Source of the DNA: Podarcis filfolensis
Taxonomy: Eukaryota
Reading direction: 5' to 3' (one strand)
Length of the DNA: 64,000 bases
Assembly (NCBI GenBank): GCA_964270895.1
Contig: OZ185440.1
The translations under genes were made by a program, and so were the position numbers. Positions 1 to 64,000 of this stretch are shown piece after piece. Within the stretch, counting starts at the first letter, position 1; each line of letters starts with the position of its first letter. The notes beneath the pieces are model-generated. The model saw nothing but the letters and a program-made list of their open reading frames with translations, was not told the origin of the DNA and did not search any database.

Positions 1-99
1 AGTAATACTGTGGCTGGTTCACGTGCAAATCATCACTGTGTACCTCATGAGCAAGCAAGAAGCAGCAGAACCCAAGACCTTCCAGAGAATGATTTGACA

Positions 100-242
100 C
101 AAGAGCCCTCTCTCCTCCTGTGGTTTCTAGAAACTGGTATTCAGAAGCACTACTATCTCTGATTGTGGAGGCAGAGCACAGCCATCACAACTAGTAGCCA
201 TTGATAGCTTTATCCCTTCATGAATTTGTTCAATCCTCTTTG
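100..242 (-). mobile_element. CR1 LINE 3' fragment
   Basis: Reverse strand encodes KRIEQIHEGIKLSMA-like decayed CR1 ORF2 end (GATAAAGCTATCAATGGCTACTAG), matching the 37385 copy. Confidence 0.55.
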
Positions 243-385
243 GAAGGTTCCAGAATGCCAAAGCCCCCAAATTCCCTGTGATGCTGAAATACTAAAAATG
301 TTCTAAGACGTAGGAATAACCCAGAGTTTTCCACAGAAGACTGCTAAAACTGCCTTCACCTATGTTTGGCAGTCCTGTAGCTTAC

Positions 386-482
386 CTGTAAAAAAATATC
401 ACATCTGGTAAGCCCACATTCTCTGCAGGGAAATAGTCAGGAAAAGAAGTGATGTTGTCCAGAGTGGTCTCCCTTGTTACTC
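386..482 (-). CDS. ELAPOR1: ELAPOR1 coding exon 17 (97 nt); gene continues beyond window start
   Basis: GVTRETTLDNITSFPDYFPAENVGLPDVIFFY(R); tag/gtaagc. No further exon found in 1-385. Confidence 0.95.
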
Positions 483-1166
483 CTACAAGTTAGAAGCAAA
501 CCAGTGAGAAGGACAGTGCACTGAGAAGACAGTGGACATTCCCAGGACCACCCCTCTCCCAAAACTGACTGTGCTAAAGAGCTTCACAGAGGATAATCCC
601 ATTTCAATTCTCTCTTCACTGCTTCCAGAAAACAGGCTTGTCTTGTTCATTGCTTTCCTCACAAATGCTGACCAGGGTCAGAGAAACAAGTGAGGCCTGT
701 TGTGCCTTTGGTTAGGCTCTGTTAGTGTGTGTGAGTGACCCAGGTTTAGCTATTGGATTGCCAGGTCTTGAAAAAAATAAAAATAAAATGACAATATATA
801 AAATAAAAGTAGATTGCCAATTCCTGGAAATAAAATATACTTTATTTTATGGGCCTGGAGGTGGTGCCAGTGATTTGAGGTAGAACAGAACCCAGTGCAA
901 AAAAAAAAAAAAAGTATTTCTCTAGCTATATACTTTTTTAAAAAAAAGAAGCAGCAAAAATTGGGAAATTGCTATGACTTTCCCTCCTTTGCTTTCCTGG
1001 GACCTGGACAGAAAGCAAAAAACACAGCTGAGGAGTGGGGAACTAAAGTTTAGTGGCACTGAGTAGTGTAGGGTTTTCATCAAAGTCGACTTTGTTTTAG
1101 ATGAAGGAGCCACACTGAACTCACTACTTTTCCATTCAGTTGTTTGACAGTGGAATGGACTCCCTT

Positions 1167-1311
1167 GGAACATGATGGACTCTCCTTCATCGGAGGTTTT
1201 TAAACAGATGTTGGATGGCCATCTGCCAGGGATTCCTTAGCTGTAATTCCTGCTTTGCAGGGAGTTGAGCTAGACAACCCTTTGGGTACCTTCCAGCTCT
1301 ATGATTCTATG
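1167..1311 (+). mobile_element. CR1 LINE 3' end
   Basis: ACTCTCCTTCATCGGAGGTTTTTAAACAGATGTTGGATGGCCATCTG... ending CTCTATGATTCTATGA (CR1 octamer tail). Confidence 0.8.
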
Positions 1312-1445
1312 ACTTATCTAGAAGGCATAATCAGGGATGTTCCTGTCACCTGAATCAGCACATGCAACTCCCCCAAAAGCCTCTATCAAACAGCAACCAG
1401 AGTCCTCTGTTCAAAGCACAGACTTATGCTCCCTGCAATTCTCAC

Positions 1446-1626
1446 CTACAAAGCGGTCTGCCAGGCTCACGGGTTGGGAAGACACCACTGATTTGTAAGC
1501 CATCACATCAGAGGGGACAATGATGGACTGGCATACATAGGAGGAAGTTGATTTGGAGAACTCTGTCTCTTTGCCCAGGATGTGCATGTCTGTGACGTTA
1601 TCCGTGCAGGTTGCCATTTTCCTTCC
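1446..1626 (-). CDS. ELAPOR1: ELAPOR1 coding exon 16 (181 nt)
   Basis: [13 protein letters not shown]...[31 protein letters not shown]; aag/gtgaga. Confidence 0.97.
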
Positions 1627-1650
1627 CTTCAGAGAATTGCAAGGGGGGTG

Positions 1651-1653
<3 letters not shown>

Positions 1654-1706
<53 letters not shown>
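1654..1706. repeat. (GA)n microsatellite
   Basis: Pure GA run; on the gene strand it is a (CT)n tract just upstream of the ELAPOR1 exon 16 acceptor. Confidence 0.95.
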
Positions 1707-1709
<3 letters not shown>

Positions 1710-2398
1710 GGCTGGATCCTTGTCTTTATAAATCCTGAAGTTCTTTTTAAAGGAACCATAGTAAGAGGACTCAGATGAACCCACCCTATTGCACTGAAAG
1801 CACGAGGAGGGTTTCAAAGCCTAGCACCAGCACCTCTGATCACCGCATTTTCCATTACCCATGCATGTTGGAAGGGCATCTATTTGTGTATCAATGTATG
1901 TGCGTAGAGCTCCCACATATAACAGGGGTGAGGAGTCTGGGATAAACGGACCCTGCTTTGCATGGAGAAGCTCTATGTACACACAAAGAGCCTATTCCGA
2001 AGAGTTCTGTATGCATGGGTAGGGTGTGTGGTCACCAGCTGTCATTGGTGGTGGGGATAAATCAATGATACTGTGACACACACACTTTCAGTGCACAGGG
2101 ATCTATTAACACCCATCCTTTCACAGGAGAGAAGGGCAGTTGCATCACGATAGTAAAACGTTTCCCTTAAGTTACAGATAAGAGACCTTCAAGAATTTGA
2201 GCTGTTTTGTTGCGGTGGTTCAGCTAGAGTAGCCAGGAGGATGGGATTCTGCTAAGGAAATGTTCTGCAGCTCCGGGGTGAGCATGGGTGCCTAGAAACT
2301 CTCTTCACATACGGGTGATTTGTACCATATAAGCCACTCTCACATGTTGGGGCCCTGCATAGAGGATGGGCTTCTCAGAAACCTCGCCACGTACTTAC

Positions 2399-2572
2399 AT
2401 GATTCCCACAGAGGCTGATGTTGAAGTGGTGAAAATACTTTAGCCCTTTGGTGGTAAAACTGGGCCCCACCAAAAAGGATGTGCTATTAGACAGTGCTGA
2501 GAAGTCATACTCCAGAGTCCTGCCGTCCGCGATGACTGAGAGGTGACAGTCACTGTAACAAAGAGAATGGAT
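2399..2572 (-). CDS. ELAPOR1: ELAPOR1 coding exon 15 (174 nt)
   Basis: IHSLCYSDC...GPSFTTKGLKYFHHFNISLCGNH; cag/gtaagt. Confidence 0.97.
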
Positions 2573-3358
2573 CTGGGGAGCAGAACATTTTTTTACAGTC
2601 AATTTATTTCCTCATAGAGGAGCTCAGAAATTGTCAGTGTCTCCAGCAGCATGTAAAACCCAAGTTTACTCTGAGAGGAAGGAGCCCAAATGTGGCTGAT
2701 TATTCTCAAGCTGGCCAGGTTTATAGTGCTCCAGAATCCCATAAGCTTCTGTTCACAGGAATCTCACTTGCCAATTTCCTCCAGGGAACCATGTGGATAA
2801 TTACACAAAACAGAGTATGTGGAGATGAACCGCTTAGCTGTTCTAGTGCCATTTCCATTTTGGCAGGAAATAACTTAATATTTCTGAGGAAAGACAAGCT
2901 TGGGTTTTTTTAAAAGCAAAACTCTGGGATGATTTGGTAAGGGAAGAATCCCTTTCAGTCTACAGGTTCCACATTTTCAATAAGAAAAATGCAAAAGTTT
3001 GTTAAGACAAAGTTTTCAGTTATATATCTTCTTTTTTAAGGATCTGGCCTCATGCATATCATGTCAGCGGGCAGGCTTTGCTAACTGGGTGGGATCTTGC
3101 CTGCCACTTCAAGTGGAACCTTCTCCGGCCAACAGGTCTGCAGTTTCTTGTGCATGCAGATTCTGTCTGTAATTTTGGATGAGGGGCGGTATACTAGTAC
3201 TAATATAATATACTGATACTGCCCTACTGCTGCTTATAATGGAAAGCCCTCTGCCAACTAAATTATTTATAAACTTAATGGGGTGCTTTTATTTAGCTAA
3301 CAGTGTAGATCATTGCAAATTGGCCAGAAACGATAGGCAGAAAGGAGGACAATATTAC

Positions 3359-3616
3359 CGGGTTGTTTTTTGTGCCGGGACCACAAGGGATGCAGGCCTG
3401 GCTGCCATAGGGCTGGTGAGCTTTCAGGTACGTGTTTGCTGCACACGGGTAGCAGCCCCCAGAGCTTCTGTCGATGTAGTGGCCGTGTGGGCAGGAAGTA
3501 CAGGACGAGCCCGAGGATTCCAGAGCGCACACCCGGCAGTATGATGCTACGCCTTCAATGACATTGGTCACATTGATAGAGTACAGCTTGGCAACATCGT
3601 TGGTGTATTTTCTTCC
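3359..3616 (-). CDS. ELAPOR1: ELAPOR1 coding exon 14 (258 nt)
   Basis: [33 protein letters not shown]...[14 protein letters not shown]; tag/gtaata. Confidence 0.97.
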
Positions 3617-3845
3617 CTAGAACGAAACACAGAAAGTGTCCATAGGGCCTTGGAGAGGTAGAAGCGTTTGATAAAGGGGAGGTGGGATGCTGCAGATGAG
3701 GATGGCGTGCCTATTCCTTGCTGGGACATCTTTGATTAGCAAGACACTAGAGTATCTCTGATTCCTGGCAAGGAACTCCCCATAAAAGGGATAACTGAGG
3801 AGCTGGCTGTGAACAGAAGGTTCCCCAGGAAGTGATAGTCCCTAC

Positions 3846-3983
3846 CGGCTCATGATATGCTGTTCTTTGGAAGGCCCATGTGAAGCTCATGGTGGCGTTC
3901 TTTTCAATGATGTAGGTGTAGGATTGCTTTCCTTTCGAGCCAATCCAGGTTTCCACAGGCGTGTTGGTTCTGGAATTGACACC
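3846..3983 (-). CDS. ELAPOR1: ELAPOR1 coding exon 13 (138 nt)
   Basis: [46 protein letters not shown]; tag/gtaggg. Confidence 0.97.
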
Positions 3984-4532
3984 CTACCAGAGATAAAGCA
4001 TGGGCCTAGTGAGTAAAGAGCAAGCAACACTTTCTACCTAAATAATTCTTTATTATTACAGATACAGATATTTCCGTAACTTGAGTATAAGCAGGGAAAT
4101 CATGCCAGGCAGATTGTGAGAGCCTTGGAATAGCCAACTGAAAAGAAGGGGAGGTGGGGCATTAGTGGGAAGGAAGCAGTTAAGAGGAAAGATGACACTG
4201 AAATTGGGGAAGAGAGGCTACAGTGACTAGGAGAGATTTTCTTTCGCGCCCATTGTAGCTCAAGAGAAGCTGATGTGGGCTGCAGATCAGAAAGCACAGG
4301 AAATTCAGAGCATCATTTGCAAAACCCAATAATACTCATTTTTTTTAACATTTTCACAAGTCTTTTTCATTTTGCACTGTGCATGATGAGTGGCCTTGCT
4401 ACCTGTCCAAAGTGTATCTCTGAACAAAATGTGCCTAGAATAGTTTTCCAGTTCTTACACTATTTTTATTAATAATATTAATGTTATCAATAATGCTGAT
4501 TTTTTAACATACCAACAGGTGGTATACCTATA

Positions 4533-5436
4533 CCGTATTTTTCGCTCTATAACACGCACCTGACCATAACACGCACATTGTTTTTAGAGGAGGAAAACAA
4601 GGGGGAAAAAATTCTGAATGAAACAGTGGATGTATTATTTTTGTGCTTCATGCTGTGGCCACAGACATGTGATCTGATGGTGAATTTGGGGTGACCCAAT
4701 GCAAAAATCCTGAGAATCCCTGTGGATCCATGCTTTGTAACCACGTTTTTGCACCATTGTGGCCCCAGGCAACAGTGGGTGCGTGATTTTTTTGGTGCAG
4801 GCTGTAGCCATGGACATGCTATGTGATCTGATGGTGAATTTGGGGTGACCCAATGCAAAGATCCTGAGGATCCATGTGGATCCATGCTTTGTAACTACAT
4901 TTTAAGTGGGGAGGGAAGGAAAAACACAGAAGGGACAAGGAGCATGAGTGGGGTGTGCAGAGAAGCAGCTGGCTAAGAATGCAGGAGACGGATTTAACGG
5001 GAGGGAGGAAAGAAAGGCAAAAGTTCCCCCCCCCAAGCCAGCCCTCTCTCTCTCTCCCCCTCTCTCCCACCTGCATGTTTTCTGGCTGCAGGGAGAAAGA
5101 GGAGCAGGGAGAGGAATTAGAAGGAAGGACGCTCTGCTTTCCCCTCTGCTTGCCTGGAGGGGAGGGGATTTGCCTGCTCTTTGTTCTGTTTGAGCAAACA
5201 CAGCAACAAAACACAAGCGGATGGGCAGTAAGACCCTGAGGCAGAATGCAGGAAAGCAGCAACTTCCTCTTTTCAGGTTTCCCTTCTCCGCAGGCGATTT
5301 GATTTTTGCCTGATTTTTGTTCCTGCGCTCGCCCTAGTCGGCTCCAGGGACCACACATTCGCTCAATAACACGCACAGACATTTCCCCTTCCCTTTTAGG
5401 AGAAAAAATCTGCGTGTTATAGAGAGAAGAATACGG
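4533..5436. mobile_element. Non-autonomous Tc1/mariner-superfamily (Tc2/pogo-like) DNA transposon
   Basis: 26-bp TIRs CCGTATTTTTCGCTCTATAACACGCA (24/26 match) flanked by TA at 4531-4532 and 5437-5438; no transposase ORF. Confidence 0.8.
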
Positions 5437-5746
5437 TATTTATTTTTCTCGCCGCCATGGTGGCATTTTGACACAGAGTCCTCACAGAGGTGTAACTACA
5501 GGATGCAAGTGGGCTATTGTACCTTTGAAAATATGCCCATAGGAACATATTGATTTCAGGTGAAAGTTTCCGGAATTGGGAAACAGCCAAGAGATTTGCC
5601 TCTTTTTCTAAACGCATCAACTACAGAGGAAGGAGGGGAATGTGCCTTCCACAGCCTGTTGTGCCTTGGGAGCACAAAACCCCAAGGCAAACCAAGCAAG
5701 AGAAAGCTTATCTGCTTTGGAGAGAGAAGAAGCTGGATCAACTTAC

Positions 5747-5852
5747 CACCATGAAATAAAGCTCACAACTCATACTGCAGATCGTTTCAAAGACGAATGT
5801 GATTCTTGCAATCTCTTTACTTTCGGAGTCCTCCATCACCGATTGTGGGGAA
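5747..5852 (-). CDS. ELAPOR1: ELAPOR1 coding exon 12 (106 nt)
   Basis: [35 protein letters not shown]; cag/gtaagt. Confidence 0.97.
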
Positions 5853-6363
5853 CTGCAAGAGAGCAAGCAAAACTCAGGGGGTATCTATTTGCTCAAGGTC
5901 TTGGTGAAAACACAGCAAGGACGGGAGATGGGAGTAGGAATGTCTGGAAACAGTCCACCTCAATTAGCAAGGCTTACTTCAGCAAGCCATGAATCTGAAA
6001 GTTTCCCTCAGCTTATGCTCTTGTTTAGAACACATTTGAAGAATCTGAGGTTGGCCAGTCCAATAAAATCAGCACTCTAGTCACAGGCATACATTGAAAG
6101 CATGGCTGTTTCCAGGACATGGCAAAAATCAGGCAGCTGCTGAGAGCTCATATATGTTTCAAGAATTTGTTAAACTGAAAAGCCAACTCAATCCCTCATT
6201 CATTCTTTCTGTTATTGTTCACCAATGGTGAGTTAAGGATTGTGGAAGAAGTAATGCAAGCAGCACACTCTTGAAGGGGAGAAGGTCCCACTGCTTGGAC
6301 TCAGTGCTCCTACTGCATTTTGGATGCATAGGCTTGCCATCGCCAGCTCAGCTACACACTCAC

Positions 6364-6454
6364 CTGAACCCAGGAATCACCAGTGTCAGTATCATGAAGT
6401 CATTGTCAGAGGCTCCTGCTGCTGTGTAGATGTAGTCACCAGCTACTTCCCACC
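6364..6454 (-). CDS. ELAPOR1: ELAPOR1 coding exon 11 (91 nt)
   Basis: [30 protein letters not shown]; cag/gtgagt. Confidence 0.97.
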
Positions 6455-6796
6455 CTGAAACAGCAAACAGAACACCATCTCCATTCAGTGAAAGGGCATT
6501 ACTTCAGTTGGATATCATTAAATACACAGCTCTATAAACACTTACATACTTCTTAGAGACACGGGAAGTCCAGTTGCCTGAGGCCAGAACTAGACAATTT
6601 AGCATGACGGCCGCTGAAAGCAGGCAGCCCCGTGTCTCTTTGATCTGGCAACATCTGACAGTACGAGTGGAATGAGAGTCACTGTGCTGTGAACTTCCCC
6701 ACTGCTTGCAGGGGCAAGAGACCTCACAATATGACAGTGCCCACCCATGCAAGAGCTGCCCCAACACCTCAGGTTAATATGTGCCCATGAAGATAC

Positions 6797-6925
6797 CTGC
6801 CATTCCCTTATATTCAAAACTGGTTCCACTGAGGACCGTCGTCTCCATGTTTGCCGGCAGCGTGTTCCACCATTTGTATTCAAAGCCTAGAGCCGGTTCA
6901 GTCCCAACGGTGCAGTTGATGCAAC
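6797..6925 (-). CDS. ELAPOR1: ELAPOR1 coding exon 10 (129 nt)
   Basis: [43 protein letters not shown]; cag/gtatct. Confidence 0.97.
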
Positions 6926-7804
6926 CTGAGAACAGAAGGAAGCAACATTACAATGCTGGAACTCGGGAGGAGGAATGAACTCCCATGTGGAAGGCCGTCA
7001 CTAGGTGGCTGGTGGGCGCTAGCAGCCCTTTCTGAAACAAAGAATGAGAATAACCTATATAGAGGCAGGCTTGGCAGCAACATGCTTCAGAGGTGTGCAC
7101 ATGTACATGCCTACTGAACATATACTGCACACATTTTTCAGGTGGAAAAATCCCCTTGGGCAGAGCTTTCCCACTTGATACGAAAGTGGCAAAATGGCCC
7201 GGTGTGGTCTAGCCACTATTTTGCGGTATCTTGAAATATGCTAGAAAAAAAGTGTTTTCCAGGACTTATACTGCTACCACAGGATAATACTACCTTGCAG
7301 GCCTTTACCAGGAGAGTCATTGCATATTGATTCTTCCATTTGCAAAAGTGGTTGGGTAAGCAAACCCTAAGAATAGGCTGGTAGCCGCCTCTGCAAATTA
7401 CCAATGAATTTCCTGATAGAAGGGGAGTGCCATATCATGCATTTTTGTTGTTGCTGTTTTTAATCAAGTAAGTGACAAAGAGGAGCTTTCTGTGTAAGGA
7501 CAAAGCAGCCAGTTCCATGAGCTGTATCCCACCTCACAACTCTGTTGCCATTGGCAAGAATGTGGAATTATCAGCAGCAACAAAGAATAGGAAAATGAAG
7601 AGCTCACACAAAGACTTGGCTCCTTTTTATGCCACCTCTGAACGCAGTAAGCATAAATAACATCAGCTCCAAATCAATAACTTCAGGTTCCCTGTATGCA
7701 TCCCCACTGACACTGCACAGGTTCCTATTCACTGAAACATTTTAAAGAAAGTAATTCATGTGACAATTTGGCCAGCCAAGAAGGAAAGAACAGAACAGCA
7801 TTAC

Positions 7805-7982
7805 CAGACCCATTTGAATATGATCCGTATGGGCAGGGCTCGCAGGAACTGGTGTTTGTCTTGAAAAAACCAGGATTGCAAGGTGGGCATGTAGTTTTTA
7901 TGCCAGAAGCAGGCAATTCTACAGAACCGGGGAGCTCCTCGCTGCAGATCTTTGGTTCTGCCCACTTATACATTAACTGAGT
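7805..7982 (-). CDS. ELAPOR1: ELAPOR1 coding exon 9 (178 nt)
   Basis: [59 protein letters not shown]; cag/gtaatg. Confidence 0.97.
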
Positions 7983-8904
7983 CTGTTGATATAAGAAAGA
8001 GATAGGAGCAAACATTTCTACACTTTAATCCACAAAAAGCTGTGCAATGCCTAGATATCTCTTTACATGAACGACAATTACACAGGCTCTCTGCCCATCT
8101 GCAAAAAGCATTATGAGGATATTCCAGGAAAGAAGCCCTGACATATTAGCTCCTCCTCCTTTTACTCCCAGGTGTTCTGAGTTCCCTCCCCAAGTTTAGT
8201 AATATACTGTCAGTATGAAATGGTCCACATGGGGGTGCTCTTTGCACACAGCAGTGATAAGAAGAGCCTTGCTTGAATTGACCCAACTACCCCAACATTC
8301 TGCTTTCACAGTGACCAGGTGCCAGTGCCGGCGTGATACATTTTGCCCCAGAGGGCAGGAGACCCCAAAGTCTGTCACTGCAAGCAATCCTGCACAGGCT
8401 TCATTCTCTGAGACAGGACACAAGGGGAGAAAGTGTTTCTCCCCTTTGTGTCCCATTTAGGCTTCCTTCTCTTGGTGGTGGCGGCATGATGATGGGAAGA
8501 ACAAGTTTCTCTCCTTCGTCCCTACACACCACCACCAAGAGAAGGAAGCCTGCAGGTTCATGCCACATCCCGCTGTAGCCACTTCTCTCTTCCTGAGGTA
8601 GACAAGGAGGTGAGGCCTTTCCAGAGCCACACACCTCTTCTAATAAGAAGAACCCAGCAGCAGTGGGTTCTGCTTATTAAAAGAGGTGGGTAGGCTTAGC
8701 CGGCCATGCCATCTTCAGGGCCTGGCTCCTTTATATTCCTGCGTGCTCACTTACTCCTTATGTCCCTGCTTATTAAGGCATGTACAATGCTTTGCAGTAC
8801 GGTCTTTTCCGTTAAAGGTAAGCTCTACGTCAAAAAGCTAAACAAGAAAATTTCACTATTTAAATGCCACCATCACAAACAAGGAAATCCAGAAGGTGAA
8901 TTAC

Positions 8905-8993
8905 CTCTCCATTGGTATCACAGGCTGTATGAGTATAAAAATAATCCTTATCTGTGCAAGCTGGGCGTGGCTTGCATGATGCTGAACCTGGTT
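8905..8993 (-). CDS. ELAPOR1: ELAPOR1 coding exon 8 (89 nt)
   Basis: [30 protein letters not shown]; aag/gtaatt. Confidence 0.96.
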
Positions 8994-9679
8994 CTTTATT
9001 GAAAAGAGGAAACAATGGTTAAAACCATGTGAAAGAATGAAAGAATCAATCTAGCAACAACTCAGCAGGAACTTCAGAAAGGTGCCATGCCCATCTCACA
9101 CACATGCCCATATTTTATCTCTGTGTAGCAGGTACTAATCATGGCTACCATAAATCTATTCAGTGTATTTAACCGGAGCAATGAGAAGGGCAGTCTGTGC
9201 ATGTGTGCAGATGTACAGGTCGTTTCAGGCTTCAGTTCCAACATTTGTTCTCCTAGAAATTGTTAGAAGTCATTTGCCTCGTATTTGCTTAAGACAATTG
9301 AATCTGATGGGAACAAAGAACACGTTTTTGTATTACGTTAAAGGAGCAGGCAGTTCCCAGCCTTTTTAGGGTAAGAAAAAGTGGCAGCAATTGATGAGAA
9401 AATTGCAGGGATTTTGCCCTGAAGATGGAGCATTTTGTCATTAAGTTGAATACTCTCTTCCCCATGGAGGAAAGGGGAAACCCAAGGTCCATTGTTTCCC
9501 CCTATAGTTTCCAGCAGCCTGGTAAAATGCTTCAAGCATAAGGTTTTGAAGCTGATCAAGTCAAAGTCTTCCTGCACGACAGCAACCAATCAAAATGCCG
9601 CAGTCTGACGTGCCAACTGCTGCCACTTCTTATAGGGGAACAGACAACACTGATACTGCACTCGCCAGATATGATGCAA

Positions 9680-9830
9680 GCCTGAGATAGCTAAGTTGGT
9701 AGAACATGAGACTCTTAATCTCAAGAGTCATGGGTTCAAGCCCCATGCTGGGCAAAAGATTGCTGCATTGCAGGGGGTTGGACTAAATGACCCTTGTGGT
9801 CCCTTCAAACTCTACAATTCTGTGATTCTA
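9680..9830 (+). mobile_element. tRNA(Lys)-derived SINE with CR1-type 3' tail
   Basis: Head resembles tRNA-Lys (GATAGCTAAGTTGGTAGAACATGAGACTCTTAATCTC..GGTTCAAGCCC); tail GGGGTTGGACTAAATGACC..ATTCTGTGATTCTA. Confidence 0.8.
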
Positions 9831-10715
9831 AGCAACCACAAAGAGGAATGAAACTGCTATGAGCCTGTAATTTGAAAGTAACTTTCCAAGTCTTTCTGCA
9901 AGGCAGAGTTCCATAGAACTGAGCAAATTATGCTGAAAGCATGAAGGCCCTAACAAAACATACCCCTCATTATGCAGAGAGCAATACATGAGAACGATGC
10001 CCCAAATCCAGCTGTGTAAAATTCCTCCAAAAACACAGAACTACGGATCAAAAATCTGCTTGAGACTTAGACCTACTTTCCATGGAGAGGATAAAAATGT
10101 GCCTACATTTAATGGGCTAGATCTTTCCAAACTTTCGTTTGGAGAATTCTCTGAAAAAGCTCAAGATTTCCCCAGTAATTTTCCAAAGCTCATACAGATC
10201 CAGCCTGGGCTAATTTCTCCACCGTTGCGAGTAATCTTGCTTGCCAGTCCCCACCCCGCAACTTTCTCAAACTTATCAAATGCCCAGGGAAGAAGGAAAA
10301 TGGCACCCAAGTGGGCATGGAAAAGCTGGGGGGGGGGTTCTCTATGCTTCAGCTTGCAATAATAAATGCTTCTAAGCATGCCAACACCCTCCAATGATGA
10401 AGGGAATTTAAATAACTGCACTTTTAAATGCCTCACTATCAATAAGGTAGGAGGAAGTTAAAACAATATGTCTTGGTGCTTGTGTTAATGGAAACTGCTT
10501 AGAAATAGCTTTTGGCAAGGATAGCTAATGGGCTGTCTCCCAGGAGCTCCCATCATCTTTGACCCACTGTCTATGCTGGTTTGGGCTGATTGAGGCTCAT
10601 CTGGGTGGGCACTACACTGGCTACTCCAGGCTTTTGGTTTCATCTTCACTTACTGTTCTCCCTCCTCTCCCCCTCAGTTTCACATGCTTGTGAATGTTAC
10701 TGGGAGAAAGAAAAT

Positions 10716-10716
<1 letters not shown>

Positions 10717-10758
<42 letters not shown>
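10717..10758. repeat. (GT)n microsatellite
   Basis: Direct reading. Confidence 0.95.
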
Positions 10759-10761
<3 letters not shown>

Positions 10762-11030
10762 TGATCAGAGGGTTGATGCCAAATCATTACAAGCCATAGC
10801 AAAATCAGTACCCAACACTGCAGACTTAGCCTCTTACAGAAACAGGGGAGAGAACATGGCTACATTAATTACATTTTTGAAGAGGAGAAAGGAGAGAAAT
10901 TAGTTTTTCTTCATCGGAGCAGGTGCAATGGGTTCTAAGCTGGCAGGAAGGTTTAGGTAGCATATTCAACTGAACTTGGAAGCTGGGCAAACAGCTGGGG
11001 ATACGGGATACTTTTGCTAAGTAAAGCTAT

Positions 11031-11210
11031 GGGAATAGACCATAGCTCAGTGGTACTGCCCCTGCCTTGCATACAGAAGGTCCCAAGTTCAATCCCCAGC
11101 ATCCCCAGGTAGGGCTGGGAGAGACTCCTGCCTGAAACCCTGGAGAGCCACTGTCAGTCAGTGTAGACAATATTGAGCAAGATGGACTCCATATAAAAGC
11201 AGCTTCCTAT
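11031..11210 (+). mobile_element. tRNA-derived SINE (Squam2-like)
   Basis: A box TAGCTCAGTGG, B box AAGTTCAATCCC, body GGGCTGGGAGAGACTCCTGCCTGAAACCCTGGAGAGCC, tail GCAGCTTCCTAT. Confidence 0.75.
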
Positions 11211-11271
11211 ACTCCAAAGTCATAAATCAGCCTCCTTCATAAGTTTTCTAATAATTAGCTAAGGTGCTTAC

Positions 11272-11421
11272 CTGAGTACATTGCTGGCTCGCACTGGTGG
11301 CAGGAAGTAGCTGTTTTGCTGGAGTAGGAGTTTGCTGGGCATGGCTGGCAGAAGGAAGAACCTAATTTGGCTGTGTAGGTGCCTGCCTTGCAGGGAAAGC
11401 ATTCAGAAGTGAAGGCTACTC
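11272..11421 (-). CDS. ELAPOR1: ELAPOR1 coding exon 7 (150 nt)
   Basis: [50 protein letters not shown]; tag/gtaagc. Confidence 0.97.
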
Positions 11422-11561
11422 CTAGGGAACAGGGGGGGAGGAAAGGGGTGAGGTTGGATAGCAGTGCAAGAGAGGAAAAAAAACCTTTTAGCCGCTGCTG
11501 GGCACAATGACAGCTTGCATAGTGGCATCAGACCCGAGACATGCACCAACCAAACACAAAC

Positions 11562-11667
11562 CTGTAATCTCAATGTTCCTCACCAACACAGGCTTGGGAG
11601 TTTTGGACCACACAGAGAAGGCTGTTGTTCTCCAAAACAGAACATTGTTGCCCTGACTCAGCTCCAC
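11562..11667 (-). CDS. ELAPOR1: ELAPOR1 coding exon 6 (106 nt)
   Basis: VELSQGNNVLFWRTTAFSVWSKTPKPVLVRNIEIT; cag/gtttgt. Confidence 0.96.
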
Positions 11668-11823
11668 CTGCAAATGTTCAAAGCACAGACAGTTCAAGTC
11701 CCAGCTGATACTGAAAGGCTGTACCATTTGGGACTTCAGTACTGAGTCCCAGAAACACACACAGGTCTCCTTCTCCAAGCCCCTGCTGGCCATAAGCACA
11801 GTTAAGGAGCTCTGTGCACTTAC

Positions 11824-11904
11824 AGTGTGCGTCTCCCACCCTTTCTCTGTGGTTCTCATCCATCGTGACTCCTCTACAGTTGGCTGGCACTGGTCATTCT
11901 GAAT
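11824..11904 (-). CDS. ELAPOR1: ELAPOR1 coding exon 5 (81 nt)
   Basis: IQNDQCQPTVEESRWMRTTEKGWETHT; cag/gtaagt. Confidence 0.97.
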
Positions 11905-12843
11905 CTGCAACAAATGAGAACCTGGGATGAGGATGCACGGGGTAAATAAGTTGATGTGTAGCAGTCGGCTTAAGATATCACAGCAAAATTAACATTTTTG
12001 CTGCTGGAGGGCAAAACTCTTTTGTAGGACCAAGTTCTAATGCTGTAGAGAGAATGTATGCATAGCTTTAAAGGCTGGAAAGGTAGGCTGCTGTAGGTTT
12101 TTCTGGGCTCCTACAAAGTACAAGATGGAGAAAGTACCCTAACTAATCCTCCAGCAGCAAACCTAGAGCACATTGTTCAGAGATTTTTAAGAAGTTAAAT
12201 GGTTTTGTGTCCATTTTGGCACTCAAGGCAACCATTCCTGTATCTACCCACTTTCTTAAAGCAGTGTAGAGGAAGAGCCACTTCTATGAAAGACATTGTG
12301 GTAAAATGCACCTCAATACACTTCAGAGTTGTTAAGTTATCTGAAGTGCACTTTAAAGAACACAGTGGTATATGTTAATGGTCCTGGAGATGGTATAAAT
12401 GTTGGGAAAGTCTTCTTGGCTACTGTATTGTAATGAATAGGGAGGAGAGGAGATGCCAAAGTAATAATGCTGTTGGTTTTAAATGAGCATCATTATCTTT
12501 GAAGCGCTAAAGAAGGGAAACCACTGTATCTTGAAAGGACTGCAAAAATAACTGCTGCCAAAATTCATTTGTCACCGGATGATGTCCAAGAAGGAACAGT
12601 TCAGTGGGAGGCTAAATGAATTGCCAGCAACACAAAAACGAACCTCCTTCCATGTTTTCTGGTTTAAATACCAGGAATCCTTGTCCTTGACTGCAACAAG
12701 ATGCAACATTCATTTTTCAGATAGGCCCAGAAAGTGAAAACTAGTGCAGAGGTGGTCATATAGGTAAAGACAGTGCCCAGAAGAAATCCTCCTTCACTTT
12801 GCATGCAATATTAGCAAGGTGGATTGAGTTATAGGAAACATAC

Positions 12844-12991
12844 AAAGAACTCAAAGACGATGCTGCTGTCTTGGTAGATATACTCAAAGGAGACGGTGCC
12901 AGATTGCTTCAGATTAACAGCATACACCAGAGTGGCTGTGCACTCATCTGTGTTGGAGGCAATGTAATCTCCCTTAAGACTCCACGTTGAC
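12844..12991 (-). CDS. ELAPOR1: ELAPOR1 coding exon 4 (148 nt)
   Basis: [49 protein letters not shown]; cag/gtatgt. Confidence 0.97.
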
Positions 12992-15974
12992 CTGGAACAG
13001 AACAAAGAGAAAAGCCCAGCCGTTAAGGGAGTGCTACTGTACAGTTCCAGAGAACAGACACTCCCTAAACATTACAAGAGAGTTACATTAACAGGAGAGA
13101 TGGGTAAGAAAGCTAAAAGCACAAATGCCAGATGTTACGTCTCCACTGAAATATGGGTGTAATATTTATGAAGGATTCGTTCCACCATTGTAGCTAATAT
13201 ACAAAATTGCCCAGAAACTGCATGATCTCCAGATAAGTCTGTGCCAGGTTTGATTTTATCTCGAGATCAACAACACTTAAGCAGGCTGCACTTAGTTGAG
13301 CCATGTTGGCATTTTATACTGACGTATTCAAGTCTACTCCACAATGGTCAGTATATTCCCTGTATATCACACTCTCATTATATGCTAGGCCACAGCATGA
13401 GGCTGCAGAATGATAGATGCAATTACAAGGGGACAAAGCACAGGTTCTGTTTTGTGCAATCATTTCTAAAGCAACTGAAGAAGAAAAAAGAAATGCACCC
13501 ACCCTTATTTTACATCTGCTGTAATGTAAGGCAAAGGTGAAATAGGAATGTGGGGGTCTTAACTAAAATGGAGACCCTTTGCCAATCTGGTTGAAATTTG
13601 GCAGGTCTTATAACCTTGGGGGGGGATAGCTGAATGTCCCTGTCATGCCATTCAAATAGAAAACCCCAAATTTACAAGCTGGAGATGTGTGGTTTATTCT
13701 CTCATTAAAGGGAGTGGGAAAATGAAAAGGCAGCAAGCAGAGGTAAGAACCAAAGTGGACGGGTGTTAACCCAAAACTTCCATCTATATCCTTCACATGC
13801 TCCAAGGCAGGGGCAGATGATGCATCTCTTGTGCCTCTTAGCCCAGTCCTAGTTCTCTTCCCTACCCTGTTTCTCTGCCTACTGTGGAGTAAAATCAGAA
13901 TCATAGCAAGAAGGGGAAAGGACAGGCAAAGCAGTCGGTGGAGGAACATGCAGGGTCTCAAACTTTAGAGGGGCAGACAGGATCTCAAGGTTGATGATAC
14001 TGCCCTAAGGGAAACTTGGTTTAATTTCACACATCATCAGTTTACTTAATTCAGAAAGAAATAAAAGAAATTGTGGTGATTATCATCATGCTTGCTTCTA
14101 ATGACAAACAGTGTCACTTTGGGTGATAAAACTGGATGGAGGTGGAAGCAGGAAAACATGGCCAAGGGTAGTGATGCTGATTTGCCCTGCGCTGATGTGC
14201 AGACCGTAATGGGGTGAAGGTGGCTGTAAAGACTTCCGGAAATGAAAGGTAAGAGGCGCCTTTAGCTTCTCTGACAAATGACAAGCATGAAGGAGGGGCA
14301 GAGGAGAGAAAACCACAGTGGGTGGTGGTGGTGAGAGGGGAAAGAACTATAAGTCTCTTTCTCTCTGTGTGTGTATTTGTGAGGTCCTCATTGTCATCTA
14401 GTTACACATGCCTCTCTTACCATCTGTTCTTCTTCAACCCCATTCTCCCCCCCCCCTCATATTATACCTGCCTGTTTTCTTCCAGACTTAAGACAACCCT
14501 CCATCCCCCCAAAATTACACTTCCTGATCAATCAGATGTGTTCCACAGCCTGTGAAGCCCATTCCTTCCCCTCAGCTCATCATTTTCAGTCTGAAAAAAT
14601 ATGCAAGGATCTTATTCACTTTGCAGCAGAAGAGAGATAAAAGCTAAAAATACATACTATAAACTGCATACTTTGGGATTTCATACACATTTATGAAAAC
14701 AAAAACGCCACTTGCTCCTGTTCTTTTCAGCAAGAGGAACTCAGAACCTTTCACATGCATCGTTGCCACCACTCCATGAAAGGTATCCTGGATCTAAGGC
14801 AAACTGGAGGAACCAGACAGACCTTTACTTAATGAGACGAACCAGCAATGGTAATAATCTGCCCCTCTGCTTCTACAACTGTGCTTAGAAGTTTGATGAA
14901 TAATTTAAGTGATATGAGAAGTAGGTTACATTTGCAAGTTGCACAAACACTTTTCAGCACCATGGTGTTGAGTTTTTTAGCAAAAAACACTCTTTAAAGG
15001 ACGTCTCCTGCCTGACGAGTCTCAGCTAGCTTATCTTCAGCATCAAAATGATTAAAGCACCAGGCAGGAAAACAAGGTGGCAGTCCTTGGCTCCGCTCAT
15101 CAGGGCATTTGAGGCCAATGGACAGACTTAAAGCCCCAGAGCTTGTAAAGCAGAGCTAACACACTGTACCCCTTCAAATCCAGGCTTCACAAAATACCCT
15201 CACTAAAACAGTTTTAGGCTTAACATCCATTTTCCTATCAGGATTAAAAAGTACAAGTAATCTCAAAACAGGAATGACTCAACTCCAGGTGACTGGGCTA
15301 TGGCAGAGATCAGCTAGTGCTACTGTGGCAGCTAGGACAGTTATCTAAATTGAGGTCAAGGTGGTATGTTGGCTTCCAATCTTCACTAATGGACCAGAAC
15401 AGAGACTCCTGTTCTACTGACAACATAGAAAGCTACAGTACAGGCCTATCTTTGTAGAGTGCAATGTGTGAGAGGAGTCAGGAGTCAGCCCTGCCCAGAC
15501 CGCAGACCTGGATTCTTCAAAAGAGGACCAGCATCTTTCAGAAGATCTCCACATTGCCAGTGACCATGAAGAGCCATTGGCTCTGGATATCCCTGCCTCA
15601 GAACTGGAGGCCCCCACACCAGTTCCCTTCTAAGCCTTCCTGACCTGGGGAGACAGACACAGGGGCAGGTTTGCATTGCCTCCTATTAACAGACTAGCAG
15701 CAAGGAAGAATATAGGCACACCACATGAATTTTCCAAGATGCATGGTTTCTAATTAAATGCACTGGCAGGCTGCTCCAAAACAAAAGGTAAGGGTTAGGT
15801 TCCTCCTCCGCGTCACCTTACTCATATGCAGACATTAGCACACCCACATTACACACAGTATCTTTAAAAAGGCTTTGCACCTTTGTGCTAATTATGTGAA
15901 TGTGGGATCACTGTCAGTGCAGAAGAGAACACAGGAGAGAGGCACTGAAAGCCAACGTGGTTAAAAATCCAACC

Positions 15975-16125
15975 AGGAACAGGGAAATCCAGGTCCAAAG
16001 TCACACTTAGCCATGAAGCTCCCTGGGTGGACCTTGCACAAGTCACTGTCTTGACCTTAAGGGATAGCTGGGTAAAATGGGGGTGGACAGCCATGTATGC
16101 CAACCTAAGCTCCTTGGGGAAAGGG
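15975..16125 (+). mobile_element. Degraded Squam3/MIR-type SINE
   Basis: CCATGAAGCTCCCTGGGTGGACCTTG..GGGTAAAATGGGG..CCATGTATGCCAACCTAAGCTCCTTGG resembles the 24711 copy. Confidence 0.5.
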
Positions 16126-16506
16126 TGGGGTGCAGATGCAATTAAGTAGAAAGAATTTTGGTGAGTGTAGATTTGAAGCTTTACATTCCAGCTGAAAAGC
16201 AAGTCAGGCAAAACAGCCCTCTTAAGCTTCATGTTCTGAAAGGAACAACCAAAACTCCAGGATAGTGACAAGGAATTTGAGAGGTATTATTGTTAGAGGA
16301 ATATTGCATTTGAGGAGATGTGTTTCTGCAGGGAGGACACAAACACAGCTGGAGAAACTTCATTTAAGGTGGTCATGTAAGGAAAAGAAAAATCTGTACA
16401 GATTCACTAGACCTTAACAACCCTGCTTCATGATTTATATGCTTAATTCCTTGATCGAATGCTTGTTTGAAGTTGATCTGTAAGTTTGTAGCATCTTAGT
16501 TCACTC

Positions 16507-18420
16507 TTGATTCATCCAAATAAGTTGTCTATAGCCTCGTCCTCCAAAGCCACCTCCCATTCCTCCTGCATCCCTCACCTCCAGCAGACAATGACCCACC
16601 AACAGTGCAGTATCCCCAAGACGAAGCCTGCTGTCACTGCTGATCACCCCTTTCCACTCCCTGCTGCTGCCCTCCAAAGACAAATCCTTAGCATTGGAGA
16701 GGGTACTGCCCCCATGATTCACCCCAACATTCCCTGGATTGGGCCTGCCCCCTCCCAAGCTGCTAGGAGTTTCATTGTTCTCTCACTCCCATATGAGGGT
16801 CATCCTCTCCTCAGTCTCCTATGGTCCAGGTCCATAGGTGGCATTAAGTGCTGGTCTGGGTCTGTTGGGTGGTTGAGACAGTGGCATCTCAGGATCTTGT
16901 GCAGACCTACCCTGTTGAATGGCAGCCACAGTGCCCAGCAAGGCAGCAAGGGGGAGGCCAACCACCATGTCCATGAGGGCTACTGGGCCTCAGAGGCACA
17001 GCATGCATGTGAGCAGAAGACAGCTCAAGTGCTGTCCATGGTGCTGATCTTTGTGCCTGGCAACTCTCCCGAGACATACTCACTGAAACCAGAGTGCAGA
17101 AAGGATGCAACTCATCCACAAAGAGAATGCACACCCATCTCTGGGATACATTGGGTAGAGGCTGAGCTGGTTGGACAGCCTCCATAGCCACAGCCACAGC
17201 CACAGCCACACCTTCCTCCACTGGTGCTGGCACTGCACCACCACCTCCCCTGCAAGATCCCTGGGAATCGAGGCCACTGATACATTACCGACATCACTCT
17301 GGCTGTTGTCCATGTCTTTGATGGGGTATGGGCAAGGATCTTCTTACCTGCCCCCAAGGCTTTGTTTAAAGCCTCCATTAATATCGCACCAGAGCAGATT
17401 AGTTCCCAGGCTCATTTCCTGATGGCACCAAAGGTGTCATTCCATTGCTTGCAGGTGGAACCTGTCATGCAATGTTGGAGGCAGAGGGAGCCAATCCTCT
17501 CAAATGCACTTATGTGCCACTTTCTCTGTAACTCCAGATAGGCAAAATTATAGGGCACACTGTACCACCCATGTGGTGATCAAATGGGTGTTCAAAAAGC
17601 TGAAGATGAGACACTGGTGCTTCCATGACTTGATCCCATAAGAAAGTCACCAAAGCAGTGCAACCCATCACAAGCTGCCCATGGTAGAAGATGTTGCTGG
17701 GCAGAAACCCCTGGCAGGGTATGGAATGGGAGGATGATGGAGGCTGCACAGGCAAGTGATTTTTCAGCCCAGAACATCAGCAAATCCTGCGGAATTCTGC
17801 AGCCTTCTGAATGCACACCCAGCTATCAATCACTGTGGCTTTCCACCACTTCTCCTTTCTTCCTGTGGCTGGGCCCCTCCCAGCAACTCTTCCTTCCCTC
17901 CTCCAGCTACTTGCTCCCACCACAGTTCCACATCTTTCATCCCTTTATTAGCTCCTCTGTCTGCCCCATCAGCTGCTGTTTCCTAATGCTTGGTGCCCCT
18001 CTGGCACCCACCAGAACACTTACTCCCCTGGATGTGAACCCACTCATTACCCCCACTAACATAGAGGTCTGCTCCCTGCAGTTTGCTGTGTTGGTTTTCC
18101 TCCTTCCCATTACCTCTGGATTTGGTTTCTCTCCTAGCACTATTGAGCTTGGGTCCCTGCCTTCATCCCAGGTTGGTGTTTTTCCCCTCCCTTTCCACCA
18201 CACCTCCTGTCTCTATTGCTGAGGGTAATCCTGCCCCCAGTTTTGGGGTTCTCCACAAGGTTAGCTGCTGGTGGGTGCATTTTCACCTGCCCAGCAATCT
18301 GTGGGTGGGCAGATGTATTTCTGCTGGTGTGGAGTCCCCCCCCCCAAGCAATATAGGCAGTTTTTCACTGGGGGAGGCCTACTTATGTCTCATCCAAACC
18401 TTTCCCAGTCAGGGAGATAT
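16507..18420. mobile_element. Probable decayed PIF/Harbinger autonomous element (transposase relic on +, Myb/SANT-like relic on -)
   Basis: + strand 17540-17632 reads QNYRAHCTTHVVIKWVFKKLKMRHWCFHDL, preceded across a frameshift by AEGANPLK, resembling the DDE_Tnp_4 motif GDxAYPL..YNxAHxxTRxVIExxFGxLKxRWRCL. - strand 18170-17976 can be threaded (with frameshifts) as WDEAGTQALIVLGE..N..CRE..S.L..GF..C..TK.LRKQ. Boundaries are uncertain and no TIRs were found. Confidence 0.5.
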
Positions 18421-20670
18421 ATAGTGGTCTGGACTGCTTGAGCAGAGATCTCAGAGCAGAACGTAAAACAAGGCATGTCAAGAGAAATTAAAATAACTGA
18501 CAACAAATCTTCTCTATATACTATTTGACTAATAGTATTCTTCATAATTAAAAAGATGCAAACTAGAAGTGACAGGCGAAATTGGGGAAAAAATAATGTG
18601 CTCATTAAAATTGAATGGAGATTCATATTAAAAACCTGCAGTAGAAGTTATTTTTCCATCTTCTTTTACTGCTAAGAAGGAAAAACTGAAATTTCAAAGA
18701 TGGCCTTTAAATGAAAGAAATAATACACAGCTCCCCTGGCACACATTTGCCTTTACATAAAGGCATCTAATGTTAAAATTATTCCTTTTCCTTTAGCACT
18801 TTGTACCCATTTTGCAAAATATTGATTTCCTACCCCCTATAGTTTTGTCACTTCCAAGGGGGAGAAATTAGAATAGAAAATAAAGCTATTAAATACTGGT
18901 TTGAACTGATTTTACAAACTAACCACATTACAATACTTTAGGAAATTACTGAAAAATAATATGCTGGTACGTTTCTGCAGTGAAGTCTGTTTAATTTTAA
19001 ATGTTTTTAAAAACCCAATACTGCTGTGCACTATTCCTGGGGCTATAATTCATAAAGCAATAAAAATGTCAGAATCTAGTAATGTACTTTTTTATTTAGA
19101 AATTAAGTGGCTGTCTGTTTTGTAAGCAAACAAATCCCTGGACTTAAAAATGAGAAAGTCACAATATCTGTTCCCTAGGTAAAAATTAGCAGGTCAAAAT
19201 AACCCAGTGGGAGCAATGACAGAATCTGCTATTGCAATTAAAACTTAATCAACTGTCTGTATCTTACCACTGTGTGACCATACCAGTCAGGAACCTGGGC
19301 TTTCCTTTTAAAAACCAAACCAAAGTGAGAGTCTAGTCTATATGGCTGCAAAATGAGTGAAATCTCAGGTGCAAAGGGGAAACAGAATTTCAGCTGGCAG
19401 GAAATGGGGATTCAATGCATTATATATCCTCTTTGTCTCTTATGATTAGGGGAAGCAAACTGAATTATGCACAGTAAGTAAATATATGCAAAATGTATTT
19501 AATTTACTTAACCCTGGTGAAGAATTCTGGTCACATTGGGAGAATTTACACGCTCTCACTCACACACAGAGTGCCAAATGTCAGAAATGCTAGGGTGCTG
19601 GTGCACATGAACTTACCATTTCATCTATATACCAGGGCTGGCCCACCTATGAGGTAAGGTGAGGAAGCCACCTCAGGCAGCAAGATCCACAAATGCAGCA
19701 AATCCGGTCTCAAAAAATTGCATTGTCCATTGCTGCTGCCATGGGGGCAGCAACAGCTATGACAGGCTACTTGGATGCTGGATCTGCATCCTCCTCCTCC
19801 TCCTCAGCAGCACCACCATACTGCCTCCACTGCATGCTCTCAGCAAATAGGAGGTGCTGTTGGTGCCCTCCCATCCCTAGGAAGAAAATGACAGGGACTG
19901 CCCTTTGGGATCTCCTGGCTCTGTACTGGCCCAATGTGATTCAGAGTGGGCCTCCTTCCTCATGCAAGACCCCTCCCCCTCCCCTGCTGTAGACAATCAC
20001 TCACCCCCTTGTTCCCTGGCATGGGGGAGCACCATTTTGTGGTTCACCTCCGATGCCAAAACGCCTTGGGCCAGGCCTACTATAGACACAGTGCAGCAAC
20101 TGATCAAACTTAGGGAAGAGAGTATTTCCCTTTTCCATCCCATCCCATCGCTATTCTCTGGGGTTGCTCTGTTCCACATCCTGCTTTGCCTGCCTTTTGG
20201 TTTGGCTTGGAGAATTCTAAAGTTAGTTTTTTACTTGGCACATTGCTCAATTTGCCGTTCATGGCTCTTCCTCCCCCCCTCCCCCTTAAAGTGACTAATG
20301 CACACCAGCACATATACATATTAAATCATAGTTTAAAATTGAACCTTGATGCAACCACATCAGGATTCCTTTTTTGCACAGAGATTTAATCCATATGCAT
20401 ACATGCTGATGTGAATCACCTAGCTGTGAGGAGGGAGGGGAAGCTACAATTGAGAATGGCATCAACTGAGCACGTGCAGCAGTCTGGAAATCAAAGGCAG
20501 GAGACTAGCAAGATACTGCTCCAAAAACAAGACTGGGTAATTCAGACCCTCAGGATCTGTGGAGAGATTCACAAGCACCCCCACTTAAACAACGTGTTTA
20601 GCTTTTAGAATCAGCAGTCTATGTGATAATGATGTGCTCTAGCAGAAATGAAAGCAACAAGCTCACTCAC

Positions 20671-20863
20671 ATGCTGCAGTTTCCCAAGGACTCTGAGTAG
20701 CTGTAATCAATTTCAAGGTTGGTTGCTTTGTTGTCAAAACCATGGGGCAGCTCATCCCACTCGTCGAACCTGATGCCAGTGCCCAGAGAATATGTGCCCT
20801 CTGCACACGGCATGCATGACTGGTTCTTCATGTCCAAGAATTCGCCAGCTTTGCAGGAAAATG
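20671..20863 (-). CDS. ELAPOR1: ELAPOR1 coding exon 3 (193 nt)
   Basis: [43 protein letters not shown]...GNCS; cag/gtgagt boundaries; phase-consistent. Confidence 0.97.
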
Positions 20864-21942
20864 CTGAAATGCGGAAGAGAAAAACTGATCAGGGGAAAAG
20901 GACAAATGAAAACCAAACAGAGACTTCCTTGAGTGATTTCTAGCATTTATATAACATGCTGCCCCAATGCATTTGCCCTGGCCAGACTGAACTGTGGGGA
21001 TCTGTGGGTTGCCACTTAATAAGAATCACAAGTTGGGAGAGTCCTACTGTGCTCATGTCCTTCTTCTGTTTCCCATACGCATCCAGTTCACCACTGGTGT
21101 AGCTTCTTATACAATTTCAAACCACAGTTCCCTACAACATCCAGACTCCAAGAATTGTGGTTTGCTTAAAACTCATTGAATGAGAACAAACCAAGATGTA
21201 ACTATGGTTCCTAATCCTGGTTTGCTCATTAACTAGTCATAGGATCTGGCCCCTGTGGGAATCCGTGGGGCTTTGGATCCAACAGACTCACAGCTTCTAG
21301 TGCCCTGCAATGTCCCATTTCAAGGCTTTCTGTGGTTTACTGCCAATGGGAAAACCCACCAGCAGAAGCTTCCCACTTGTCAGAGAGAAGCTCAGGACCT
21401 CTGGCATAGCAGAGCACCATCAGCAATGGAGAGGCAATACTGCACCATCCTCCCACTCCCCCAGCCATTAACATTGGGGGGGGTGTCCAAATTTGTATCT
21501 AAGTGCATCATTACAAAATTTCAGCAACATGTCAATTTCAAGTCACGTATGCCAATGCTAACTTTGTGTGTGGGAAGTTAACATGCACAAAATACAGGCA
21601 ACTCTCCTGTGTGGGGGTTGCGTTCCAGGTCATTGCACGTGTCAGCAGTCGCAAGTAAGCCTGTTCCATCCCCTCCTGGGGCCAAAAGCAACACAGGCAT
21701 TGGTGGTTGCACGGCAATCAGATGCACGAAAAATGGTCACCGCCTGCATTCAAGGATATTCTAAGCATGAAATTGGTATCTCTCTCTTCTGAATGTTCAA
21801 CTATTAACAGGAGTAGACCTCATTTTAACACACTGCATGATGTGACATCTCGTGCCCCACGGCTCAACGTGGCTCTGGAGCCTCCAGTTGGCTGGAATAA
21901 ACCATGTAAAGGAAAGGTGTGGTGACAGCAGTCATAGCTTAC

Positions 21943-22063
21943 AGCATTTTGTGCCTTTGATGGGGTCTGGCAAGCCGGTGCAGAGTCCTGGGTTGTGCGG
22001 CACAGCTACTCTCCATCTGGAGCCTTGGCTGTTACATGCTGTGTATTCATAATGGTATTCAGA
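21943..22063 (-). CDS. ELAPOR1: ELAPOR1 coding exon 2 (121 nt)
   Basis: [40 protein letters not shown]; AG/GT boundaries; sequence resembles ELAPOR1 rather than ELAPOR2. Confidence 0.97.
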
Positions 22064-23764
22064 CTGAAAGAGAAAGTGCAGGGGTGAAATAACACCGTGT
22101 GCATTTAGCACCAATGATAGATGCTTTCCCACTTATTATAGAAGATTGGCTCTCCACAGGACATCAGGTTATTATGCTCAGAGCTGCAGAATTTTGCACA
22201 ATAGGAACATGTAAACTAGATTTGGTGGCCCCAACATTAAGGTAGTACACTAAACGTGCCACGGGCTGGTCTATCCTATAGACACATGCAATTCTATTCT
22301 CTAGAGCATCTACTTCTAATTTATACTAACTGAGAGAATAAACTGGACTTTTATAATAAGTCCTATGCATATGCCTACAAATTCCAGAATCAAGGCAGTT
22401 TTGAATAACTGTTCTGTTGATAACAAGCCAGACCTTAAAGCAGATGAGATTCCATTTACTAAGCACAAGCCCATTTCCAGAGAAGGTGTTTATGCCACTA
22501 GAAAGAAACTGTGCTGGTACTGTAGTTGTGCAGAGTATGAACAAATGTTATCCAAATCCATAGTAGAGCCAGGGTACATGAGAGCTCCAGTTACCTTACT
22601 ACGTGCAGCAAAATCCCATTTCCCCAACTCCTGGCACAGGTCTACATGTTAGGAGAAAAAACACAGGATTCACAACCCCATGTTTTCTTTAGAAGGGAAA
22701 TGCTAGCTGGGTGGCATTTTCAAGCGAGAGAAAATAGGGAGTGCTCTTCCTATACCTATTGATTTGGCTTTGCAAAACATGAGATCACACACAAAGCCTG
22801 GTGCAGGGAAGGCATCCTTCGCTCCCTGCATCATTTCTGAGTTATGCAGAGCAAGGTGGTAGAATCCAGGGGCAGGGATTGTTGTGGTTGCTGTTGTAGT
22901 TGTGGTTGTTGTTGATTTTATGAAGCATATTTATTCAGAACTGCTCTAAATTCTCAGGGCTCCTCTAGATTCTAAATATTTAGCAAACAAAGCTATGTTT
23001 ATCCTAGCATTATTAGGGATTAGTGTAACAAAACTGGTTGTTCATTAAACAGGTTCCTGGAGAAACCCGGATATAAAGTGTTGCCTAAAAGGCAAAACAA
23101 TATTTCTTTAGTTCTCTAAACAGATGGAGTACTGGAGTATTTGACCAGGGCCAGAGAGAACGGTTCTGGAAATGAGCCAAGTCCACCAATTCTCTCATGA
23201 GTCACCTGACCAAGTAATGCGCTCTCTGTTTCTTTGCGATGAAGGCATACAGGGCTGTTCTACATATTTATTCTGAGGCTGATCTACCGGTATATATTTA
23301 TTTTGGCATTTCCTACTTGCTATGATGTAGCCATTCTCATTTTAGTAGAAAATGCAAACGTTATATTTTTAATCTGTTTAATGGACTCTGTGTTCATTCT
23401 ATACATTTCATATGTACCATATTCAGTTCTGCTGTTAGCCGCTAATATTAACTAACTTAATAAAGATTAATCAATCCTACTGGGCAACTGCTCTTCTTCC
23501 TCTCTTAACAGCGACTCTCCTTTTTGTGTCCAGCTTCAAACAGTAAATATACCTAATTTTCATTTATAAAAAGCAAAAGTTATTCCTTCAGAGGTAGTAA
23601 GATGCATTAAAATGTGTGGTATGTAGTACACAGCCTTAGCCTTGGTTTTCTGTTTGGTGCCAGGTGAGGACCTTTTTATTTGCCCAGGTCTTTCGGCTTG
23701 TTTGCGTTTCATCATGCTGGAATGTTGCCTTCTTTATTGGCAACATATTGTACAGTTTGATATT

Positions 23765-23908
23765 CACAGAATCGTAGACTTGTAGAGATGGAAGGGACCC
23801 TGAGGGTCACCTTGTCCAACCCCCTGTGATGCAGGAATCTTTTGCCCAATGTGGGGCTCGAACCCACAACTCTGAGGTTAAGTCGCATGCTCTACTGGCT
23901 GAGCTATC
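23765..23908 (-). mobile_element. tRNA(Lys)-derived SINE with CR1-type tail, nested in an L2-like 3' fragment
   Basis: Reverse-complement copy of the 9680 family; flanked by L2-like tail sequence (~23640-24000). Confidence 0.7.
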
Positions 23909-24710
23909 ACACTGTCATTGTATATTATTGTTTTAATTCTTATGAGCTGCTCTGAGAGCCTTGGCCGAAGAGCAGCCAACACGCAAACAAATCAAATAAA
24001 TCAAAAATCCTTCCCATAAAAACAATCTTGACTTTTGCTTGGGACAAAAATACAGCAAACTACCTTGTTTAGGATCTATCTTGCTTCAGAATCTAGATGC
24101 CGTAAGAGAGAAGCTTGTTCTGCTCCCCGACAAGAACAAAGGCCTGCTTGCAAATGCATTGCTAACTTTCTTAGGAACAAATGTAATTAATATCATACAT
24201 TTGCTTAATAGCAAATGCAATCTCCAGCTAAGTCCCCGAGTGGCTAGGTTAACATGCTTTTTATATGTTTTTCTTACAAAAAACTCTTTATAATGTGTTC
24301 TATTGTCCCTAAAAGGGCTGGCCCAAGACATTTTGATGCCTGGGGTAAAAGGCACTCTGGTGCTGTCCATTCTATGTAGAGAAGCCAACTGGACCATCTG
24401 TTGAATCTTACTTCAACACTAGCAAAGATGGCGCACTCCACCACATCCCATGGGGCATGCAGGGTAGACCATGTGGTGCACACCTACCTCTATCCTCCAG
24501 CTTCTCGCTGCCACACCACCACCCACACAGCATGTGCTACCTGAGGCGGCTGCCTCACTCTGCCTAACGTCAGATTCTGGTCCCCAACTACCTTCCTTGT
24601 GATCTAATGCTACTCATTTCATTTGTAGCTGCATTCTTCTAAAAGCTACAGCGAGCCAGAAAATCTCATTCTGGCTTGGGATTGCATTATTTGGATACAG
24701 CAATATTTAT

Positions 24711-24933
24711 GAGCCAATGTAGTGTAGTCGAGAGAGCGTTGCACGAAAACCGGGGAAATCAGGGTTAAAATATGCCCCCCCTCCCAGCTATGAAGCTCAC
24801 TGGGTGCTGACCTTGGGGTCAGTCGCTGCCTAACCTACCTCACAGGGTTGCTGTGAGGATAAAATGAGGGAGGAGAACTATGTACAGCACCTTCCACTCT
24901 TTGGACTGTTGGGATATAAATGTAAAAAAATAA
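24711..24933 (+). mobile_element. Squam3/MIR-type (CORE) SINE
   Basis: GAGCCAATGTAGTGTAGT head, CTAACCTACCTCACAGGGTTGCTGTGAGGATAAAATG core, GGGATATAAATG tail. Confidence 0.7.
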
Positions 24934-27900
24934 TGCATAATAGGAGGGAAGACCCTTCAAAATATTAAAGTATCTTGGAACGTAGAGGACTGGAGTCAGA
25001 GAACCAGGCGTGCACTCCCAATTCCCAGTTCAATCCAGAATTCCAGCATTTACGGTAATGTGGGGAAGGGAGACTTCTTTGAAAGGAAAAAAATGCACCA
25101 CACCATCCCCATACCATTCAGGGTCAGAGTTGGCTGTGCCATTTTGTGGACAAAGGTGCTTTGGTGTTAAGCATAATTCCACGCAGCGATTAGGTCCAGG
25201 TTGGCAGTTTGCTCACGCATCACCTGACATGTAGATTAATCTCTTTTCTGTTTGTAATACATGAAGTAGCCCTATGTGAAACAGCGGCAACAAAAAGGCA
25301 GCCTTTTGTAAAAGTTTCCCAGATGTTAATTTTATCAGGATTGATGAAAGCCGGTTTTTTGCTTTCTGTGGACACCTCCTGCCCTGCCCTTCACTTATCT
25401 TTGACTGTGTTCCACACATCCATATGGAGGAACAGCTGCTACATGGGTAAAGTGTTCCCTGCTAATCACCTTGAAAACCTGACACCTTCCTCTGTGCAGA
25501 GGCCAGGGAGGGATGTTTATGCAGAAGTTAAGCTAATGCTCAAGGCAAATGCAGCCGGCTGGAAGAGTTAGCCTTAAAGCCTGGCAAAAATCACCTTTTG
25601 TGTTAAGCTGCAAGTTGAGCACCTTATCTTCCCACTCCCCCCTCCCAATTTAAATAGTAAGGAAATGAATAGATTATAATCTGTTTAGAAATAAGGTTCT
25701 AAGATTTCCTCATTATTTCTTTTTTTAAAAAAAAAACACCTAATTATTTCTAACACCCAAATCTATATACCTGAGAAAAAGCTCTGCATTTGAACAAAGA
25801 CATGTAGGGCAGCTGCATAAGAGCAATGATGTTGCTGAGAAACCCCTGCTTTTGTTCTTACAGCCTGTGTAGTGTCAAACTGCAGTCCTCTGCAGACCTT
25901 CAAAGTGCCTGCACAGTGACAAACAGGATTACCACCATCCCCTTCATGGAGCACCTGCTGGTTCCACCTGCCATCCACATGTTTGACTTAAGGCAGTGTA
26001 TGCAAAAAAGCTTGCTTGCAATCAACTTAATATGCACAGACCTCTGCACAATCTGTACATGCAAACCCAGAGCTCCCAAACTAAGAGGCTCCTATGAAAA
26101 CCAAGAAGTGGTACGAGAATCAAATCTTTTAAAGATCTGATGAAGCAACTGACAGAAAGAAAGAATCTGAAGCAAATAATGGGGCCTCTGCTTGACATAA
26201 GCATAAATTAATCAGAAAGGGAGCTGTCAAATGAGGCAAAAGCACACACAAGTCAGGCAAAAGGATGCAAGATTTCTCAAAGAAGCTAACTTTAAAGGGC
26301 TGTGAGAGAGACAATAAAACAGCAGGAGAAATTCAGCGCTGATAAAGACAAGCGTGGAAGTATATCAAAAGAAAAGCTCAAAAATGGTAAGCAAACATAA
26401 ATAATGAATTGCAATTTAATTAGGATGCAATCCCATACTGAAGATTTGACAGCTTTCGACTTTGGCAGACGCCTCCACCTCTCTTCCCAGAACCTTATCT
26501 GGTACAGTATCTCACCTTGGAGCTTCAGGCCCAAATGCCAAGTTACCTTCTGCTCCCACAACTGGAGATGCAAGGACACAGCACCCCACACAGGTAAGCA
26601 AGTTAAAGAAAAACCCTTCCTGTAATGTATAACCATTGCAGCGGCCTCCCATGTCTCCCCCACGCCTTTCATAGTACATAAATACTGTGTCTTGTTTGAA
26701 CCGTCTTGCCCTCCCCAAGATCAGTGCTCTCTACATAGAGGAGGTACTCATTCTCACACCCAGGTGAACTCTTCATTGGCAAAGGCCAGGCACTCCTTTC
26801 CAACTCTGTTGCAAGGCTATAAACAAGCATGAGAGGGTTTTGCTCTTCTTTTATACAGAGCAAAAAGGAGAGAAAAAATAAGTACGGTAAATCAAAGGAT
26901 TTTGCTGAACTTGTTCAAGGAAAAAGTTTAGTTCTTCAGCACCTTCATTTATAGTGCAAACATGATATATTTTTCCTCCTGCTTAACTTAAATTCAGAAG
27001 GCTTATTTAGCTTTGTTGCAGAACAAGCTTTGGGGTTTTGTGACATGTTAAACAATGTTTTGGCACTCTATTAGCATTTTCTTAAACTAATAAGAGACAA
27101 AGGGCTCATGAAAATATAGAGCCTTTCTCAAACACCATTTAAATTAGATCTAGCTAGTGTGTAAAAAGTGGTTTTGTTCCTAGGCTGATGAACAGCAAGT
27201 GGTTCAAAATAGCAATTGAAAACAAGCCAAGCCTTTGAAGTTTCACAGCACTTGAATATCTGGGAAGGGAAAAGGTAAGACAAGAGTTATTATATTAAGA
27301 CTGTTTGACAGGGAAGGTTTTTGAAATCCCTTGATCTTTCTCAGCACATCCAGTTTTTACAGAAAGGTGTAGCCACACACATTTTCTTCTAGAACAGTAT
27401 ATGCCACTTGATCACAGAAGAACTATCAGACTTTGGAAGAAAATGCATTTTAATACAGGAGAAAATGCTACGGGTTTTGTGCTTTTAAAAAGCACCCAGT
27501 ATTTTCCTCAACCAAATACAAATATGTGCACCACCAAGGACTGCAAAACTTTTGCCATGTAAAACTTCTGCAGGGAGTATGTCACTACTCTGCTCCCTGC
27601 CCCCGCAACCAAAAAGTGTTGGAGATTATGTACTTGGCTTCATTTTAGTTTCATCACGTCTACCATCACAACGTACATAATAGAAAGAGGTTAATGAATG
27701 TGTTCAAGAAGGGAGAGGGACAGAGGCTGAACCTAGAGAGTGAACTACTCAGGAGCAGAGCCATGGAAAATCGGGTGTGTAGTCAGAAACAAAACTGTGC
27801 ATGACCCAGTGACAAAAACACACACACTTTTTCAGTACTTGCTCTGTCTGGTGTAAGTGGACTGCACATCTGCCCATGGAACAATGCTGAGTGGAACCCC

Positions 27901-30900
27901 CAGTCTTCCAAATCACAGGCACTCAACAGGGCTAAACATCACCCTCCAAATAGAGATGTGCAGAATGTCACTTGGAGGTGGCGCTTGAAACTATGGTTAG
28001 CAGTGCAAAGCTGGGGGCCAAACTTGGCAACGGATGGTTGAAATTAATGTGCCTAGCTTTCTTATAATTTGTGGCCGAGGGGGGATCAGGATTTGGACCC
28101 TGTACCAAGGGGCAGTTAACAGTGTCTGTCAGCCATGTTCCTGGCAAAAATTGTTCTTGCCCCGTGCCCCAAAAGCTGCTATTTGAACCAGGAGGGAAAG
28201 TGCTACTGGCATCAAAGGGAAGCTTCCCTCCTTGTCATGTCTCGTGTCCCTTTCCATCCCTGTACTGATGTCTGCACGTGTACCCTGCAAATATGTAAAG
28301 AGAAATACAAGAATGGAAAAGGACAAAAAACAAACTAACATGGAACAAAAGGCAATCGTTTGGGCTCAGCCCAAGAGATTTGGCCCAGATCCCTGCCCTT
28401 ATCTGTATGCACAGTGGCACAGAATTCTCATTACTGGTTGAAGCAGAGAACAGGGCAGTGCATTGCTCTCTTTCAGCCTATGCAAGCAATTCCCGGTAGC
28501 CAGCTTCCAGTATTTTTAAAACATTTCACTGGGATAGTAAAATTCTTGAAGGAGGAAAAATTACGTAGTAAGTACAATTCCAGATGAAGCTCAGAAGGGC
28601 TACAACAAGTGCTACTTTTCTGTAATGAAATTCAAGTCCAAGGGGTCTCAAGTGTAACAGCTACAAGTTGAGCTTCCAGGCTGGATCCACCATCTTTTAA
28701 CTGAACCTGCAGAGGCTCAGCTGCTGAGCACTTGCTTTGCAAGCGTGCCGCCCCAAGACCGAGAAAGGGCTCTGTGGGAGAGCAATTCCCAGTCACGGTT
28801 AATGATGCTGAGTGAGATGCACCGCTGCATCCCAACCACCTGCACTTGTTTAATGGGTACAGTGCCTTCCCTCCCACCCTTCACTCTGTGTGCTTAATTC
28901 AAGCTATTGTCAGAATATCCTCCAGACCTATCAATTTGCCTCTTTGAATGCCAGGGGGTTTTGTGGGGGGGGGTTGGTTTAATTTTTGCTTCAGTCTTAT
29001 ATGCAGCAGCATTCGGCATTTTGAATTAGATATGGAGCTAGAGCAGCCTACAATGCTTTTAAAGCTAACTGTTTGTTGGATGTAAAAAATATGTGGGAAC
29101 ACAAAGTCAAGCACTCAGTTTCATGCATTCTGTCACTTAAACACCCAACTGAGATTGCAACCTGTGCTTTTTTGATTGCAGAGAAATGTATGTTTTTACC
29201 TGGCAAAACACCGAAGGACAAGCCATTAGCAGCTCACATATATTCAGTCGTGTCTGGATGTTACACTAAACCACTGTTTAAAAGCAATGTGAATGAGTCT
29301 ACCTTCCTTCAGGGCTCTCCCCACCTACCCACAGCTAAAAGAAGGAACATATAAGCTCTTGCTTTGCTTTCAGTAAACTATGACTTCCTGCGTTGTCAAA
29401 ACTGAGAATAGTAGTTTAACACTAACTATGGTTAGGGTTTTTATATAAAATCAATACAGCTTCATAACTCACAATTTGAAGTTGACTTGTTTGAAAACTA
29501 AGTGCAGTTAGTGAGAAAACATTATCCCTGCTTCAGATAGCACACGAAGTCACAATTTACAAAAAAGGAACAGCCTGTGGACTCATGTTCTTGGCTGTAT
29601 GGGAGGAACAGAGTTGCTCAGGAAGAGAGGAGGCTGATTCATGCAGTGTTAAACCACAGTCTAATGTTACATCTGAACTTGGTCATTGCCTTCCCATTTT
29701 CTGTAAGGCATACATGATTCTGTCTGCTCACGATCCCTCTATCTGCAAGTATGTGTGCACACCCATCACTCAAGAGCAATAGATTAGCACAGAGTTTGAC
29801 ATTTCCAGGCTATTAAGGAAATTCCACTTTTAATGAGCAAGAACTTCTGTGCAATTCAAGACAATTCTCCTGGACATAAGCTTACTGTACATATCCATTT
29901 ATTTTCCTTGGCAAGAGACTGACATTTGCTCCTGGCACTTGCCTGAGCTGTTCTTTATTTGGCACATTGTAAGGATAACCTACCCGAGTGCAATGAATAG
30001 CAGGTAAGTCAGAAAAAGGGGGAGAAATAAAAAGAATTCTACTGACAAACCACTTTTCCAGACAAGAACATATACTAAATATGAAAAAAAAAATTAAAAC
30101 ACAAATGAGGGGTATATTATGAAAAACAATTAACAGTCATGTAAAGAAAAGATACTTTTCTTCTGTAAAAAATAGATGGTAGATAAATTTAAAACACACA
30201 CATTTGGTCTAACACAATGAGGAAGGGCTATTGTTCGGCTCTACGTTTTGCATACAAAACGTCCCAGATTCAACCCCCTATGTCAAAGCCTTTTCTTCAG
30301 TGTGCGGTTGGACAGAAATGAGGAGTTGAGGGGAAACTGTACCATTAGAAAACTAATAATGTGAAGTTTGAAAATAAAGGGGGAAATTAGACATGTGAGG
30401 CATAAGTGTTTATTAAGCAGTTAATTGACATGAAATGTCAGGGACAGCATGTACCCAAATTGTATCAGGGTAGAATGTGCTCCATTTCCATACTTAAAAT
30501 AAACTGCCCAAACCAGATTAAAACATCTTCTTTTGGGCGGGAACCACCTCTTCTTCACCTTCACCTTTTGGCAGGTAACACTTCATTTTATCCTTGTAGT
30601 TACTCTTAAAATATTCCTGTTTTTGCACCTGTCACCAAACTAAGGCAGACTCATCTACCATATAGTGACAGTTCATTTATAAGAACTAGTATCTCCTATG
30701 GAGAAACTGCCATTGATACAGAGTGTAAAGCACGCTTTGTGTTTGTTCAGCCTTTGCTATTTTGGGGGGGGGGGTTACAATGGGGAATTGGTGCAGTTGC
30801 TTTTTAAAAAAAACCCCTCCCAGTGTCTCCAAGCAGAGCTGGGAAAGACTTCTGTCTGAAACCCCGCCAGACAGTATCAAGCAGGTGTGGAGGTACATTG

Positions 30901-30964
30901 GAAACTACTGGCAGATCTCTGGGTGATTTCCAGGAGCTTGGTAAGGGATTCCAACTGTCTAGTA

Positions 30965-31206
30965 CAGTGGTACCTCAGGTTACAGACGCTTCAGGTTACA
31001 GATGCTTCAGGTTACAGACTCCGCTAACCCAGAAATTGTACCTCAGGTTAAGAACTTTGCTTCAGGATGAGAACAGAAATCATGCTCCAGCGGCGCGACA
31101 GCAGTAGGAGGCACCATTAGCTAAAGTGGTACCTCAGATTAAGAACAGTTTCAGGTTAAGAACGGATGTCCAGAACGAATTAAGTTCTTAACCCGAGGTA
31201 CCACTG
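30965..31206. mobile_element. Tigger/pogo-like MITE
   Basis: TIR CAGTGGTACCTC(A/G)GGTTA; TA TSD. Confidence 0.85.
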
Positions 31207-33226
31207 TAATAGCAACACCAGAAATAGGTGGGGCAACCCAGCCAGATGGGTGGGGTATAAATAAAAATAAAATATCACACACACACACAAATCCTAAATT
31301 AGGCTGCTGAAACAAAGAAAGCCTGCAGGGAAATCTAGGCTGAACATATGTTAAGGGGCACCTTGTCCTTAATTCTTAGGGCTTGTCCACACTTCTGCTT
31401 GCCCCATGCCTAGAAAGCATGGGTCTAAGCAAGTTTCCCCTTGCCCCACTCATTTCCCAAGAAAAACCTGCTCTTTAGCTTTAAATTGGAACAAATGGCA
31501 GTTCACGAAAAACCCGTGCCATTTGTTCTGACTGATAACAAAAGAGCATTTTTTCCCCAGGGGAAAGCAGTGGGACAACAGGAAGTGGATAAGCCCTTAG
31601 CTAAATTTATTTTGCACCTGGCTCTAGTTGGGGGATCTCATGAGTTCTAGTACAATAATATGGTAGATCCTGCAAGACCACCCTCCCCTGGTGTACAGTG
31701 TAGATGCCTCTGAGCTGGATGAACAGTGGTCTGAGTTGGTTGGTATAAGGCAGCTTTCCATGTTCTCAGTCCCTGCTTTCTCCCACCTGCGATGATCAAT
31801 CAATAGTAAAGAGACCCTTTTAAGCAGAAAGTGCTTTCATACCAGTAAAGGTCACTTAGCTGCTGTAAGGAATGCTAAGTTTATCACAAATGTGGAAATG
31901 GGTATTTTCAGGAAACTGCAGCATTCTTCCAATGCACTCAGAATAATTCTACCTCCAGAAAGCTGGACCCAGAACCTTGTACTGAATAATAATAACTGAA
32001 GCATAGTTGAAATATTGGCCAGTCTTAAAAGCTGTCCAGCTGCCTCTGTAAGGAACAGGTTGTAAAAGCAGCTAAGGAATAACAAGGAGTTCTTATCTGG
32101 ATTCACCATGTACTCCTCCTTCGGGCATTCTGAACCAGGAAGCAAACAAGGCTGCCATCTGGCACTGGGAGTGTACCTGCCATTCCAACTCCACTTCCTT
32201 CTCCCCCATGCCCAAAGTATCTCTGCTGTTTGCAGTGGCTCTCAATACCATTTTACAAGTGGTTTTGTCACTGATGACCATACAAACAAGTTCTATCTCC
32301 TCAGAACATTTTGCTTTTTTAAATGAGCAATTCAATCTGTCTTTAAGAGGCATGCAGACATTCTTTGAGAAGATTAGACACATGCCTATTATGAAGCAAA
32401 AGTGGTCCGTTTCCTGGAACTGTGTTAGAAGCCCAATCTTGTTTGCAATCTTCTGGTTTCACTGTACTTCTGCTGGCAACTCTCCTCATCCCTCGATTAT
32501 CAGAATCAGATCTCTTCACTAACTTCCCTGTCTGAGATGGCACAATAGCAAGTTCACGGAATGCTGCTTAACAGCAAATAAAACTGCTGGTCCAAGCAAG
32601 CTGGGATTCTCTATCCTGGCTGGCACATGTCCTTCCCAGCCCAGATGCCAGGGACTAAACCCAGATACTTGTTTCACACAAAGCTTGTACTTTAGTAGTA
32701 ACCTGTGTTCCCTCCTCTCTTGCTTTGCTAGCGGGGAAACATTTCTGATGCAGGATTAGGACTTTCCGGGCCACATAGTACAAAACATATCTAGGGCATC
32801 CACTATACTCATTTCTCCACATACATCCTCAGAAACCCCTGGGCAACCGTTTATGGATTAAAAGTGGCTTTTCCAACTCAGCTGAGCCTCACAATGTTAG
32901 ATAGCCTAGGCCCCTGTCGTTACAAATCCTCCAAGCTACTGGTTTTTCCAGTTTTACTTCATGTACACATAAACCGCCACTCAGCCTCTGAAACCAGCAG
33001 CCTGTAAAAGGCAAAATCAACATTTTAAGTTTCATTTATTGCGTGTTCACCACCTGCTCTCCTTATCAGGTTGATTCTTCACTTCACTTTCTTCTAGCAC
33101 TAATTTCCAGCATTTTCTTTCTATATGTGTTTCCTCTCTAAACCACTTCTTCATTTAATTGAAGAGATTGAAAGTATGGCTTTTCATCTCTGTAGCAACA
33201 ACTTTGAAAACGTGTGCGAGCACAGT

Positions 33227-33227
<1 letters not shown>

Positions 33228-33259
<32 letters not shown>
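33228..33259. repeat. (GT)n microsatellite
   Basis: Direct reading. Confidence 0.95.
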
Positions 33260-33264
<5 letters not shown>

Positions 33265-34220
33265 GCATGCACTACCTTGAGATATTTGCAAACTGGATTT
33301 TACAAAGGTCAAAACCACCCTTTTCTTCTCTCTACCAGAAGAAATTAGCAAGGGGTCTGTGGTGAATAGGTGCACAAGATGCTGGTCACAGATGCCAACT
33401 TGAAGAAAATATTGGGGTGGGGGTGTGCCTCTCCTCACTTCTCCCCTCTCTCCACACCACCTTCCTTCACCATGAGGACACAAGCCTGTAAAAGAGGGTG
33501 GTGTCCAGCTAGGAGGGAGGTGGCTGTCCAAGGGAGGAAGGTGCCAACTTGTGGAAAATAGGGAGGGTTCAGCTCCCCCTAAATATTCTATTGGAGGACC
33601 AAAGGGACCAGGGCCTCACAGAGTTGGCACCTATGTGCTGGGCTGTGTACACTGTACCCCGCCCCCCCCCCCCGCCGCCGCCACTGCCCAAACAGCATGT
33701 GTTGCTCCTATCCCAATATTCACTCCCAATCTCCACAGGTTTAGTGTCTGTTGAATATAGCTGGATCCTCCCTTCAGGCATTCACTCTAAAGAAAGGTTA
33801 GGAGAAGATGCAGTCATGCACACACTTTGGGCCCTGATGCATTCTAAACATCTGAATAGGGCTTAAGGAAAAATGACTAAATTTTGCTGGAATACACAGG
33901 GCAGAAACTGAAAGGAACTGAAAAGAAAAATCTAAATGTGGATACAAATGGTTCTAAATTTAACCCCATAGTGGTAGGATTACTACAATGTGTTTCAGGG
34001 TGGATATTTTTTTTTTAAGTGAGAAACGGAAGTTACAGCTCTGTGTTGTGCAACAAGGGGGCTAGGTGGGGCAGGTGGATATATCACAGAATGTATAAGT
34101 ATCTACTGGTGAAGCAACAATTACCGCAGACCAAGCCAACCATTGTTGCACTTCAGCACAACATTTAAGAAACAGGCGAACTTGCACATGTTTGCCAGTT
34201 GCTAAGTTGCCTGATTAATC

Positions 34221-35825
34221 ACTGAAGGAAGCAGTGGTGTGTCCACTCTTAAAGAAAACTTCATTAGATCCCTTAGACCTATCCAATTACCACCCAGTTT
34301 CAAATCTTCCATACCTGGGTAAGGTAATTGAGAGAGCGGTTGCTGAACAGCTTGGTAGGTTTCTGGAGGAAACATCGGCATTAGATCCATTTCAGTCCGG
34401 TTTCCGTCCTGGTTCTGGGACGGAGACGGCTCTGGTTGCCCTAACAGATGACCTCCGTAGACAACTGGATCGAGGCGGGTCAGGACTGCTGATCCTTTTA
34501 GATTTGTCAGCAGCCTTTGACATGGTCGATCATGATCTTCTGGACCACCGCCTCGCAGACGTGGGGATACAGGGCATAGCCCGTAACTGGCTGTGCTCTT
34601 TTATCTCTGGTCGGGGACAGAGGGTGGCACTAGGGAGGGAAATGTCGTCGCGCCACTCCTTGGTGTGTTGAGTGCCGCAGGGTGCAATTCTCTCCCCGAT
34701 GCTTTTTAACATCTTTATGCGCCCCCTTGCCCAGATTATCCGGAGCTTTGGGCTGGGCTGTCACCAATATGCTGATGACACTCAGCTCTATCTGCTGATG
34801 GATGGCCACACCGACTCGGCCCCGAACACACTGACCAGATGCTTGGAAGCTGTGGCTGGATGGTTTCGTGGGAGCCGATTGAAACTAAATCCTTCAAAGA
34901 CAGAGGTCCTATGGCTAGGTCGGGATGGCATGGGGATGAGGGACCAACTCCCTTCTCTTGCGGGGGCCCAATTAGTGCCATTGCCTTCCATTAAGAGTTT
35001 GGGTGTAATCCTTGACGCCTCCCTTTCCATGGAGGCGCAAGTTACAGCAACAGCCAAGGCGACATTTTTCCACCTTCGCCGCATCAAGCAGTTGGTCCCT
35101 TACCTTTCCCGCCCCGACCTGGCCACAGTGATCCATGCGACGGTCATCTCCAGGCTTGACTACTGTAATTCGCTCTACGCGGGGCTGCCCTTGAAGCTGT
35201 CCCAGAAACTCCAGCGGGTACAGAATGCTGCAGCGAGGCTCCTCACGGGGTCTCTGCCATGGGAGCATATTCACCCAGTGCTTTTCAAGCTGCACTGGCT
35301 CCCGGTGGAGTACAGGGTCAGATTTAAGGTGCTGCTTTTGACCTTTAAAGCCCTTCACAGCCTAGGACCCTCGTACCTACGGGACCGTCTCTCCTGGTAT
35401 GCCCCACGGAGAGCCTCAAGGTCCATAAATAACAACACCCTAGTGGTCCCAGGCCCTAAGGAAGTTAGATTGGCCTCAACCAGAGCCAGGGCCTTTTCAA
35501 CTCTGGCTCCGGCCTGGTGGAACGCTCTGCCTCATGAGACCAGGGCCCTGCAGGATCTGATTTCTTTCCGCAGGGCCTGTAAGACAGAGTTGTTCCGCCT
35601 GGCCTTTGGCTTGGAGCCAATTTGATTCCCTCCCTCCCTCTCTTTCTTTTTTCTTTTCCTTCTCCTCCTGCGATGAGGCTACATTTTAATATTTTAATGT
35701 TCCATTATTTTAATGTTGTATTTTATTTTTGTTTTTAAGTTGTAATCATTCATCTTGTTTTTATTATTGCTTGTAAGCCGCTCTGAGCCCGACCTTGGCT
35801 GGGGAGGGCAGGGTATAAATAAAAA

Positions 35826-35865
<40 letters not shown>
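34221..35865 (+). mobile_element. 5'-truncated L2 LINE (RT domain, 3' UTR, (TTA)n tail)
   Basis: Continuous frame 34234-35625 with RT motifs NYHPVSNLPYLGKVIE, QSGFRPG, LLDLSAAFDMVDH, VPQGAILSP, YADDTQLY and L2-type C-terminus (SRLDYCNSL, LHWLPV). One in-frame TGA at 34669-34671; (TTA)n at 35827-35865. Confidence 0.93.
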
Positions 35866-37384
35866 GTTGGTATCTGTATTGTTCATTCATTGCTATGGGG
35901 CTTCAGCTCAAACAATAAAACATTATCCTGGAAAGGACAGTGCCTCATTAATCAGGCAATAATTGCACATATGTAAAACAAAGAAGAGTGCTAATTAGGC
36001 TGTTCATGCTATTGTCCATGACACGCCACAACAGAGTGAATTCAGCAAGATCCATTCTCCGGTTTGCTATGGCTCCATACCTTTTCATACCTAAGCTCTG
36101 AGCGTGGATGCAAATGATAAGCAGACACATTATATAGAGAGCACTTTAAACTGGTGTATCATGCAGAATGTCCAGTGTTGGCACATCAGTTATTTGTAAC
36201 ACTTTGCCTTACAGGCTGCTACACACCTCTGTGTCTTGCAATAACGTGGTACACAATGGGGACTGCACGTGATGCTCACCCACAAGGAGCAGCACTCATG
36301 TGCCTGGATTTAAAAGCAGCCACTACATGGCTGCTCTTCATTACAAAGTCAAAGACTTGCAAATTATAAAACATTGCATGTATAGCAACGGTGATTGGCA
36401 GCCTTTTCAGTTCAGCTTCTTTATGCCAAAACACCTGATCTAAAGACTAGCTCCAGCAGCACTTAAATGTTAGGAAGGATGTGCCAGCAATACAAAATCA
36501 TAAAGCATGAAAGTTACATCAGCACTACAGTACTGCTGATTGACATCTATGCAGAAAAATGATGTAAATTAGGAAATACCTGTATTATTTAAAATAAATT
36601 ACCAGGGGGTTTTCAGTCCCCTGAGGCTCCAAGACTCTTACCTATTTAGAGTTTGGAAGCTGCAGTGTGGCTTGTCTAAAGAGATTCCTAAAACTTGAGG
36701 ACAGCAAACCAAATCCAGTTGTACAGGATGTTTTGGCAGCCAAAAGCAGCACACACTGTAAAACTGAGTATAGCGCCCAGGACCTCCTGCTTCTTTTATA
36801 AATGAGGATAAGGATTTCCACAGAATGGAATGATTTTAATTGAGGTATATGGACCTGAGTCATCTCAAAAAGCAGAAGAGGGTGGTGCAGTGTAAATATA
36901 CAGCGATATACATAGTTCCAAAAGGGAAGTAGCTGGGATTATGGCTTGAAAAATGGCACATTACCTAGAAAATAAATTGCTATCATTTATCTTCTGCAGG
37001 TTCCAATTGAGCAGCAAATTATGTGAAGGAAGTAAAATGTCAGTTTGTGTAGGAGAAACATTTACACAGGGCAGAGGGACTTCTGGAAGAGAGCTGAGGA
37101 GGAGGAAGCAGGTGGGACAAGCAGCCAATCAAAAATGATGACCAGAAAAAAACACAACCCCAACTGAAAGACAAGCCTGGCTATTAGTGGAAAGGGGTGA
37201 ACAGGTAAGGGAGCTGATGAAGCATTGCGGGGGCAGAATGAGACTAATAAGCCTGATGTTTGACGACAATTTTTTACCTTGCTTTCCTCACTCTAATATA
37301 TTCCTAGAACCTTGGGCCACTCAATGATGATGCATGTTGGAAATTTCAGAACAGCAAAATAAAATACTTATTCGCACAGCAGAT

Positions 37385-37660
37385 AAATAGAGTATGGTGA
37401 TGGTGATGGCTGCAACCAGCTTTAAAGGGGTGATTTGATAAATTCATGGTGGATAAGGCTATCCATGGCAAACAGCCATGAAAGCTGTATGCTACTTCCA
37501 TGTCTCTGAATACCCATCACCGAGGAATATAAGTGCAGAGATTGCTCTAGTGCTCATTTCTTGCCTGTAAACTTTCCAATAGGCACCATCACTGAGATAA
37601 CAGGATGTTGGAGTAGATGGACCTTTAGCCTGATCCAGCAGGGCTCTTCCTATGTTCTTA
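37385..37660 (+). mobile_element. CR1 LINE 3' fragment
   Basis: GATAAATTCATGGTGGATAAGGCTATC... ending CTGATCCAGCAGGGCTCTTCCTATGTTCTTA. Confidence 0.65.
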
Positions 37661-38566
37661 GCTCTACAGAAACTGACCTCATGATCAAGAATCTGAAGTA
37701 GCACTATGTAACAGATCCCCTTCCTTGTATGTGGGTACTCAACAGCCCAGTAGTTATGCCTTCTTGATTTATGGTTGCCACCACCTATTTCAGTCTGCAG
37801 CCTGTCGTGCCACCCCAAACAAGGAGGGATCTGGGGATGCCCCATTAACTATTAGATCCTGGGATCCCGGGCCAATGCACCTTGTGCCTCCAGCCAATCC
37901 CCTGCTCCTGGTGTCTCCCAGAGGATAGATTAATGTACTAGTCTATAAGAACTCTGATCCTAAATTCCATGTAGCATTAATTCCAAGCAGTCTGGATGCA
38001 TGGGGATGACTAGAATCCTGAGGTCGGCAAATGCACACACTTCAGTGATCAAGTTATGAAACTCTATTAAGAATAAAAGAAAGAGGGGAGTAGGCAAATG
38101 TTCAACAGAATACTATAAACAAAATGAGAGCCCGGTGGCTCAAACCCCTAACTGATCTAACCAGTCAGCACTGTATTTCTAGTTGCTTATGAGTAAGCTG
38201 CAAGAATGGTCAGCTTCCCAGTGCATAGCAAAATGCTGTCTGGCCCTGATGCAGAAAGGTCACAGGCCCCGAGGTGGGGAAGCAAGAACAAAGGGAATGA
38301 TCCTAGCGTACCTTTTCATGGGATTCCTGCCCAATGACCAATCAGACCTCAAGTCACATTTTATAGGTAAATGGGAGATACTTTGTCAGAGTAAGGTGAG
38401 AGGCTGAGGAGTCGTTTAGGGTTTAAATTAAGACCCAGATTTTCCCAACTTTCCGTCAGACAGTTTTAATCTTTCTCTTGTGAGATAGCCAGCTGGGTGG
38501 GGAAGCTGCGGGGGCTTTGCTCACAGAAATAGAGAAGCAGGAGACCAGTGCTCCTCTGTCACAGTA

Positions 38567-38807
38567 CAGTGGTACCTCGGTTTAAGAACAGTCCGGTTTA
38601 AGAACAATTTGGTTTACAAACTCCACAAAACCGGAAACAGTGTCTTGGTTTGAGAACTTTACCTCAGTCTAAGAACAGAATCTGAACGGTGGAAGGGCAC
38701 CAGCAGCGGGAGGCCTCATTAGGGAAAGCGCGCCTCAGTTTAAGAATGGTTTTGGTTTAAGAATGGACTTCCAGAATGGATTAAGTTCGTAAACCGAGGT
38801 ACCACTG
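38567..38807. mobile_element. Tigger/pogo-like MITE
   Basis: TIR CAGTGGTACCTCGGTTTA; TA TSD. Confidence 0.85.
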
Positions 38808-39305
38808 TACTTACATATTCAAGAGTTTACTCGTACAGCATGTGGTGAGGCTAATGGGGGTGGGAGTGGAGTGGGAAATGCAGGTGTTTATCTGAATATC
38901 AAATAAATCTAGTAAAGCAAGGACAGCTAAGTCCAGGCTTCCGGTAAGAGGAAACACACAGTCATCAGTGTACGGGTGATAACTGTAGCACATAACCAAT
39001 TACAGTTGCCTTACTAGACCAAGGTTATAAAAGAGTGAGGAGAAGCTGAAAACTCATTGATGCACAAGATGTACAGTGAAAAGGGCGATATTAAGACTTA
39101 TAAATGCAGCATCAAATATTTCTCAATGTAATTGTCCTATACATCAGCAGGAGCTTTTATCAGTGTTTCCAATACAGAACACTTTTTGTCTCACCTCAAT
39201 ATTTACGATCTACAAAAGCAAGCAAAAACAAACGTTTTTGTTTCTTTAAAAGAGTCCTCTTAATTCAGAAATATAGGAATTAGTCTGAGGTTTTATCTGG
39301 CCTTA

Positions 39306-39440
39306 GGCCAGGGAGGGGAACCTGTGACCCTTTAAATGTTGTTCGACTACAGCTCCCGTCGTCCTTGACCACTGGTTATGCTGGGTGGGGTTGATGGAGT
39401 CCAATGAGATCTGAAGAGCACAAAGGCCCCATCCCTGGTC
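39306..39440. mobile_element. hAT-type palindromic MITE
   Basis: CCAGGGAGGGGAACC...GACTACAGCTCCC...CCCATCCCTGG; related to the 59293 outer element. Confidence 0.5.
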
Positions 39441-42400
39441 TACAGAGGCGGCTTCAGACAAGAGTATTTCTCATCCTAACCTGGAAATGTCAGGGTCTGA
39501 ATCTAGGGTCTGTTGCAAGGCATGTGTTCTACCTCTGAGCTACAGGGACATATGTTTTACCCCATTTCTTGCTGCCTATAGCAAAGACATAAAAAGAGTA
39601 CTTTGCAAACCTCTGTGGGACTATTGAGTAATACAAAAAGGAATTGGTTGAGGGGTTTGGTTTTTTTTGTTCCATCATAAGCATCTGCCTAAGCATTAAC
39701 TGACAGGCCTGAATCAAACGGGGTGGTGAAAAGGAGCATATGCCCTGTGTGGCAGGTTAGCGGAGAGGAAAAACTGCTGAGTGGCTATAGAAAGTCCTTC
39801 CTCCTTGCCCACCCCAAGAAGAGGAAGGTGAGAAGCTGAAGCAGGATGGGACGCAAAGGGGAGAAAGAGGGGCCTGGTGCCAGTGGCAGACTTTGGGTTT
39901 TCAAATTTCAGCAGTGCCCTGTGCCATGCTGAAATTCAGCACATGCACACACACACAGAGCCTCTTGCCTTCCGTTCTAAGTCATTGTTTTGACATTCAG
40001 TGCAGGTGAACCAGTCATGCTTGGCTAAATCCACCTCTGCTGCTACTCAAGTCCTGCTAGGGAAGCTGAACCTGAACTTGGCCAGCAGACCAGGACAAGC
40101 TCAGAGTCAGAGCTTCCCAGCGTGTGTGTGTGTGTTGAGGTTCCACCATACAAAAACAGGGAAGGGGGGGAGGAGGAAAAAGAGCCTCAAGCAAACCAGC
40201 TCCTCCATCCATTGATCACTGCCTATCGGGGTCTTTGCTCACCCCCAATCCCTGCATGCCATTTCCCATGACAGAGCAACCCACCATTTCTCAGTGTTGC
40301 AAAGAGTTGGAGGAGGGCAAGATGCTGCCTTCAAGACTGTCTGGCTGAGGCTGGGGAAGCACTTGAGGTCCCACCTGCCTGCCAAGTTGAGGTGTAGGGG
40401 CCCCCAGGCAGGCTTCCTTCTTGCCGGGGTGGGCGGCAGTACAGACTTTTGCCCCCTTTGGCAAAATTCGTAGATGCGACACTGCTAGCTAGAAGTACCG
40501 AGCAGCAGCAGCAACTGATCCTAATTACTTTAGGCAAAAAACAGGTATGAGTCTCCTGGAGCCAATAGTCAGGATCTATATCAGCATAAATTAAATAAAA
40601 ATACAGCTATTCTGTTCTGCAGCTATTACTGTTCCCAGTGAGCAAATGCAAAGAGATGAAGGAGTTTCAGCATGCTCCATGCTCTCAAAGATCACACTGG
40701 GAGAACTGGTCATTTCTAGAAAATGATTTTCTGGTGGGTGGGGTCTGAAAGAGCAACACTTGCATATATGAAAATGCACTTCATATGTACCCCAGGGGTG
40801 GGACATGGAATTATACATGATGACTGGAATGAAATACCAACTCATTTTTTAAATGTTATTTCACAACTTACCCAAGTCCCTAACCATGGTCAGGCTTTGT
40901 CTGTTCAAAGGCCTTTCCCTTGATGCTGGGCTTTCATATTGAAAGAAGAAAAACACTAAGGATGCAGCCCTAATCTCATTTACATGGGAGTAAGTCCTAC
41001 TGAATTCAATAGGACTTACTTCTAAATAGATAAGGGTAGGGTTACACTGTAAGCCTTTAGCAGGCCTTTCACTTTTAGGAGCGATAACAAAAAAAACTCA
41101 CATGCGGTATTCTACCAAATTGCTCATTAAGAAGAAAAACTGCTTCCAGGCTCCTGAGCAATAAATGCAAAAGCTTTGGGGATATTTGACAAGCTCGGTA
41201 CTTATGCTTATTAATATTAAAATGGGAATATCTTTAAAATGCTAATTGAATGAATGCTCCAATCCTATGCACATTTACTCAAAAGTAAGCCCCACTGAGC
41301 TCAGTGGGACTTAGTCCAAAGAAAGTGTATGCAGCATTACAGCTGACATAACTTTATTTTGAATTTCTTAGACTACCTATAATTAGCTACATACTATTTT
41401 GTACCTCCTCCTCTGTCAAATGGTTGGCTACAGCCTGCCCAAAATGCCTAGGGCCAAAGCAGACCAGATGAGATGCAGAAATAGAATCCCAGTTTTATTA
41501 AACTTCAACAAATAGCAGCTGCATGGGAGCCCAATTATAATGTCTCAATAAGATGAGTGGGCTGAAGGCTCCTCCCATCCTTGCTTAACACACACACAAA
41601 ATAGAGGGTGGTAGTCAACTAAGTTTCACACACAGTTCAGTTCGGTCCATTATAGTCAACGAGTCTTTTAGCAGGGAATTTTCCTAAGGTTGTCTGACCC
41701 CACCCCCATCAGTCACTCCCATGGCTCTGGACTCTGGTCTTGGGTAAGTTGGGAACTAACATTTAAAACCTGAAGCCACATTTAATTTCAATCATCACAT
41801 ATCACTCCATGTTCTACCAACCAGGGATGCATAACAGCTTCCTTTTCAGGAGTTGCTCTTTCAAAACCTAGGCAGCAAACCTGATGCCAATCTCCAGTTT
41901 GTCCGAAATGTATCACTTCTAAGGCAGAACTAATTTTGCTGATATTCTGGAAACCTTCAACGACACTCTACCCTTGAATACATTTATTATTCCTTCCTTC
42001 TCTCTCCCCCAGAACACTGCACATTAAAACCAGAAACACTGCTCCAGTGAGGACTGCAGGAGATTATACATTTAAATAAAACATGCACAGAATTAATAAT
42101 AAAAGTTAAAAATAGAGAAATTAGTCAGCTTGAGTTTGGCGCTTTTTGAACCTGGCACTTTCTGTTGCTATGCAGGGCAACAGAAAAGGGTGCTGGATTC
42201 AGAGAGTGCCCAATTCAAGCAGACGCTGGGAAGGAAGAATCATAAGAGAGCACTCCTAAGTCGTCTTTTTCAAGCTGGCATCTCAACTTTACCTGTGCAG
42301 CACATCAAATCATATGATGCCAGGTGATTAACTGGCTGACGTGTTTTTTCCCTAAATGGCCTGGTGGGCATAATTAGGCCTATGAGCTAGAGATCTCCCA

Positions 42401-45400
42401 CTGCTGCTGCAAACTCTTCAACACCACGATTCCATTCTATGAGAAGGGAGGCAAAAAGCACCACCCACACTCCAGCCTCTGAATGCGTGAGTGGCAACTA
42501 ACTGTCACAAGCTCCCACCTTGCTTGCTCCATCTTTACTCTGGACACCCAGAGGTTATCTTGTTTTAGCTCACCCCTGGGTGATTTCCCCCCTCAGTCAC
42601 AAGAGCTGCCTGAAACTGGACTGCAGAAAGGGTTGTGTTATATATAAGTTTAGACAAGTTTGTGTTTGTGAGGTTTCTTTTCATGGCTGTGCTACATATG
42701 CAATGTACTAGTGCGATAAACTGCCTCAAGGTATGATACTTTAAAATGGTAGCTGTGGGCCTCCTGGAAAGATGAGCAAATGAATAAAGTGAAATAAGCC
42801 CCACTGCATCTCGAGGAGGAGGGATGTTTTGCTACCTGCCTGGGATGGCAAAAATGTGAGGGTAGTCAAATATCTGGCTGTTGGGTTGCCTTTGGCTGAG
42901 TGGATCATTCAGCTTTCTCTTCGTGTAATTGGTTAAGCAAGACTAACTTAAATCCTTTGATTTCAAAGAGTCTACTCTTGAGTATGACTAGATTCAACCT
43001 TCAGTTAAAAGGCAGTTGATTAATCAACTAAACATGATTTAATTGGCTGACAGGCCTAAAGCAGTGTTATTGCCAGGTTCGTCTCTAACTGTTTGGCTGT
43101 GAGAATAATCCTCCTGCTGGAGCAAGTTCCACCAACACCTATGAGATTGACTTCTAGCAGGGATGGGCCATGCGGCATTTTTGAATGCATAATCAGCATT
43201 CATTCCCTGAGATTCATGCTTGTGAAGAGATGGGGAAGTGCAAAGAACACCTCGGCTTGCCTCCTATAAATATATCATTCAGCCATTTCACATAGTTGAA
43301 GTCACGTGCTTCTCACTCTACCTAAATCTGAAGGAGAAAGAATTGGGGAGAACATTCATCCTCCTCACCTCCAGTGACCACTTAGGACAGAGGCCTATGC
43401 CTCCCTTGGACCCCGAGGGAACTGTTGGATGGTAGGTTTGCTGCTCCTGGTGTTATTTGGGGGAATCAGCCACCTATGGGGTGCTCACTTTGCTAACAGA
43501 TGGCTCAGTAATGGTAACTTCAAATTGCCTGCTTTAGTTTCTTCTCAAGTTCTTTTTCAAGAGTTCCAAAATAATCAATTTTGTTTGTATTGTTTAAGTC
43601 TTGGGAGTTGCAGGCACAAATAATTATGCACAGCACTGCACCCCCAATAGAACACCATTGTTGCTACATTTTGGCACAGACAAAAGCTACAATTAAAACA
43701 TCAAAATGGTATTTCTTGGTCATTTTGAAGAAGGAATTAGAATGAAGAAGAGCCCTACCCACGGCTATGACAGCCGAAATGGAATTCCTAAGTCCAGAGA
43801 CTATATGCCACGAAATACCAGTTGCTGGAGGGACAATCAGTTGTGAGGTCTCTTGCCTTCAAGTCTTGCTGGTTGGTTTCCAGAAGGAATTTGTTTGGTC
43901 ACTCAGGGAAAACTGGATGATGGCATTAGATAAATGTTTGGTTTGATCCATAAGGCCACCTTTGTTCTTAACTGAGAAAGAACTGTCAAGGGTGGAGCTC
44001 AGACATATAGTTACACCCACAGCATACATGCAGTACAAGAAGCCATACAAAAATGGAACAAAAACAGCATTCTGGCTGTTGTACCAGCTCTTTGCAGGTG
44101 CAATTTCGGGTGTAACAAGATACCAAAAAAAAAAAAAAAAAAAAGATAAACCAGTAACAAAATTGCAAGAGAGAAAATGTACTTTTACAGACTACAAGTT
44201 AAATTCGGAAAGCCTTGACATTCCCAGATCTTTAAAAAGCACACACAACACACAAATGCAAGTATCGTATATGGCAAGCGTGGTGAACTACCTCAACCAT
44301 TTCAGCCAATGGAATGTAACAATGGTCTGTACAATGACCAGAGATTAAAAAGTATTAATACCCACGCAACTGGCAGCTATTTATGTGCAATTTTCCTCTG
44401 CTTTGTTTCATTGCCTTTGATTTTTGTTTCCATTGTCTATACTGTTCATATCAGTTTTCATTAAGGAAAAACAGGCATGCACAGGAGAAATTAAAGTCAC
44501 TCTTTGTTGACATACTAGAAAGTTACTGCGATCTGACTCGCAGGCAACCTGCCATGTTACATAGGAGGGGGGGGAAGGAGCAAACAGTCAGTTTCCCAAG
44601 GTAGATTCCAGTCAGCGGTCAATGGGGGTGGGTGCAGGAAAGGGAGTACTACAGTGCCAGAAGGTTAGACAGCCCTGATCCTCCGATTTAAAGACAAACA
44701 CTCTTCTTCAGGTTTGTGAGATGTGTCTTTATCGTTACTCCTTAGTTAAAGCGAAATGCAGGTGGTGGTGGTGCTAGAAGTCCCTAAGGGACAGTTTAGA
44801 ACTAGTTAGAACAGATAATCTGGTTTGATAGCTACTAAAATAATAATCCTGTGGTATCTTAAAGACTAAAACTGATCAAAGTGTAAGCCTATGGCACGCC
44901 AAGTGTGTTCATCCCATAAATGTACCTTTTTTTGCTACAACAGAGGCTACCCTCTGGAATGGGTCACTAAGAGGCACCAACAACAAAAAGAGCACCATGT
45001 CCAGCATATAGGAAACATGGAGGATAATGATCCAACAATGAAAATCACTACCCGCTATAGTACTGCGCTGGCTTCAGTCTGTTCCAGGAAAACTAGAGAT
45101 TTCCTCCACCTTCCCTGGTGGTGGCTTGAAGTTAGCCTCTCCAGCCCCCATTTAAGCATTCCCACAAATGGCCTGCCAGCCCTCCAAGGAGGTTTTGCTC
45201 ACAGCAAGCTGTTAGCATGCTGGCCAAGTAGTGTACTGGCCCCCACAAGACCCCCTAGGCAAAAGGTAGCCAAGTGAACTTCTGAGGTGTGTCTGCCTTG
45301 CTCCAACCCTTCCTGAAGCTACAGCATTCATTGATGCCGAAGAAACAATGCTCTTCTAACGTGCCTTTTGCTCCACTAGCATCGCAGACTACTTTGGCGT

Positions 45401-45532
45401 CGAGTTTTATTCTAGTCAACACAATTTGATTTGATTGAAGCCAAGTGCTTTTTTCTAAGGCATTTCAAATGTAGACCCCCCCCCCTCCTCTACTCCAGGA
45501 TATGAAAGCCCCCTGCTCTTCCCCGCCGGTAC

Positions 45533-45709
45533 CTCTTTGCAGGCGTGCAGCTCCTCTCCCGGAGTAGCGGCGCCTGCCCAAAGCAGCGACAGCAGAGAAA
45601 GCAGCAGAAGCGGCAGGCGCCTCCGCCCGAGCTCGGCACCAGGGAGGCACCGCCAGCACCCAGCTGTATCCGGCCGAGGAGGATGGACACTGCCAGCGGC
45701 CCCAGCCAT
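45533..45709 (-). CDS. ELAPOR1: ELAPOR1 (KIAA1324/EIG121) coding exon 1, signal peptide
   Basis: ATG in good Kozak context (ccacgATGG) at 45709, in a CpG island. Encodes MAGAAG...LPLLLLSLLSLLWAGAATPGEELHACKE (59 aa, hydrophobic core; ELHACKE matches recalled human ELAPOR1). GT donor at 45532. Phase 0. Confidence 0.92.
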
Positions 45710-45889
45710 CGTGGCGCAGGAGCGGCACTGAGCAGCTTCCCCGCGCGTCTGGATGAGGCGGCCACCGACTCACAGGTGCAGCGGCGGCGGCAAGAGGAGC
45801 AGCAGCAGCAGAAGCAGCAAGCGGCGCTCTCAGGCGGAGATGGGATGCGGGAGCCCCGCCCCCTGCCCGCCTCGCACCGCCTACACCTC

Positions 45890-45902
45890 GCTGCCTAGCA
45901 AC
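45890..45902. promoter_or_regulatory. X-box-like RFX motif upstream of ELAPOR1
   Basis: GCTGCCTAGCAAC, ~180 bp upstream of the ELAPOR1 ATG. Confidence 0.4.
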
Positions 45903-46386
45903 CGCAGCTGCCTCCGCCGCGCCAGCCTCCGGCTCCCGCGCACCTGAGGCGGCTTGAAAGATGCGCCCGGGGGACAGAGGCCGTTTGCTGCTGGCGCGCG
46001 CGTCTTTCGAAGGGCGCGGAGCCTCTTGGCGCGCTCGCCGCCGCCGCGTGACAGGCCGCGCAACCATAACAAACAAAAGCCCGCCTAATTTTGAACAATA
46101 GGAAACGGCGTAGCCGGGGGGGGGGGGGAGAGAGGTTCAAGGGTTAGGGTGCAAGCCTAACGTCGTTGGCCTGGGAGTCAGCCGCGCTGGATTCAGCAAG
46201 AGTTGCTTCTGAGTAGACGCGGGTTAGGCTCGCTCGGGGAACGACTAGGCCGCACCACCTGCTGAAACCACTCCACGGGGCGAACAACTTGAATTTGGAA
46301 GGGGGGCGATCAAGCCCCACCCCACATAATCGTTCACATGGCATACACACTATTTGAATGACGACGCACATCAACTCAGCGGGGGC

Positions 46387-46823
46387 CGTTCCCAATTTAT
46401 GTATAAACTAAATAAGATATAGCTTGCCCCCCCCGAAATATTTAAAGGGGGGGACTGGGTGTACATTTCCAAAATATAAGATAAAAAACATAAAATAAAA
46501 CCTACATACAGCAAGTGTTTCGTGTTGTGTAGGCTTCTATGATGCAAGCAATGGGCCCCCAATCATTTTAAGTTACAGCTTAATAATTATTTCACTATTA
46601 ATATACTTCCTAAATGTATTTCAGTTCAACAATTGCTTTGATTAAATACATATTTTATGTGCAAATGGCTTTAGATACCCATTAGGTCCATAAATTACCA
46701 TATAGCTCATATATTCAACACAAAAAACAGCGACAATTTGTTGTTGACAAAGGACAGCTGGACATATAAAGGGCCCCATTACCTTCAGTAGCTTAGGGCC
46801 TCATCAAACCTAAATCCGGCCCT
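46387..46823. mobile_element. Putative non-autonomous DNA transposon (Harbinger-N-like) inside the divergent promoter
   Basis: AT-rich 437-bp block interrupting the CpG-rich region; right end AGGGCCGGATTTA (on - strand), degenerate left counterpart CGTTCCCAATTTA. Confidence 0.4.
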
Positions 46824-48146
46824 CTTCAGCCCCCTCAAATATCTCATTGGAAAGGCCGAAGGAACCTCGGGGCCCGGCCCCTGAGAACTACGGTATCTGC
46901 TGTGAATCACTCGCAGAACACTCCCGCTCTTTAGGCTTAAAAGGACCTTGAATATTATAGGTTTGTTGTGACAGCTCAGATTTTTCCTCTTCTTCTGTTC
47001 TAACGGGCCTCCCTACCACGTTTACAGAACGACTATGCCCACTGATGTGGTTGGTATAAATGGGGTGCTTTCGGTGTAGGAAGCTTAGAACTGGGTACCG
47101 ATCTATTTGCAGCGATCTATTTCCATGATCTTTCCCTGGTTGGTGGTTTATTCGAGAGCACCACAGAAAAGCAGCAAACCACGGAAAGCCAGTTTAAAAC
47201 AGCAGCGAAACTGAACATTGAAAGCGCGCGCGCGCTGTTTTAAAAATCAGTTTTTGTCTGGAAAACAGCAAGGAAGAAGCCTGACCACTCTGAATTGGAA
47301 AAGTATTTCATTTTTATTTATTTTTCATAAATCATTTTTATTGGGTTTTACAAATACAAAGTACAAATAAAAACAAATTAGGGGGGGGAGTATCTATATT
47401 GGAAGAGTATTTTCCATGCAGCTGCTATTTGCCGCCAGCGAGGAGATCCTGTCTCTTGGGTCTCAGCAAAAGCCCGTCGTTTCTAACTCTTCATGCTATT
47501 GCACGGCCGCGTGCATCTGTTGCACGAGCGTGCTGCTTGGAATGGCGCGTGTCTTTGCACCAGGCCCTCCCTGATGTCTCTTCCTTTCTTTTCCCGGGAG
47601 GTAGGCGGCAGGGATGTTGTTTTAAACTTAAGAGGGCAAATGTTCCTTCCCGCTTTTAGCATACCCACGCGGCTGTTATAAACCGGTTTTCCTCGCAAAC
47701 GTTATTAACAGGGAACCCACTTGCAAGTCTTTAAATAGGAAAACTACATATACAATTAAGAGCGAGATTAACTATTCGGTGCACTTGAACTACCAGCTAT
47801 ATAAAATCCTAAAAAAAACCAAACCTATTTTGGTAAATAAAATAATAATAATCCGCCAACGTCTTTTATTTCTGGGGATCGCGGCGTCAAGTCCGGAGCA
47901 TCTTCTCTCCTCCCCGCCCCCGCCTCTCCCGATCTCTGTGCTGACTAGTCGGCTAATTACACGTTGCTCTCTCAGAAGACCAATAGCCTTGCGCCCTCCC
48001 ATTTGCACCGTCCTCCTTTCCTGCTGTTTATCCCTCCGGGAAAATTCTGACGTTTCCTTCCCTGCGCCGCTTTTTATGCTACCATTTCCAGCCATTAGAG
48101 GGCGCCTTAGAGGTTGTGCTGCGGGCTCTAAAAGCCCGGGAAGACG

Positions 48147-48180
48147 GTCGCTTAGCAACCGCCGCCGGTTCCTAAACAAA
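48147..48180 (+). promoter_or_regulatory. RFX X-box plus forkhead (FOXJ1-type) motif upstream of CFAP276
   Basis: GTCGCTTAGCAAC (48147-48159) and TAAACAAA (48173-48180), ~70-105 bp upstream of the ATG of a ciliary gene. Confidence 0.6.
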
Positions 48181-48251
48181 CCTGACACGCGGCGAGAGGG
48201 AACCCGCGATCTGCTTTTGCTGCCGCCACTGGATCGCCCATCCTCTGGAGC

Positions 48252-48332
48252 ATGCCAACCACCAGGGACCCCTTTCCATTCCCACACTATGAAAATGAAG
48301 AGACCTGCACGGGCAACAACAGATGTACCCAG
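48252..48332 (+). CDS. CFAP276: CFAP276 (C1orf194) coding exon 1 (81 nt)
   Basis: MPTTRDPFPFPHYENEETCTGNNRCTQ then gtaag donor; resembles recalled human MPPTRDPF start; CpG island, head-to-head with ELAPOR1. Confidence 0.9.
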
Positions 48333-49881
48333 GTAAGAGGGCCACCTATTAAGAATGCCCTCACCCATTTAAAAACACTTTTAAATGCACCCCTTTACAT
48401 TTATATTAACAAAGTGCCTAAAGTTATCCTCATCGGAGGGCTCATGCTATTGAACCTCTTTGGCATTAATGCAACTCTTGCTTCTACCTGACCTCATTGC
48501 TCTACCGTCAGGTGAGAAATGTTATTTGATTGTATTTTTTTTATCCTGCTTTTCAGACAAATATTGCCACCTAAAGAAGCTCAGGTCTATTGTTTGTTTC
48601 ATTTCTCAGTAGCTTTCAGAAGAAAAAGTCTCAAAACAGTTTGACAATAAAATACAGCACGTATAAACTATTTAAAAGCAGAGAGGAAAAAACACTAGCA
48701 GAGAAGTCTGAACCTGGCAACTAACAGATTTTATTGCTTTGGTTTTTTTGTAAATTGCTTTGAGGTTTTTTACGGTCAAGCAGTGTACTAATTTTATGTA
48801 ACAAACAAATAAATAAAAACTGACGAAGATGGTGGCAGGCATCTCTCCCTAGCAACAGCATTCCATAGACAAGAACACAATGGAAAAAGGCCTTTTGTTG
48901 TGTTTGAATTATTTTTAAAGAGACACAAGACTCAGGCTTACAAACAAAACAACAACAAAGAAAGGGGGGGAGAGATACACAATAGTTTCAAATCAGGCAT
49001 TTATACGCACATTTGGGCCAGGCCATTCTTCGCTTGTGGTGTTTTTCGCAGAAATGCAAAGGAAGGATGTAAAAAGAGCCCATTTATGCTGAAGTTCAAC
49101 CAAACTATTAACCTGGATTAAAAGGGGTTTGAATGGGAGGAATGTTATATAGTCCTGCTTAACTTTCACTGGGTAGAGGAAACTTCTTATGAAAAATAAA
49201 GATTGATAAAAAGGAAACTGAGAGGGAAAGCCAAAGCAGGAGGGTTAGATATCTTCAGAACACTTGGGAATGGGGGAGGAAGGGTTATCCAAAACTACAG
49301 TAATAGAAGCTGAGCTACTACTTATACTGCAGATCAGGAAAGACGTCACAAAATCCAAAATAAGGCCAGAGTGATTAGCAAATGAGAACAAAACAAAACA
49401 AAAAAAGACAAATTTTGGCAAAACAAATGCAAGCAGACAGTGCAAAAGTAAGGCATTGAGGATCAAATCACCAAAACCATTAGGACTAACAATAATAAAA
49501 TGCTTTCAATACACCATAATCTGGAAAGCAACTAGAGAAGACCCCCCACCCCCGTTTAAAGATTTAACCGGCCCTTGGACCTCTCCTCAAGCCACTCCCC
49601 TCTCACAGGCCACCCCCTTACTTGGCTCCCTGAGCATTTTCCCGATTGCAGTTTGTCCTGGAACTCTGATAATGCCTCTTGCTTGCTTGTGTGCGCAAAC
49701 CATCCTATTGTAGAAAAGTAAAATGTGCATATGTTGCTTTGCCTACTTTTGTCTCTGCCTCCAGCCACCATTGGCATATGGCCCTCAGAAGGTTGCAGAG
49801 AAGGGAATGTGTCCCTTGGGCTAAGAAAGAAGATTCCCTACTCCTGCCAAGGAGTATTTGTCCTGGTTTACTGGCCGCACT

Positions 49882-50244
49882 GGTGGGACGCGGGTGGCGC
49901 TGTGGGTAAAACCTCAGCACCTAGGACTTGCCGATCGTATGGTCGGCGGTTCAAATCCCCACGGCGGGGTGAGCTCCCGTCGTTCGGTCCCAGCTCCTGC
50001 CCACCTAGCAGTTTGAAAGCACCCTTAAGTGCAAGTAGATAAATAGGTACCGCTTTATAGCGGGAAGGTAAACAGCGTTTCCGTGTGCTGCGCTGGTGCA
50101 GGCTCGCCAGAGCAGCTTCGTCACGCTGGCCACGTGACCGGAAGTGTCTTCGGACAGCGCTGGCCCCCGGCCTCTTAAGCGAGATGGGTGCGCAACCCCA
50201 GTTGGTCATGACTGGCCCGCACGGGCAGGGGTACCTTTACCTTT
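49882..50244 (+). mobile_element. Sauria SINE (Squam1), full length
   Basis: tRNA-like head (GGTGGCGCTGTGG..GGTTCAAATCC), diagnostic AAGTGCAAGTAGATAAATAGGTACC core, (ACCTTT)n tail. Confidence 0.9.
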
Positions 50245-50256
50245 ACCGGCCGCACT

Positions 50257-50747
50257 TAAAGCATCTTAAAAAGTAGAGACATCACCTTGCCAACAAAGGT
50301 CCGTATAGTAAAAGCTATGGTTTTCCCAGTAGTGATGTATGGAAGTGAGAGCTGAACCATAAAGAAGGCTGATCGCCAAAGAATTGCTGCTTTTGAATTA
50401 TGGTGCTGGAGGAGACTCTTGAGAGTCCCATGGACTGCAAGAAGATCAAACGCATCCATTCTTAAGGAAATCAGTCCTGAGTGCTCACTGGAAGGACAGA
50501 TTGTGAAGCTGAGGCTCCAATACTTTGGCCACCTCATGAGAAGAGAAGACTCCCTGGAAAAGACCCTGATGTTGGGCACAAGGAGAAGGGGACGACAGAA
50601 GACGAGATGGTTGGATAGTGTTCTTGAAGCTACCAACATGAGTTTGACCAAACTGCGGGAGGCAGTGGAAGACAGGAGTGCCTGGCATGCTCTGGTCCAT
50701 GGGGTCACGAAGAGTCGGACACAACTAAACGACTAAACAACAACAAC
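50257..50747 (+). mobile_element. BovB (RTE) LINE 3' fragment
   Basis: KSRDITLPTKVRIVKAMVFPVVMYGSES... ELWCWRRLLRVPWTARRSN..QYFGHLMRREDSLEKTLMLG; ends GGGGTCACGAAGAGTCGGACACAACTAAACGAC followed by (AAC)n. Confidence 0.92.
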
Positions 50748-51746
50748 ACTGGCCACACTAAGCCAATCTTTGCCTTTGCACAAAAATGCAGGCTCCCAGA
50801 GAGGAGCCTGCAGCCACTTTCTTCCTCCACACTCTTTATTTGCTGCAAAATAAAAAAGGGGGCTGGGAGAAGTGGCCCAATGACGCAGGCAGCACTTTCC
50901 TTCTTCTCCACTGTCACTCACCAGGAAATCTATTTTCATGTGGTCATAAATCTACCTCTCTGCACCCTCAGATTAGGATGCACATTACTGGTAGTCCAGG
51001 GAACATCTAAGAGAACCCCTCTGACCCACCTATCCCACAAATCTACCTTAACCTCAGTTGCGTTTGACCGGCTGGCTCCAGGTGTGAATCAGCAGTGACT
51101 TGTATGTTCCTGGTCAGATTGACTGGAGGGCACATCAACATAAGGAAGCAGCTATTTAAACTGGCTTTTGAGTGCCAGGTGGCACTTTGGAAGACAGAAG
51201 GCAATACTGGAAGATGTTGTCACAATGCACTCACCTCAGATAAGAATGCACATTATCAATACATTCCTTTTCCAAGCAAGATAAAGGACCACATCCATTC
51301 CCTTTCAACAACTTGGGTAGAGGGAACCCTACCCCATACATTATACTCTTTCCAATAATGGAAGAAAGTGTAAGTACATTGCAAGGAAGATTGTGGGAAT
51401 AGAGACAATACCAAATTTTATCAAAGGATGGTTCTAAAATCTCAAAGTGCCACAATATATTTTGGGACTGCTGAAGCCACTAATTTTACACAAATGCACT
51501 TTATGAAAAAGTACTTTTAAGAGTAACTTGGAGACTCTAGACAACAAGACTACTACTCTCTACAAATAAATGTAGCCTCAGCAATATATAAGTGCTCCTC
51601 GCTTAAAACACTTCTCGCCTTTCTCTTTAAACCAGACTGCTTCCTGGTGGTCTGCACACAGCAGCAAATCCACAGCACGTGGTCCATCTGCTGCAACCTG
51701 TTGCCATGCCAAGGCTGTCTTGCCAGGCTTTGTTCACTCCTTTTGA

Positions 51747-52187
51747 GGAAGAACAGTGGCTCAGCGGTAGAGATTCTACTCTGATTGATTGACTGGTTTT
51801 CTATACCACTTAATATATTAAAAATATTTCTACCGCTTAGTATATTAAAATATATCTAAGTGGTGTACAAAGGATGGCTGGCTAGCATCCATTGCCACAG
51901 CTGTGTCCCCTTCAGCTGCATTCTCCACCCCAGTTCCAGGTACAGTAAGTTTGTTGAGTTTCCCAGGGTGTCTAGAGGATGGAAAAAGCCTCCCCAGTTG
52001 TTCCTTCACCCTCTTGCTCTGTTCTACTCCTCCAGCCACTTTGCATGCAGAGGGTCCCAGGTTTAATTTCCAGACAGAGACACAGACCTCTGCCTAAAAC
52101 ACTGAAGACCCTCTGCCAGTCCATGTAGGCAATGCTAAGCTAAATGGACGGAGGGTCTAATTTAATATAATGTAGCTTCCTGTGTTC
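51747..52187 (+). mobile_element. tRNA-derived SINE (same family as 11031) interrupted by a ~240-bp insert
   Basis: Head TGGCTCAGCGGTAGAG, then resumes at CTTTGCATGCAGAGGGTCCCAGG; TTCTACTC direct repeats at 51774-51781 and 52022-52029. Confidence 0.5.
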
Positions 52188-53044
52188 CCGTCTCAGAGTA
52201 TAGAAATGTGAGGTGAAAGAACTCATGATGCTGCCTCTTCTGCCAATGTGCTGTCCTCTACTCTGAAAATATGAGAACCAGCTGGTTGGGAGTGTGTGTG
52301 TGTTCATTGATAGGAGGAAGGTCATTTTAGCTACAGTTCAGAAGACAACAACACATTTTTAACCTCATGTAAATCATCCCATGGACCCTAATCTAGCACA
52401 GGAAGCAGTGTCAGGCATATCAATTTTAGCTTTATAGATATGATTTTATACACTTAGCTTACTCACAGCCATGTTCACTCTTGCACGAAGCTTTACGAAT
52501 GAGCATGGGTTACTGTTCACCCAGAAAAAATACTGATAATGAGCGCTAAAATGCACCAACTGTTACCCAAAATTTGCTGATGGCTGAAGATTAGCAAATG
52601 TGGCATCAGTTCCCCAGAACACAGACACAGCATCCATACCAAGAACTTGTGGAAAACAGAAATGTCTAAAACAGCGTAGGGCCTGGGTCCTAAAGGCAGT
52701 GGGAGAAAGGGGTAAAAGCAGCACCCAATATACCACCTCTTCTACAGCAGCTTCTATATGCACTTAACAAGAGCTCCAAATGCACATCCCGACTACTTTA
52801 GTTGCTCACTGGGTAACTATGAGAAAGGGGCATAAGCGGAAGTGTGACTTTAGAATTTGAACAATTATACTACTGTACTCAATGAGGCAAAGTGCCTCAT
52901 TTTGGTTTCAGATTCGTCATTCTGAAATAGCACTGCACAGGGTTGGCCCACCTCACAAGTAACTTGGCTGGCAGGGTCCATCTCCTCAGACTGAACAAGT
53001 TTGCAATCACTCCTTTAAGTCTCTTATACTTCTCATTGATCCAG

Positions 53045-53161
53045 AAAACTCCATACTGTATTCCTACCCATCTTGCACAGCAACGAGACCCCTGGAATCG
53101 ACTACATGGGACACCTACGTTAGCAAGCATCAGAAGAGAAATTTGGTATACAGAACCTGAG
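53045..53161 (+). CDS. CFAP276: CFAP276 coding exon 2 (117 nt)
   Basis: KTPYCIPTHLAQQRDPWNRLHGTPTLASIRREIWYTEPE (cf. recalled human PTHLAQQQEPWSRLNSTPT); cag/gtaaaa. Confidence 0.93.
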
Positions 53162-53380
53162 GTAAAAATATTCATCTGATGCTACCATCCTTTGCTTGTG
53201 TTGCAAGGCTCTTTTGCTTTGCCCTCAATCAAAATAAGTTGGCTTTCATACACTGTCAGATTTGCTTTTAAATGGGCTACACTTTGACCCCTCAACACCT
53301 GTAGTTGCACTGTGTACTTAAAGCAGACTTATAAAAACATCAATACTGATTTCCCCATCCCTTCTTAAACTCATGGCTAG

Positions 53381-53496
53381 GTTTCCAAAGACAGTCTCGA
53401 TTTTAACCTCAGTGCTCTGTACAATCACCACGAAGATCTGCTTAAAGACAAGAGCAAGGTAGTTCTCCATAAGGAGACCCTATTTGATGACCATGG
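53381..53496 (+). CDS. CFAP276: CFAP276 coding exon 3 (116 nt)
   Basis: VSKDSLDFNLSALYNHHEDLLKDKSKVVLHKETLFDDH(G) (cf. DDLDFRLAALYNHH); tag/gtaagt. Confidence 0.93.
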
Positions 53497-54036
53497 GTAA
53501 GTGGAATTCATTGTTCTTGTAGAATTCAGCAAACAGCATGACTCTCCACAGAATTTGCATGAGCCAAAGGTGCAACATGTGTAGCTATGAGGCAGGTTGT
53601 TTCCATACTTTACTGAAAACATTTCTTCATCTATGCGCAGATGAGACACACCAATCTCCTGCCACAGTATACAACACAAAAACAGTGCAGGAAGTGCTTC
53701 TGCTTTGGCTTGTATTGCATGGGTATCCCATCTTATCCATCTGCACTTGCAATAATAGGCAAGTGCAGACAATGCTGAAGCAACCAACTTTGCACTGCAC
53801 ACTGGAAACCCAAGCCAGTGAATATTACCTTGGCAAAATATGGGTCTCTACTTACTTAGCACTCTATATTGTCTTAGGGTGCTTCTCAGTGAGAGCACGC
53901 CTACAGATCTTAAATCACTTTAATGCTTACAGATACAAAACAAAATCCATACTCCAATGCACAGAATATGGGAGTGATGCCCCGGAATTTATTACTTTCT
54001 TACATGTTAACACATGTTCTCACTCTTGTTTTTGAG

Positions 54037-54170
54037 ACAACTGAAGGGTTTAGAGCCTGTGAAGGAACGCACAGCACCTCTGACTCAGCATCCTACTTCC
54101 AAGGGTATATCTGTGAGACACTGGGTCAACCCAGTAAGAGAGTCAATCCACAACATTGAAGGAGCTATTG
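54037..54170 (+). CDS. CFAP276: CFAP276 coding exon 4 (134 nt), GAG acceptor
   Basis: QLKGLEPVKERTAPLTQHPTSKGISVRHWVNPVRESIHNIEGAI (cf. IRHWINPKKESIHSIQGSI); gtaagc donor. The 5' boundary requires a pyrimidine-tract + GAG acceptor to keep phase. Confidence 0.8.
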
Positions 54171-54219
54171 GTAAGCACAAGTTGTAGACATTCATTTTAC
54201 CTCTCCTAAAGAATTACCC

Positions 54220-54505
54220 CGAATCCCCGCAACGGGGTGAGCTCCCGTTGCTCGGTCCCTGCTCCTGCCAACCTAGCAGTTCGAAAGCACGTCAAAGTGC
54301 AAGTAGATAAATAGGTACTGCTCCAGGCGGTAAGATAAATGGCGTTTCCGTGCATTGCTCTGGTTCGCCAGAAGCGGCTTAGTCATGCTGGCCACATGAC
54401 CCAGAAGCTGTACGCCGGCTCCCTCAGCCAATAAAGCAAGATGAGCGCTGCAGCCCCAGAGTCGGTCACGACTGGACCTAATGGTCAGGGGTCCCTTTAC
54501 CTTTA
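54220..54505 (+). mobile_element. Sauria SINE, 5'-truncated, in CFAP276 intron 4
   Basis: Same core and ACCTTT tail as 49882-50244. Confidence 0.88.
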
Positions 54506-55063
54506 AAGAGAGTAAGAACATAAATCCATAGTGACCAGCTCATGTTCAGCAAATCTAACTCCTACCTAGATACCCTACTGTCCCAGGTCCTTTTTAATTA
54601 TTTTGAATATCAAGTTTTTATTTACATTATCTAATCATATTCTTCAACCTATCCCTGTGTTAAAAACTAATGCATTCAGAGTAGATATACTTTTAAAATT
54701 AGGGCGATGAAAGCTCCTCTACGTTTATATTCTGCTTGAGAAACCACTGAAATGAATGGTGTGGATCACACTTTAAACTAGACTGGAGAAAAGTCTTCAA
54801 AAACATTGTTGGCCACTAATTGATAAGAAATTTAGAGCTAAGCAGAACACGTGTAGGTTTTGTGCATTCATTTAGATCTCCATTTTTTTCTGTTATGCTG
54901 CTTAACATCATCTGGAAACTTTTGAATTGATGGTTTTCAATTTACCACAAGAAATTAAGAGCTTCCTCTTAAATTGATGTGTGGTACTATTTAGAGCTCT
55001 GATTGGAAAATTTCTCAGTGTATGGAATACTCAGAAAGTTGACTGTGACTTTTGTCTTTTCAG

Positions 55064-55134
55064 AATCTCATCACACTGCAGCCACTAACAGTGGATACTC
55101 ACGCAAAGAGAATGGTGGGATCTTCTACCACTAA
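55064..55134 (+). CDS. CFAP276: CFAP276 coding exon 5 (71 nt incl. TAA)
   Basis: ESHHTAATNSGYSRKENGGIFYH* (cf. conserved HTAATNGGYSRKKDGGFF); ttttcag acceptor. Total CDS 519 nt = 172 aa. Confidence 0.93.
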
Positions 55135-55533
55135 GAGTTTTGCATGGCCATGATGCTGCTTCTGTCCTTTCAGTCTGTGTTTACGTGTACCTGAGTTAAG
55201 TCTTCAATGATTGCTTTCATTTTAGGATCCTTGATTAAACCACCCAGCTTCACTGAATTCTAGTAGCAGCACATCTATACTGTTCCCCAGTACTGTACTT
55301 GAGAGGAACAAACTGCTTCTTGCCTATCAGCAAAATCAGTTACAGTAATCTGAACTGAAGTCCTAAAAGGACAGCATTTAGAAACTATCACTTTAGGCAG
55401 GCAGTGCATTGCACTCTCACAATGAAAAATGCCAAGGTTAAACTGTTGTAAAAGCCATTTCTCTACTAATTCAGGCGGCTAGCTAGTTTCACTGTTTAAA
55501 AAGAGCACTGCACATATGGACAGGAATGCCCAT

Positions 55534-55587
55534 CTTTATTACTACTGAGTCTTTATTACTACTGAGTCTTTATTACTACTGAGTCTT
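55534..55587. repeat. 17-bp tandem repeat x3
   Basis: CTTTATTACTACTGAGT repeated three times exactly. Confidence 0.9.
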
Positions 55588-55642
55588 GTCTATGCAAACA
55601 AGTCCAAGGGCTGAACCCTTAAAAGAATTAAAGCCAATAGTA

Positions 55643-55873
55643 CAGTGGTACCTCAGGTTACGAACTTAATTCATCCCGGAGGTCTGTTCTTAACCCAAAA
55701 CTGTTCTTAACCTGAGGTGCGCTTTCGCTAATGGGGCCTCCTGCTTCCGCCCTGCAACTTCCGCTCATATCCTGGGGCAAAGTTTGCAACCAGGAGCATG
55801 TACTTCCGGGTTAGCGGAGCTCCTTACCTGAAGTGTTCGTAAGGAGGATGGTACATAACCAGAGGTTCCACTG
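55643..55873. mobile_element. Tigger/pogo-like MITE
   Basis: TIR CAGTGG(T/A)ACCTC; TA TSD. Confidence 0.8.
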
Positions 55874-56572
55874 TATGTTTAACATTCAAGAAAAAATACA
55901 CTCAAATGAGAACAGGCCAATTATTTCTCAATTTAGCCTAGCAAGCAATCTCCCTAAGCATGTCTTCCTCCTCTTGACTCCAAAAGCACATGAAAATGCT
56001 GACAGGTAGAAGGAATTGTAGATTCCCTTTGTCATTTTGAGAACTTAAATTAGGAGTCTTAGGCGAGGCCTGCTTTCTGTAATTTTAACCCCCAGAGGCC
56101 ATTTTAATTGTTACTGTATTATCAGCCTCCACATGGTGGCAACAATTTGAGAAGCAGCCCTGTAAGACACGGGCACAGCTTGGGAAACATTGCATGGTTC
56201 CACAGAAGGAACCACGCAACATGCAAGCATCATGAACTCTTTGAACAGAGCCTGCAAGTGTCCGTTTATAGCACAAGGAAGAGGCTTATGGCACCTTAAG
56301 GACTTAACAAAGAGCTTTCTTGGACTACAACCCATCTCACCATCAGTCCACTAGATGGAATGAAGTCGGGGGTGGGGGGAGCATGCCAGAATTAATTGTT
56401 CCAAGTTGTTTTCGCACCGCGAATTCCATTAGCATTTATTGGGAAGGTCTTTTCAGGAAAGCCAGCAGCCTTGTGCGAGGGACGGGGATGGAGAGCGGGA
56501 GTCGTTGTCGCAGCAAAGGAAGACGCCCGAGGCAGGAACAAAGGGGCGGCTCAGGCGGAGCTGCTGCGGTCG

Positions 56573-56975
56573 AGCCGGATCAGAATCGCTCCGATACACA
56601 TTGGCCAGGAGGAGGGGGAAGGGAACCCCCCCGCAGCCTCCAGCCTCGTCTATCTGATCAGTTCATCACCTCCGGCTTAAAACGCCGCCCGCTCGCTTCA
56701 CCTGCTTCACTGCACAGCGCCCGAGGGCTTCGCAGGGAGAAGGGTTCTTCTCATCTCAGGCCTGGGGAGGCGGCAGCATCCCGGCCCGATCAAATAAGAT
56801 CAACGTGTAAATGAGGGAAAGGAGTGCCGTAGCGCAGGGGCTCCACACGCGCGCCACTCAACCCACGCACACGCCTCACGCAGCGCACGTACCCCCTAGC
56901 ATCCCCACACATACCTTCCGCGCCCCACCACAGCCACACACCACTCGCTCTGCCCCTGGCTACTCTCTGAGGAAG
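56573..56975 (-). ncRNA. SCARNA2: Small Cajal body-specific RNA 2 (mgU2-25/61), independently transcribed composite box C/D scaRNA
   Basis: On the minus strand: a GU-rich 5' region (~56830-56960). Guide UUACACGUUGAUCUUAU + UUGA box (56810-56790) is complementary to U2 nt 22-35 with G25 at the fifth position. C box GUGAUGA at 56669-56663. Guide AUCAGAUAG + ACGA box is complementary to U2 58-65 with C61 at the fifth position. Terminal D box CUGA at 56583-56580. 7-bp terminal stem AGCCGGA/UCCGGCU. Position between TMEM167B and CFAP276 matches human. 5' end is estimated from the TATA box. Confidence 0.9.
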
Positions 56976-56996
56976 CGCCTCGCGCCCCGCCTCCGG

Positions 56997-57029
56997 CTTT
57001 TATACCCCAGCCCCGTTGCATGATGGGAA
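56997..57029 (-). promoter_or_regulatory. SCARNA2 promoter: TATA box plus ZNF143/Staf binding site
   Basis: TATAAAAG at 57004-56997; TTCCCATCATGCAACGGG at 57029-57012 fits the Staf/ZNF143 consensus YWCCCRNMATSCMYYRCR with 2 mismatches; within a CpG island. Confidence 0.75.
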
Positions 57030-59292
57030 CCGCGCAGATCGCGTTCTCGCGGTCCCTGCTGAGTGCCCCGCCTCTTCCGAGGCACCAAGAGAAGGGCGGG
57101 GTTTGTGGATTCGCAGATCCTGTTCGCTCATAGCCTCGCCAACCCTGGAGACTCCGGGATAAAAGTGGGCAAGTTCCCTGAAGGAAATCGGGGTGACATT
57201 CAGAATTCTGGCGTAATCTGTGGCTGGGCAGCGGCTTGTGTTCCCCCCCAGCCCCCAAAACAGCAGTAAAACTTGGAAGCGCTCGTGCTGCTTAAAGAAT
57301 GATTCCCCCGCCCTTCGCCAGCTGCTGTCACCACCGAGGGCAAAATAACTGACCTTTATGGGAATAAAGTTATGGTAGACAAGCTAGCCAGCCGCAGATT
57401 CGCTCCCCTGCATTTTTACTGGAGACTCGAGGGCAAACTTTAGAAATCTTTTTCTTCGTCCGTTGCCATGCTACCGAGGGGAAAGCCATGGTCTGGGTTA
57501 TCCTTGCATCCCAAGCCAGCTTGTGATTCGTCTCCCATACAACGCACTGTTAGCCAAGAACAAATCTTGGCTATGGGCCATGGTTTGTCTGGAGAAAGAA
57601 AGCCCTATTTTATTTCCAAGCACACACACACTTTCTTGTTCACTTGGCCATTGTTTGCCTTAGCTGCAAGAACTGGGCTTGCTTTCACTATTACAAGAGA
57701 TACAAACATAATCAGAACAAAAGTCCCTTTATGTTATATAAAATTGGTTTCCTGGTAAATTATAATAATAAATGTACTTGGGCTTGTGGCTGAAGTCTCT
57801 GTAATAACAGTAAAATATATTAGAAGCTACAGCTGTTTTCATATCCATTCCTGCAGAATATCACTTTCCAATTATCCACAACGGGAAATGGAAAAAGACC
57901 CACTGCATAAAGAGCTGAGGGGCTGTAAGTGAACACTTAAATGGCATGCAGTGCAATATTTCATTTGCTATAACTAGAGTTACAATTCTAACTATACTCA
58001 CTCTACTAAATTTAGCAGCCCTGGTTTAGTATTATATTCCAAAACTCCGAAAAGATATTCCATATCCTCCTCTTGAAATCTGCCTCTAGGAATGCTAAAA
58101 CCTTCAAGAACAAATTTTGAGGGCACACAAAGGGCTGTCAGAAGGGCAAAGAAAGGTAGAGTCCATTCTGATCGTGCATAGACATCTTTAGATACAACTC
58201 ATTGAATTTTGCAATGCAGTGCTAACTTTTCAATGGAAGGGCAGATGGAATAACACCAAAATAAAGAACATAAACAGATGGCCTCCAATGGTGAACTGAG
58301 GATGGTTTATTTGCCCAATGTATTTCTAGCTTGTTGACTTTCTCAGAGGCAGCTTTTACGCTTGTAAAAGCAAACAAACCAGAAGATCAAAAATATGTGC
58401 TACCACCATCACGAATGCACATTTGAGGTCTCTTCTCAATATTCCTGCATAATTTTAGTAAAAAAAAAGTTTAAAAATAATTTTAAGGTAGTACACATTT
58501 AATTGCCTAACACCCTTTACATACCCACCTTCTCTTGCTAACAATTAGTTCCAGCTTATGTCCTGCCCTTTCAATGTGTGGTTGTGTGTGAAGTTGACAT
58601 TCCACTCCATACAAGAAATCAGGAGTATAAAGTCAAGCAATAAAAGCTTTTCAAGAGTAACAGAATGGCTCACACAATGATCTTGGTCCACTCTCCCAGC
58701 CTGAACTACATTGCAGGGTTCTTGTGGAGAGCATGCTTGCCATACTGAGCTCATAGAGGAAGGCTAGAATAAAGATTTGATAAAAGAGATACATAGTGGT
58801 TCATACTGATTTTACAAATAACCACACTATACAACATGAATGACACTATAGCTTAAGCCATAATACAACTGTTAGTCTTTAAGGTGTTAAAGACTATTTA
58901 ACTAGATAGAATTCAATATGCTGAGCTATAAAAACCAAGATATTTTTTTTTTAAGTACAGACATATTTAGGGATGCTCTCACTGCTATATCAATTCATGC
59001 TCCCTTGAAGTGAACATGTCTTGAATTTCTTGAAGATTTTTTTCATGAGTAAAGATTCCAATAAGCTTTCCTGATATATTGGTTGAAAACGGAACTGAAA
59101 ATACAGATGCAGCTGAACAGGCTAGTGCACTGTGAATAAAACAGAAAAAAACAATCTATTCCCATTTTTATATAATTTTATATTTACTTTTCCAGCAGTT
59201 CACTAAACACATGCCTACAGTATAATTGTGCACATAACCTTCTCACACAGTGGCAAAGCATGCCAATTTCCCCTTGCCAATTCCCCAAAGAG

Positions 59293-59682
59293 ATTTGGGG
59301 AAGCTTTAACCCTCCAGATGTTGCTGAACTACAACTCTTATTATCCCTGGCCATGTTTGCTGGGTTTGATGGGAGTTGCAGTTCAGCCAGGTGTGCCAAC
59401 ACCTAGGGGTGGAGGAGTCTTCACCCCCCTCAATATTTGCTGGCAGGGCTCCCTTGATGTTGAGAAGTTGGAGGAGCAACACTGTTCAATTGCTAGCTCC
59501 TCCTGAGCGCAAGAGAGGAAGTTATGCAGCTCTGGGCTCCCCACTCAGCCTCCTCCCAACAATGTGACATCACACACATACACTGTGCATCTGATATCAC
59601 ACACACGACACATCAGGCACAAGATGGCACCTCCAAGTTCAGCAACATCTGGAGGGCCAAATGATTCCAACACCTGCCTTAC
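59293..59682. mobile_element. hAT-type palindromic MITE with a nested insertion
   Basis: Perfect 20-bp inverted repeat CCTCCAGATGTTGCTGAACT (59311-59330 / 59636-59655); inner 59388-59635 flanked by 8-bp AGTTCAGC. Confidence 0.6.
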
Positions 59683-60681
59683 AGATTCTGCACCTCTTTA
59701 AACAGGCTTACTGGATAGGTGGCTCTTCAACATATATTTCCCTTTCTTGCATTTTTATGCAAGGAAAATGAGAATCAAAGCAGTATGCTAGGGAAACTAT
59801 TTTTCCTGTAACTGCTTGGAAACACACACAATATTGACAACTCAACAGCACTTTCTGTTAGCAGATCAAAATGATTTTGTACATAGCATGGCTTTGTTCA
59901 TAAAGTATCACACTTTGTTATTAGGGATAAATTTTGAAAGAGTACCAAAACTTTACATTTTCTTAAGAGCACCAAACAGATCTATTTCAGTTATGCTTTC
60001 TTCCTTATAAAAACACTTGCAAAACCACAACCCATGGCATCATGACTCCTTTGGCATGGTTTCTCTCAAGTTGGACACACGAAATATATTGGGAAACGTA
60101 AATTCTAATGTAATATTAAACTACATTTTTTTTTACATGTCATAAATTATTATATAGCACCATTAGTATAAAAATACTGTGTTTTCTAAAAGCCTGACAA
60201 GCTGAATGCTGTGTTCAATTCCTACACTTCATGTCCTCTCAGAAGGAAAGAATAGGAGTAAAGGAAGACAGGGTATTTCAGATTTGTCCCTGGCACATTT
60301 ATGGAACACTCCCAGCAACAGCAGTCTTTGCTTCTTGGTTAGATTTCTGGTTGGTGTTATGATTTACAAATCCCCAGATGTAAACTTGTTTATGTAAATA
60401 AACTTTTTATTATGGGTTCTCAATCTCTTGTAAAGTTACTAACATTCCTTGGGAAAAACAGAACTAGAAAGAACTAGAAAGAACTGATCATCTTTACAAG
60501 GATTTAAGGCCCAAATCTTTCCTCCAGTCACTAGATAAATATAGGTATTTGGCTTACATAGCAGAAATTAGAATATTGATTAGCAGGCAAAGAAAAAACT
60601 TGCCTTATTTGCAGCAATGCATCCTAAACTGCAGCAGAAATGTTTGGATAATAGTACTGTTTTATCAATTGGTAGATACAA

Positions 60682-61067
60682 CTGATACACGGGTGGCACT
60701 GTGGCCTAAACCACTGAGCCTCTTGGGCTTGCCGATCAGGTCAGCGGTTCGATTCCCCACAACAGGGTGAGCTCCCATTGCTCGGTCCCAGTTCCTGCCC
60801 ACCTAGCAGTTTGAATGCATGCCATAAGTGCAAGTAGATAAATAGGTACTGCTCCAGTGCGAAGGTAAACGGCATTTCTGTGCGCTGCTCTGGTTTCGGT
60901 GTTCCGTTGCGCCAGAAGCGGCTTAGTCATGCTGGCCACATGACCTGGAAAAACTGTCTGCGGACAAACGCCAGCTCCCTCAGCCTGTAAAGCGAGATGA
61001 GCACTGCAACCCCCGAGTCGTCTGCAACTGGTCTTAACTGTCAGGGGTCCTTTACCTTTACCTTTTT
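60682..61067 (+). mobile_element. Sauria SINE, full length, with 9-bp TSD
   Basis: Head, core and ACCTTT tail; TAGATACAA at 60673-60681 and 61068-61076. Confidence 0.9.
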
Positions 61068-62657
61068 TAGATACAATTTTATTTGTTCTATATTGCATTG
61101 AGTCTGCTTTTATACTAATTTTGAAGTTGAAAACATCTTAATTTTAGTATCAGAAAACCACTCTCAAATCAAATACCACTCTATACAGGAATTGAACATT
61201 CTGTGAGCACTAAACTTTGTTTTTGCTTTCTCAGTTCCCTGGAACATGCAGCTGGTAGAATTCATTAATATTCCTTGAGTTCCCACCCATGAAAATAAGA
61301 AATAAAATGTCAAGAGGCTATTAGATACAAAGTATGGGGAAGAAAAATAATGCAGGTTTATTCACACACATACTTCTGAAATACCCAAAGGCCCAGTTAG
61401 GGCTCCAGTGTACTTCTTGCCAATTTATAAAAATGCGGTAAGAGACAGTTCCTGTCTGTGATGACATACAAACTTGCCTTTTCAGTTTTATACAAACTAT
61501 GGATTTAAAAAAATGCCCCAGTCCTGAAGTTACTTGTGAATTTCTGTCCATCAAGTGTTTTCAACATTGAAAACTTAAAATAAAACATGCACTTTTACTG
61601 CTTCTACTATAGCTGCTTCTAATCTAGATGATGACCTCCTATAATGTAAGGACAAGGTAAAAAGGGAGGTAAATTCAAATTCAAATAAGGACAGTGAAGA
61701 AGAAAAAGAAGATAAAAGGGTATCATTTAAAAAAAAAGCAAACATAAATCTTTCACCTTTAAAGTTTATACACTTTCCAAAATATACAAGCTACGATCTT
61801 TAAATGTAATTTAAACATTTTAACATCTATTAACTTATGTAACAGCATATGTCCCCATTGCTTTCTCCTACACAGCAACATCCAAAAACTGGGTATGTTT
61901 GAATTGCTGTCGATTGTTAATTGTGTGCCACAGAACTTGCAGCATTTCAGCCATTCTTGGCTGTTTGCAAGAGGTGGTAAGGCTGTTAATTATGCCAAGG
62001 TGGTGTGAATATATCACCAAACAGCATTTTATTTCCTTTGTGATTCAGATTGTTTTTTCCTTCAAGGGTAAAAAGTGCATAAACACTTCTTTGAACTGTG
62101 CAAAGATTTTACTTTATTACTAGCTAGTTTACCATATCCAGTTACTAATTTTTATGATAGCTTTATCCTCCAATCTTAAAAGTGCATTAATAAAAGAAAA
62201 AAGCCAATGAAAGCAAAATCCACACCTGTACTTTGCTGTTCATTATTACATTTTTTGGGATTTAGAGCAATTCCCTTTAAAACACCAGGAATGCAAATCC
62301 TTCCCCCCGCCCCCTCTATCCTGTGCCAGACTCTGGAAACACATTATTCACTTCCATTTGCCACAAACTTTGATGGTTTTCCTTGTGCAGATTGTAATAT
62401 TGATTTTAAGAATCTGCACATAAAACAAACTTTGTTGATCATGTTCAAACTTACTAGAAGCACAGAGGATGGTTGCTGTTATAAAAGCCACTCCCTTGGT
62501 CTCAAAAAAGGCTTGGTCATAGAAGAATTTCCCCTTGACATCTGTGCAGGGTTCTGTGTCAGTTCCTCTAAGAGATATTTTGTCCTCTGAAGCAAAAGAG
62601 ATATGCCTTCTTTAGCATCTTCATTCAAACAACACTGTCCATCTGAAGCGCTGAGAT

Positions 62658-62740
62658 TCATTTTATAAAGAGGACATAAAAAGCCATTACAATGCAGGAT
62701 ATTGCCACTGCTGCATGCAGTCTAGTACCAATCACTGCCG
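62658..62740 (-). CDS. TMEM167B: TMEM167B coding exon 3 (83 nt incl. TGA)
   Basis: [27 protein letters not shown]; ttttccag acceptor. Total 74 aa. Confidence 0.96.
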
Positions 62741-63499
62741 CTGGAAAACAAAAGAGATATTTACAAGTTGTAACAGTATAGAGCACACATTACTTCTTCG
62801 AATTTTTGTGAGAATTAAGCATAAGCACTAGATCGTCTTTATTACCACATAAACTAAAGCAAGGGCATCAAACTCAAGTATGCTGGAAATCCAAATTCCC
62901 CACCAAGTAATTGCCTAGTGCCGATATTAGTAATGGTTAATGGGGGTGGGGAGAGATGCAAATTCTGTCTGAATTGAACAAGACGAAGTTCTACCTCACT
63001 GAGTACTTGTTGCTTACCACTTACTAAGTTCTGTTCTACTAAAGTTAGTAATTTTTTTACAGCAGCTTTAACAATTTTGTTTGCTCTTAAGCAATTAAAA
63101 GAATGAAGCTGAGAACCAATATTTATTATGCACTTGTCCTGTTGTAACCTAGAGATCCTAGGAACAAGTGGTTCCCCACCTCCCTCAAAAAACCAGCTAT
63201 CAAAACTCACCATAGAACCAATCAACAAACCCCCACTCTCTGAAGCGACCGATCACATAAACAAGCCTGTTGTGATGCATCCCAACTCACAATGCAGACG
63301 CTTCCTAAGCTTAACTACATTCTACCAACTGTCAGGAACATTTCCTTGAAGGTTTGTTTGTTCGTTTAACATTTTATGGCATGAAATAGGCAAAGAACGT
63401 CCTCCTCTCCTGGCAGTTTGTGAAGGCTGCCCAGACTTTCCCCCACCCATTTCGCCTTCCCTCCCGGTTGACCCCTGGGGTTGAGAGCAAGAGGATTAC

Positions 63500-63631
63500 C
63501 TTTGTAGAATACCCCCCAGACGCCCCTCTTCTCCGAGAGCAGCCAGACTTTCAGCCGAGGCACCTTCCGGAAGTAGGCGCAGGTGCACACGAAGAGCAAC
63601 CCGAACACCAGCAGCCCGTCCAGCGAATACA
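63500..63631 (-). CDS. TMEM167B: TMEM167B coding exon 2 (132 nt)
   Basis: [44 protein letters not shown]; cag/gtaatc. Confidence 0.96.
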
Positions 63632-63876
63632 CTGCAAGGGAAGAGAGAGAGAGGGGCCGTCTTGAGTCAGGGCCTCCCGGCTCTTAAGGGTGGCGGGCAG
63701 CAGGGGGGGGAGGGTCTAGCGAAGAAGCCCCCAGGCCAGCCTCTGGTCCTCGCCCCGAGGGCTCCGCCCCGCTCTGGAAGGTGGGGGTGGCAGTTAGTCA
63801 GGGAGGAGGAACAAGGCGCAGGGTCACTTTGCGGGGCAGCCCCCGCTGAGGCAAACCCCCACCCCACCCGTCTCAC

Positions 63877-63886
63877 CGTTAGCCAT
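63877..63886 (-). CDS. TMEM167B: TMEM167B (Kish-B) coding exon 1 (10 nt)
   Basis: ATG GCT AAC G followed by gtgaga donor; phase 1 matches exon 2; CpG island. Confidence 0.88.
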
Positions 63887-63889
63887 GAC

Positions 63890-64000
63890 GGAAACCCGCA
63901 AGGCCCAGACCAGGTCTCGTCACCGCATCGCCCAGAATGAACGAACGGCCAGCGCGGCACCGGAACTTCCAGTGCCGCCAATAGAGCTCCGGCGATGGAG
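63890..64000 (-). promoter_or_regulatory. TMEM167B 5' UTR/promoter CpG island
   Basis: CpG-rich; CCGGAA ETS-like core near 63960 and CCAAT near 63978. Confidence 0.5.

What the first reader, a model, noticed from the sequence alone, without database searches (positions are those of the whole stretch)
56573..56975. Stand-alone scaRNA2 gene hidden between CFAP276 and TMEM167B
Seen: an intergenic CpG island with no credible protein ORF, but with TATA and Staf sites, a GU-rich 5' arm, two box C/D modules with U2-complementary guides, and a perfect terminal stem. Established: human SCARNA2 lies in this position, is transcribed by Pol II from its own promoter (unusual for scaRNAs), guides U2 2'-O-methylation at G25/C61, and is processed to a shorter mgU2-61 RNA. 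It is not new as a family, but the ORF track misses it and reptile annotations may too.
Basis: partly seen in the sequence, partly recalled or inferred. Interest (0 to 1): 0.72.

Follow-up and report, generated by a model that had tools for sequence, protein, structure and literature searches.

The report
Lizard SCARNA2 guide-RNA gene, confirmed

Summary
The finding is confirmed, and it is a known gene. Rfam's SCARNA2 model (RF01268) matches window 56575-56975, minus strand, over its full length (116 bits against a cut-off of 48, E 3e-27).

- **Position:** the locus lies between CFAP276 (+) and TMEM167B (-), the mirror image of the human order TMEM167B-SCARNA2-C1orf194.
- **Setting:** it sits in a CpG island with no Pfam-supported ORF.
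- **Promoter:** a TATAAAAG starts at -29. The window's only strong Staf/ZNF143 site is at -54/-37. These are the two promoter elements reported as conserved from fish to mammals.
- **Guides:** two conserved antisense elements place U2 G25 and C61 exactly five nucleotides upstream of a D'-type box.
- **3' domain:** it has canonical boxes C and D closed by a perfect 7-bp stem.
- **Expression:** in two RNA-seq runs of a close relative, reads fall only on the gene body, all in one orientation. The flanks have none.
- **Conservation:** the gene body differs about 1.3% between species, against about 8% in the 3' flank.

- There is one Staf site, not several.
- The 5' module is only C/D-like, as in human.
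- The terminal stem closes the 3' domain, not the whole RNA.

Any Rfam-based annotation would find this gene, so interest is low.

The parts
56573..56975 (-). SCARNA2 (mgU2-25/61) gene body, about 401-403 nt
   Evidence: Rfam RF01268 match at 56575-56975, model 1-420/420, 116.1 bits, E 3e-27. Two more nt (56574-56573) extend the terminal stem to 7 bp. RNA reads of a relative cover only this interval.
56997..57004 (-). TATA box TATAAAAG at -29..-22
   Evidence: Only TATAWAWR on the minus strand in 56400-57400. The human element lies at -31/-26 (PMC2811027).
57012..57029 (-). Staf/ZNF143 binding site (SBS) TTCCCATCATGCAACGGG at -54..-37
   Evidence: Matches 15 of 18 consensus positions and is the only such site in the 64 kb. 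The core occurs once where 0.03 are expected. The human SBS lies at -70/-53 and is conserved in fish and Xenopus.
57066..57101 (-). Imperfect palindrome carrying two GC boxes (CCCCGCCC ... GGCGGGG) at -126..-91. It may be an upstream promoter element; function not tested.
   Evidence: Read directly from the sequence. It occupies roughly the distance of the mammalian X element (-152/-129), but no comparison of the sequences was possible.
56400..57200 (.). CpG island around the gene and its promoter
   Evidence: GC 0.61 and CpG o/e 0.85, against 0.44 and 0.29 for the window.
56836..56955 (-). GU-rich 5' arm (RNA nt 21-140)
   Evidence: 72-78% G+U in 40-nt windows, with two (GU)3 runs. GU repeats in scaRNA2, 7 and 9 have been proposed as Cajal-body localisation signals (PMC4395269). 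Four of the eight listed differences from relatives fall here.
56790..56803 (-). 5' module guide UUGAUCUUA (nt 173-181) plus D'-like box UUGA (nt 183-186)
   Evidence: 9 Watson-Crick bp to U2 22-30. C178, which pairs with G25, is the 5th nt upstream of UUGA. The block is identical to the Rfam consensus.
56749..56789 (-). Hairpin (nt 187-220) and C'-like GAUGA (nt 221-225), which with UUGA form a K-turn-like internal motif
   Evidence: Rfam consensus structure and alignment; sequence.
56573..56677 (-). 3' canonical C/D domain, the predicted mgU2-61 product of about 101-105 nt
   Evidence: 7-bp stem AGCCGGA/UCCGGCU, box C GUGAUGA (56663-56669) and box D CUGA (56580-56583). It carries an insert of 31 nt where the Rfam consensus has 8.
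56646..56658 (-). 3' domain guide AUCAGAUA (nt 318-325) and degenerate D' box ACGA (nt 327-330)
   Evidence: 8 Watson-Crick bp to U2 58-65. G322, which pairs with C61, is the 5th nt upstream of ACGA. The block is identical to the Rfam consensus.
52943..55134 (+). Neighbour: CFAP276 (C1orf194) exons, convergent with SCARNA2
   Evidence: ORF 52943-53179 matches Pfam DUF3695 at 4.4e-10. ORFs ending at 54187 and 55134 resemble the human C-terminal exons, judged from memory.
62658..63632 (-). Neighbour: TMEM167B (Kish-B) coding exons, upstream of SCARNA2 on the same strand
   Evidence: ORF 63366-63632 matches Pfam DUF1242 at 1.7e-10. The last exon ends in ...[27 protein letters not shown]. The choice of paralogue B over A rests on memory and synteny.

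Best explanation
Window 56573-56975 (minus strand) is the squamate orthologue of SCARNA2 (mgU2-25/61).

It is a stand-alone gene. RNA polymerase II transcribes it from a compact promoter made of a TATA box at -29 and one Staf/ZNF143 site at -54/-37, inside a CpG island. The product is a capped RNA of about 400 nt that is not translated.

The RNA assembles with the box C/D proteins (fibrillarin, Nop56, Nop58, 15.5K) at two places. One is the canonical C/D motif of the 3' domain. The other is the C/D-like K-turn of the 5' module. Two antisense elements then pair with U2 snRNA, so that G25 and C61 lie opposite the fifth nucleotide upstream of a D'-type box and receive 2'-O-methyl groups.

The GU-rich 5' arm probably helps retain the RNA in Cajal bodies. 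The 3' domain can probably be released as a shorter mgU2-61-like RNA, here about 100 nt.

Shown here: family membership, synteny, promoter motifs, guide geometry, transcription of the gene body alone in a close relative, and stronger conservation than the flank. Inferred from human work: Pol II dependence, the cap, Cajal-body localisation, processing, and the actual methylation of U2.
For: - **Rfam:** RF01268 matches over its full length at 116.1 bits against a gathering score of 48, E 3e-27. It is the only such hit in the 64 kb.
- **Synteny:** the order is CFAP276 (+, DUF3695), SCARNA2 (-), TMEM167B (-, DUF1242). This mirrors the human list TMEM167B, SCARNA2, C1orf194 (PMC5050361).
- **Promoter:** TATAAAAG lies at -29. 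A Staf site found nowhere else in the window lies at -54/-37. These are the two elements Gerard et al. found conserved from fish to mammals, and both act in human cells.
- **Guides:** 9 bp to U2 22-30 and 8 bp to U2 58-65. Both obey the box D+5 rule for G25 and C61, and no shuffle of 2000 has both. Both blocks are identical to the Rfam consensus, while the arm and the internal loops diverge.
- **3' domain:** boxes C and D with a perfect 7-bp stem, which the MFE fold also recovers.
- **Expression:** in raw stranded RNA runs X23 and X24 of a relative, depth is 0.5-6.5 in 56600-56999. All first mates lie on the + strand, which in most stranded libraries means a minus-strand RNA. Depth is zero in 55900-56599 and in 57000-58499. 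Contigs of two small runs span 56626-56960 and 56626-56952 and stop short of the promoter.
- **Conservation:** 5 changes in 386 nt of the gene against 17 in 207 nt of the 3' flank, Fisher p 4e-5. None of the eight listed changes touches a box, guide or stem.
- **Coding:** no Pfam family in any overlapping ORF.
Against: - The RNA evidence comes from a close relative (about half of the 31-mers shared), not from the window's own organism. It amounts to only about 10-20 reads.
- The strandedness convention of those libraries could not be checked on a control gene within the stretch laid.
- The whole-RNA fold is no more stable than shuffles (z +0.41). That is usual for C/D RNAs and gives no support.
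- The 5' end is set only by the Rfam alignment, which is weak over the first 30 nt, and by the TATA spacing.
- In the 3' domain the lizard reads UGUGUA where the Rfam consensus has a conserved UGAUUA, the likely C' box. A degenerate C'/D' pair could weaken C61 guidance.
- One contig of run X1 (56368-56632) runs 207 nt past the mature 3' end. It is either a 3'-extended precursor or DNA in that run.
Confidence: 0.94

Rival explanations
1. It is a decaying or non-functional SCARNA2 relic: a pseudogene that still resembles the family but no longer yields a working guide RNA.
For: The central hairpin is shortened, with several deletions and non-canonical pairs in the Rfam alignment. The C'-like box of the 3' domain differs from the consensus (UGUGUA against UGAUUA). 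RNA read depth is low.
Against: The copy sits in the ancestral syntenic slot with its TATA and Staf promoter intact. Both guides, boxes C and D and the terminal stem are intact. The gene body evolves about six times more slowly than its 3' flank. It is transcribed in a relative. No second copy is present in the window.
Confidence: 0.03
2. The RNA has no promoter of its own. It is cut out of read-through or 3'-UTR transcripts of the upstream same-strand gene TMEM167B.
For: TMEM167B lies about 5.7 kb upstream on the same strand. Most vertebrate scaRNAs are processed from host transcripts. Human scaRNA2 can be made from heterologous Pol II promoters (PMC2811027).
Against: RNA depth is zero in the 1.5 kb directly upstream (57000-58499) in both raw runs, while the gene body is covered. 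A TATA box at -29 and the window's only Staf site lie directly upstream, within a CpG island. The human orthologue is proven to be an independent unit.
Confidence: 0.02
3. The CpG island is the promoter and first exon of an unannotated protein-coding or long non-coding gene, and the likeness to SCARNA2 is incidental.
For: GC-rich ORFs of 70-164 aa overlap the stretch on both strands.
Against: An E-value of 3e-27 over the full covariance model is not incidental. The ORFs match no Pfam family and three of the four start with TTG. Reads stop at the gene's ends and no splice joints were reported in the gene.
Confidence: 0.01

Closest known systems
Human SCARNA2 / mgU2-25/61 (Rfam RF01268; Tycowski et al. 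2004 as cited in PMC2811027; Gerard et al. 2010, PMC2811027)
   Same: - Overall architecture: a GU-rich 5' part, a C/D-like module with the G25 guide, and a canonical 3' C/D domain with the C61 guide.
- An independent TATA plus Staf/ZNF143 promoter.
- An intergenic position between TMEM167B and C1orf194/CFAP276, convergent with the latter.
   Different: - Length is 401-403 nt against 420 nt.
- The central hairpin is about 35 nt shorter.
- The apical part of the 3' domain is 23 nt longer, so the predicted mgU2-61 is about 101-105 nt against about 80 nt.
- The Staf site lies 16 bp closer to the TATA box (-54/-37 against -70/-53).
- The mammalian X and Y promoter elements were not identifiable; Gerard et al. 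also found them missing outside mammals.
- The conserved UGAUUA of the 3' domain reads UGUGUA here.
SCARNA17 (mgU12-22/U4-8) and SCARNA9, the other composite or processed C/D scaRNAs
   Same: They are composite box C/D guides for snRNAs. scaRNA17 is also capped and independently transcribed. scaRNA9 also has GU repeats and is processed into shorter guides.
   Different: Their guides and targets differ (U12/U4; U2 G19/A30). No Rfam hit to these families was found at this locus.
Independently transcribed snoRNAs U3, U8 and U13
   Same: They are Pol II-transcribed, capped box C/D RNAs with Staf-responsive enhancers.
   Different: They use a PSE/DSE snRNA-type promoter and a 3' box. This locus, like human SCARNA2, has a TATA-type promoter. 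No 3' box is known for SCARNA2.

Membership tests
SCARNA2 (Rfam RF01268) | Covariance-model score at or above the curated gathering score, over the full model | tested here: met
   116.1 bits against 48, E 3e-27, model 1-420/420, not truncated.
SCARNA2 (Rfam RF01268) | 3' canonical box C/D domain: box C RUGAUGA, box D CUGA and a terminal stem | tested here: met
   GUGAUGA at nt 307-313, CUGA at nt 393-396, and a 7-bp perfect stem at 299-305/397-403.
SCARNA2 (Rfam RF01268) | Antisense element that places U2 C61 opposite the 5th nt upstream of a D' box | tested here: met
   AUCAGAUA (nt 318-325) pairs with U2 58-65. G322 pairs with C61 and is 5 nt upstream of ACGA. The U2 segment was recalled from memory and the D' box is degenerate.
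SCARNA2 (Rfam RF01268) | C/D-like 5' module with an antisense element that places U2 G25 opposite the 5th nt upstream of its D'-like box | tested here: met
   UUGAUCUUA (nt 173-181) pairs with U2 22-30. C178 pairs with G25 and is 5 nt upstream of UUGA. A K-turn-like UUGA/GAUGA motif is present.
SCARNA2 (Rfam RF01268) | Independent Pol II promoter with TATA and Staf/ZNF143 site (Gerard et al. 2010) | tested here: met
   The motifs are present at -29 and -54/-37, and the Staf site is the only one in the window. Promoter activity and polymerase dependence cannot be tested here.
SCARNA2 (Rfam RF01268) | Orthologous position between TMEM167B and CFAP276/C1orf194 | tested here: met
   Pfam DUF1242 and DUF3695 exons flank the locus in mirrored human order. 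The choice of TMEM167 paralogue B rests on memory.
SCARNA2 (Rfam RF01268) | Expressed as a discrete RNA of about 400 nt from the predicted strand | tested here: inconclusive
   In a close relative, stranded reads cover only 56600-56999 in one orientation and the flanks have none. No RNA run of the window's own organism was available, there are few reads, and exact ends were not mapped.
SCARNA2 (Rfam RF01268) | 5' cap, Cajal-body localisation, processing to mgU2-61, and actual 2'-O-methylation of U2 G25/C61 | not testable with these tools
   Known for human only.

The most novel reading that the evidence does not exclude
The squamate gene may be a remodelled variant. Its 3' domain has a 23-nt G/C-rich expansion. 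Its C' box appears degenerate (UGUGUA where other vertebrates keep UGAUUA). Its promoter has the Staf site 16 bp closer to the TATA box. If so, the released mgU2-61-like RNA would be about 100 nt, and C61 guidance or processing in lizards could differ from mammals.
Probability: 0.1. Interest if true: 0.2.

Novelty: already known. Interest (0 to 1): 0.1.

Why it matters
It matters only as annotation. The result shows that the SCARNA2 transcription unit is kept in squamates as it is from fish to mammals. That covers its TATA and Staf promoter, both U2 guides, and its slot between TMEM167B and CFAP276. It also explains an otherwise ORF-less intergenic CpG island. It opens no new question, and any Rfam-based annotation would recover the gene.

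Tried and rejected
- **Second U2 pairing:** a 10-bp pairing with wobbles between nt 377-386 and U2 60-69 looked interesting. It puts C61 eight rather than five nt upstream of box D, and a run that long arises in 16% of shuffles. I rejected it as chance.
- **Second Staf site:** the next best candidate in the upstream 400 bp scores 14 of 18 and lacks the CCC core. Not accepted.
- **Fold stability:** the whole-RNA MFE has z +0.41, which is uninformative.
- **ORFs:** the overlapping ORFs gave nothing in Pfam.
- **Literature:** a search for squamate SCARNA2 in a 2026 snoRNA-evolution paper found no mention of reptiles. The scaRNA28 paper added only general information on UG repeats.
- **Earlier findings of the scan:** they hold only this same note and unrelated repeat and U2-retrocopy notes.
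- **Not done:** the large protein searches were not used. The neighbours' families were settled by Pfam, and the A/B paralogue question does not change the verdict.

Full report
**The observation.** I read window 56300-57300 on the minus strand and scanned the whole window against Rfam 15 at gathering thresholds. Two families passed. One is a tRNA at 9681-9754. The other is SCARNA2 (RF01268) at 56575-56975 on the minus strand: 116.1 bits against a gathering score of 48, E 3e-27, model positions 1-420 of 420, not truncated.

**Setting.** The interval 56400-57200 is a CpG island, with GC 0.61 and CpG o/e 0.85, against 0.44 and 0.29 for the window. The window holds no N. The longest ORFs overlapping the stretch (70-164 aa, three with TTG starts and one with ATG) match no Pfam family even at E<=1.

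**Neighbours.**
- Upstream on the same strand, ORF 63366-63632 matches Pfam DUF1242, the Kish/TMEM167 family, at 1.7e-10. Together with ORF 62658-62786 it reads like TMEM167B. The choice of paralogue B rests on my memory of the human protein.
- Downstream on the + strand, and so convergent, ORF 52943-53179 matches DUF3695 at 4.4e-10, the CFAP276/C1orf194 family. Further exon-like ORFs end at 54187 and at the stop at 55134.
- A clinical microarray report lists the human genes at 1p13.3 in the order TAF13, TMEM167B, SCARNA2, C1orf194, KIAA1324 (PMC5050361). The window shows the same order and relative orientations, mirrored.

**Promoter.** Gerard et al. (PMC2811027) showed that human SCARNA2 is an independent Pol II unit. 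Its TATA box lies at -31/-26 and its Staf/ZNF143 site at -70/-53. Only these two elements are conserved in fish and Xenopus. Here TATAAAAG lies at 57004-56997, which is -29..-22 from the Rfam 5' end. It is the only TATAWAWR on that strand within 1 kb. TTCCCATCATGCAACGGG at 57029-57012 (-54..-37) matches 15 of 18 positions of the Staf consensus, which I recalled from memory. No other site on either strand of the 64 kb scores that high. Its core TTCCCANNATGCA occurs once where 0.03 are expected. I found one convincing Staf site, not several. It sits 16 bp closer to the TATA box than in human. An imperfect palindrome with two GC boxes lies at -126..-91; I did not test its role.

**Anatomy of the RNA (nt 1 = 56975).**
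- Nt 21-140 are 72-78% G+U but hold only two short (GU)3 runs. GU repeats in scaRNA2, 7 and 9 have been proposed as Cajal-body localisation elements (PMC4395269).
- Nt 173-181 (UUGAUCUUA) form 9 Watson-Crick pairs with U2 22-30. C178 pairs with G25 and is the fifth nucleotide upstream of UUGA (183-186).
- UUGA, a hairpin (187-220) and GAUGA (221-225) make the K-turn-like 'C/D-like' motif drawn in the Rfam consensus. This is not a second canonical C/D module, and the same is true in human.
- The 3' domain (nt 299-403) has a perfect 7-bp stem AGCCGGA/UCCGGCU, box C GUGAUGA (307-313) and box D CUGA (393-396). The MFE fold recovers this stem.
- Its guide AUCAGAUA (318-325) forms 8 pairs with U2 58-65. 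G322 pairs with C61 and is the fifth nucleotide upstream of a degenerate D' box, ACGA.
- Among 2000 shuffles, 8 had a 9-bp match to the first U2 segment, 45 had an 8-bp match to the second, and none had both. Both guide blocks are letter-for-letter identical to the Rfam consensus, while the arm and the loops diverge.

**Expression.** No RNA run of the window's own organism was on offer. I laid two raw stranded RNA runs (X23, X24) of a close relative, which shares about half of the 31-mers, and two small runs of uncertain kind (X1, X13) on window 55500-58499.
- In both raw runs, depth in unique sequence is non-zero only in the four 100-nt bins 56600-56999 (0.5-6.5x).
- Every first mate lies on the + strand, which in most stranded libraries means a minus-strand RNA.
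- Depth is zero in 55900-56599 and in 57000-58499. Nothing therefore runs in from TMEM167B, and the promoter is not transcribed.
- Contigs of X1 and X13 span 56626-56960 and 56626-56952.
- One X1 contig (56368-56632) extends 207 nt past the mature 3' end. It fits the 3'-extended precursors seen in human, or it is DNA in that run.
- The evidence is thin, about 10-20 reads from another species, and the library convention was not verified on a control gene.

**Conservation.** Between the relative and the window there are 5 changes in 386 nt of the gene, against 17 in the 207 nt downstream (Fisher p 4e-5). The eight listed differences fall in the GU arm (4), the pyrimidine linker (2), the apical hairpin (1) and the central region (1). 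None falls in a box, guide or stem. The tool withheld 15 further rows for the stretch as a whole, so this list may be incomplete.

**Differences from the consensus.**
- The central hairpin is about 35 nt shorter.
- The apical part of the 3' domain is 23 nt longer (31 against 8 inserted nt).
- The conserved UGAUUA upstream of box D reads UGUGUA.
- The predicted mgU2-61 equivalent is therefore about 101-105 nt, against about 80 nt in human.
- A 10-bp wobble pairing of nt 377-386 with U2 60-69 breaks the +5 rule and arises in 16% of shuffles, so I treat it as chance.

**Verdict.** The stretch is the squamate orthologue of a well-characterised gene found across vertebrates. A standard Rfam scan recovers it at a very strong score. 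I could not test whether public annotations omit it. Novelty: already known. Interest: low. Cap, localisation, processing and U2 methylation are inferred from human work.

Noticed in passing
window 9680-9754 (+): A tRNA-Lys(CTT) gene is called by both Rfam (33.1 bits, just above the gathering score of 29) and ARAGORN. Several acceptor-stem pairs are flagged as non-canonical, so it may be a tRNA-derived repeat or a pseudogene.
   Followed up: partly
window 55640-55820: A high-copy repeat begins GTACAGTGGTACCTCAGGTTACGAAC. Depths reach hundreds in the raw RNA runs and tens of thousands in the contig runs, on both strands, with many loose ends and variants. It looks like a transcribed SINE-type element in the CFAP276-SCARNA2 spacer.
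   Followed up: partly
window 49868-50209, 54273-54521, 60736-61098: ORF translations share motifs (...IYLLALKGAFKLLGGQELGPN......YLFIYLH..VLSNC). They point to three copies of one interspersed repeat. The first coincides with the SINE/BovB noted by the scan at 49870-50759.
   Followed up: no
window 45455-45709 (-): A GC-rich ORF has a signal-peptide-like start and ...GEELHACKE. From memory it resembles exon 1 of ELAPOR1/KIAA1324, head to head with CFAP276 as in human. That would extend the conserved synteny one gene further.
   Followed up: no
window 56368-56632: One contig of run X1 continues 207 nt beyond the mature SCARNA2 3' end. It shows about 8% divergence and four small deletions relative to the window. 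It is either a 3'-extended precursor or DNA carried in that run.
   Followed up: partly
window 57066-57101 (-): An imperfect palindrome with two GC boxes (CCCCGCCC...GGCGGGG) lies at -126..-91 of SCARNA2, roughly where mammals have the strong but unidentified X element.
   Followed up: no
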